Below, in pieces: positions 1 to 43,254 of a DNA stretch of 43,254 bases. The number at the start of each line of letters is the position of its first letter. The stretch's first letter is position 1. A model generated the notes under the pieces. That model saw nothing but the letters and a program-made list of their open reading frames with translations, had not been told where the DNA came from and made no database searches. The position numbers were made by a program, and so were the translations under genes. The stretch comes from Ilumatobacteraceae bacterium (GTDB taxonomy: Bacteria > Actinomycetota > Acidimicrobiia > Acidimicrobiales > Ilumatobacteraceae). The stretch is from NCBI GenBank assembly GCA_025451395.1, contig JANWKM010000033.1, positions 1 to 43,254 of the forward strand. Reading direction: 5' to 3'.

Positions 1-353
1 GCGAGGTCGTTATCGGCGTGCAGCAACGGCAAGCCACATCGCTGAGTCATGGCGGCGATCAAACAATCGACGAGTCCTCGCGGTGTCAGACCTACCGTAC
101 GACAGCGCAGGTGGATGTCGACGGCCGCGTCGAAGTCGTCGCGCGGGTGGATCAACTCAATCTCTAGACCGTCGAGCAATCGGCGTAGTTCGCCGAGTTC
201 AACGTTGGAGCGGGCACCAACCAGGAGTTCCGCCTTCACCGGTTCGGGCAGCGTCACTGCACCGGCAGCGACGTTTGCGCGCAGGGCGAGGTGCACCGGC
301 GAACCGGTAGCACGCAGGTATTCGATCCAAGCCGAGGTGTCAGCGACCAGCAC
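1..353 (-). CDS. vapC: PIN-domain toxin VapC. The gene is partial because its C-terminus runs off the window edge.
   Basis: This gene is absent from the ORF track because no stop codon falls in the window. My reverse-strand translation from GTG 353-351 reads VLVADTSAWIEYLRATGSPVHLALRANVAAGAVTLPEPVKAELLVGARSNVELGELRRLLDGLEIELIHPRDDFDAAVDIHLRCRTVGLTPRGLVDCLIAAMTQRCGLPLLHADNDL. This has the PIN layout, with an N-terminal D-T-S and spaced acidic residues. The start overlaps the stop of the upstream antitoxin gene by 14 nt. Confidence 0.8.
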   Translation of the reverse strand, partial: MLVADTSAWIEYLRATGSPVHLALRANVAAGAVTLPEPVKAELLVGARSNVELGELRRLLDGLEIELIHPRDDFDAAVDIHLRCRTVGLTPRGLVDCLIAAMTQRCGLPLLHADNDL

Positions 354-567
354 GTGTATCGCGAATCATGCCGTCGGGGTGATTGAAGTCCTCGTCGGGA
401 CGGTCCGCCCATATCCCCTGCATGGCCAACTGCTCTTCGACGGTCATTGGTTCAACGGCCAGTTTTCGTAACGCCAGGTTGATGGCATCGCGCTTGGTCT
501 CGAGTTGGTACATGCGCATAACTCGTTCGCAAGCTTCGTCGTCAATATCGACATTGGTGCGTGACAT
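340..567 (-). CDS. vapB: Type II antitoxin, VapB-like.
   Basis: MSRTNVDIDDEACERVMRMYQLETKRDAINLALRKL is the typical N-terminus of VapB-type antitoxins. The gene sits immediately upstream of the PIN gene and overlaps it. I prefer the ATG at 567 (preceded by AGGTG) over the ORF-track start at 585. Confidence 0.75.
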   Translation of the reverse strand: MSRTNVDIDDEACERVMRMYQLETKRDAINLALRKLAVEPMTVEEQLAMQGIWADRPDEDFNHPDGMIRDTRAGR

Positions 568-620
568 ACACCTAGCGTACACCAACAGCCGTTGGACGGA
601 AACTGCGTATTGTCGGGCGC

Positions 621-1811
621 ATGCGCACCGGAATGCTGCCCGACCTCGCGCAACGTGCGGCTGGACTTGTCGATGACGGTCTGTTCAAAACTGAGCGAGT
701 CATTGCCACGGGGCAATCGGCAAGCATTGTCCTCGCCGATGGAAGCTCGGTTCTCAACCTATGCGCCAACAACTACCTCGGCTTCGCCGACCATCCCGAG
801 CTGCTTGAGGTAGCGCACGATGCGCTCGACGAATTCGGGTACGGCATGGCCTCCGTGAGATTCATCTGCGGAACGCAAACAACGCACAAGGACCTCGAAT
901 TCGTTCTCAGCAGCTTCCTTGGAACTGACGACACGATTCTCTACTCGTCGTGTTTCGACGCCAACGGCGGCCTGTTCGAGACGATTCTCGACGAACAGGA
1001 TTGCGTGATCTCCGACAGCCTCAACCATGCCTCCATCATCGATGGCATTCGGTTGAGCAAAGCGCAGCGCATGCGCTACGACAACAACGACATGGCGCAA
1101 CTCGAGCAATGCCTGCGTGACGCTGCTTCGGCGCGCTACCGGTTGATCGCCACCGACGGGGTCTTCTCGATGGACGGTGTCATCGCCAACCTTTCCGGAA
1201 TCTGTGACCTCGCCGAGAAGTACGACGCGATGGTGATGGTCGTCGACTCGCATGCTGTTGGTTTCGTCGGTGAGCATGGTCGGGGTACGCCCGAACACTG
1301 TGGCGTGACCGGGCGCGTCGACATCATCACCGGCACCTTGGGGAAGGCCCTTGGCGGAGCGAGCGGCGGCTACACCAGTGGTCCCAAGGAGATCATCGAT
1401 TGGCTGCGGCAGCGGTCGCGGCCGTATCTCTTCAGTAACTCGCTCGCACCCGCGATTGCTGCGACCTCGATTCGGGCGCTCGCTCTCGCCGGTGCGGGCG
1501 TCGCCTTGCGACGGAAACTGCGCCGCAATTCGGAACGGTTTCGGTTGGGAATGATCACGGCTGGCTTCACGCTGGCCGGCGCTGACCATCCGATCATTCC
1601 GGTGATGATCGGCGATGCCAAGGTGGCCGGCGAAATGGCTTCGCGTTTGTTGGACATCGGAGTGTTCGTGACGTCGTTCAGTTATCCCGTCGTGCCACAC
1701 GGCAAGGCACGCATCCGCACCCAAATGTCGGCAATTCACTCTGACGACGACATCGACCGGGCCGTGGCCGCGTTTAGACAGGTCGGCAAGGAAATGGGAG
1801 TAGTGCCGTGA
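621..1811 (+). CDS. kbl: 2-amino-3-ketobutyrate CoA ligase (glycine C-acetyltransferase).
   Basis: The product is 396 aa. The class II PLP enzyme pattern is present ([33 protein letters not shown]). The gene overlaps the downstream tdh at a GTGA. Confidence 0.9.
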
Positions 1812-2830
1812 AGGCACTGGTGAAGGCGAAGAAGGAACCAGGGCTCTGGATGGAAGACGTCCCCAAGCCGGCAGCGGGTGAGGGCGAGGTATTGATCCGG
1901 GTGCGCAAGACATCAATCTGTGGCACCGATCTGCACATCCATCACTGGGACGCATGGGCGCAAGCAACGATCCCCGTGCCGATGGTGGTCGGTCACGAAT
2001 TCATGGGCGAGATTGCCGCACTCGGCGCGGGCGTAAAGGGGCTCGAGGTTGGCCAGCGCGTCGCCGGCGAAGGCCACATCACATGTGGCCATTGTCGCAA
2101 CTGCAAGGGCGGTCGCCGCGAGTTCTGCCACAACCACACCGGCGTCGGCGTGACGCGCCCAGGCGCGTTTGCTGAATACGTTGTCATTCCCGCGCAGAAC
2201 GTTTTCGTTGTGCCGCCGCACATCAGCGACGACGTGGCGGCCGTGCTCGATCCACTGGGCAACGCCACCCATACGGCGCTGCGATTCGACGTGGTCGGCG
2301 AAGACGTATTGATCACCGGCGCCGGCCCGATCGGCGTGCTGGCCGCGGCCATCGTTCGCCACGTTGGTGCTCGCCATGTGGTGGTGACCGACATCAACCC
2401 GTATCGACTAGCTATGGCCACGACGCATGGGGCGAGTCGTGTGGTCGACGTGCGCAGCGAGCAACTCGCACCGGTGATGGCGGAACTGGGAATGACTGAA
2501 GGGTTCGATGTCGGCCTGGAGATGTCAGGTGCCGAAAGTGCCTTCAATCAGATGCTGGATGCCATGAACCACGGCGGACGCATCGCCGTGCTGGGTATCC
2601 CGGCCGGGCCGATGACGCTCGACGTCAACGACGTGATCTTCAAGGGGCTCGAGATCCAGGGCATCTACGGCCGGCGGATCTTCGAGACCTGGTACAAGAT
2701 GGCGGCGATGCTGCAGAGCGGCCTCGACGTCGCCGGCATTGTGACCCACCGCCTCCCCGCTGACAAATTCGAGGAAGCGTTCGCCATCGTCGAAAAAGGC
2801 GAGTGCGGCAAGGTCATCCTCGACTGGTAG
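1808..2830 (+). CDS. tdh: L-threonine 3-dehydrogenase (Zn-dependent alcohol dehydrogenase family).
   Basis: The product is 340 aa, starting [21 protein letters not shown] and containing [12 protein letters not shown] and GHEFMGE. This is the classic kbl-tdh pairing, with a 4-nt overlap. Confidence 0.9.
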
Positions 2831-2848
2831 ACGGGGGTTTGGCTAAAA

Positions 2849-2869
2849 CGTGAGTCAATCCGACTCAAG
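2849..2869. promoter_or_regulatory. HspR operator (HAIR inverted repeat) upstream of dnaK.
   Basis: The sequence cgTGAGT-caatccg-ACTCAAG matches the HAIR consensus CTTGAGT-N7-ACTCAAG. It lies about 95 nt upstream of the dnaK ATG, and hspR is the last gene of the operon. Confidence 0.7.
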
Positions 2870-2912
2870 TTTTCTGTTGGTTTGGTTGTTGGCCGTCCGT
2901 GGGCACCATAGG

Positions 2913-2933
2913 CTTGCGTGTACATCGCTCAAC
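2913..2933. promoter_or_regulatory. Second, degenerate HAIR-like inverted repeat.
   Basis: CTTGcGT-gtacatc-gCTCAAc has the same 7-N7-7 geometry with 3 mismatches to the consensus. It ends 29 nt upstream of the dnaK start. Confidence 0.4.
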
Positions 2934-2961
2934 ATCTCAAGGAAAAAGGGAGCTTCACACC

Positions 2962-4827
<1,866 letters not shown>

Positions 4828-4835
4828 GGCCCCTG

Positions 4836-5366
4836 ATGACCGACGAAGCAGACGAAGCGGAAGCAGACGAAGCAGCCGTTGACGAAATCGCTGTAACCGA
4901 GGCCGAAGTAGCTGTCGAAGACGACCGTGTAGTTAACGACTTAGCGAAGCTGCAATCAGAGCGTGACTCCTACAAGGACATCACGCTCCGACTGCAGGCC
5001 GACTTCGACAACTACCGCAAACGCGTCGGGACACAATTGGCCGATGAGGTGCAGCGCGCCACAGGCAGGATCGCTGAAGCGCTGCTGCCGGTGCTCGACG
5101 CGTGCGAAGCAGCGTTCCTCCAGCACCCGGCGGAAGTGGAGCCGATCTTCAATAGCCTGCTCGGCGAATTGCGCAAGCTCGGCCTGGAGGCGATGAACCT
5201 CCACGAGAAGCCGTTCGATCCCGCTCTCGCCGAGGCAGTTGAGCACGAGGCTGCCGTTGAAGGGAATGATGATGCTCGCGGGCCGATCGTGACGGAAGTG
5301 CTGCGTAGCGGCTACATGTGGAACGGACGCGTGTTGCGCCCCGCCATGGTGAAAGTGCGGGGCTGA
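4836..5366 (+). CDS. grpE: Nucleotide exchange factor GrpE.
   Basis: The product is 176 aa with an acidic N-terminus followed by LRLQADFDNYRKRV. The gene lies between dnaK and dnaJ. Confidence 0.9.
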   Translation: MTDEADEAEADEAAVDEIAVTEAEVAVEDDRVVNDLAKLQSERDSYKDITLRLQADFDNYRKRVGTQLADEVQRATGRIAEALLPVLDACEAAFLQHPAEVEPIFNSLLGELRKLGLEAMNLHEKPFDPALAEAVEHEAAVEGNDDARGPIVTEVLRSGYMWNGRVLRPAMVKVRG

Positions 5367-5372
5367 TCGCCC

Positions 5373-6488
5373 ATGGCCGCTCAGCGCGAGTGGTACGAAA
5401 AGGACTACTACAAGATCCTCGGCGTAAAAGACACGGCCGACGCGAAGACGATCACGAAGGCGTACCGCAAGCTCGCCCGTGAAAGTCATCCCGACGCGCA
5501 TCCCGGTGATGCCAAGGCTGAGGACCGTTTCAAGGAAGTCAGCGCCGCGTACGACGTCCTGGGCGACGAAGCCAAGCGCAAGGAATACGACGAGATACGC
5601 AGCCTCGGTCCCGCCGACTTCGGTCGCCCAGGTGGCGCGCCTGGCGGATTCAACTTCAACGTCGGTACCGACGGGTTCGGTGACATCTTCGGTCAAGTGT
5701 TCAACAGTCGTCGCCGCGGTGGCGGAGCATCGTCGGCAGCCGGTCCACAACGGGGAGCCGACGTTGAAGCAACCCTGACGCTGGACTTCGTCGACGCGGC
5801 GAAGGGACTGACCACGACGTTGCACCTCACCAGCGACACGCAGTGCTCGACGTGCGGCGGCAGCGGTGCCAAGCCGGGTACACAACCAAAGGTGTGCTCG
5901 CAGTGTGGTGGCCGCGGAGTCGTCAACGACAATCAAGGTCTGTTCTCGCTGTCGTCGACATGCCGCGTCTGTGGCGGAGCGGGAGTGATCATCGAAGAAC
6001 GCTGCCCAACGTGCAGCGGATCCGGCGTCGAGCGCCGCCCGCGCGACGTGCAGGCTCGCATTCCTGCCGGCGTAGCCGATGGTCAGCGCATTCGACTGAA
6101 GGGTCGTGGTGGTCCCGGTCGCAATGGTGGCCCCGCCGGCGATCTGATCGTCGAATGCAATGTCATGCCACACCCATTGTTTGCGCGCGACGGCAATCAC
6201 CTGACAGTGCATGTACCGGTCACTTTCCCGCAGGCGGCCCTGGGCGGCGACATCGACGTGCCGACGCTCGACGGCCCGACGGTGAAGCTGCGGCTGCGAC
6301 CCGGCACACAGTCGGGGAGTCGCCACCGTGTCAAGGGCAAGGGACTGGCAACGGCCAAGGGTGCCGGCGACCTGATCGTGACTGTTGACGTGCACGTTCC
6401 CACGCACCTCACCGACGAGCAGCGTGTAGCCCTCGAGGCATTCGTGACGGCGAGTACCGTTACAAGTGGGAAGGGAACGAAGGACTGA
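5373..6488 (+). CDS. dnaJ: Co-chaperone DnaJ.
   Basis: The J domain is present (DYYKILGV ... HPD). Four CxxCxGxG zinc-finger repeats are present (CSTCGGSG, CSQCGGRG, CRVCGGAG, CPTCSGSG). Confidence 0.95.
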   Translation: MAAQREWYEKDYYKILGVKDTADAKTITKAYRKLARESHPDAHPGDAKAEDRFKEVSAAYDVLGDEAKRKEYDEIRSLGPADFGRPGGAPGGFNFNVGTDGFGDIFGQVFNSRRRGGGASSAAGPQRGADVEATLTLDFVDAAKGLTTTLHLTSDTQCSTCGGSGAKPGTQPKVCSQCGGRGVVNDNQGLFSLSSTCRVCGGAGVIIEERCPTCSGSGVERRPRDVQARIPAGVADGQRIRLKGRGGPGRNGGPAGDLIVECNVMPHPLFARDGNHLTVHVPVTFPQAALGGDIDVPTLDGPTVKLRLRPGTQSGSRHRVKGKGLATAKGAGDLIVTVDVHVPTHLTDEQRVALEAFVTASTVTSGKGTKD

Positions 6489-6491
6489 TCG

Positions 6492-6872
6492 ATGCGATCA
6501 CAAGAGCACGCCGTATACGTCATTTCCGTCGCTGCCGAATTGGCCGGCATGCACCCGCAAACATTGCGCATCTACGAGCGCCGGGGTCTTGTGCAGCCGG
6601 CACGAACGCAAGGTGGTAATCGGCGCTACAGCGATGTCGACATTGCGCGGTTGCACCGCATCAGCGAACTCGCTGCCGAAGGAATGAATCTGGAGGGCAT
6701 CCGGCGTGTGATGGCGCTCGAGCTCGAGGTCGAACGCCTTGGCGCCGAGAACGATAAGTTGCGCACCGTGGCCGCGAACGCGATCGCCGAAGCCGCACGC
6801 CGCGCGCCACGTCGCGACTTGGTGCCGCTGAATCAGGACGTCACCGTATTCGGAGTACAGCGCAAGACATGA
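6492..6872 (+). CDS. hspR: MerR-family heat-shock repressor HspR.
   Basis: YVISVAAELAGMHPQTLRIYERRGLVQPARTQGGNRRYS is a MerR-type helix-turn-helix. The gene is last in the dnaK operon, and HAIR sites lie upstream of dnaK. Confidence 0.85.
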   Translation: MRSQEHAVYVISVAAELAGMHPQTLRIYERRGLVQPARTQGGNRRYSDVDIARLHRISELAAEGMNLEGIRRVMALELEVERLGAENDKLRTVAANAIAEAARRAPRRDLVPLNQDVTVFGVQRKT

Positions 6873-7261
6873 GCAGCCTTCGCGGACAACTACGCCAGGT
6901 GAGCCAGCCCGCCGACGATCTCGACCGTGCAATCGCCTTTTACCGCGACGTTCTCGGTCTCAAACTCATCGCCAGGTTCGGCGATCTCTCGTTCTTCGAT
7001 CTGGATGGCACGCGCCTACTTCTCGAAAAGCGTGTTGGCAATGGAGGAAGCTCGGTTCTCTACTTCGGCGTCTCAGACCTCGACAACGCGTGGCGCGAGC
7101 TCACCGAGCGCGGAGTGAGCTTTATCGAAGGGCCGCACACCATCTTCACCGACGCCGAGGGCACCTTTGGGCCGGTGGGAGAGGACGAGCGGATGGCGTT
7201 CTTCCACGACACCGAAGGAAACGTGCTCGCGCTGTCCAGTCGCGAGCCGAGGCGCCCTTAA
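6869..7261 (+). CDS. VOC (glyoxalase/bleomycin-resistance/dioxygenase) family protein.
   Basis: The product is 130 aa. AIAFYRDVLGLKL ... FFHDTEGNVLAL is the typical VOC beta-alpha-beta-beta-beta pattern. The start overlaps the hspR stop at ATGA. Confidence 0.7.
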   Translation: MSSLRGQLRQVSQPADDLDRAIAFYRDVLGLKLIARFGDLSFFDLDGTRLLLEKRVGNGGSSVLYFGVSDLDNAWRELTERGVSFIEGPHTIFTDAEGTFGPVGEDERMAFFHDTEGNVLALSSREPRRP

Positions 7262-7632
7262 GAGTCTGGTGTGTGGCACACAGCTTCGACGTTGTTGCCG
7301 TCGGGATCGCGTACAAACGCTCCGTAATACGTCGGGTGATACTCGGGCCACAGCCGCGCTTCGTGTAAGACCTCTGCACCAGCCGCTACTGCAGCGCTCT
7401 GGAACGCGCGCACCGTTGCACGATCCTTGGCTTCAAACGCAATATGCGATTCTCTGAAGCCCTCGCCGGAGTCGAACTTCCCGATCCAGAAGTCGGGCTT
7501 TGGAGGGATGCCGTAACCGATGGCAACACCAAAGTCCATGATCCGCTGCGCGCCCAGCGGTGCGAGTACCGCGTCGTAGAACGTGGTGCTGGCGGCGAGA
7601 TCGGCACACTGGATTCCTAGATGGTCGAGCAT
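7258..7632 (-). CDS. VOC/glyoxalase family protein.
   Basis: The product is 124 aa, with MLDHLGIQCADLAASTTFYDAVLAPLG and FVRDPDGNNVEAV. Its start lies 7 nt downstream of the SWIM gene stop on the same strand. Confidence 0.7.
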   Translation of the reverse strand: MLDHLGIQCADLAASTTFYDAVLAPLGAQRIMDFGVAIGYGIPPKPDFWIGKFDSGEGFRESHIAFEAKDRATVRAFQSAAVAAGAEVLHEARLWPEYHPTYYGAFVRDPDGNNVEAVCHTPDS

Positions 7633-7639
7633 GACCGCA

Positions 7640-8359
7640 TCATTTCACGAGTTCGTCGAGCGCCGATTGCACCCAGCTGCCGAGGTCGATGGTGCCAAGC
7701 ATCGACCGCCGCACCGGTACTTGTTTGCGTTCGATAGGCGGCGGTGTCGGAAGCGGCAACGCACCCAGGAATTGCCGCCATTCGTCTGTGGCCCATGGGT
7801 CGTTGGCTGCCGGCTCTGGTTCACGCGACCGCGAATGCGCCAACCGCAAGTGCCGCTCACTGCCGCGCAGCGCACGCGACCCGACGGAAGCGCGCTCGAC
7901 GGCGCTATCGCTCTCCGGCGATGCCGCACACCGCCACTCGAGCAGTAGTTCCGGCCGCGCGACCAACTCGGCCGCGAACGAAAGAAGTGCGGCGACAGCG
8001 TGCTTGCACGGATCGTCCCAATCCGGGCACGTGCAGCTGACGATCATCTCGCCACCCTCGGGAGTCAGACGCGTCAATTGCGTGCGGAGCGATTCGATCG
8101 GGCCGGGTGGACGCGGCACCATTCCCACCGCTGCCACCACCTGGTACGGCTCGTCGCGACTGCCCACGACCGTTGCGATCAGCTGACCCGGTGAGAGTTC
8201 GAGACGTGTCACGGCACCCTCGGCGACATACAGCTTGCCGCGTCGAAATCGTGGCGGGTCGGCCATGCCGGCGACCGCAACCGACAACAGCGTGCTGGCG
8301 AGTCGACCAACTGGATGCGGATCGCCGCTGAACTGACCGGGCAACAAGACGATGCTCAT
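7640..8359 (-). CDS. SWIM zinc-finger domain protein.
   Basis: CTCPDWDDPCKH matches the SWIM signature CxCxnCxH. I place the start at the MSIVLL ATG (8359-8357). It shares one base with the TGA of the upstream SNF2 gene (TGATG). The longer ORF-track version (to 8608) would lie inside the helicase gene. Confidence 0.75.
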   Translation of the reverse strand: MSIVLLPGQFSGDPHPVGRLASTLLSVAVAGMADPPRFRRGKLYVAEGAVTRLELSPGQLIATVVGSRDEPYQVVAAVGMVPRPPGPIESLRTQLTRLTPEGGEMIVSCTCPDWDDPCKHAVAALLSFAAELVARPELLLEWRCAASPESDSAVERASVGSRALRGSERHLRLAHSRSREPEPAANDPWATDEWRQFLGALPLPTPPPIERKQVPVRRSMLGTIDLGSWVQSALDELVK

Positions 8360-11283
8360 CAGGCGCGCACCTTCGAGTGATCGAGCACAACGAGGTCGCG
8401 CAACGCGTCGGTGCTCAGCTCGCTGAGCCAACTCTCGCCCGTCGTGCCAACCACTGCATCGGCCAACTTCCGTTTGTCGTCGATGAGCGCGTCGATGCGT
8501 TCCTCGACCGTTCCCTCGCACACCAACTTGTGCACAAACACTGTTCGCTGCTGACCGATACGCCACGCTCGATCTGTCGCTTGATCTTCGACTGCTGGAT
8601 TCCACCAACGGTCGTAGTGCACGACCTGCGACGCAGCAGTGAGGTTCAGGCCGGTGCCTCCAGCCTTCAACGAAACCAGCAGCAACGGCGCCTTGGCTGT
8701 GCCATCTTGAAAAGAAGTCACCATTCGATCGCGGTTGGCGCGGCTGACTCCACCGTGCAGGAACTGCACAGACTGACCAAACCGCTCATGCAAGTGCTGC
8801 TGCAGTAACAGACCCATTTCTCGGAACTGGGTGAAGACCAATGCGTGTTCTCCGGCATCGAGCAGATCGGTGACCAGTTCGTCGAAGCGATGCAGCTTGC
8901 CAGAACGTCCAGCCAACTTCGAGCCGTCTCCGAGAGCATGAGCAGGGTGGTTGCAGATTTGCTTCAGACGTGTGAGCGCGGCAAGAACCAGGCCGCGCCG
9001 ACGCATCCCGGTCGCCTCCTGCGCGTCGGCCAACAGTTGATCGACGACCGCTTGATAGAGGTGCGCCTGTTCGCGAGTCAGTGGTGCCCACGCGACCTGC
9101 TCGACCTTGTCGGGGAGGTCGGGCACGAGCGACTTGTCGGCCTTGGTACGGCGCAACAAGAACGGACCCGTGAGGCGACGTAATTCAGCGGTTGCCGCCG
9201 GGTCGTGCTCGCGTTCGATCGGAACCGCGAACTGCCTACGGAACTGCGTGGCGTTGCCAAGGAGCCCTGGCGCGACGATCTGAAAGATCGACCACAGTTC
9301 GCTGAGCCGATTCTCCATCGGAGTGCCCGTGAGGGCGATGTGTTGCCCGGCACCGATCGCGCGCATTGCGCGCGCGGTGCGCGTATCGGGGTTCTTGACC
9401 GCTTGCGCCTCGTCGAGCACGAACGTCGCCCACGGCACCTGTTGGAACGTTTCGAGATCGCGCGCGGCCACCTGATAAGTGGTGATGATCAGGTCGTGGG
9501 CGGCGACACGGTTGGCAAATGTTGCGTCGGCGGCGCGGCCAGTGCCGTGGTGCACCATCACGCGCATCATCGGCGCAAAGCGAGCGGTCTCGGCTTCCCA
9601 GTTACGCACCACCGACAAGGGACACACCACCAGATGCGGACCCGGCAGACCGGCCAGGTGCCCGAGCGTGGTTGGCGTCTTACCAAGCCCCATGTCGTCG
9701 GCAAGGCAGCCGCCAAGTCCGAGGCGGTGCAGAAACTGCAGCCAGCCAAGGCCGCGCAATTGGTACGGGCGCAGGATGGCAGTGAACCCGTTGGGAACGT
9801 CGCCATCGGCGAGCGCTTCATCGGGAAGGCCCGCCAGCAACTCGTGCGCCCAACCGGTTGCCTCGACGGCTGTTTGCGTTTCAAACGCACCTTCAAGGAC
9901 ACCGATCCCTGCAGCCTCGAGTTCGCGCTGTAGCTCGGCGGCGAGTGCCAGCAACTGCAGCGCGGTCATCTCGCTGTGTTCGTCGCGATGGTGCGCCAGG
10001 TTGGCAAGCGCACGGCGAGCCTCGGCGCGGTCGATCTGCACCCAGCGACCGCCGATCTGAATCAGGTTGGCTCCCTGTTCTGCCGCGCGTCGCAACACCT
10101 CGTCGGATACTGCAGTGTCGTCGAGCGTTGCCTGCCATTGCACGAGAGCCGTTGCGGTAAACCGTCCTGGGGAACTGCCGTCGTTGGGTGTAGCGCTCGC
10201 GCGGGTTGTTGGTTTTCGACGGGTCAGCGTCTCGGGCGCGATCAACTCGACGCCGACGGCCGCGAGCGCGTCGATGCCTTCGAGCGCGGCGGCCGCGGTT
10301 TCGATGTCGACGTTGTCGTGCGCGGCGACCCAAGGGGTCAGGTCGGGGACCGCCCCCGCAATCACCACCAGAATGTCAGCGACGTATTGATGGAGCTTCG
10401 ACAAGAAGCGAGCCTCGTGCGCAAGCGCGAGTGCTGCTGGCGCTTCCGCCGCCAGATCGGCGGCCGTGCACCACACGCCGCGATCGTCGGCGTCGACCAA
10501 CTCAAGCGTTAACGGCCACGCCGTCGACTCGATCCCCTCGTCGGGGAGACCGAGGCGCAAACGAAGGCGCACGAGTGGCTCGCCCTCGGCTCGACGGCCA
10601 GCGAGCGAGAGCTCGGTGGCGATGTGCGCAACAGCGTCGGCCAGTTCGGCGGCGACCGCGAAGTGACCATCGTCGGCGATGAGCGCTCGACTCACTAGTC
10701 GCAGGGCTCGAGCGTTGGAGGCACGAGTGTCCGACAGGTCGGCGCGCCAACCGCGTGCGGCGAGCGTCAGCCGGCACAGCCGATCGACGAGCACGTGCAA
10801 CACATGCGTCGTGTCGACCGACCCGGCGGCCGCGACCGCCGGTGGCATCGCTGCCAATAGACCGTCGGCCACCGCGTTGACGTCGGCGGTCAGGGGCTGC
10901 CACTCGGCGATCCACGCCGACTCGGCGATATTGGTCAGTACCGGAAGCACCCGCCCGCTCGTTACTAAGTTGGCGGCGTAGTTGTGAACCGCTCCGAACC
11001 ACGCCACCGACGCGCTGACCTCGCCACGTAACACGTCGAGCTGACCGAGTGATGCAAGCGTGGCGGCATCGATGCGTTGACACATCACGTTCAATCGACC
11101 ATCGGGGACGTTCATCGGCACTAAACGGGTCGATGTGCTGTACGCCATGCTGGGTCGGCGAGCGACGCGCGCGACTTCTTGGTGAAGGTTGCCTCCGTAC
11201 ACCCCGCGACCCGGCTGCCACGCAAGTGCCTCGCCCTCCACCCAGCTGAGCTGCAAACCGGGGGGAGTAACACGCGCAGACAT
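8359..11283 (-). CDS. SNF2/RAD54-family helicase with a long N-terminal accessory region (HelZ-like).
   Basis: Helicase motifs are present: LADDMGLGKT (I), LDEAQAVKN (II), LTGTPMENRLSELWS (III), plus the C-terminal helicase domain (VSLKAGGTGLNLT, WWNPAVEDQATDRAWRIGQ). The start is uncertain. The ATG at 11283 has AGGA 8 nt upstream. The ORF-track start is 11349. Confidence 0.9.
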   Translation of the reverse strand: MSARVTPPGLQLSWVEGEALAWQPGRGVYGGNLHQEVARVARRPSMAYSTSTRLVPMNVPDGRLNVMCQRIDAATLASLGQLDVLRGEVSASVAWFGAVHNYAANLVTSGRVLPVLTNIAESAWIAEWQPLTADVNAVADGLLAAMPPAVAAAGSVDTTHVLHVLVDRLCRLTLAARGWRADLSDTRASNARALRLVSRALIADDGHFAVAAELADAVAHIATELSLAGRRAEGEPLVRLRLRLGLPDEGIESTAWPLTLELVDADDRGVWCTAADLAAEAPAALALAHEARFLSKLHQYVADILVVIAGAVPDLTPWVAAHDNVDIETAAAALEGIDALAAVGVELIAPETLTRRKPTTRASATPNDGSSPGRFTATALVQWQATLDDTAVSDEVLRRAAEQGANLIQIGGRWVQIDRAEARRALANLAHHRDEHSEMTALQLLALAAELQRELEAAGIGVLEGAFETQTAVEATGWAHELLAGLPDEALADGDVPNGFTAILRPYQLRGLGWLQFLHRLGLGGCLADDMGLGKTPTTLGHLAGLPGPHLVVCPLSVVRNWEAETARFAPMMRVMVHHGTGRAADATFANRVAAHDLIITTYQVAARDLETFQQVPWATFVLDEAQAVKNPDTRTARAMRAIGAGQHIALTGTPMENRLSELWSIFQIVAPGLLGNATQFRRQFAVPIEREHDPAATAELRRLTGPFLLRRTKADKSLVPDLPDKVEQVAWAPLTREQAHLYQAVVDQLLADAQEATGMRRRGLVLAALTRLKQICNHPAHALGDGSKLAGRSGKLHRFDELVTDLLDAGEHALVFTQFREMGLLLQQHLHERFGQSVQFLHGGVSRANRDRMVTSFQDGTAKAPLLLVSLKAGGTGLNLTAASQVVHYDRWWNPAVEDQATDRAWRIGQQRTVFVHKLVCEGTVEERIDALIDDKRKLADAVVGTTGESWLSELSTDALRDLVVLDHSKVRA

Positions 11284-11400
11284 GCACGGCATCCTACGAA
11301 GAGGGTGTCTGCGAGAGGCTGCGACCGACAGAGACGATCTTGACAACAAATAGACAACTCACTTGTTCGGCCAGACAGTTAACGCGCCGAAAACCAGGGC

Positions 11401-13113
11401 GTGACCAAATCTTGCCGATCGTCGAACCGTTTCGCGCAGTTCCTCATTGGCGCGTTCTTGGCCGTGAGCGCTGGGTTTGTGGTCGGTTCGCCCGCTCCGG
11501 TTTCCGCGATGGCCTGTGATGGCTGCGTTGTGCTTTCGGCACCAACGATCAATCTGAATGTGACGGCCCAACCCGGCGGCCAAGCCACTATTGACCAACC
11601 CGGCGGGGTCGCGGTGTACACCCCGTTGACGACGGGTAGCCCCGGTGGGCCGGGCACCGTGTGGATCATCGGTCACCGCACGACCCACGGTTCGGTCTTT
11701 AATCAGGTTCCATTCCTCGCACCGGGTGCTCCTATCAGCCTGATCAACGAGTCGGGTGTGCATCAGTACATCGTCAACCGTCTCCTCGTGGTGCCATCGC
11801 GTGGCTGGCAACCTCAGGTCGACATCCACGACATGTCGCGTGTCCGGCTCATCATCCAGACCAGCCATCCGGACCCATCGCTGCGTTATCTGATCGAGGC
11901 CTTCGGTGTTGCGCCTGAGGTTTGTCGCACAACCGCCGTCGCGGTCGGCGACCCAAATCTGTCCTCTGCGACGACACGGTTTGTACCGATCCCCGCGCAG
12001 CGGCTGCTCGACACGAGGGCAGATGGCGGCGGAGCGGTGTGCGGCGGTGGGGACATCTCACTGCAGGTCGCGGGCCTTCCCGGGATCAGCCCCAACGCCA
12101 CGGCCGTCGCACTAACGGTGACGGCAATCGACAGTCGGGGAGCTGGCTTCGTATCGGTCGGGCCGGCGGGTGTGGATCTCAGTGGCACCTCGACTGTCAA
12201 CCTCAATGGCGCTGGAGAAACGCGAGCAAACCTGGTGATGGCACCAATCGGGCTCTCAGGCCAGATCGCGATCCATGTCTCGGTGACCACACACCTCGTC
12301 ATCGATGTGTCCGGCTACTTCGAACCGAGCACGTCGGCGCATGACGGTCGCTTCGTCGACGTTGCGCCGGAACGAGTTCTGGACACGCGGACCGACCCGA
12401 CCCAGCATCGTTTGCACTCCAGTGAGACGGTCACGGTGAAGATCGCGGACCGTCTTGCGCAATTTCCTACAGCTGAGGTGGGTGCTCTGCTGGTCAACCT
12501 GACGACCGTGAATGGTATTCCCGGGGGTTACCTGACCGCATGGGCGAGTGGCATGCCACGACCGGCGACATCGAACGTCAACGTCTCGATGATCGGCGAC
12601 GTTGCCGCCAACCTCGCGATCGTGCCGCTAGGGGCCGACGGATCCTTCCAACTCTTTGCCTCGACCGATCTCGATGTGATCATCGACATCGTCGGTTACT
12701 TCACGAACAACAACGCCCCCGAGACAAGCATCGGATTCTTCGTGCCCGTCACTCCGCGACGCGTTCTTGATACGCGAGCAGGTCAACCCGCGCTCGGTGC
12801 CAACACAACAACTGATTTTGATCTCGTCGGCCCGGCGGGGACTGTTGGTCCAGTGAATCTCGTGACCAACCTCACGAGTACAGCGAGCCTCGGTGGTGGT
12901 TTCGTTGCAATCACGGACGGCTTGGCTCCGTCGACTTCCAATCTCAACGTAGTAAGAGGCGAGACGCGCGCCAATCTCGCCATTATCTCTGCACGCGACG
13001 CGGAACTAACTCACGTCTATGTGTCGCTCCAGACCCACATCATCATCGATGTCACTGGCTACTTCACGACCGAAACGCAACCACGCACGCGGTATTGGTT
13101 GCTTCGAACGTAG
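11401..13113 (+). CDS. Secreted or anchored sortase-fold protein with Ser in place of the catalytic Cys, carrying 3 C-terminal LDTR...GYF repeats.
   Basis: The gene starts with GTG. The hydrophobic N-terminus is FAQFLIGAFLAVSAGFVVG...VSA-MACDGC. The sortase-like order is GHRTTHGSVF (His at 11674-11676), LIIQTSHP (Ser AGC at 11863-11865), then LRYLIEAF (Arg). Three repeats of about 115 aa follow, at aa 193-307, 317-434 and 446-555. The existence of the CDS is solid. The fold assignment is by eye. Confidence 0.65.
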   Translation: MTKSCRSSNRFAQFLIGAFLAVSAGFVVGSPAPVSAMACDGCVVLSAPTINLNVTAQPGGQATIDQPGGVAVYTPLTTGSPGGPGTVWIIGHRTTHGSVFNQVPFLAPGAPISLINESGVHQYIVNRLLVVPSRGWQPQVDIHDMSRVRLIIQTSHPDPSLRYLIEAFGVAPEVCRTTAVAVGDPNLSSATTRFVPIPAQRLLDTRADGGGAVCGGGDISLQVAGLPGISPNATAVALTVTAIDSRGAGFVSVGPAGVDLSGTSTVNLNGAGETRANLVMAPIGLSGQIAIHVSVTTHLVIDVSGYFEPSTSAHDGRFVDVAPERVLDTRTDPTQHRLHSSETVTVKIADRLAQFPTAEVGALLVNLTTVNGIPGGYLTAWASGMPRPATSNVNVSMIGDVAANLAIVPLGADGSFQLFASTDLDVIIDIVGYFTNNNAPETSIGFFVPVTPRRVLDTRAGQPALGANTTTDFDLVGPAGTVGPVNLVTNLTSTASLGGGFVAITDGLAPSTSNLNVVRGETRANLAIISARDAELTHVYVSLQTHIIIDVTGYFTTETQPRTRYWLLRT

Positions 13114-13283
13114 GAGAGTGGTGTGGCAGTTGTATGGATCTCGTTTAACCAAGCGCGGCGTGTGAGCCACACAACTCTTAAGACAGATCGTCTAGTAACA
13201 AAGGTCTTTTGGCCCCTCGGGCAGCACCGCGTAAGCGCCGACAGCATTGGGTGCCCGCCACACACCTTCCCCGCATTGTCGCG

Positions 13284-14999
13284 ATGCTGCGTCTTGTCTC
13301 GAGGTTCGTCGCCGTTTCAGTTGTCGCGAGCGCCGGTTCTGTTCTGGTACTCACGTCGGATACCCCAGCGTCGGCACAGGCGTGCGCTGGCTGCGTCGTT
13401 GTCTCGGCGCCAACAATCAGTCTGAGTGCCACAGCTCGCCCCGGTGGCCAGAGTGTCATCGACCAACAAGGCGGGGTTGCTGTCTATACCGGCTTGACCA
13501 CAGGTTTGATCGGCGGGCCCGGCACGGTGTGGCTGGCCGGGCATCGCACGAGTCACGGTTCGGTCTTCAATCGGGTGCCATTCCTTGTCGCCGGTGATCC
13601 GATCAATTTGAGCGACGACACGGGTTCGCACCAGTACATCGTCAACCGACTGCTCGTGGTGCCCGCGAGCGGCTGGCAGAACTATGTCGACATCAACAAC
13701 ATGTCGCGCTCGCTGTTGATCCTTCAGACCAGCCATCCCGACCCGTCGCTTCGGTACCTGATCGAGGCGTTCGGCACCCTGCCGGAGATTTGTCGCACGG
13801 CGCCACTCGTCACTGGCGGCGCAAGTCTCTCCACAGCAACCACACGGTTCGTCTCAATGCCGCCGCAACGACTGCTCGATACCCGTGTCGATGGTGACGG
13901 AGTGGTGTGCGCCGGTGGCAACATCACGCTGCAACTCTGGGGCGCTCCTGGCATCAGCACAACTGCAACGGCGGTTGCCTTGACTGTGACAGCCACCGAC
14001 AGCCGCGGGCCAGGCTTCGTCTCCGTCGGGCCGGCCGGCCTCGATCCCAGTGGCACCTCAACCGTCAACCTCGGCGCCGCCGGACAGACCAGGGCCAACT
14101 TGGTGATGGTCGCAATTGGCATCTCCGGTCAGATTGCTATTCATGTCTCGGTCGCGACACATCTCATCATCGATATCTCCGGATACTTCGAGCCGAGCAC
14201 GTCGGCTCGCGATGGTCGCTTTGTCGATGTCGCGCCGGAACGACTGCTCGACACCCGCACGGACCCTACGCAACCTCGGCTGCACGCGAACCAAACCGCC
14301 ATCGTGAACATCGCACAACACACCGCTCAGGTGCCCGTCACTCAAGCAAGTGCAGTGATGGTCAATCTGACAGCGGTCAACGGTGTGCCCGGGGGTTACG
14401 TGACGGCATGGGCGAGCGGTATCCCGCAACCGGCGACATCGAATGTCAACCTGACGGCCATCGGTGACGCAGCCGCGAACCTCGCGATCGTGCCACTCGG
14501 CGCTGACGGATCGATCCAGCTCTTCGCCTCGACGGATCTCGATGTGATCATCGATGTTGTCGGATACTTCACGAATGTCAACGCCTCGGACGCGGCTGTC
14601 GGTCTGTTCGTGCCGTTGACCCCGCGACGCGTGCTCGACAGCCGGACCAGCCGACCGGTACTTGCCGCCGGCACTACCAGCAACTTCGATCTTGCCGGCC
14701 CGGCTGGGATTGCTGAGCCGGCAACTCTCGTCGCCAACATCACCAGCACCATCAGCCACGGCCAAGGCTTCGTTTCGATTACTGATGCCACTCTTCCTTC
14801 AACGGCACCTTCAACGGCACCCTCGACGTCCAACCTCAGCGTTTCAAGAGGCGAAGACCGTGCCAACCTCGCCATCATCTCTGCTGTCAATGCTCAGTTG
14901 GTGCACGTCTTCGTGTCGCTGCAGACACACATCATCATCGACGTCACCGGTTACTTCACGGCTGGCTCGAGGTTTGGGTCGCTGGGATCTGTCGGCTGA
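13284..14999 (+). CDS. Paralog of the 11401-13113 gene: sortase-fold (Cys to Ser) plus 3 LDTR...GYF repeats.
   Basis: It is collinear with the upstream gene: ASA-QACAGC, GHRTSHGSVF, LILQTSHP (Ser AGC at 13731-13733) and LRYLIEAF. I prefer the ATG at 13284 (MLRLVSRFVAVSVVASAG...) over the ORF-track start at 13209. Confidence 0.65.
   Translation: MLRLVSRFVAVSVVASAGSVLVLTSDTPASAQACAGCVVVSAPTISLSATARPGGQSVIDQQGGVAVYTGLTTGLIGGPGTVWLAGHRTSHGSVFNRVPFLVAGDPINLSDDTGSHQYIVNRLLVVPASGWQNYVDINNMSRSLLILQTSHPDPSLRYLIEAFGTLPEICRTAPLVTGGASLSTATTRFVSMPPQRLLDTRVDGDGVVCAGGNITLQLWGAPGISTTATAVALTVTATDSRGPGFVSVGPAGLDPSGTSTVNLGAAGQTRANLVMVAIGISGQIAIHVSVATHLIIDISGYFEPSTSARDGRFVDVAPERLLDTRTDPTQPRLHANQTAIVNIAQHTAQVPVTQASAVMVNLTAVNGVPGGYVTAWASGIPQPATSNVNLTAIGDAAANLAIVPLGADGSIQLFASTDLDVIIDVVGYFTNVNASDAAVGLFVPLTPRRVLDSRTSRPVLAAGTTSNFDLAGPAGIAEPATLVANITSTISHGQGFVSITDATLPSTAPSTAPSTSNLSVSRGEDRANLAIISAVNAQLVHVFVSLQTHIIIDVTGYFTAGSRFGSLGSVG
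14796..14831 (+). repeat. In-frame 12-bp tandem repeat encoding PSTA-PSTA-PSTS.
   Basis: cct tca acg gca occurs twice perfectly (14796-14819), followed by ccc tcg acg tcc. The paralog has a single APSTS at the equivalent place. Confidence 0.85.
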
Positions 15000-15011
15000 G
15001 CGTTCGTCGCG

Positions 15012-17048
15012 TCACTGCGCTTGTTCCGCGGCACGCTTGCGTAACATCTTGAGCAATTCGGTCTGCGAGCGAACACCAAATCTTTGATAGATCGCGCTGA
15101 GATGGTTACGTATGGTGCTTTGGCTCAAGAACAACTCCTGAGCTACATCCTTTACTCGCTGACCGCCAAGCATTCGCCGGAGGATTTCGATCTGCCTGCT
15201 TGAGAGGTTGTCGTCGTCGAAGTCAAGGTCTTCGTCGCCATCCTGGTCGCGGACTGTTCGCAGCATCTCTAGTAGTGCGGTGTCGACATGACGGCCAACC
15301 GTCTCGAACATCGCGCGCCGTCGATCCACCGCAGAACGAACGCGCGCGGCGAGATCACGCGGCGTGAACGGTTTCACGATGTAGTCGTCGGCCCCAGCCA
15401 AGAACGCGTCGGCCTTGTCGACTCTGTCGGCGTGACCGGTCAGCATCACGATGGTGCACTCCTTGGTGGTGAGACCTTCCCGAAGCTCCCGGCACACATC
15501 CATGCCACTCATGTCCGGCAATCCCACGTCGAGCAGGATGCAATCGGGTGTGAGCTGGCGTGCCATCGCCAGTCCGGTCGCACCGGCAGCAGCCTCGGTG
15601 ACAGTGAAGCCGGCCGAGGCAAGACACATCCTCGCCAACATTCTGACGTCGGTTGCGTCGTCGACAATCAGCACGGATTCAGCAATCCATGGCTTGAACT
15701 TCTCGTCACTCCCGGACGGGTTGAAACCAATCAGGGTCTGTCCGGTGGCGTGCGCAACCAGATAGTTCCCGATCTCGACGGACGAAACAGGATGGGAGAT
15801 GAGGTAGCCCTGCGCGAAATCGCAGCCCATCGTGCGAATGCGTTCCAGTTGGTCGCGTGTTTCGACACCCTCAGCCACGACCTCTTGGTTCATCGTTTGG
15901 GCAAGACTGATAATGGACGCAACGATGGCGCCACTGACTGTGCTGCCACCGAGTCCAGCGACGAAGGAACGGTCGATCTTCAGTTCGTCGATCGGCATTC
16001 GGTGCAGGTACTCGAGCGACGAGTAGCCGGTTCCGAAATCGTCGATCGAAAGTTTGAAGCCGAGTGCCTTCAGCTCGTCGAGGATCCCGATGGTTCCCTC
16101 GATGTCGCTCATGATCGTGGTCTCGGTCACCTCGAGGCAGATGGTGTGGGCATCGATTCCAGTTTCGATGAGAAGTTCGCGAATGGTTGGCACCAACCCC
16201 GTTTGGAACTGGCGAGCGGACACGTTGATGGAAACATGCACTGGCGACTTTGGATAGCGCTGATGCCAAATCGCAGCCTGTCGAAACGCCTCGCGTAAAA
16301 CCCACTCACCGATCGGGACGATGACGCCGCTCGACTCTGCGGCTGGAATGAATTCTGCCGGCATGACCGTGCCAATGCCCGGGCGCTCCCATCGGAGCAA
16401 CGCCTCGACACCGACGATTCGATTGGTCGTCAGCGAGATTGTCGGCTGATAAACCAAGCGAAACTCGTCGGCGACTAGTGCGTGTCGCATCGCCTCGACG
16501 AGATCAGACTGCACTTGCTCTCGTGGTTCGCGGAGTTCGACGGTGAAGAAGTGTTGCCCGCCGCCTGCAACGGTCCGTGCATGATCTTGCGCGGTCTCAG
16601 CCTCGACAATCATTTGCTGGGCTTCGGAATATCGCTCCGCCATCGCGACCCCGATCCGGGCAGTCACCATGGCTTGCCCAGATCTGAGCGTGATCGGCAT
16701 CGCAATTGCATCGAGCACAACCGTCGCGATGGCAGCGGCGGCGGCCGGGTCGAGCACACCCTCACACAGCACGAGGAACTCGTCACCACCGACCCGGCAG
16801 ATCGTGCTCACGGTGCTGGTGTCGTTGTCGTGTTGACGCAGCGAGGTGCGTAGCCGATCCGCGACGGAGAGCAACACCGCGTCGCCGCCGTCATGGCCAT
16901 AATCCTCGTTGACGTAATGAAAATGATCAACGTCGATGGAGAAAATCGCGATCAACGAGGCGAGCGCCCTGACTTGGCTGAGCGCAGTTTGCGCGTGCTC
17001 GAAGAAGTTCTCGTACGTCGACAATCCCGTCAATGGATCGCGCACCAA
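15012..17048 (-). CDS. Multidomain c-di-GMP signalling protein with the order GGDEF-EAL-REC-LuxR(HTH).
   Basis: - GGDEF domain, aa 4-165: DPLTGL, IDVDHFHYVNEDYGHDGGD, RVGGDEF.
- EAL domain, aa 185-425: VEALLRW, DDFGTGYSSL, KIDRSF, EGVET, QGY.
- REC domain, aa 458-575: LIVDD, LLDVGLPDMSG, MLTG, IVKPF.
- LuxR HTH, aa 612-672: LSSRQIEILRRM ... LFLSQSTIRNHLSAIYQRFGV. Confidence 0.9.
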   Translation of the reverse strand: MVRDPLTGLSTYENFFEHAQTALSQVRALASLIAIFSIDVDHFHYVNEDYGHDGGDAVLLSVADRLRTSLRQHDNDTSTVSTICRVGGDEFLVLCEGVLDPAAAAAIATVVLDAIAMPITLRSGQAMVTARIGVAMAERYSEAQQMIVEAETAQDHARTVAGGGQHFFTVELREPREQVQSDLVEAMRHALVADEFRLVYQPTISLTTNRIVGVEALLRWERPGIGTVMPAEFIPAAESSGVIVPIGEWVLREAFRQAAIWHQRYPKSPVHVSINVSARQFQTGLVPTIRELLIETGIDAHTICLEVTETTIMSDIEGTIGILDELKALGFKLSIDDFGTGYSSLEYLHRMPIDELKIDRSFVAGLGGSTVSGAIVASIISLAQTMNQEVVAEGVETRDQLERIRTMGCDFAQGYLISHPVSSVEIGNYLVAHATGQTLIGFNPSGSDEKFKPWIAESVLIVDDATDVRMLARMCLASAGFTVTEAAAGATGLAMARQLTPDCILLDVGLPDMSGMDVCRELREGLTTKECTIVMLTGHADRVDKADAFLAGADDYIVKPFTPRDLAARVRSAVDRRRAMFETVGRHVDTALLEMLRTVRDQDGDEDLDFDDDNLSSRQIEILRRMLGGQRVKDVAQELFLSQSTIRNHLSAIYQRFGVRSQTELLKMLRKRAAEQAQ

Positions 17049-17145
17049 TCCATCGCTAGTCCGTGGAACGCGATGACCTACTCGATGGCTCAGAACGAGC
17101 CTTCTTTCGTTGGGAAAAGGAATACTACGGTGTCCAAGTCGTAAG

Positions 17146-17186
17146 TCAAGAGGGTGCCCACTGCGACGTGGGCTGAAACCTCTTGA
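17146..17186 (-). terminator. Nested stem-loop between the 580-aa gene and the GGDEF gene. It may be a terminator or attenuator.
   Basis: TCAAGAGG-gt-GCCCAC-tgcgac-GTGGGC-tgaaa-CCTCTTGA begins 11 nt past the stop at 17197. The T-rich tail (tcttgtcttgtt) is on the + strand, not the - strand, so the strand and function are uncertain. Confidence 0.3.
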
Positions 17187-17196
17187 TCTTGTCTTG

Positions 17197-18939
17197 TTAT
17201 GTGACGGAACCGACTATCCACGCGTTCGATGGGTCGTCCCACAATGACCCTGGTGCCGCATTGCGCACGACTTGGATGATCGCTCCAATCGAAACCCGGA
17301 ACGTTTGGGTGAGTCCAGTGGTGCACCCACCGCCGACATCCAATGGGTCATCGGGGTTGCAGTACGCCGTGTTCACCGGAACCCGAATCACGACGGCTCC
17401 GCCCTCGTTTGTTACTCGCACCACGATCCCATCGGGCGCCCAGCGCGCGCTGAACTCGCATTGCGCGCCTGTTCCATTCAGCAGCGTTGTCGGTGTGCAA
17501 CCGTCTCCGCTCGCCGCGGTCCACGTCACGTCGGCCGTGTGATCGTCATCGGTCAGAACTCCGACGTCGTAGGTAGCGGTTCGCGGGCTCCGGACGGGTG
17601 CGCCGCGCAGGGCCAGTGGATAGCGCTGATCGCCCTGTAGATCGGTCGCGAGCAAACGAACACAGAACGAACCTTCCCAGCCACCGGGAAGTGTCGGATC
17701 AAGATAAACATCGCCGTCGACCACGGTGACGGCTTGATCAGGTGCTGTCACGTTGCGCCTCTCGCTGGTCACCGAGAATCGGCCGCTACGGGTTCGGTCG
17801 ACTCCCTGCTGATTGCCCGCCCAACCGGCACAGTCGGCACCCTCCACGAATGCATGATCGGCGAAGACTCGGATCTGTCCCGGTTGCAGCGGAGCTCCGA
17901 CGGGTACGACCGCATCGCTCAGGAATGAATAGTGCACGTGCACCGTCGGATATAGCACGCCATCGATTCGGCGTTGCTCGCCGCGACCCGTGATCGTCAC
18001 ATGATCGACGAAGAATGGATCGGTCGTCTCGGCAGGCACGTCGAGGCTGATTGTGGCGTTCAACTCTGTCTGACCGTTCGCACTGATCGCCAACACGCTC
18101 GCTCGCAGTTGAGCCGTACCGCCTGCAACGTGTGGACGAACCTGATCGACCGGCAGGCTGACGCATCCGACGATCATTCGCTGTTCACCCGTCTCGGTGA
18201 ACACACGTTGCCACTCGTCGTCGTGCGCGGCGAGCGTCACCATCGTCGTCTTCTCGAATGCTGTTCCGTCGGCCCACGTCCCACTGACGGCGATCGTGGA
18301 TGGTTGGTTCACCAGTACGGCAAGCGTCGGGCGCACTGCAGGCGGCACAAGCGCATCGGGAACGTTGCCCGCCTGCACCTCGTCGCATAACGCCGCGAAC
18401 GCACCTGCGGCGGCGAAGGGTGTCGACACGCGCAGCGGATCCGGTGTCGCTGGTTCGGCATCCGCCGATTCCGGAACGGTTTCCAGCACGGTTTCCAGAA
18501 CGACAGCAGAGTGCGTCGGCGGTGACACTCCGAGGTCCGCATCCATCGCAACTGCATCCCGCGGGACGATCGGGCTCGAGACGACTGCGGGCGCGGGCTG
18601 GAGAGTCGCTGAGTCGACAGCGACGGCCGGTGCCCCTGCGGTCAGCGGAATCTCCAACCGGTTACCCCCGGACACGTCGATTCCCGCCGCGTTGAAATAC
18701 GCGCTTGCACCAATAACCATTGACTCGTCCGTGTCGAGCGGTGTCGGTGCGCCGTGCAACGGGTGAAGTGGAGCTAGCTCGTCGAACGATGTGGGCAACG
18801 TTTGGGCCGTGTCGCTCAGCGGAGTGCCGTCTTCACCATCGGCGGTGAACCAGCCGACTGCACCACCTCCGAGCAGCAACAGCAACGGCGCACCAACAAC
18901 TAGAGGTAGCGGAAGGCGCGAGCGGTTCATCAGCCGCAC
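17197..18939 (-). CDS. Exported protein of unknown function (about 577-580 aa).
   Basis: The N-terminus MNRSRLPLPLVVGAPLLLLLGGGAVGW is a signal peptide or anchor. I recognise no domain. The protein is Cys-containing and probably extracytoplasmic. The ATG at 18930 would share one base with the upstream stop (TGATG). The ORF-track GTG start is 18939. Confidence 0.6.
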   Translation of the reverse strand: MRLMNRSRLPLPLVVGAPLLLLLGGGAVGWFTADGEDGTPLSDTAQTLPTSFDELAPLHPLHGAPTPLDTDESMVIGASAYFNAAGIDVSGGNRLEIPLTAGAPAVAVDSATLQPAPAVVSSPIVPRDAVAMDADLGVSPPTHSAVVLETVLETVPESADAEPATPDPLRVSTPFAAAGAFAALCDEVQAGNVPDALVPPAVRPTLAVLVNQPSTIAVSGTWADGTAFEKTTMVTLAAHDDEWQRVFTETGEQRMIVGCVSLPVDQVRPHVAGGTAQLRASVLAISANGQTELNATISLDVPAETTDPFFVDHVTITGRGEQRRIDGVLYPTVHVHYSFLSDAVVPVGAPLQPGQIRVFADHAFVEGADCAGWAGNQQGVDRTRSGRFSVTSERRNVTAPDQAVTVVDGDVYLDPTLPGGWEGSFCVRLLATDLQGDQRYPLALRGAPVRSPRTATYDVGVLTDDDHTADVTWTAASGDGCTPTTLLNGTGAQCEFSARWAPDGIVVRVTNEGGAVVIRVPVNTAYCNPDDPLDVGGGCTTGLTQTFRVSIGAIIQVVRNAAPGSLWDDPSNAWIVGSVT

Positions 18940-19766
18940 CCGAAGCTGGAGGCTTTGCGTAGTTGCACCACGAGTTGGCCGGCGCCGATGTTTCCCGCTC
19001 CGTCAGATCCGGTGGCAGTGATAGTGACTGGCAGTTCACCACTGCTTGGACCGTTGGAGGTGACCTGCAGTGAGAAGCGATTACCGCCGATCGGCGTCAG
19101 GTTCGCCGATCCCGGGCCCGATGGACCGGTCCACGTCGCCTCGATCGAACGGATGGTGAGCGGCAGCGTCGAATCGGCAACCACAACCGTGACCTCGAGT
19201 ACGTCTTGGCCAACGCATGCTGGTGTTGAATTGACGGGAGGCACGTAGAGGTAGGGGCGGTTGGCCGTGACCGTGACCGTTGGGGGTGTGACGTCACTCG
19301 ACACCGTCGAAGTTGTCGAGATCAAGGTCGTCGTTGTCGTCGTAGTGGAGGTTGTCGTTGTCGAGCTACTGCTCGTCGTCACGGGCGACGTGCTGGTCGT
19401 CGCAACCGCGATGGTCGTCTCGGTCACGTTGGCTGCGTCGCCGCAAGTCAACTGCGGAAGGTCGCCCGCGTTGGCATCGGTCGCTACCAATGCGAGTGGC
19501 AGCCACGCGGGTCGGTCGGGGTCATCGGGATGACGAATGACAGCCCACCGATCGTCAGTGACGCCGATCAACTGCAGCTCGTCGCCGACGTTGACGGCGC
19601 CGATCGCAACACCTCCCGGCACGGGACAGTCGTAGATAGGTATTGCGCCGAGAGCTGTTCCCGACTGCGTCTCGTCGTCATGCAGCTGTCCGGCAGCCGC
19701 CCAACCACCCCCCGCTGCGGCGAGCGAGCCGACGATGAGCGCGACGCGGGCGCCGAGTCCGCTCAC
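18930..19766 (-). CDS. Membrane-anchored protein with an SH3-like segment, a Thr/Ser-rich linker and a C-terminal beta-rich (Ig-like) domain.
   Basis: The gene starts with GTG. A TM segment is present (ARVALIVGSLAAAGGGWAAAG). GDELQLIGVTDDRWAVIRHPDDPDRPAWLP resembles bacterial SH3. The linker is TTSTSPVTTSSSSTTTTSTTTTTTTLISTTSTVSS. The tail is TPPTVTVTANRPY...LEVTVVVAD...VTITATGSDGAGN. Confidence 0.55.
   Translation of the reverse strand: MSGLGARVALIVGSLAAAGGGWAAAGQLHDDETQSGTALGAIPIYDCPVPGGVAIGAVNVGDELQLIGVTDDRWAVIRHPDDPDRPAWLPLALVATDANAGDLPQLTCGDAANVTETTIAVATTSTSPVTTSSSSTTTTSTTTTTTTLISTTSTVSSDVTPPTVTVTANRPYLYVPPVNSTPACVGQDVLEVTVVVADSTLPLTIRSIEATWTGPSGPGSANLTPIGGNRFSLQVTSNGPSSGELPVTITATGSDGAGNIGAGQLVVQLRKASSFGCG
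19293..19424 (-). repeat. Low-complexity Thr/Ser-coding tract (the linker of the 278-aa protein).
   Basis: The + strand reads as runs of gtcgtc/gttgtc/gtggag, which are ACN/AGC/TCN codons on the - strand. Confidence 0.7.
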
Positions 19767-19832
19767 GGTGTGCCCAACAACGTTGTCACATAACTAGTGA
19801 ACCACCGCCCGCCCGCCCAAGTCGGGAATGGT

Positions 19833-21320
19833 CTAGTTAGTGGTGCCCTCTTTGACCTGGAACATCTTCAGATCGCTGTAGAAATCGAGCGCGAAGTCGC
19901 CACCCTCGCGGCCGATTCCACTGATACCGATGCCGCCGAACGGAGCGGTGAGATCGCGTACGAGGAAACAGTTGGTCCAGATTGTTCCGGCCCGAATCGC
20001 GCGACCCATGCGCTCGGCGCGCGCTTGCGACGACGTATACACGATCGCCGACAAGCCGTACGGAGTCGAGTTCGCCAGCCGCACCGCATCGGCCTCGTCG
20101 GTAAAGGTTTGGAATGTCAGCACGGGCCCGAACACCTCGTTCTGCACGACTTCGCTGTCGTTCGATTTCGGCTCGATCAGCGTTGGCTCGTACCACAACC
20201 CGTCATCACCGCCGAGTTCACTACGACGGCCACCGCGCAGGATCGTGTCGCCGTTCTCGCGTGCACGATCGACGAACCCTGCAACGCGCGCCAGGTGAGT
20301 CGGGTGAATCATCGGGCTGATCGTCGTCGCCGGGTCGTGTGAATCGCCCAGTACGTGCTCGTCGGCAAACTTGTCGAACAAACGCAAGAACTCCGCACGC
20401 ACGCTTGCTTCCACCAGTAGGCGGGTTCCGGCCAGGCAAACCTGCCCCGAGTCGTCGTACTGGCCGGCGGCCTTCTGCGCGGCTGCCTCCAGATCGGCAT
20501 CACCGAAGACGACGAATGGTCCCTTGCCCCCGAGTTCCGCAGTGAACGGCACGACATTCGCGGCGGCGGAGGTACCGATGTGGCGCGCCGTCGCCGGTGA
20601 GCCCGTGAAACTGATCCGTCGCACGCGTGGATCAGCAACAAGAGCAGCTCCAACTTCTGCGCCGATTCCTTGCACCACATTGAAGACGCCGGCTGGCATC
20701 CCGGCCGCATGGCACAGATCGGCGAGCAGGCTGCACGACAACGGACTCCACTCGGCTGGTTTCAAGATCACTGTGTTGCCCGCGGCTAATGCTGGGGCAC
20801 ATTTCCAAGTGCTGAGCATGAACGGCGCGTTCCACGGCGTGATGACCACCGTTGGGCCAGCGGGCATGCGCATGACGCGGTTGGCGGTGCCATTCGATTC
20901 CCAAACGCGTTCCTCGTACTGCGTGGCGAGGTCGGCGTAGGCCCGGAAGTTTCGTGCCCCGCGGGCGAGCACGCGAAGTCGCAGGCTCTCGTGCAGCATC
21001 GCCATATCGAGGCACTCGACGGCCGCGAGTGGCTCGATGTGCGCGTCGATCAAGTCGGCGACTCGATGCAAGACCTCGGCGCGTCCTTGCGCCCCCAGCG
21101 CAGCCCAAGCGGGAAAAGCATCAACGGCTGCGCCAACGGCCATTGCTGCCGTCGTGTCGTCGCCACGCGCGACGTCGGCCAACTTCACCGACCAATCGAG
21201 CGGTGAACGATCCTCGAAGGTCGTGGGCGACGACACGCGCTTGCCGCCGATGTAGTGATCGGCGGAGACGGACACGCCACCGACATCGACCCGGGTGCCG
21301 CCGGTGAATGGGCCCGTCAT
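19833..21320 (-). CDS. NAD(P)-dependent aldehyde dehydrogenase, HpaE/HpcC-like (5-carboxymethyl-2-hydroxymuconate semialdehyde dehydrogenase family).
   Basis: The product is 495 aa. ITPWNAPFMLSTWKCAPALAAGNTVILKPAEWSP is present. The catalytic Glu (ELGGKGP) and Cys (GQVCLAGTR) are present. The C-terminal VRDLTAPFGGIGISGIGREGG closely resembles HpaE. Confidence 0.85.
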   Translation of the reverse strand: MTGPFTGGTRVDVGGVSVSADHYIGGKRVSSPTTFEDRSPLDWSVKLADVARGDDTTAAMAVGAAVDAFPAWAALGAQGRAEVLHRVADLIDAHIEPLAAVECLDMAMLHESLRLRVLARGARNFRAYADLATQYEERVWESNGTANRVMRMPAGPTVVITPWNAPFMLSTWKCAPALAAGNTVILKPAEWSPLSCSLLADLCHAAGMPAGVFNVVQGIGAEVGAALVADPRVRRISFTGSPATARHIGTSAAANVVPFTAELGGKGPFVVFGDADLEAAAQKAAGQYDDSGQVCLAGTRLLVEASVRAEFLRLFDKFADEHVLGDSHDPATTISPMIHPTHLARVAGFVDRARENGDTILRGGRRSELGGDDGLWYEPTLIEPKSNDSEVVQNEVFGPVLTFQTFTDEADAVRLANSTPYGLSAIVYTSSQARAERMGRAIRAGTIWTNCFLVRDLTAPFGGIGISGIGREGGDFALDFYSDLKMFQVKEGTTN

Positions 21321-22213
21321 TGTGGCAACTTCGGATGAATGCGCGGGAACGGCAATTCCTCGCGTTCGGTATTGCGCGGTCGCCGCTGACCGCGCAGCGG
21401 CCAGTCGCCACCCATCGCCGTGCTCAGAACTTCTTCGGTCTCCGTCGGCTGCGCGCCGACCTCATCGCTCACCGGCGTCGGCCCCTCGACGATGTGATTA
21501 GTCAGGGCGCCAAGACCTTCGACCTCCACCGTCACCTCATCGCCTGGTTGCACGCTGCGACTGATCGCAGGCGTGCCCGAAAGAATCACGTCGCCGGGGA
21601 CGAGCGTGATCAGGCGCGCGATGTCGGCGACTAAGTAGTGCATGTCCCACGCCATTTCGTCGGTGCTGCCATTCTGCTTCACTTCACCATTCACCAGTGT
21701 GCGAATGCGCTTGCCGCGAAAGTCCCAATCAGTGATCAACCCCGGGCCTAGCGGACACAGTGTGTCGGCACCTTTCACCCGCAACATCGAACCGCTGTCG
21801 GTGTCGCGAAAGTCGTGCAAGCCGAAGTCGTTGGCGACGGTGTAACCGGCGATGTAGTCGCCAGCCTGCGCGTAGGTGACATTGCGACACGTACGACCAA
21901 TCACGATCGCAACCTCACCCTCGTAGTTCAGCCACTTGCAGTTGCGGGGCCGCACAACTGCCGCGCGATGCGCGTTCAGCGCACTGATCGGCTTGTGGAA
22001 GTAGGTCGGCGCCGGCGGCAGCGACACCCCGAATTCGTGGACGCGTGAGATGTGATTCAGGTGACAGCAGATGATCTTGGTCGGCTCGACGGGCGCCAAA
22101 TGCACGGCGTCGGCGATACCAATCGATCGGCCGTCTGCCGAATTCAGCACGTCGCCGTCTGCCGTCATCACGGTCGGGTAACCGTCGAGCAGCACCCTTC
22201 TGATGTCGGCCAT
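21317..22213 (-). CDS. Fumarylacetoacetate hydrolase (FAH) family protein, HpaG-like isomerase/decarboxylase/hydratase.
   Basis: The start is MADIRRVLLDG. The FAH core is YEGEVAIVIGR ... GYTVANDFG ... KGADTLCPLGPG ... PGDVILSGTP. I prefer the ATG at 22213, because the ORF-track extension to 22537 would cross the divergent gene. The stop overlaps the ALDH start at ATGA. A C-terminal tail of about 55 aa is unusual for the family. Confidence 0.85.
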   Translation of the reverse strand: MADIRRVLLDGYPTVMTADGDVLNSADGRSIGIADAVHLAPVEPTKIICCHLNHISRVHEFGVSLPPAPTYFHKPISALNAHRAAVVRPRNCKWLNYEGEVAIVIGRTCRNVTYAQAGDYIAGYTVANDFGLHDFRDTDSGSMLRVKGADTLCPLGPGLITDWDFRGKRIRTLVNGEVKQNGSTDEMAWDMHYLVADIARLITLVPGDVILSGTPAISRSVQPGDEVTVEVEGLGALTNHIVEGPTPVSDEVGAQPTETEEVLSTAMGGDWPLRGQRRPRNTEREELPFPRIHPKLPQ

Positions 22214-22236
22214 GATGAACGAACTCCTTTGGGACC

Positions 22237-22248
22237 AAACTATAGTTT
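22237..22248. promoter_or_regulatory. Perfect 12-bp AT-rich palindrome in a 41-bp divergent intergenic region. This is a candidate operator.
   Basis: AAACTATAGTTT lies between the FAH start (22213, - strand) and the ADC-like start (22255, + strand). Confidence 0.35.
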
Positions 22249-22254
22249 CGTACG

Positions 22255-23070
22255 ATGAACGGCACCGACAAACTGAACGGCTTTCTGTTCCCACGCACCG
22301 CCGCAGGCAGGTCTTCCATCTTGCCGCCGATGCCATGGCACTACAGCGGCGACTTGCTAACGGTCGAGTATCGCACCGATCCATCGCGCATCGCCGAGCT
22401 GCTACCTGAGCCACTTTCTCTCGTGCCCGACGACAGTGACCCCGGTGCGGTCGCGATGATTTTCGCCGATTGGCAGAGCTGCGGTGATGACTTTGCCGAA
22501 CTCGACGACCCGATTCGCGCGCAGTACAAGGAAGCATTCGTTGTCGTTCGCTGCATGTACAACGGCACGATCTACAGCCGCTGCGTGTACATCTGGGTCG
22601 ATACCGACTTCGCGATGGTGCGCGGCCACTTTCAGGGATACCCGAAGAAGTTGGGCAGCATTTGGCAAACGCGCCCCGTCACAATCGGCAAGGCCGGCCC
22701 GCGTGTCGCGCCCGGTGGCCGATTCGCAGGCACCTTGGCATATCAAGACCGGCGCATCATCAACGCATATGTGACGTTGCGCGAGCAGAGCAAGGGCAAC
22801 GGCTTCGTCAACGGGCATCCGATGGTGCACTCCCGATTCATGCCGCGCATCGAAGGCGGTCGCGACAGCTATAGCGAATTGGTGACGATGAGCGGACGTG
22901 ATGTCGAGCTAGGCCAGGCATGGAGTGGTGACGCCGAACTGGAGTTACTGCCGAGCCCGGTGGAGGAAGTCGACCGCTTGGAAGTGCGCGAGATCATCGG
23001 TGGTTATTGGCGCAGCGTCGGCACGACCTTTGCCGGCGGCACAACGCTGGCGGAGAACGTCAATCTGTGA
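22255..23070 (+). CDS. Acetoacetate decarboxylase (ADC) family protein.
   Basis: The product is 271 aa. FPRTAAGRSSILPPMPWHYSGDLLTVEYRTDPSRIAELLPEPL is the characteristic N-terminus of the ADC-like family. Confidence 0.75.
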   Translation: MNGTDKLNGFLFPRTAAGRSSILPPMPWHYSGDLLTVEYRTDPSRIAELLPEPLSLVPDDSDPGAVAMIFADWQSCGDDFAELDDPIRAQYKEAFVVVRCMYNGTIYSRCVYIWVDTDFAMVRGHFQGYPKKLGSIWQTRPVTIGKAGPRVAPGGRFAGTLAYQDRRIINAYVTLREQSKGNGFVNGHPMVHSRFMPRIEGGRDSYSELVTMSGRDVELGQAWSGDAELELLPSPVEEVDRLEVREIIGGYWRSVGTTFAGGTTLAENVNL

Positions 23071-24362
23071 GCGCCGGTCCGGATCTCGACGCGGACATCA
23101 GCGCTGGCGACGCGAGCGTTGACATCGTCGACCCCGACTCGTTCGTCAACGGTTTTCCGCATGCAACGTTTCGCCGCTTGCGCGACACCGACCCGGTGAG
23201 TTGGTGGGACGAGCATGATGGTGGCAAAGGGTTCTGGGCGGTCACCCGTTACGACGATCTGTTACACGTCAGCCGCAATGTCGAACGGTTCTCGAGTGCG
23301 CAGGGCATCACGTTGGAAGAGATGGATCCCGACGACTTCGCGGCGCGGCGCAACATGTTGGAGTACGACCCGCCCGAGCACACTCGGTACCGGCGGTTGG
23401 TCAGCAAACCATTCAGTCGCCGCGAGGTCTATGCGTACGAGAACGGAATTCGGTTGCTGGCACGTGCGGTCGTCGAAGACGCACGGACACTTGGTGATCG
23501 TTTCGATTACGTCGATCGCGTCGCCAAGCAGTTGCCGATGCGCATGCTCGGTCGCTTGCTAGGGGTGCCTGACGACGATGGTGATTGGTTGGTCGAGCGC
23601 GGCGACGCCCTACTTGGCAACTTCGACCCAGACATGACTGATCACCCACTGGGCCTCACCGACACCGACGAGTTCAAGCACATCCCCTTTCGGTCACCAG
23701 CCGCGCTCGACCTCTACCGCTATGCAGAAGCGCAAGCCGAGCAGCGACGGGCGCACCCGACCGAAGACGTGATCTCCAATCTCTTGGCGCCAACCATCGA
23801 CGGTGAGGCTCTGACCGAATTGGAGTTCAAGAACTTCTTCGTGTTGATGGTCAGCGCCGGTAACGACACGTCGCGTTACACGATGACAGCGGGATTGAAA
23901 GCGCTCGCTGAGCACCCTGATCACCTGGCCGAGTTGCGCGACGGGTGCATCGCTGGCAACGGCGCAATTGTCGAAGCCGCGGTAGAGGAGGTGTTGCGCT
24001 GGGCGACCGTCACGATGCACTTCCGGCGAACGGCAACCGCCGACACGGAATTGAGCGGTCAGCAGATCAAGCGCGGCGACAAGGTGGTGATCTGGTTCAC
24101 GTCGGCCGACTACGACGAGCGCCAGTTTCCCGATCCCTTTCGTTTCGACATCCATCGCACACCGAACGATCATGTTGCCTTCGGACGGATGAGCCCGCAC
24201 CTGTGCCTTGGTGCTCAGTTGGCGCGCATGGAGATCAAGGTGTTGCTGGAGGAGTTGCTACCGCGAGTCACCTCCGTAGAACTCGATGGACCGACCGAAC
24301 GCCTGCGCAGCAACTTCATCTGCGGCATCAAACGCCTGCCTATCCGTGTGAGCTGGTCGTGA
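23067..24362 (+). CDS. Cytochrome P450.
   Basis: The I-helix is MVSAGNDTSRY. EVLRW is present (ExxR). The Cys-ligand loop is FGRMSPHLCLGAQLAR. I prefer GTG 23067, which overlaps the ADC-like stop at GTGA, over the ORF-track start at 23007. Confidence 0.9.
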   Translation: MSAGPDLDADISAGDASVDIVDPDSFVNGFPHATFRRLRDTDPVSWWDEHDGGKGFWAVTRYDDLLHVSRNVERFSSAQGITLEEMDPDDFAARRNMLEYDPPEHTRYRRLVSKPFSRREVYAYENGIRLLARAVVEDARTLGDRFDYVDRVAKQLPMRMLGRLLGVPDDDGDWLVERGDALLGNFDPDMTDHPLGLTDTDEFKHIPFRSPAALDLYRYAEAQAEQRRAHPTEDVISNLLAPTIDGEALTELEFKNFFVLMVSAGNDTSRYTMTAGLKALAEHPDHLAELRDGCIAGNGAIVEAAVEEVLRWATVTMHFRRTATADTELSGQQIKRGDKVVIWFTSADYDERQFPDPFRFDIHRTPNDHVAFGRMSPHLCLGAQLARMEIKVLLEELLPRVTSVELDGPTERLRSNFICGIKRLPIRVSWS

Positions 24363-25090
24363 AGCCGCTCATTGGTTTATCGGGGCGTCGCGTGCCGGCA
24401 GAGTCGATACCGCTCTTCGACTACACCGCGCTGCATGGAGAAGAAGTCGACGTTCATCTGAGTGAATATCCCAAGGTGCTGGAGAAGGCCGGTGCGCTGC
24501 CGGTGCAACTGACGCGCAACACCGAGGCCACCGAGGTCGTGCGACGTCTTGATGGATTGGTGATGACCGGTGGCGCCGACCCCGACCCTGAGCTCTACGG
24601 GGAGGAACCACATCCGGAGCTTGGCCCGATCGAGCGTGGTCGCGACGATTGGGAGTTGGCGTTGATTCGGGCCGCACTCGATGCGCGCCTGCCAATGCTG
24701 TGTGTGTGCCGTGGTGCGCAGTTGTTGAACATCGCGCTTGGGGGTTCGCTGGTGCAACACCTCGAAGATGCCGACGCGCACCAACGAGTCGATCATCCAC
24801 GCATCGATCGTTGTCACACGGTCCGTGTCTCGCCGGGCAGCATGGCCGAGGAAATCTACGGTGGCGATGTTCCCACCAACAGCCTTCATCATCAGGCTGT
24901 TGGTCGTCCCGGCGATGGTGTTGTCGTCACCGGCACCGCCGAGGATGGCGTGATCGAGGCGTTCGAACTCAATGGCCGCCCGGAGGTGTTCGCCGTGCAA
25001 TGGCATCCCGAGATGCTCAGCGATGTTGTCGATCCGGCATTCGTCTGGCTCGTCAAAGAAGCCACCCGTCGCGCCCGTGTCGTTTACTAG
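24359..25090 (+). CDS. Class I glutamine amidotransferase-like / peptidase C26 gamma-glutamyl hydrolase (PuuD-like).
   Basis: The nucleophile elbow is LCVCRGAQLLN. VQWHPE carries the His. GLVMTGGADPDP is present. GTG 24359 overlaps the P450 stop at GTGA. The ORF-track 23945 start is read-through inside the P450 gene. Confidence 0.8.
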   Translation: MKPLIGLSGRRVPAESIPLFDYTALHGEEVDVHLSEYPKVLEKAGALPVQLTRNTEATEVVRRLDGLVMTGGADPDPELYGEEPHPELGPIERGRDDWELALIRAALDARLPMLCVCRGAQLLNIALGGSLVQHLEDADAHQRVDHPRIDRCHTVRVSPGSMAEEIYGGDVPTNSLHHQAVGRPGDGVVVTGTAEDGVIEAFELNGRPEVFAVQWHPEMLSDVVDPAFVWLVKEATRRARVVY

Positions 25091-25096
25091 AGAGGC

Positions 25097-25618
25097 TTAG
25101 AGGTCGATGGCTTCGACGGTGCGCAAGATGGTGCGCAATACGTGGGCGAGTTCGATCTGCTCTTCCTCGGTGAGCGCCTGCGTGACCAGGCGTTCGTGGC
25201 GGTTGAACGCGGGCATGATTTCGTCGACGACCTTGCGGCCGGTCGTGGTCAGTGCCACCAACACGCGTCGACCGTCGGCGCGGTCGGTCTTGCGCCGCAA
25301 TAGTTGACGCGCTTCCAACGTCTTCATCACTCCGGTCAGAGTCGCGGCGGTGACGCCTGCTTCGGCTGCCAACGTGCGGGCATCCATCTCTCCCCAGACG
25401 CGCAGCACGAACAGGCTGGTGAATGCGCTCCAACTCAGCTCGTGTTGCGCAAGAACGCCGCCCTCCATGTGGTTGCGCACGGAGGTTGCGGCGCGAAAGA
25501 TGTTCGAGACCGCGGCCAAAGAGGTGAGGTCGAGGTCGAGCCCGGTGAACGCGGCGCGAACGTCGCGCTCAGCGGTTACGAGATCGCGATCGTCATCGCT
25601 GGCGAACAAACGCGGCAC
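25097..25618 (-). CDS. MarR-family transcriptional regulator.
   Basis: MDARTLAAEAGVTAATLTGVMKTLEARQLLRRKTDRADGRRVLVALTTTGRKV is a winged helix-turn-helix. The start lies 3 nt after the upstream acyltransferase stop. Confidence 0.85.
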   Translation of the reverse strand: MPRLFASDDDRDLVTAERDVRAAFTGLDLDLTSLAAVSNIFRAATSVRNHMEGGVLAQHELSWSAFTSLFVLRVWGEMDARTLAAEAGVTAATLTGVMKTLEARQLLRRKTDRADGRRVLVALTTTGRKVVDEIMPAFNRHERLVTQALTEEEQIELAHVLRTILRTVEAIDL

Positions 25619-25621
25619 AAG

Positions 25622-26395
25622 TCACGCTTTCATCAGGGCGACTTCGTTGCTGATCAGGTCGCGCACTCGTTCCCGCAAAGCGGGAACGTCCTCCTTTGTC
25701 ATGCCGGTGGTGTCGATCGTTGGCAGCACACGAACCTCGGCAGTGGTGACATCGAACCGCCAGTCACCCTTGGGTATTGCCTGGCGTGTACCAGCAACAG
25801 CGAGCGGCAGAATCGGGCGGCCGGTCTCGACGGCCAACCGAAATGCCCCGTCCTTGAACTCACCCATGACGCCGTCCATCGAGCGTGTGCCCTCGGGGAA
25901 CAGCATCACGCTGACCTTCTTGCTGAGTCGGTCGCGCGCGCCGCGCATCGCGGACACGATGCTTTGTCTGTCGCCGCGGATCAGTTTGATGTCGCCCGAC
26001 ATTCGCATCATCCAACCGATCAGCGGATACCTGAAGAAGTCTTCCTTCGACAGCCACTTCATCTCCCACGGCAGATGTGAGATCAGGAACATGTCAGCCA
26101 AACTCTCGTGATTGGCGACAACCACATACGGTCGGCGCGGATCTTCGACCTTGATTCCGCTCGTGCGGAATCGCCACAACGGGTTCAGCCAGGTGTGCAC
26201 GACGCACAGCTTGCGAAACAGCCAGCCGGGCCAGTAACGGCCGCGATCGAACGGCGCGGTCACGACCCACACCACGAACACCAATGGCGTCCAGATGATG
26301 GCGATGACTCCGAGCATCAGCCACGCCCACACCGACAGCAGGGTGCGCGAGAAGGCGTTCCCGAGCACACGCTGGCGAAATGCTGAGACGCGCAT
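25622..26395 (-). CDS. 1-acyl-sn-glycerol-3-phosphate acyltransferase family (PlsC-like).
   Basis: The NHESLAD (HX4D) and FPEGTRS motifs are present, with an N-terminal TM segment. I prefer the ATG at 26395 (MRVSAFRQ...), because the ORF-track start at 26566 would overlap the divergent lipoprotein gene. Confidence 0.8.
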   Translation of the reverse strand: MRVSAFRQRVLGNAFSRTLLSVWAWLMLGVIAIIWTPLVFVVWVVTAPFDRGRYWPGWLFRKLCVVHTWLNPLWRFRTSGIKVEDPRRPYVVVANHESLADMFLISHLPWEMKWLSKEDFFRYPLIGWMMRMSGDIKLIRGDRQSIVSAMRGARDRLSKKVSVMLFPEGTRSMDGVMGEFKDGAFRLAVETGRPILPLAVAGTRQAIPKGDWRFDVTTAEVRVLPTIDTTGMTKEDVPALRERVRDLISNEVALMKA

Positions 26396-26404
26396 GCCTA
26401 CATG

Positions 26405-26443
26405 GTTACACGCGACGCGAACTCTGCGTGCGTCGGACGTAAC
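26405..26443. promoter_or_regulatory. Imperfect inverted repeat in the plsC-marR / lipoprotein divergent region. This is a candidate MarR operator.
   Basis: GTTACacgCGACGC-N11-GCGTCGgacGTAAC has 11 of 14 positions complementary. Confidence 0.3.
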
Positions 26444-26451
26444 GTCAAGGG

Positions 26452-27603
26452 GTGATGCGGCGAATTCTGTCCCCGGTCGCTTTGGGGGCGCTGGCGCTTG
26501 GTGCGGTTGCGTGTTCCGGCGACTCATCGACCGTTGCGACGACGACCACACCGGGGCAAACAGCAAGCGCCGGATTGGACGGAATCCAAACGCTGCTGTC
26601 CTTGCGCCACGCTGGAGCGTGGCGGGCGGACGGTGTGGACGACATCGAGGTGTGGATCTGCCACGTTCCCGTCGACACGACGGCGCCGATGTACTTCGGC
26701 CTGCCTCTGCGACTTCCGCTGACGACAGCGGGAGTAGTTGAAGTACTCAATGCACGCGTCACAACTTATTACGACACGATCTCGAACGGCCTTTATCACC
26801 CCCAGTTTCATTCGGGGGGTGAGGCCAACCTCGGCATCAGTCAGGACCCGCACGTCTGCGTTGATCAGGCGATCATCGGTGCCGAGGACACTGCCGATGC
26901 AGTGCTCGTGGTCGCGGATGCGGAGCACGTTCCAGGATTTCGGGGAGGTTTCGGCACCGGAGGCCAACCGTGCCCTTTTGAACCGCCGTGCCCGGTGCTC
27001 AACTCGCGCCGGTCGGCATACGTCGGGGCCAGCGACTTCAATTCCGTTTGGGGTGCTGAGCCGCCAATGGACTTGGTCGAGCACGAGATCGGGCACACAC
27101 TCGGTTGGGCGCACAGCGGTTTCGTCGACGGCGCGCAGTATCAAAGTGCACTCGACCTGATGAGCAACAACGCCGCGCCGCGCGAGATCGATCCAGCGCG
27201 CCGCGACGGACCCGACACTCTGGCCATCAATCGATTGCTCGCTGGCTGGTTGCCAGAGTCCGACGTATGGGTCGCACCGCCGCGTGGCGGGATGGTGCAC
27301 TTGGAACCGTCGACATCCGACGGCGGAACGCGGTTGGCCTTCGTCGTTCTTAGTACCGGCGTTGGTAACGCCAGTTACCTCACGGTTGAAGTGTTGAGTT
27401 CCGATGGATACAACGCCCACCTTCCTGCCGGCGGCGTCGCAGTGCACCGCGTCGAGGTCACCCTTTGGGAGGTGCAAGCGAATGTGCCTCTCGTCGGCGC
27501 GGCACCGTTCACCGACCTGCTACAACCTGGCGAATTCGTGGAAAGCGACGGCTGGCGCATCGAGGCGCTCGAGGGCGGCGTTTCGATTACGCCCGTTCCT
27601 TAA
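26452..27603 (+). CDS. Putative secreted or lipoprotein zinc metalloprotease with a metzincin-type motif.
   Basis: The signal peptide MMRRILSPVALGALALGAVAC-SGDSS has a loose lipobox. HEIGHTLGWAH equals HExxHxxGxxH. I do not recognise the rest of the protein. Confidence 0.55.
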   Translation: MMRRILSPVALGALALGAVACSGDSSTVATTTTPGQTASAGLDGIQTLLSLRHAGAWRADGVDDIEVWICHVPVDTTAPMYFGLPLRLPLTTAGVVEVLNARVTTYYDTISNGLYHPQFHSGGEANLGISQDPHVCVDQAIIGAEDTADAVLVVADAEHVPGFRGGFGTGGQPCPFEPPCPVLNSRRSAYVGASDFNSVWGAEPPMDLVEHEIGHTLGWAHSGFVDGAQYQSALDLMSNNAAPREIDPARRDGPDTLAINRLLAGWLPESDVWVAPPRGGMVHLEPSTSDGGTRLAFVVLSTGVGNASYLTVEVLSSDGYNAHLPAGGVAVHRVEVTLWEVQANVPLVGAAPFTDLLQPGEFVESDGWRIEALEGGVSITPVP

Positions 27604-27633
27604 CTATTCCTGCACGACTGTAGGGTCGCGGGA

Positions 27634-28035
27634 ATGACACCCGAGCTGCAGGAACTTTTTGACGCCGCGCTCGCCGCGCAGGCCAATGCGCATGCTCCGT
27701 ACAGCCACTATCCGGTTGGTGCGGCCGTACGCAGTTCGAGCGGCAAGGTGTACGCCGGCTGCAACGTCGAGAACGCCGCCTACCCGCAAGGTTGGTGCGC
27801 GGAAGCGAGCGCGATCGCAGCGATGGTCTCGGCGGGTGAGCGACGTATCACCGCGGTGGTGACGCTCAGCAGTGGTCCAATCATGGGTACTTGTTGCGGA
27901 GGTTGTCGGCAGAAGATCCGAGAGTTCGCTGATCTCGATGTCCCCATACATTCATGCGGTCCTGAAGGGTTGCGTCGCAGCTTCACGCTGCAGGAGTTGT
28001 TGCCGTTCAGCTTCGGTCCGGAGAATTTGCCATGA
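27634..28035 (+). CDS. cdd: Cytidine deaminase.
   Basis: The product is 133 aa. The zinc ligands are present (CAEASAI and CCGGCRQ). YSHYPVGAAV is present. Confidence 0.85.
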   Translation: MTPELQELFDAALAAQANAHAPYSHYPVGAAVRSSSGKVYAGCNVENAAYPQGWCAEASAIAAMVSAGERRITAVVTLSSGPIMGTCCGGCRQKIREFADLDVPIHSCGPEGLRRSFTLQELLPFSFGPENLP

Positions 28036-29234
28036 CCGAACCCTTAACGACACGGCAACCTTCAACGACCAAACGCATGCCGCACCTCACCGCCAAGTTG
28101 CAGGGCTTCGGCACCACCATCTTCGCCGAGATGTCGGCGCTCGCCGTCGCTACCGACAGCGTCAACCTCGGCCAGGGGTTTCCCGATACCGACGGCCCGC
28201 GCGCTGTACTCGACGCCGCGATCGCGGGGATCAACGGCGGGCTCAATCAATACCCGCCCGGTCCTGGCATGCCCGTTTTGCGTAACGCGATTGCGGCTCA
28301 CCAACAACGCTTCTACGGCCTGACGTACGACCCCGACACGGAAGTGTTGGTCACTGCCGGCGCGACCGAAGCTCTTGCGGGCGCGCTGTTGGGTTTGCTC
28401 GATACAGGTGACGAGGTCGTGCTCTTCGAGCCGATGTACGACAGTTATCAAGCGTGCATCTCGATGGCTGGAGCGGTACCGAAGCCGGTGACGTTGCGGC
28501 CGCCCGATTATGGCTTCGATGTCGACGAGTTGGTCGCGGCGATCACGCCGAAGACGAAGTTGCTGCTCATCAACACGCCACACAACCCCACGGGCAAGGT
28601 ACTGAACCGCGACGAACTACTGATCATTGCCAAGCTCGCCATCGACAATGACCTGATCGTGCTCACCGATGAGGTGTACGAGCACCTCACCTTCGATGGC
28701 ACGAAACACATTCCGATGGCGACCTTGCCGGGAATGCGCGATCGAGTGCTGGGTATCTCGAGTGGTGGCAAAACGTTCAACACGACTGGTTGGAAGATTG
28801 GATGGCTGTGCGGCCCGGCGCCGCTCGTCGCAGCCGCGCGCACGGCAAAACAATTCCTGACGTTCGTAAATGGCGGCCCGTTTCAGCCAGCGATCGCGCT
28901 CGGTCTCGGTCTGCCGGATGCGTACTTTCGCGACTTCGGAGCCGACTTGCAAGCCAAACGCGATCGCCTGTTGCCCGGTCTCCACAAGGCCGGGTTCACG
29001 GTGTTCCCCACGCGTGGCACCTACTTCGTCACTGTCGACATCCGCCCGTTACGCGCCGACGGTGACGGCCTCGCGTTCTGTCGCGAGCTTCCGAAGCGCT
29101 GCGGTGTTGTCGCGATTCCGAACGAGGTGTTCTACGCCAACAAACACGAAGGTCGCCACCTCGTGCGCTTCGCATTCTGCAAGCGCTTCGAAGTCCTCGA
29201 CGAAGCCGTCACGCGCCTACAAACTCTGGCGTAG
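28032..29234 (+). CDS. Class I/II PLP aminotransferase, DapC/YbdL-like.
   Basis: FGTTIFAEMSALA ... VNLGQGFPDTDGP ... NQYPPGPG ... NTPHNPTG ... TDEVYEHL ... SSGGKTF is closely collinear with my recollection of mycobacterial DapC (Rv0858c). The start overlaps the cdd stop at ATGA. Confidence 0.85.
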   Translation: MTEPLTTRQPSTTKRMPHLTAKLQGFGTTIFAEMSALAVATDSVNLGQGFPDTDGPRAVLDAAIAGINGGLNQYPPGPGMPVLRNAIAAHQQRFYGLTYDPDTEVLVTAGATEALAGALLGLLDTGDEVVLFEPMYDSYQACISMAGAVPKPVTLRPPDYGFDVDELVAAITPKTKLLLINTPHNPTGKVLNRDELLIIAKLAIDNDLIVLTDEVYEHLTFDGTKHIPMATLPGMRDRVLGISSGGKTFNTTGWKIGWLCGPAPLVAAARTAKQFLTFVNGGPFQPAIALGLGLPDAYFRDFGADLQAKRDRLLPGLHKAGFTVFPTRGTYFVTVDIRPLRADGDGLAFCRELPKRCGVVAIPNEVFYANKHEGRHLVRFAFCKRFEVLDEAVTRLQTLA

Positions 29235-29238
29235 CTGT

Positions 29239-29324
29239 CCGAGGGTTTGCTCCCGTCGGAGGGTTTCCTCCCCGCCGGCGGGGAGGAAACCCTCCGAGCT
29301 GCCGCGGCGGGAGCAAACCCTCGG
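29239..29324. repeat. 86-bp nested perfect palindrome (REP-like) between convergent genes.
   Basis: The outer arms are 29239-29255 (CCGAGGGTTTGCTCCCG) and 29308-29324, a perfect 17 bp. The inner arms are 29258-29276 and 29277-29295, a perfect 19 bp (GGAGGGTTTCCTCCCCGCC|GGCGGGGAGGAAACCCTCC). All four arms are variants of GAGGGTTT[G/C]CTCCC. Confidence 0.85.
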
Positions 29325-29336
29325 ATGAAACTTCGA

Positions 29337-30107
29337 CTAGCGGCGATCTTGGAGGAAGCGGAAGCGGTCGCGGGTGGCGGCGACGGTGGCGGGCTCGACG
29401 TCGGCGAACAGGATCGTCTCGGCTTGCGAGCCAGTGGCTAGCAGTTCGCCGAGTGGATCCACGATGCGACTGTCGCCGACGTACTTCAGTCCACCGCCTT
29501 CGCCGACGCGATTGCAACCGACGACATACGCCTGGTTCTCGATCGCTCGCGCCTGCAACAGCGACATCCAGTGGTTGCGTCGCGGTTCTGGCCAGTTTGC
29601 CGGCACCAAATACACATCGGTGGTTGGCGCTAACTGCCAGAACTCGTCGGCGAAGCGCAGGTCGTAGCACACGAATGGACTGACGCGTACGCCTTCGATC
29701 TCGACCTGCTGCAACTTGCTGCCAGGACGAAAGTGCTCGCCTTCGCCGCCAAAAGTGAATGGATGAATCTTGTGGTAGCGGTGCACCGTGCCGTCGGGAC
29801 CAGCAAGCACGAAACTGTTCGCCGGACGCTTATCTGCGCCGTCGCCGCCAGAAGGGATCTCCGGGCAACTGCCGCACACCCACACGCCGTGTTCGGCGGC
29901 TTGCGCGGCGAGGAACTGCGCCGACGGTCCGCCTTCGGGCTCGCCTTGCAGTGAGCTGTCGACAACAAATCCGGTCGAGAACATCTCAGTGAGCAAAACC
30001 AAACGCGCGCCACCGGCGGCAGCGGCCGCCACCATTGGTGCCAACCGCGTGAAGTTCGCGTCGCGATCGTTCCAAACGGTGTCGTGCTGTACGGCAGCGA
30101 TGCGCAT
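29337..30107 (-). CDS. Carbon-nitrogen hydrolase (nitrilase superfamily), omega-amidase/YafV-like.
   Basis: MRIAAVQHD is at the start. The catalytic residues are present: Glu (LLTEMF), Lys (YHKIHPF) and Cys (FVCYDLRFADEFW). Confidence 0.85.
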   Translation of the reverse strand: MRIAAVQHDTVWNDRDANFTRLAPMVAAAAAGGARLVLLTEMFSTGFVVDSSLQGEPEGGPSAQFLAAQAAEHGVWVCGSCPEIPSGGDGADKRPANSFVLAGPDGTVHRYHKIHPFTFGGEGEHFRPGSKLQQVEIEGVRVSPFVCYDLRFADEFWQLAPTTDVYLVPANWPEPRRNHWMSLLQARAIENQAYVVGCNRVGEGGGLKYVGDSRIVDPLGELLATGSQAETILFADVEPATVAATRDRFRFLQDRR

Positions 30108-30125
30108 CGCGCAATGGTAGAGGTA

Positions 30126-30389
30126 CTACTTCGAGACGTTCCGACGACGAGGCCCGGAGCCGACTGGAGGAAGCCCCGTGGCGGCGGCCTCCTGCAGGAC
30201 CGCAACAAGGTCCGGTCGCGCGGTCAAAAGCCGGAGTTCGTGGGCAGCGAGCACCACCGCGGGCGAGAGCGTGATCACGCCGTCGGATGACACCTCGACG
30301 AGGTAACGAGTCGGACTGTCGGGTGGCAGGATCCTGCCTAGCTGGACGCGTCGACGCTCATCGAGGTCAATGACTGTGGTGGTGGTCAC
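30126..30389 (-). CDS. Small protein, possibly an AbrB/SpoVT/MazE-like DNA-binding protein.
   Basis: VTTTTVIDLDERRRVQLGRILPPDSPTRYLVEVSSDGVITLSP weakly resembles the swapped-hairpin AbrB pattern. The start is either GTG 30389 or ATG 30407. This is a weak call. Confidence 0.3.
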   Translation of the reverse strand: MTTTTVIDLDERRRVQLGRILPPDSPTRYLVEVSSDGVITLSPAVVLAAHELRLLTARPDLVAVLQEAAATGLPPVGSGPRRRNVSK

Positions 30390-30398
30390 GTGAATAAT

Positions 30399-30455
30399 GT
30401 ACCACATTTACCACGAGTGTTACAATGAGATATACGTCACAAATGTAACATATGT
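30399..30455. promoter_or_regulatory. AT-rich divergent control region with multiple repeats.
   Basis: - Direct TACCAC repeats lie at 30400-30405 and 30409-30414.
- The inverted repeat TGTTACA (30418-30424) / TGTAACA (30444-30450) has 19-nt spacing.
- The palindrome ACATATGT lies at 30448-30455.
- TACAAT (30421-30426) looks like a -10 hexamer. Confidence 0.4.
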
Positions 30456-30469
30456 GCTATCATCAGCCC

Positions 30470-30736
30470 GTGATCGTTCAGTATTCGCCCGATTCCATTG
30501 GCAGCCTGGATTCGCTCAGCGTGGCTAGTCCTGCCATGAGCAACGTCGTGAACGCTGAACTTGACCGGTTCGAGGCAGAGCCCGGTTTGACGCGTTGGAA
30601 ACGCCGCGCTTACGCCGGCGTCGCGCCCCGCACGTACGGGTTTGACATCGTGAGTCGCGGCGAAGAGTTCCTGGTTCTTTGGCAGCAAACGAGTGACTCG
30701 ACGATCACCGTCGTGTACATCGGCGTGCCGATATAG
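30470..30736 (+). CDS. Small hypothetical protein with a weak RelE/ParE-like pattern.
   Basis: VIVQYSPDSIGSLDSL ... RTYGFDIVSRGEEFLVLWQQTSDSTITVVYIG has the strand order of RelE/ParE-fold toxins. I see no same-strand antitoxin partner. The start is GTG 30470 or ATG 30452. Confidence 0.3.
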   Translation: MIVQYSPDSIGSLDSLSVASPAMSNVVNAELDRFEAEPGLTRWKRRAYAGVAPRTYGFDIVSRGEEFLVLWQQTSDSTITVVYIGVPI

Positions 30737-30745
30737 CCCCTGATC

Positions 30746-31258
30746 TCAACTAAGAGGCAACTCCAGCAGGCTGACAGTCTTCTTGCCGCCGTCGGTTTCC
30801 TGCTGACCGACCTCGCGAAACCCGATCGCGTGGTGAAACTTCAGCGAAGTTTCGTTTCGCGGGCGCACGTTGACCTCGCACAGGAGAACGGGATGCATAC
30901 CGGTGAACTGTTCGACTATCGCCGCGTAGAAACCGCGGCCGATGCCGAAGCGGCGGAAGTCGGAATGCACGGCAATGCGGTCGAGATACACGAACTCGCT
31001 GTAGTGGCGACTAAACCATCCGTAGTTCAGGCTTGCGTACGGCTGGCTGGGGCCGAGCACCCAGCAGAAGCCGGCGAAGCGGCTTTGACCGTCGTCGCCC
31101 AGAACCTCCGCGACCAGCGCCGACTCGGAGAGTGCGGCCAAGCGGGCAACCTCTGCGTGATCGAGTTCGTTCAGTTCCGGAATGTTGGCATTGTTCAGGA
31201 CCATCGCCGGCTCGACGTCGTGATCGGCAAATGGCCGGATGGTGACGGCGGGATGCAT
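30746..31258 (-). CDS. GNAT-family N-acetyltransferase.
   Basis: The product is 170 aa. The acetyl-CoA site pattern is [39 protein letters not shown] is present. Confidence 0.8.
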
Positions 31259-31266
31259 CGGCGCGC

Positions 31267-31280
31267 ACCTTAGCTAGCCT
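31267..31280. promoter_or_regulatory. Back-to-back -10-like hexamers for two divergent, probably leaderless, genes.
   Basis: The intergenic region is only 29 bp. TAGCCT (31275-31280) lies 7 nt before the msrA ATG. TAAGGT on the - strand (31272-31267) lies 8 nt before the GNAT ATG. Both fit TANNNT. Confidence 0.25.
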
Positions 31281-31287
31281 TAGTCGC

Positions 31288-31929
31288 ATGTTCCTTCAAA
31301 AGTCCGAGATGATCTCCGCCGATACCGCTCTTCCCGGCCGCGCCGAACCGATGCCAGTTCCCGCGAAACACTTCGTGCTCGACGCGCCACTCACCGGCCC
31401 ATGGCCCGACGGATTTCAATCTGCGGTGTTCGGCCTCGGATGCTTCTGGGGCGCGGAGCGCAAGTTCTGGCAGACAGATGGCGTGTTCACGACCGCCGCC
31501 GGCTACGCCGGTGGCTTCACCCCTAACGCCACCTACGAGGAAACGTGCACCGGGCGCACCGGACATACGGAAGCTGTGTTGGTTGTGTTCGACCCCGCCA
31601 AGGTGAGCTACGAACAGCTGCTGAAGGTGTTCTGGGAAAACCACGACCCAACGCAGGGCATGCGCCAGGGCAACGACAGGGGCACGCAATATCGCAGCGC
31701 GATCTACACAACCGAGCCATCACAAGTGACCGCCGCCGAAGCCAGTCGCGCGATGTACCAAGAGATGCTCACTGCCGCTGGCTTTGGCGAGATCACAACC
31801 GAGGTGAAGCCGCTCGACAACTTCTATTACGCAGAGGCCTACCACCAGCAATATCTCGCCAAGAATCCCAACGGCTATTGCGGAATCGGCGGCACCGGTG
31901 TGAGCTGCCCGATCGGACTGCGTACGTAA
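31288..31929 (+). CDS. msrA: Peptide methionine (S)-sulfoxide reductase MsrA.
   Basis: [23 protein letters not shown] and [10 protein letters not shown] are present. The N-terminus aligns with E. coli MsrA (ADALPGR). Confidence 0.95.
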
Positions 31930-31968
31930 ACGGCCTGTGTACGTGAGCGACTTGCGTACGTGAACGAC

Positions 31969-32391
31969 CTACGCACCAACTGAACCGGTGTATTCGGTGA
32001 GCGCTAGCCGCAGATCGTCGAGGGATCGCGCCAGTCGGTGCATCGAGCACTCCAGCATCAGGTTGACGACCTCGTCGGGGAATCGTCGTCGCCAATCTGT
32101 GTGCAAGCCGATCAGGTATTTTCCACGAGCGTAGGCGTACCCCAACTCCCAGGCGGTTCCGTCGTCGGTGATGACTCCGTTGAGGCTGGCGACGACTATG
32201 TCGCACTCGTCGATGCCGCGCTTGTCGTTCTCGAAGATCGTGCGAACGTTGAACTGATCCTTCGGTGGATTGTCGCGGTGCGGAAGAAAGGTTTCGAAGC
32301 CAGCATCGGCAACTAAGCGCTCGATACTCTCGATCCACCAACGTTCGCCCTCATCGAACAATGGCCCGGCGATGTATGCCTTCATACTCAT
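31969..32391 (-). CDS. Nucleoside 2-deoxyribosyltransferase-like protein.
   Basis: YIAGPLFDEGERWW ... DIVVASLNGVITDDGTAWELGYAYARGKYLIG is the family pattern. The start overlaps the upstream gene stop at ATGA. Confidence 0.7.
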   Translation of the reverse strand: MSMKAYIAGPLFDEGERWWIESIERLVADAGFETFLPHRDNPPKDQFNVRTIFENDKRGIDECDIVVASLNGVITDDGTAWELGYAYARGKYLIGLHTDWRRRFPDEVVNLMLECSMHRLARSLDDLRLALTEYTGSVGA

Positions 32392-33002
32392 CGCATCAGG
32401 TTGTAGTCGTCGGGCAACTGTTGCCGACCGGTGAGCGCGAGGATTAGTTGCGTTGGGGACGCGAGCTGGGTCAACACGGAGAGCACGACTGCGGCCGTAT
32501 CACTGTGCAACTCGGCCGGCTGATTGGTCGCGCGCGCCAAATCGAGCGTGTGCACGCCCAACTCGACGACACGGGTGGCGAGATATTCGATCAGCGTCAT
32601 TTGCCCGACAAAACTGTTCACCGGTTCGTCGTTGGCGGTGGCCGCCACCAACGCGAGCACGCGAGCCACGGTGACCTCCGCTTCTCCGACCGGATCGATG
32701 AGCTGTCGACCGGCCTGGCGTGAACGCGCCGCAACACCCTCGTGCACGTTGGGCCCGCTGAGCGCGGCGATGTAGTACTCGGACGCGTCGGCCAATACCC
32801 GATCGGTGTGCGGCTCGGCCGCCAAGTAGCCCTCGACGGTGATGAATGCCCGCAGCGCGTGCGCGGCAAGTTCGCGTGTGGTCAGTTCGCCCAGCGCTTC
32901 TGGCTGATCCCATTGCTCGGCCGATACTCCGCGCAACACATCCAGGAAGGTGCTGGCGCCATGTTCGAACGCATCTCTTACCGCAGCGGGATGTTGCAGC
33001 AT
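32388..33002 (-). CDS. DinB-like / maleylpyruvate-isomerase N-terminal (mycothiol-dependent) domain protein.
   Basis: The N-terminal FLDVLRGVSAEQWDQP ... TRELAAHAL pattern is that of the actinobacterial TIGR03083-type family. This assignment is by eye. Confidence 0.55.
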   Translation of the reverse strand: MLQHPAAVRDAFEHGASTFLDVLRGVSAEQWDQPEALGELTTRELAAHALRAFITVEGYLAAEPHTDRVLADASEYYIAALSGPNVHEGVAARSRQAGRQLIDPVGEAEVTVARVLALVAATANDEPVNSFVGQMTLIEYLATRVVELGVHTLDLARATNQPAELHSDTAAVVLSVLTQLASPTQLILALTGRQQLPDDYNLMR

Positions 33003-34009
33003 CGATCCTCCAACGCGCCCAGCGCGTAAGTCTCGTAGTCAATACCAAAGTCGCGATAGAGATGCCGACAGCGCTGGCTCCAGTTCAACGCAGCTGGGCT
33101 GGACACTCGGTGCACAACCTGCATGATGCCGCCTTCGAACACTCGATACTCGGCCCACGTGCCCGGAAAGTCCTTGACGCAGCCAATCTCGATGGTCGGC
33201 ACACCGCAGGCCATCCGACGAATTCGATGGCGGTGCGTGTGACCAGCGGTGTAGGCAAGGATCGCCGGCCGACGCGCGACCACCTCGTTGAGTGCATCGC
33301 TGCTGTCAGGGTCCAGTCCGAAGTACTCGCTCGAGCGCTTGCCGGATCGGCCCGCGATCCACTGCTGATGGTGACCCATCACCAACACCGGTCGATCGGC
33401 CGCGGCCGCGTGTGCATCGAGCCAATCGAGTTGGTCGGCGGTGATGCGCCCGGTTGTTCCGTACGGAATCGTGGTGTCGATGAGCGCCACGGCGACGCCG
33501 GGCAGCACGATCAATTGGTCGCCTGAGTAACTCGTTTGCCCGTGGTACGCATCGTGGTTGCCACGCACGACATAAAGCCGATCACCGAACGCGCCCCGAT
33601 AGCACGCCTCGAACGCTTCCCATTCCTCGGGCTGACCGTCTTGTGAAAGATCGCCTTTCACGATGACGGCCGCCGGGTCGATCGCTCCGATCTCGGCTGC
33701 TGCACCGCGGTTCATTGTCTCCGCATACGGCCGTTCGCCATCCGCAACTCGTTCGATCGGGCCAGCCTCCTGTCCATCGACCCGCCCGCAGTCGACTTCA
33801 CCGAAGTGAACGTCGTTGACAGTCGCTAACTGGCAGAGCATCTCGCCATCAGGCCGCGGTAACGTCGTCACTTCCACGCCGCGAATCGTGTGAGTCGACA
33901 CCGGGCGCAGATTGTCGAGGCGAACGACGTCGTCGCCGTCGTGGCAGACGATCAAATCGTCGGCGACCGTTGTGATGTCCACCGAACTGCGCGCCCGTGT
34001 CGTTAACAA
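32978..34009 (-). CDS. Calcineurin-like metallophosphoesterase with class III cyclic-nucleotide phosphodiesterase-type motifs.
   Basis: The motifs VNDVHFG, VKGDLS, RGNHDAY, MGHHQ and AGHTHRH appear in the canonical order. Confidence 0.8.
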   Translation of the reverse strand: MLTTRARSSVDITTVADDLIVCHDGDDVVRLDNLRPVSTHTIRGVEVTTLPRPDGEMLCQLATVNDVHFGEVDCGRVDGQEAGPIERVADGERPYAETMNRGAAAEIGAIDPAAVIVKGDLSQDGQPEEWEAFEACYRGAFGDRLYVVRGNHDAYHGQTSYSGDQLIVLPGVAVALIDTTIPYGTTGRITADQLDWLDAHAAAADRPVLVMGHHQQWIAGRSGKRSSEYFGLDPDSSDALNEVVARRPAILAYTAGHTHRHRIRRMACGVPTIEIGCVKDFPGTWAEYRVFEGGIMQVVHRVSSPAALNWSQRCRHLYRDFGIDYETYALGALEDRCCNIPLR

Positions 34010-34016
34010 GAGTGCG

Positions 34017-34502
34017 TCACACGCGAACAGACACCGTGCCGACGATCTTGTCGGCGAAGGTCTGGCGCTTCTGATCCCACAGCGGCCACAGAAAACCGAG
34101 GAAGCACGGGATCACGTCGAGGATATGGGCGAAGTAGCGTCCCAACGCTTTACCAGCCCCGATGGCGCTGCCGTCCGCTGCGTTGACAATGCGGACGCTG
34201 GCCGCGCGGTGCCCCCAGAACTGCCCGGTCTTGCCCACCGCCCGGCAATACAAGAAGAGAAACACCATCGTCCCGATCAGGTTGAGAGCAATGATGATCG
34301 CCCAGCCCTGTGCGGTCGGCCACTCAACGAGTTCGCGTTTGCCATCGATAACCCACACTCTGTATTCCCTCGGGCCGGTATAGAACGAGACCATCGCCGG
34401 CAAGCTGAAAAGCGCGCTACTGAGGCCGTTCAACAGCGAACCGCCGACGCGTGCGCCCCAACTGGCGTAGTTCATCTGCGGATGTGGAGGCATGGCACTC
34501 AT
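34017..34502 (-). CDS. RDD-family membrane protein.
   Basis: YASWGARVGGSLLNGL ... WDQKRQTFADKIVGTVSV is present, with three hydrophobic segments. Confidence 0.7.
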   Translation of the reverse strand: MSAMPPHPQMNYASWGARVGGSLLNGLSSALFSLPAMVSFYTGPREYRVWVIDGKRELVEWPTAQGWAIIIALNLIGTMVFLFLYCRAVGKTGQFWGHRAASVRIVNAADGSAIGAGKALGRYFAHILDVIPCFLGFLWPLWDQKRQTFADKIVGTVSVRV

Positions 34503-34549
34503 TCGGCGAGCGTAGCAAGGTGCTGTCGTTCCCGATCAGGTTGGGCGGA

Positions 34550-34744
34550 TCACGCGCGAAACGGACGCGCGCGGCGAGCTGGCAGCGGTGTTGCCCACCA
34601 GCGACCACTGAAGCGCCACGTCGGCGACCGCAACGGGTTCTGCGACTCAGGTGCAATCACCGGTCGCGGCCACAGCGCCTCGACCGCGGCAACGATCGCG
34701 ACGAGTTCGTCGTCGGTCGGCGTCGGGCTGATGTCGGTCTTCAC
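34550..34744 (-). CDS. Acyl-CoA carboxylase epsilon subunit (AccE-like).
   Basis: The product is 64 aa. [18 protein letters not shown] is typical of epsilon subunits. The GTG start overlaps the carboxyltransferase stop at GTGA. Confidence 0.6.
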
Positions 34745-36309
34745 AGGGGAACATTGCCGTGTTTGCGGCGCGGAAGTTCTTCACGCTTCGTGCGCAACAT
34801 ACGCAGACCCGCAACAATTTTCTGCCGCGTCTCTGCGGGGTCGATGACGTCGTCGATGTAGCCGCGCTCGGCGGCGTTGTACGGGTTGGCGTAGCGCTCC
34901 GTGTATTCGGCTACTAGTTCGGCGCGGCGGCCGATCGGGTCGGCGGCCTGCTGTAGTTCGCGGCGGTAGACGATCTCGACTGCACCCTGTGGCCCCATCA
35001 CAGCCAGCTCGGCCGTCGGCCATGCGTACGCGAGGTCGGCGCCGATGCTCTTTGAGTTCATGACTACATATGCGCCGCCATACGCCTTGCGTGTGATGAT
35101 CTGGATGCGCGGCACGGTCGCCTCGCAATACGCATAGAGCAACTTGGCCCCATGGCGAATGATGCCGCCGTATTCCTGATCGACACCGGGCAGGAAGCCG
35201 GGCACGTCGACGAACGTGACCAGCGGAATGTTGAAGGCATCGCACGTCCGCACGAAACGCGCGGCCTTCTCGCTGCTCTCGATGTCGAGCACGCCGGCCA
35301 ACACCATCGGCTGATTACCGACAATGCCAACTGGATGACCATCGATTCGACTGAAGCCGCAGACAATGCTGCGCGCCCAATGCGGGAAGTACTCGAAGAA
35401 CTCGCCGTCGTCGACGACCTCTTTGATGACGTTCTTCATGTCGTAGGGCTGGTTCGGCGACGGCGGAAGAATGGTGCGCAGATTTTCGCACGAACGCTCC
35501 GGGTTGTCGCCGGTTTCGATCGCTGGTGCCTCTTCCAAGTTGTTGCTTGGCAGGAAGCTGAGCAGGAAGCGAACGTCGTCGAGGCATGACTTCTCGTCAC
35601 TGGCGACGAACGTGGCGACGCCACTCTTGCTGGCGTGGCTCATCGCGCCACCCAGTTCCTCCAATGTGACTTCCTCGCCGGTGACCGTCTTCACGACATC
35701 GGGACCGGTGATGAACATGTGGCTGGTCTCGCGCACCATGAAGATGAAGTCGGTCATCGCCGGGCTGTACACCGCTCCACCCGCGCAGGGACCGAGGATG
35801 ACCGAGATCTGCGGGATGACGCCGCTACTGAGCACATTGCGATGGAAGATTCCGCCGTAACCAGCAAGGCTGACGACGCCTTCTTGAATGCGCGCCCCAG
35901 CACCGTCGTTCAAGCCGATGACTGGTGCTCCGACCTTCAAGGCCAGATCCATCAGCTTGTGGATCTTCTCGGCGAACACCTCACCGAGGGCACCACCGAA
36001 GACAGTGAAGTCCTGGCTGAACACGAAGACCTTGCGACCATCGATGGGTCCCCATCCCGTGATCACGCCGTCGGTGTACGGCCGCTCCTCCAGACCAGAG
36101 CTGTGTGCGCGATGGCGGGCGAGCAGGTCGAGCTCTTGAAAGCTGCCGTCGTCGAGCAACGTTTCGATTCGCTCGCGAGCAAGCAGTTTCCCCTTCGCAT
36201 GCTGGCGCTCGACCGCTCGTGGCGATCCGGCATTGAATGCCTGGTCGCGTCGCTCGTGGAGGTCGTGCAGCTTGTCGGCCATTGGATTGGCCGCAGGTAT
36301 GGGGCTCAC
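34741..36309 (-). CDS. pccB: Acyl-/propionyl-CoA carboxylase carboxyltransferase (beta) subunit.
   Basis: The product is 522 aa and matches AccD5/PccB throughout. Examples are [48 protein letters not shown] and AYGGAYVVM. Confidence 0.92.
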
Positions 36310-36366
36310 GTCGATTCACCCTATCGGTCGCGATGTTTGTGAACGGCAGGGGGCAGGATAGAGGCG

Positions 36367-37464
36367 ATGGCCCTGCCGATTTCGCCGCCGCTGTCGCCCA
36401 TGCTGGCCAAGCTCGCCGACGAGATTCCGGCCGATGAAGGGTGGTTGTACGAACCGAAGTGGGACGGCTTTCGCTGCATCGTGTTTCGTGATGGCGACGA
36501 GATCGAATTGACCAGCCGCAACGAGCGGCCGTTCACGCGCTACTTCCCCGAATTGTTGGCGCCACTCCTGACGGCGTTGCCGACGCGTTGCGTCGTCGAC
36601 GGCGAGATCGTGATTCCAGCCGCCGATGATCAAGGTCTCGATTTCGATGCGCTGCTGCAACGTATTCACCCCGCGGAATCACGCGTGAAGCGATTGGCGG
36701 CGGAGACGCCTGCCTCATTCGTTGCGTTCGACATCCTCGCACTCGGCGACCGCGACCTGATGAACGAGCCGCTGTCCGTGCGGCATGCACTGCTCCTTGA
36801 AGCGGTGTCGACATCGACGTCTGTATACCTTTGCCCGTCGACCACCGACGCAACCGTGGCGCAGCGATGGTTCGTCGAGTTCGAGGGGGCTGGGCTCGAC
36901 GGCGTGATCGCGAAGCGACTCACGGATCCGTACACGCCCGACAAACGCACGCTCGTCAAGGTGAAGCATCGCCGTACCGCCGATTGTGTGATCGCTGGCT
37001 ATCGCGTTCACAAGGACGGCAACGGAGTCGGCTCGCTGCTGCTCGGGCTCTACGACGGCGATGGTGTGTTGCACCACGTCGGCGTCGCCGCGTCGTTCAC
37101 TGCCAAACGTCGCATTGAGCTGCTGGGCGAGTTGGCGCCACTCACTACGGACGCGATTGAAGGTCACCCGTGGCGCGAGTGGGCGGAGTTCAGCAATGTC
37201 GAGCAAGCTCTAGTAGGCGAACGACAGCGCATGCCTGGTGCCGGCAGCCGGTGGAACGCGGGGAAGGATCTCAGCTGGGTGCCCCTGCGCATCGAGCGCG
37301 TGGCCGAGGTGACCTTCGGGCAATTGCAAGAGGGCCGCTTTCGTCACGGCTCACAGTTCGTGCGTTGGCGCACGGATCGCGAACCGAGTTCATGCACGTA
37401 CGACCAACTCGAAGTTGCCGCGCCGGTGCCGTTTGCTCGCGTCGTCGGCAAAGAACTGCGCTAA
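36367..37464 (+). CDS. ATP-dependent DNA ligase (LigC-type, about 365 aa).
   Basis: The adenylation motif EPKWDGFR is present (KxDG). FDILALGDRDL, LDGVIAKR and VKVKH are also present. Confidence 0.85.
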   Translation: MALPISPPLSPMLAKLADEIPADEGWLYEPKWDGFRCIVFRDGDEIELTSRNERPFTRYFPELLAPLLTALPTRCVVDGEIVIPAADDQGLDFDALLQRIHPAESRVKRLAAETPASFVAFDILALGDRDLMNEPLSVRHALLLEAVSTSTSVYLCPSTTDATVAQRWFVEFEGAGLDGVIAKRLTDPYTPDKRTLVKVKHRRTADCVIAGYRVHKDGNGVGSLLLGLYDGDGVLHHVGVAASFTAKRRIELLGELAPLTTDAIEGHPWREWAEFSNVEQALVGERQRMPGAGSRWNAGKDLSWVPLRIERVAEVTFGQLQEGRFRHGSQFVRWRTDREPSSCTYDQLEVAAPVPFARVVGKELR

Positions 37465-39200
37465 CCGCTTTCGACCAACACATCCTGCGATTGCACAACG
37501 GTGCCACCGATCCTGACCACGATCGTCCACGTACCCGCCGCCAGCAACGAGAACCCGTCGTTCTTCTCCAATACTGCGACACCGGGTTTGGTCAGCCCGA
37601 TGTCGTGGATCGTCAGCCCATTTACCGACGACGTCCCTGGCGGAATGAAATCGATCGCCAGGCCGTCGATACCGGTTACCGGCACCGATATCACTTCGAT
37701 TCGCACGTCGTTGGGACCGATCGTCTCGCTGAACGACACCGATACGGCAAAGTTGATCGACGTGTTCTCGAACAGATAGTTCTGACCAAGGTCGAGGTTG
37801 CTCTCCGCGGTGCCGAGTCCGGGCGGAGTCAGTGCCAGCAACCACGCAGTGAGCATGATCACCACAACACCGATGCCGGCTTCGATGCCGAGTGCCCGTC
37901 GAAGACGCATCGCCAGCGGCGCGCTCATCGTTTCGACTCGTGTCATGCGGTGGCTGATGAATTGTCGCGTCGCCACGCCGACGAACACCATGCCCGATAC
38001 GAACAACACCTTCACGATCATCAAGAACCCGTGAGCGGTGCCCAACGCTCCCTTGTCGAGTCGCACGAATTGGATCGCGCCGCTGGCGACTGTCGCGATC
38101 AACGCTGGTGTCGCGATACGACTGAATCCACGCACGGCGTGCACGAGGTCTTCCTCGCCCGGCCCAGCTAACACGACACGAGTGAGAAGGACCAGTCCGC
38201 CTACCCACACCGACATACCGAGCGCATGCACGGTTCCGGCGGCGTAGTCGATGAATCCGAACTCGGGTCGACTGAACGCCATCGTGACGACTGCGATGCC
38301 GGGCGGAATCAGCGCTTGCAATTGCGACGCAGGATCAATCGCCCGTTCTGGTTGCGACACCACATACCCGGAGGCCAACACGAACACCAGCCGTAGGAGC
38401 GCGGCCTTCCCATGACCAGTATCGAGAAGGTCGACAAGACTCCCCGGCGACAGCGCACTCCCTAGACCGCCGCCGGTCACCTGTGCGCCGACAGCACCTG
38501 CGAAGAGATAGCTGGAGACTGCGGCCAAGATCCACGCGGTACGTAGGAAGCGAACGGTCAGTACGTACTCAACGCCCTCCGGCCACGCGACGACGATGAC
38601 AACAAGCGAACCGAACAGCACGGCGAGCGCGAAGTTGCTGACCAATCGGAACAGCCCAAGCGGCCCCTCGGTACTGGCGGTGGACTTGCCGCCGCCAACC
38701 CCACCTGGCGGCACGGTGTTGGGCGGTGTCGTGCTCGTCGTCGTCGCTCCCGGCACCAGGGTCGTGGTGGAAGCCGGCGCGGTGGTGTCGACGATCACCG
38801 GATCGTTGGCGACGTTGAATGGCACTGTGCCGCTTCCTGCGGGCTGCAAGTTCACGTCGGTGACAAGCCATGCAATCGTGCACGAACCCTTTGGAGCACC
38901 GGCCGCCATTGGGATCGAGAGGGTGACTCCATCGGCTTGTAGCGCGGGGTCACCGAGCGACATCGCGACCGAATTGCACGTCATCGTCACGTCGTTGTCC
39001 GGTCCCAACGGGTTCCTGAACGTCAGCAGAATGGGCCCTGAAAAACTGTCGACGGTCGATCCGTCAGCCGGTGTCGAGCTGACCAACGTGTTGTCGACCG
39101 CGTCGGCCGACGGTGCCCACAATGACAGCACCAAGCCAAAGGTGAGGAAGAACAAGAGCCCGCGGAGTGCTGGGCGTGCAGGCAACCGTGGCGCGTTCAT
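37461..39200 (-). CDS. Copper resistance CopC-CopD fusion protein (YcnJ-like).
   Basis: After a signal peptide comes a CopC-like domain (LVSSTPADGSTVDSFSGPILLTF). A Thr-rich linker follows, then about 8 TM segments (CopD-like) and a C-terminal beta-rich domain. Confidence 0.75.
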   Translation of the reverse strand: MNAPRLPARPALRGLLFFLTFGLVLSLWAPSADAVDNTLVSSTPADGSTVDSFSGPILLTFRNPLGPDNDVTMTCNSVAMSLGDPALQADGVTLSIPMAAGAPKGSCTIAWLVTDVNLQPAGSGTVPFNVANDPVIVDTTAPASTTTLVPGATTTSTTPPNTVPPGGVGGGKSTASTEGPLGLFRLVSNFALAVLFGSLVVIVVAWPEGVEYVLTVRFLRTAWILAAVSSYLFAGAVGAQVTGGGLGSALSPGSLVDLLDTGHGKAALLRLVFVLASGYVVSQPERAIDPASQLQALIPPGIAVVTMAFSRPEFGFIDYAAGTVHALGMSVWVGGLVLLTRVVLAGPGEEDLVHAVRGFSRIATPALIATVASGAIQFVRLDKGALGTAHGFLMIVKVLFVSGMVFVGVATRQFISHRMTRVETMSAPLAMRLRRALGIEAGIGVVVIMLTAWLLALTPPGLGTAESNLDLGQNYLFENTSINFAVSVSFSETIGPNDVRIEVISVPVTGIDGLAIDFIPPGTSSVNGLTIHDIGLTKPGVAVLEKNDGFSLLAAGTWTIVVRIGGTVVQSQDVLVESG

Positions 39201-39320
39201 GGAATCGCAACAACGCTAGCCACATGGGGTTCGCCGTTGGGGTTGCCTACCAGGTCCTACGTACCCAGCCGTTCGCTATACGGTGCCCGGTGTTGCATCC
39301 CATAGGTAGAGTCGGCGGCG

Positions 39321-41006
39321 ATGGCCACTCAGTCGCTGTACCGCCGCTACCGTCCGCGCCGTTTCGGCGAAGTGAAGGGTCAAGAGCACGTCGTCCGCGC
39401 GCTACGCAACGCCGTCATCCATAACCGCGAGGGCCAGGCATACCTCTTCTCCGGACCGCGAGGCACCGGCAAGACAACATCGGCTCGCATTCTCGCGAAG
39501 GTGCTCAACTGCGCGAACCCGCGCGACGGCGAACCGTGCTGCGAATGCGAGTCGTGTCTCGCGGTCGAACTCGGTACCAGCTACGACGTTCACGAACTCG
39601 ACGCGGCCAGCAACAACGGTGTCGACGCAATGCGCGACCTCATCGAGAAGGCATCGCTTGGTACGCCGGGTCGGCACAAGGTGTACATCCTCGACGAGGT
39701 GCACATGCTGTCCAAGGCAGCCGAGGCGACGCTGCTGAAGACCTTGGAGGAACCACCCCCGCATGTCGTTTTTGTTCTCGCCACCACCGACCCGCAGAAG
39801 GTCGCCGAGACAATCCGCAGTCGGACGCAGCATCTGCAATTTCACTTGCTGCCGATGGATGTCATGGAAGCGCACATCCGGTGGCTGGCGAAAGACGCCG
39901 GCATCGAACTGAGTGACGAAGCGCTGCAGTCGGTGCTGCGCCAAGGCGGCGGTTCCGCGCGCGACACCGTCTCTGCGCTCGAGCTCGTCGCGGCTGGTGG
40001 CGGCGAAGCGCTCGACATCACGCCGCTCGACGAGTTCATCGAGGCGTTCATCGAATCCGATCCTGGGCGGGCGCTTACTGTCGTCGCGCAGGCGATGCAG
40101 CAGGGACGAGACGCGCGCTCTCTCACCGACGACATCGTGCGCCACCTACGCGACTGTTTCTTGTCGCTGATGGCACCCGAGCTCGTGCAATTGCCAGTGC
40201 AGCGCGCCGCCGAAGTGTCCGCGCTGGCGAGTCGGCTAGGGGCGGCCGCCACAGTGCGAGCGATGGAACGACTTGGCGAGATGCTGGTCGAAATGCGCCA
40301 CGCGCCCGATCCGCGGCTGCTGCTCGAGGTTGCGTTGGTGCAGCTCACTCATCCGCTCGCCAGCAACGACACCTCGGTTCTGCTCGATCGTGTCGGTCGG
40401 CTCGAGCAGCAGATGGCCGCAGGCACGTCACCGGCGGCCGCTCGCCCAGCACCGGTCGATCCCACGACTGGTCGCGCGGCGCTCGGCGGTCGCGCGCGCA
40501 CGACCACACAGACAGCGGCTGCCGCACCCGCAGTTGCCCCTGAACCGGAGCCCGAACCCGAAGCAAAGCCAGAACAGAACGAGGTGACGTCATCGGCAGT
40601 TGATCGAGCCGTCGAGTTATGGGGCAGCGAGGTGATGTCTTCGCTGAAGTCGTTGCCACGTGCGATCTACGCGGCCACGAAAGTCGTCGGAGCACGCGAG
40701 GGCATGGTTGCCGTGGCCGCGCCGAATGAAGCGCACCGTCTGAAGTGCGAGCAGCATCGCTCCACCGTCGAGGCTGTGCTCTTGAAGGTCACCGGCGCAC
40801 CGGTGAAATTGCTGCTGTCCGTCGACAGCAAGGACAGCGGAAGCAACGAGTCCGACAATGTCGTTCAGATGAAGCGGCCAATCGCACCGCCTGCGGATGA
40901 AGAGGTGGACATCGAAGGCCTTGTCGATGCCCCACCCGAAACGGTTCTCTCGCCCGAGGATCGCCTGCAGCAAGCCTTCCCCGGCTCGCAGATCATCCGC
41001 GAGTGA
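39321..41006 (+). CDS. dnaX: DNA polymerase III subunit gamma/tau.
   Basis: [29 protein letters not shown], the zinc module CCECESC and ILDEVHMLS are present. Confidence 0.95.
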
Positions 41007-41614
41007 CGATGTCGGTCTACACAGCACCGGTTCAATCGCTGATCGACGAACTCGGCCGGCTGCCGGGCGTCGGTCCGAAGTCGGCGCAACGCATTGCTTT
41101 TCGTCTGTTGAAAATTCCGATCGACGATGTTGCTCGGCTCGCAACTGCAATCACCGATGCCAAGGCGCGTGTGCGGTTCTGTTCGCAGTGCTTCAATTTC
41201 GCCGACAGCGACCTATGTCCGATCTGCCTCGACGACCGGCGCGACGCGACTGTTCTTTGTGTCGTCGAAGAATCGCGCGACATCGTCTCGATCGAGAAGA
41301 CCGGCGAGTTCAAAGGTCGCTATCACGTCCTCCTCGGCGCGATGAGCCCGCTCGACGGCATCGGCCCCGAGCAGCTCAAGATGAAGGAGCTGTTCGCCCG
41401 CATCGAGCCGGAATCGATCGAGGAGGTCATCTTGTGCACCAACCCGAACACTGAGGGAGAGGTCACGGCGATGTACATCGCTCGGATGATGAAGCCATTC
41501 GGCGTCAAAGTCACCCGCATCGCCAGCGGCCTTCCTGTCGGTGGCGACCTCGAGTACGCCGACGAATTGACGCTCGGCCGGGCCCTGGAAGGTCGCCGGG
41601 AACTATCCGCTTAA
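41003..41614 (+). CDS. recR: Recombination protein RecR.
   Basis: [14 protein letters not shown] is the helix-hairpin-helix. The zinc finger is [17 protein letters not shown] Toprim domain is present. GTG 41003 overlaps the dnaX stop. ATG 41009 is an alternative start. Confidence 0.95.
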
Positions 41615-41647
41615 CGGCTCTTAGTTAACGACCTCTTAGTTAACGAC
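41611..41647. repeat. Phased direct repeats: a perfect 15-bp tandem duplication plus a third partial copy.
   Basis: CTCTTAGTTAACGAC occurs at 41618-41632 and again at 41633-41647. TTAACG cores lie at 41611, 41626 and 41641, giving a 15-bp phase. The first core overlaps the recR stop codon. Confidence 0.85.
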
Positions 41648-41665
41648 AGGGGCCCGAAAATCAAG

Positions 41666-41728
41666 CTGGGGTACCACGCCTGGACCTGGTAGCGGGCGGA
41701 CGGGCCAGCTCCAGAGGTGGTACCCCAG
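41666..41728 (-). terminator. Long hairpin. It is a probable intrinsic, possibly bidirectional, terminator between recR and the convergent membrane-protein gene.
   Basis: A 12-bp perfect stem pairs CTGGGGTACCAC with GTGGTACCCCAG. Inner stems of 5 bp (CTGGA/TCCAG) and 4 bp extend it. On the - strand it is followed by CTTGATTTTCGGG. On the + strand it is followed by AACTTGTTCTCGTT. Confidence 0.5.
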
Positions 41729-41843
41729 AACTTGTTCTCGTTGGGCGTTTCTGCGGGGGGCATCAGCGTTCAACGAGTATGTTGCGATTACATTACAACC
41801 GACGCCAAATTGTGTCAAGACTCGTAACAAACCGAACTCAGGC

Positions 41844-43115
41844 TCAGACGGGCACCAAGTCGGCCTCGCGGTCGTCGTCCACGGTTGCGTCTGGCGTCAG
41901 CACGATGTCCGGCTCGTTCCGCCCTGTCGCCTCGGTAATCGCAATGATCGCCAGTACCCCAGCCATGATGCGAAACACGATGGTGTGTCGATCCTGGCTG
42001 GTCGGATCGACGAGCACGGCGACAAGTGCCAACAGCGAACCCGTCACCGCTGTCATCGCGATAACTCGGCCTCGACGGCGCATGACGCACACCGCCAACG
42101 CGGCCAGCGGCAACAATGCCAGCGCACCCATCGGCCAGCGCTCGAGGTCGTATACCCATTGCTGCTCGAAGGGATAGGCGCTCCAGACCGCTTGCGGATA
42201 CAAGTCGGGGGCGAAGCCGCGCTCGAGCGAGGAGCCGACATGGCTCGGGTTCTTGAGGTGGGCGACAAGCACGTCGAGTTGCGAGATGTCGTCCACGTGC
42301 GCCCACACTTTGGGGCAGTTCTCGAACCCCACATCGTCAAGGGCGGTATTGAACGTCTCGGCAATCAGTTGCGTGTCGGTCATCCCGCACTCGGCCAAGC
42401 GATCGTTCACCTGCGCCAGTTCCGGTGATAGATCGTCCCAGAACAGCGCCGCGGTGATGATTCGGAACCGCTCCATCGTCAGTTCGGTCGTCCGCGGACC
42501 GTGCCAGAGCACCAAGCCCTGGCGGTTCGAACAGGGCATCACCACGGTGGCGAAGATCAGGGCGGACGACACCATTGCCACCGTCGCCACGCGAAGCGAG
42601 CGGCGCGCGACGAGTACGAGCGCGATGAGCACGACCACGCCGATGCCTTGCTCTTTGGTGGTGGTGATGAGCACGCAAATGGCCACCAGTGCCCAAGGGT
42701 GCCAGCGGGCGTGAGTGTGATGAATCGCCAACGCAAGACCGAGCAGCGACAGTCCCATGAGCAGGCTGTCGGGAACCAGCCAATGTTCGTAGACGGTCAC
42801 GGCGGGCAGGAACGACACCACGGCGAGGCCTGCCAGCACCGAGTACGACTTACGTCGGGCCGGGTTCCACACGGCCATCGCGATGGCGAGGAATCCAGCC
42901 GTCGACACGATGGCCGACAGCGCGATGTACGGGGTGTCACCCAGCCAGGACAGCAGTGCAGCACTTACCGGTGGCCGCGTTGCCTGGCCGCTGCGATAGC
43001 TCTGCGTGTCGGGGGTCTCGAACGCCCGCGAGGACAGCACGAACGTGACCCGCAGCAAGAAGTAACCGACGGCGCAAATCACCGCCAACCGTCTGCTTCG
43101 GCGTTGGATTGGCAC
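41844..43115 (-). CDS. Polytopic integral membrane protein of unknown function, possibly a GT-C-type glycosyltransferase.
   Basis: The product is 423 aa with roughly 9-10 hydrophobic segments, an acidic first loop (FETPDTQSY) and a central soluble loop of about 110 aa. The glycosyltransferase idea is weak. Confidence 0.5.
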   Translation of the reverse strand: MPIQRRSRRLAVICAVGYFLLRVTFVLSSRAFETPDTQSYRSGQATRPPVSAALLSWLGDTPYIALSAIVSTAGFLAIAMAVWNPARRKSYSVLAGLAVVSFLPAVTVYEHWLVPDSLLMGLSLLGLALAIHHTHARWHPWALVAICVLITTTKEQGIGVVVLIALVLVARRSLRVATVAMVSSALIFATVVMPCSNRQGLVLWHGPRTTELTMERFRIITAALFWDDLSPELAQVNDRLAECGMTDTQLIAETFNTALDDVGFENCPKVWAHVDDISQLDVLVAHLKNPSHVGSSLERGFAPDLYPQAVWSAYPFEQQWVYDLERWPMGALALLPLAALAVCVMRRRGRVIAMTAVTGSLLALVAVLVDPTSQDRHTIVFRIMAGVLAIIAITEATGRNEPDIVLTPDATVDDDREADLVPV

Positions 43116-43166
43116 TAAGAATTATCGGCGAAATTCCCGGCGTTCTGCACCCAAATCAGACGGTGA

Positions 43167-43254
43167 TCAGACGGTCCGGAGCAGGACTGCGTCGCCTTGG
43201 CCGCTACCGCCACACAAGCCCGCGGCTCCAAGCCCGCCGCCGCGGCGGCGCAGC
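43167..43254 (-). CDS. Thiolase (acetyl-CoA C-acyltransferase). Only the C-terminal 28 aa are in the window.
   Basis: Reverse translation gives LRRRGGGLGAAGLCGGSGQGDAVLLRTV followed by a stop. This matches the conserved thiolase C-terminus (CxGGGxG...E/R). Confidence 0.5.
   Translation of the reverse strand, partial: LRRRGGGLGAAGLCGGSGQGDAVLLRTV

Follow-up and report, generated by a model that had tools for sequence, protein, structure and literature searches.

Tandem genes for exported sortase-fold proteins with serine at the position of the catalytic cysteine

The analyzed window is a stretch of 43,254 nt from an Ilumatobacteraceae bacterium, a freshwater/soil actinobacterium (contig JANWKM010000033.1). 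Two adjacent genes on its plus strand, gene 1 at 11401..13113 (570 aa, GTG start) and gene 2 at 13284..14999 (571 aa from the ATG at 13284; the ORF is open from the TTG at 13209), code for paralogs with 70% identity over 556 aa (BLASTP, E = 0), which bears out the close similarity that an earlier note on this DNA had judged by eye. Both proteins have the same order of parts: a signal peptide, a CxGC motif, a sortase-like domain with Ser in place of Cys, three jelly-roll repeats of ~115-120 aa and a short basic tail. The product of gene 2 is identical to database protein P0001. The database gene call for gene 1 (P0005) begins at Met37 and thus lacks the signal peptide; the GTG start at 11401 is backed by orthologs.

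The signal peptide or signal anchor of gene 1, judged by eye, covers aa 1-38 (11401..11514, plus strand) and ends with ...PVSAMA. Its hydrophobic core is followed by small residues at -3/-1, and the segment aligns with the PASAQA of orthologs, which is directly followed by Cys. The CxGC sites, CDGC at 11515-11526 in gene 1 and CAGC at 13383-13394 in gene 2, are located immediately after the AxA-type end, an arrangement already noticed in the earlier note. In both proteins, again by eye, the hydrophobic segment leads through the AxA site straight into the domain with no linker between. The N-terminal segment looks like a cleavable signal peptide, not a lasting membrane anchor. Conserved Cys pairs vary by subfamily, which fits disulfides in exported proteins.

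The sortase-fold domain of gene 2 (13383..13799, plus strand, aa 34-172) was delimited with an AF2 model, Foldseek and codons; its counterpart in gene 1 (11515..11931, plus strand, aa 39-177) shares 72% identity with the domain that was modelled. Both proteins exceed the gathering score of Pfam Sortase PF04203 (29.4 bits for protein 1 and 37.8 bits for protein 2 versus 26.6). The gene 2 domain model (pLDDT 93, pTM 0.84) matched sortases of classes C/A/E/D in Foldseek at TM 0.73 and rmsd 2.2-2.6 Å, and sortases account for each of the best 50 PDB matches (TM 0.61-0.75, with rmsd values as low as 2.1 Å). As modelled, the domain is an eight-stranded sortase β-barrel, the fold that the earlier note had proposed from motif order.

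The codons at catalytic positions, all on the plus strand, are His92 (CAC, 11674-11676), Ser155 (AGC, 11863-11865) and Arg162 (CGT, 11884-11886) in gene 1 and His87 (CAT, 13542-13544), Ser150 (AGC, 13731-13733) and Arg157 (CGG, 13752-13754) in gene 2; the His codon of gene 1 and both Ser codons are where the earlier note had placed them. The gene 2 domain also has Asp60 (13461-13463) and Cys170 (13791-13793) on the same strand. The catalytic Cys of TLxTC at the end of strand β7 is absent, and Ser (AGC) stands there in both genes and in every ortholog; to our knowledge, all studied sortases have a catalytic Cys at this position. The His is invariant in 50/50 aligned sequences, and the Arg is invariant among close orthologs.

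Several lines of evidence bear on the register of the Ser. In the AF2 model Ser150 closes β7, His87 comes directly after β4 (model strand 51-57) and Arg157 is the second residue of β8. In SrtE1, Cys320 ends β7, His251 follows β4 and Arg329 is the second β8 residue (PMC5148588); the strand boundaries around the three residues agree with those of the model. The eight-residue motifs LTLTTCHP (class E) and LILQTSHP align without gaps, and Ser also falls on Cys in alignments with Cys sortases having the same repeat module (L[IV]ACHP) and with LLQTC sisters from the same clade. HMMER pairwise alignments to distant PDB sortases put the Cys 1-2 residues off, owing to a β7-β8 loop that lacks 2 residues in the window domains; the register of the Ser therefore rests on the closer relatives and the model. 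By these alignments and the model, Ser155/Ser150 are at the position of the catalytic Cys, and the triad sites of sortase His/Cys/Arg are filled by His/Ser/Arg in both paralogs, as the earlier note had claimed.

The triple repeat module was located at 11956..13068 in gene 1 (plus strand, repeats at ~aa 194-307, 318-434 and 447-555, detected by BLASTP as an internal repeat) and at 13824..14957 in gene 2 (plus strand, aa 189-302, 313-429 and 442-558, from the AF2 model). The repeats, with motif F-V-x-x-x-P-x-R-[LV]-L-D-T-R ... D-[IV]-x-G-Y-F in gene 1, make up about 380 aa per protein. The gene 2 module is predicted to form a compact all-beta structure of three jelly-roll-like domains (pLDDT 94, pTM 0.93). 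We found no whole-chain PDB match for it (TM < 0.25) and no match in Pfam or NCBIfam; partial structural matches include CBM22, GH101 CBMs, the single-chain C1q head and a viral triple jelly roll. The module is common to more than 20 other enzyme families and its partner is nearly always catalytic (M10, S8, S53 pro-domain, M23, NlpC/P60, amidase, S13 carboxypeptidase, sulfatase, PQQ dehydrogenase and canonical Cys sortase). The fusion to about 400 aa of repeats had been called unusual in the earlier note. In the window's subfamily the fusion is a minority form, proteins of ~220 aa without repeats being commoner, and ordinary Cys sortases carry the module too.

Both proteins end with a version of a conserved family tail (consensus R-x-T-K-F-G-S-I-K-S-x-V) sitting on a flexible Pro/Thr-rich linker. 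In gene 2 it reads SRFGSLGSVG (14967..14996, plus strand); in gene 1 the tail PRTRYWLLRT (13081..13110, plus strand) is a diverged in-frame version, the tail of ortholog P0003 being PRTKFGAIRS. Long and short family members alike have the tail, and it is absent from every other ORF in the window and in loci L001-L005.

The convergent neighbour of gene 2 (15012..17048, minus strand) is a GGDEF-EAL-REC-LuxR gene by Pfam, a c-di-GMP turnover/regulator gene. L002 has this neighbour as well, and a 683-aa ORF in L004 with the same position and orientation is, by size and placement, probably the same gene. GGDEF/EAL genes adjoin divergent clade members in L006, L008, L010, L011 and L012/L014. Altogether, c-di-GMP genes are found beside clade members in 6 of 9 contexts, several of which come from one sequencing project; the association of the GGDEF-EAL-REC-LuxR gene with the locus is tentative. 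A six-frame scan of the 43-kb window detected neither a sorting signal of LPXTG/LAXTG type, made up of motif, hydrophobic stretch and basic tail, in agreement with the earlier note, nor a Cys-sortase motif within a sortase context. A distant clade member, L007, adjoins a 1379-aa protein ending with ...LPVSG, a hydrophobic stretch and RRSRR.

The window proteins fall within a clade that numbers 439 protein clusters or more and has the signature G-x-Q-x3-D…HR…Q-T-[S/C/T]; hence the two genes are not isolated oddities. This Ser clade is large and undescribed, its database name being merely ‘sortase’. Among the best 120 clusters in a search with the Ser-clade profile, the nucleophile column has Ser in 114, Cys in 3, Thr in 2 and a gap in 1, never Ala, Gly or Asn, and the catalytic-type His is kept in 120/120; clade sequences sharing these constrained columns are only ~30% identical. 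Q27, D31 and Q119 (domain numbering) are present in 111-114 of the 114 Ser-clade members. The Gln residues Q56 and Q148 of protein 2 are clade-specific and essentially invariant; D60 of protein 2 is near-invariant in the clade, yet common among class-E-like sortases too. The Arg is kept in 65 of the 114 members (~57%), and one large subfamily has His at the Arg column.

The Ser codon is AGY in all seven genes of the window's subfamily and TCN in all 14 genes from the other Ser lineages, the NJ tree dividing these lineages being weak. One-step routes between AGY and TCN pass only via Cys (TGY) or Thr (ACN). The split thus implies either that Ser was gained at least twice from Cys or that the site has always held a nucleophilic residue.

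Our preferred reading of the sequence evidence is that each gene may code for an exported putative Ser/His acyl-transfer enzyme derived from a sortase by change of the nucleophile from Cys to Ser; we hold this proposal with evenly balanced confidence. The His would act as general base for the Ser hydroxyl, and the Ser would attack a peptide carbonyl; the resulting acyl-(oxy)ester intermediate would then react with water, as in a peptidase, or with an amine, as in a transpeptidase. The substrate would be an extracellular or cell-envelope peptide rather than a classical membrane-embedded LPXTG signal, since the protein is apparently freed by signal peptidase and no sorting-signal protein is located near. 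The triple jelly-roll module could serve for targeting or binding, as it is common to many exported hydrolases of related bacteria, while the conserved tail KFGSIKS could be a docking or pseudo-substrate peptide for the sortase-fold domain. The recurrent GGDEF/EAL neighbours suggest a role in c-di-GMP-linked cell-surface remodelling. No tight hydrogen bond pairs the His with the Cys in canonical sortases, and sortases engineered to carry Ser or Ala for the Cys have been reported to be inactive; a Ser in the sortase pocket would thus need compensating changes.

The earlier note had read the shared Ser as a product of selection rather than decay. AGC is just one base away from TGC, so a sequencing or assembly error at TGC, or a freshly inactivated pseudogene pair, has to be weighed; its probability is negligible. 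The Ser is shared by both paralogs, the same Ser codon occurs in seven genes from five independent assemblies, and Ser is present in all close orthologous protein clusters (not uniformly Cys) plus more than 100 further clusters; sequencing error was excluded on the assemblies and close orthologous clusters. Besides, the ORFs are intact, and both paralogs predate the divergence from the L002 organism and have been kept. Between orthologs the dN/dS values of the two domains are 0.086 and 0.087 (dS ~0.5), and those of the repeats 0.15-0.20; overall values are 0.16 for gene 1 versus the L002 gene of P0003 and 0.17 for gene 2 versus the L002 gene of P0002. This range of ~0.09-0.2 speaks against decay. 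The sortase-fold domain is under strong purifying selection, tighter than the repeats.

The greater constraint on the domain than on the binding module also argues against a non-catalytic sortase-fold pseudoenzyme that binds peptide or cell wall, with Ser, His and Arg as ligand contacts, an account which is the main rival and which we regard as possible, if less likely than not. Its ligand might be a sorting-signal-like peptide, the protein's own C-terminal tail or a peptidoglycan stem peptide. Cys-to-Ser is a classic inactivating change in cysteine enzymes, the domain is fused to a CBM-like binding module, and the tail on its flexible linker could be a self-ligand. Two observations fit binding and count against an active enzyme: the Arg is unconserved across the wider Ser clade, and the window has no sorting-signal substrate. 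Still, former catalytic sites usually drift, whereas here the site admits Ser, Cys or Thr only and the His never changes even at ~30% identity; the two Ser codon families imply that selection has favoured a nucleophilic side chain, either repeatedly or without a break. It is quite improbable that the proteins are still thiol enzymes, with the nucleophile relocated to CxGC or Cys170 and the Ser a bystander. C34, C37 and C170 are indeed conserved in long-form orthologs, and CxxC motifs are redox-active in other families. However, CxGC is subfamily-specific: other Ser-clade subfamilies have C-x5-C before β4 or C-x13-C near β1, and differently placed Cys pairs are typical of structural disulfides. 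The short forms have no Cys170, and the invariant residue is the Ser, not any Cys. Whether the domain is a working Ser enzyme or a binding module without catalysis, the evidence leans towards the former.

A broader reading of the active Ser enzyme can be suggested tentatively, at less than even confidence. The sortase fold may have evolved at least twice (AGY and TCN) into a hydroxyl-nucleophile (Ser, at times Thr) acyl-transfer enzyme. Aerobic actinobacteria of water and soil, as well as some of their phages, would export this enzyme, which would recognise a non-LPXTG signal, possibly the KFGSIKS tail, and would be wired to c-di-GMP-controlled surface remodelling. If true, this would be a new catalytic type in the C60 fold, with an oxy-ester rather than a thio-ester intermediate. 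Our searches turned up no Ser-type member that has been described for this fold (MEROPS C60).

Among known systems, class E sortases (Streptomyces coelicolor SrtE1/SrtE2, Thermobifida fusca SrtE; NF033747; PDB 5cuw, 9iok) are the best-scoring sortase class by profile and PDB sequence. They too occur in actinobacteria and share with the window domains the β-barrel fold (TM about 0.73) and the motifs G-H-R-T-[ST]-[HY]-G-x-x-F after β4, T-[C/S]-H-P at the end of β7 and R-Y-[LV]-[IV]-x-A in β8. The window domains differ in having Ser for the catalytic Cys, Gln for the Thr two residues before it and a β7-β8 loop shorter by 2 residues; the proteins have a probable cleavable signal peptide with immediate CxGC rather than a membrane anchor with a long linker, additional C-terminal modules and no LAXTG substrate near. 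The NCBIfam class E profile NF033747 gave 29.4 and 31.8 bits against a cutoff of 160, covering only the central ~60 residues; the class D, C, F and GN profiles (NF033746, NF058671, NF033745, NF033748, TIGR03784) gave at most 18 bits or no match, below their cutoffs. Clade relatives are likewise far under every NCBIfam sortase-class cutoff.

The LLQTC sortase-like proteins (for example P0126, P0130, P0135), unstudied themselves and reaching no NCBIfam class cutoff, are Cys-bearing members of the window's clade, with 30-38% identity to the window domain. They share G-x-Q-x3-D-x2-G ... H ... Q-T-[C/S], the short β7-β8 loop and the Arg at +6/+7, but keep the Cys, have an N-terminal membrane anchor with an Ala/Pro-rich linker as in ordinary sortases, and lack the repeat module and the KFGSIKS tail. 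Fusions of the repeats to a canonical Cys sortase (P0046, P0077, P0098 and others; ~550 aa, JGI name ‘LPXTG-site transpeptidase (sortase) family protein’) combine this triple jelly-roll module (36-39% identical) with a sortase domain in a single exported chain, about as long as the window proteins. Their order is reversed, repeats first and sortase last, and their sortase, with a normal L-[IV]-A-C-H-P...R site, belongs to another, class-E/C-like lineage (70-80 bits).

In Pseudomonas, the LapG/LapD system has a c-di-GMP-controlled periplasmic cysteine protease, of transglutaminase-like fold, that frees an adhesin. The likeness would be functional only, that of an exported protease-like protein tied genetically to c-di-GMP genes; the folds are unrelated, the neighbouring GGDEF/EAL proteins here do not share a receptor architecture, and an adhesin substrate was not identified. 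The PA clan is a single fold with either a Ser (chymotrypsin-type) or a Cys (picornain 3C-type) nucleophile, and according to Brenner's ‘two serines’ argument catalytic Ser appears as AGY and TCN in different lineages, with Cys as a plausible intermediate. Though fold and clan differ, the Ser clade may offer a parallel to it, both in the exchange of Ser and Cys and in the AGY/TCN split.

Gene 1 (11401–13113, + strand; 570 aa, GTG start) and gene 2 (13284–14999, + strand; 571 aa from ATG, with the frame open from TTG 13209) are, as the earlier note proposed, collinear same-strand paralogs; their products are 70% identical across 556 residues. In both proteins a hydrophobic N-terminal segment with an AxA-type end is followed directly by C-x-G-C (CDGC, 11515–11526 in gene 1; CAGC, 13383–13394 in gene 2, both + strand). 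At the active-site positions of a sortase, His is encoded by CAC 11674–11676 in gene 1 and CAT 13542–13544 in gene 2, Ser by AGC in both genes (11863–11865 and 13731–13733) and Arg by the + strand codons 11884–11886 and 13752–13754; the residues are His92, Ser155 and Arg162 in protein 1 and His87, Ser150 and Arg157 in protein 2. The His and Ser codon positions given in the earlier note proved right. The database call for gene 1 (P0005, 534 aa) starts at Met37, so that the signal peptide is missing; orthologs favour GTG 11401 (window 11401–11511). For gene 2 both ATG 13284 and the upstream TTG 13209 are possible starts, the latter adding a basic RKRRQH n-region (13209–13284). The remaining window is ordinary chromosome, with genes for an aminotransferase, ADH, DnaK, SWIM/SNF2 helicase, a GGDEF-EAL regulator, aldehyde dehydrogenase, P450, DnaX and others.

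The sortase fold suggested in the earlier note was borne out in two ways. Both proteins score above the gathering score of the Pfam Sortase model, and an AlphaFold2 model of protein 2 residues 30–180, built with a domain alignment of 50 sequences (pLDDT 93, pTM 0.84), retrieved by Foldseek only sortases, of classes C, A, E and D, among the best 50 PDB matches (TM ≤0.75, rmsd 2.1–2.6 Å). On profile and fold alike, the domain belongs to the sortase superfamily. NCBIfam class models gave weak matches, the best to class E (29–32 bits versus a cutoff of 160), and none of the Ser-clade members examined (sortase-fold proteins with Ser at the catalytic-Cys position) reached a class cutoff. Since the Cys that defines sortases as cysteine transpeptidases is replaced by Ser and every class model failed, we do not file the domain as class E or as any other of classes A–F.

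Closer relatives, motif flanks and strand ends of the model all point to Ser150 as the residue at the nucleophile position, where the serine had been placed by eye. The segment L-I-L-Q-T-S-H-P aligns without gaps to L-[IV]-A-C-H-P of canonical Cys sortases that carry the same repeat module and to the class-E-like L-T-L-T-T-C-H-P; proteins of the same clade at 30–38% identity carry L-L-Q-T-C with Arg 6–7 residues on, as in the window proteins. In the model (domain numbering, 29 less than in protein 2), His58 comes immediately after β4 (51–57), Ser121 ends β7 (114–121) and Arg128 is second in β8 (127–135). HMMER pairwise and profile alignments to distant PDB sortases set the Cys on Gln148 (2kw8) or Thr149 (4d70); we rejected these as register slips because the ungapped alignment spans the β7–β8 loop, which is two residues shorter in the window domain.

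Q-T-S-H-P is present in all close orthologous clusters (62–86% identical), and the Ser codon was found in seven genes from five assemblies, so that close orthologs are not uniformly Cys. The sortase-like domain has dN/dS of 0.086 and 0.087 between orthologs (dS ∼0.5), which indicates selection rather than decay, versus 0.15 and 0.20 for the repeats; dS between the two window paralogs is ∼1. A sequencing artefact or decay as the origin of the serine is excluded. Locus L002 also has a tandem pair, each copy being orthologous to one window copy. Gene order is conserved: SWIM and SNF2 helicase, the sortase-like gene or genes, GGDEF-EAL, two exported proteins of unknown function and aldehyde dehydrogenase. 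Among GTDB genomes, the family is carried by Ilumatobacteraceae and by Actinomycetes MAGs that are unclassified.

An exhaustive phmmer search of 1.84 billion representatives with the domain as query gave 227 matches at E ≤ 0.001; among the best 150 of them the nucleophile column has 103 Cys, 25 Ser, 2 Glu, 2 Ala and 1 Leu, and every Ser sits in an L-Q-T-S context. A profile built from the Ser sequences found at least 439 clusters. In the best 120 of these, His is present in 120 of 120 and the nucleophile column holds Ser in 114, Cys in three and Thr in two (one gap), Cys and Thr being the only residues besides Ser. Among the 114 Ser clusters, Gln27, Asp31 and Gln119 (domain numbering) are kept in 111–114, and Arg at +4 to +8 after the nucleophile in only 65. 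Asp60, near-invariant within the Ser clade, was considered as a clade-specific third member of a triad; we rejected it as a Ser-specific innovation because class-E-like Cys sortases, too, have Asp at that column more often than any other residue (43 of 90). In the library searched, no paper dealt with natural Ser sortases, pseudo-sortases or the activity of C184S.

The codons of the serine itself are informative. In the window subfamily six genes use AGC and one AGT, and all 14 other Ser-clade genes that could be read use TCN. Single substitutions connect AGY with TCN only through Cys (TGY) or Thr (ACN); hence Ser has arisen from Cys two or more times, unless the site has been confined to nucleophilic side chains throughout. 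A neighbor-joining tree was too weak for counting Cys/Ser transitions and was set aside, for which reason we rely on the codon families. Brenner reportedly reasoned in the same way about the trypsin family and its active-site serines. The pattern speaks for function of the serine rather than its loss.

Fold, residue positions, conservation, selection, codon pattern, architecture and neighbourhoods are observed here; catalysis, the substrate, what the tail does and the part played in physiology are inferred. The reading that we find best supported, with about an even chance, is that of an exported, sortase-derived putative enzyme that would use Ser and the invariant His for acyl transfer. Its main rival, possible but in our judgement somewhat doubtful, is a non-catalytic binding pseudoenzyme; engineered Cys-to-Ser sortases are generally reported to be inactive, and Arg is patchy across the Ser clade, both of which count in favour of this rival. 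A pseudoenzyme is, however, hard to square with a nucleophile column held strictly to Ser, Cys or Thr, with a His that never varies and with the Ser codon evidence. A relocated Cys as the nucleophile is unlikely because C-x-G-C is confined to one subfamily.

The fusion to repeats described earlier was recovered as three repeats of ∼115–120 aa in protein 2 (residues 181–558), forming a module of ∼380 aa in both genes (11956–13068 and 13824–14957, + strand). Each repeat has invariant R-x2-D-T-R, S-x2-N and D-x2-G(-Y-F) motifs, a pattern that suggests three equivalent ligand or metal sites. The AlphaFold2 model for protein 2 is a single compact all-beta triple jelly-roll (pLDDT 94, pTM 0.93); neither Pfam nor NCBIfam recognised the module, and Foldseek against PDB gave no whole-chain match, the partial matches being to jelly-roll/CBM-type domains. 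Thousands of proteins contain the module, and its fusion partners come from at least 20 different families of exported enzymes (M10, S8, S53 pro-domain, M23, NlpC/P60, amidase_2, S13 carboxypeptidase, CapA, sulfatase, PQQ dehydrogenase, RCC1, beta-propellers and ordinary Cys sortases among them); from this range of fusions we read it as a probable targeting or binding module. It is accessory, since a form of ∼220 aa without repeats, the commonest of the subfamily, stands at the same syntenic position in L003 (5875–6552) and L004 (5893–6564).

In these short forms a Pro/Thr/Ala-rich linker leads to a C-terminal tail, R-x-T-K-F-G-S-I-K-S-x-V, kept on long and short members of the subfamily. The tail of protein 2 (14967–14996) reads SRFGSLGSVG and that of protein 1 (13081–13110) is a diverged in-frame version; a frameshift behind the odd tail of gene 1 was considered and rejected, as none was found. 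The tail is not a classical sorting signal, because it is not hydrophobic, and no other ORF in the window or in loci L001–L005 has the motif; it may serve as a docking peptide or a pseudo-substrate.

GGDEF and/or EAL genes are found at most two genes away from a Ser-sortase-like gene in six of nine roughly independent contexts: the locus shared by the window (15012–17048, − strand), L002 and, probably, L004; L006 (3936–4616); L008 (4897–5544 and 10061–10486); L010 (4837–5892); L011 (6928–8241); and L012 (3985–5457), which is one context with L014 (4320–5837). Other neighbours differ between these contexts, and L007, L013 and L015 have no GGDEF or EAL gene within that distance. A rough binomial estimate for six of nine is ∼3e-7 if 1% of genes are GGDEF/EAL, with several of the contigs sharing one sequencing project. 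No Rfam family matched in the window or in 10 related loci, so that no c-di-GMP riboswitch was found, and the promoter/terminator scan, with signals at or below shuffle expectation, was uninformative. Two overlapping window genes on the − strand (17197–18939, 580 aa; 18930–19766, 278 aa) have N-terminal hydrophobic segments and no Pfam match, the 278-aa product also having a long Thr/Ser-rich linker; the pair adjoins the sortase-like gene or genes in L002, L003 and L004 as well. Elsewhere in the window, a 383-aa ORF (26452–27603, + strand) with sub-threshold reprolysin-type (M12B) metallopeptidase matches at residues ∼192–231 may be a divergent zinc peptidase.

The window has, as noted earlier, no sorting-signal protein, and it likewise has no Cys sortase; for this reason we propose no cognate substrate from the locus. 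The only candidate substrate-like neighbour among the contexts examined is a 1379-aa CLIPPER/DUF11-repeat surface protein (L007, 6811–10950, − strand), which adjoins a distant Ser-clade member and ends in ...PLPVSGSDVIRTVYFALLLVIAGGALRIARNARRSRRAS, an LPVSG (LPxSG-type) cell-wall sorting signal. Of five matches on viral contigs (IMG/VR), four are small proteins that have V-L-Q-T-S and a signal peptide of lipoprotein type (LLAGC, LALAGC, LLSAC). Small Ser-type proteins (V-L-Q-T-S or L-Q-C-S) lie at L016 4767–5372, L017 ∼5001–5260, L018 2696–3082, L020 ∼5001–5270 and L013 6001–6489, the last in a region that looks phage-like; genes near these copies include a weak portal match, a DNA methylase, an SNF2 helicase and a VanY/PG_binding_1 protein. 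If the window proteins are acyl-transfer enzymes, the substrate would be a non-classical extracellular peptide, the jelly-roll module would target the enzyme, and its function may be tied to surface remodelling under c-di-GMP control.

Cysteine transpeptidase chemistry underlies how sortases are defined and classified, and also how they are inhibited and engineered. The Ser clade is a large natural group in which the fold, the His and, in the window proteins, the Arg are retained and Ser stands under strong selection at the nucleophile position; it poses the question of serine chemistry in a sortase fold. With such chemistry, a textbook enzyme family would gain a second catalytic type, and sortase-based protein ligation would gain scaffolds that resist oxidation; it could also be the way in which aerobic planktonic actinobacteria spare their exported enzymes a thiol sensitive to oxidation. 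If there is no catalysis, the clade would be a large, clean case of a bacterial extracellular pseudoenzyme with a partner worth finding. On either reading, 'sortase' and 'LPXTG-site transpeptidase family protein', the only names that Ser-clade clusters bear in their sources, mislead for hundreds of proteins. Further leads come from the c-di-GMP genes that recur nearby and from the triple jelly-roll module, which is widespread and unannotated.

Two known systems resemble the window proteins. A family of ∼550 aa (P0029, P0046, P0060, P0067, P0073, P0077 and others) has the same repeat module in reversed domain order, the module being N-terminal and a canonical Cys sortase (L-[IV]-A-C-H-P...R) C-terminal. 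In the structure of SrtE1, the class E sortase of Streptomyces coelicolor, His251, Cys320 and Arg329 have the same layout as the modelled His, Ser and Arg (PMC5148588); strand placement of the three positions is the same in both domains, whereas the nucleophile position is held by Cys320 in SrtE1 and by Ser in the window domain.
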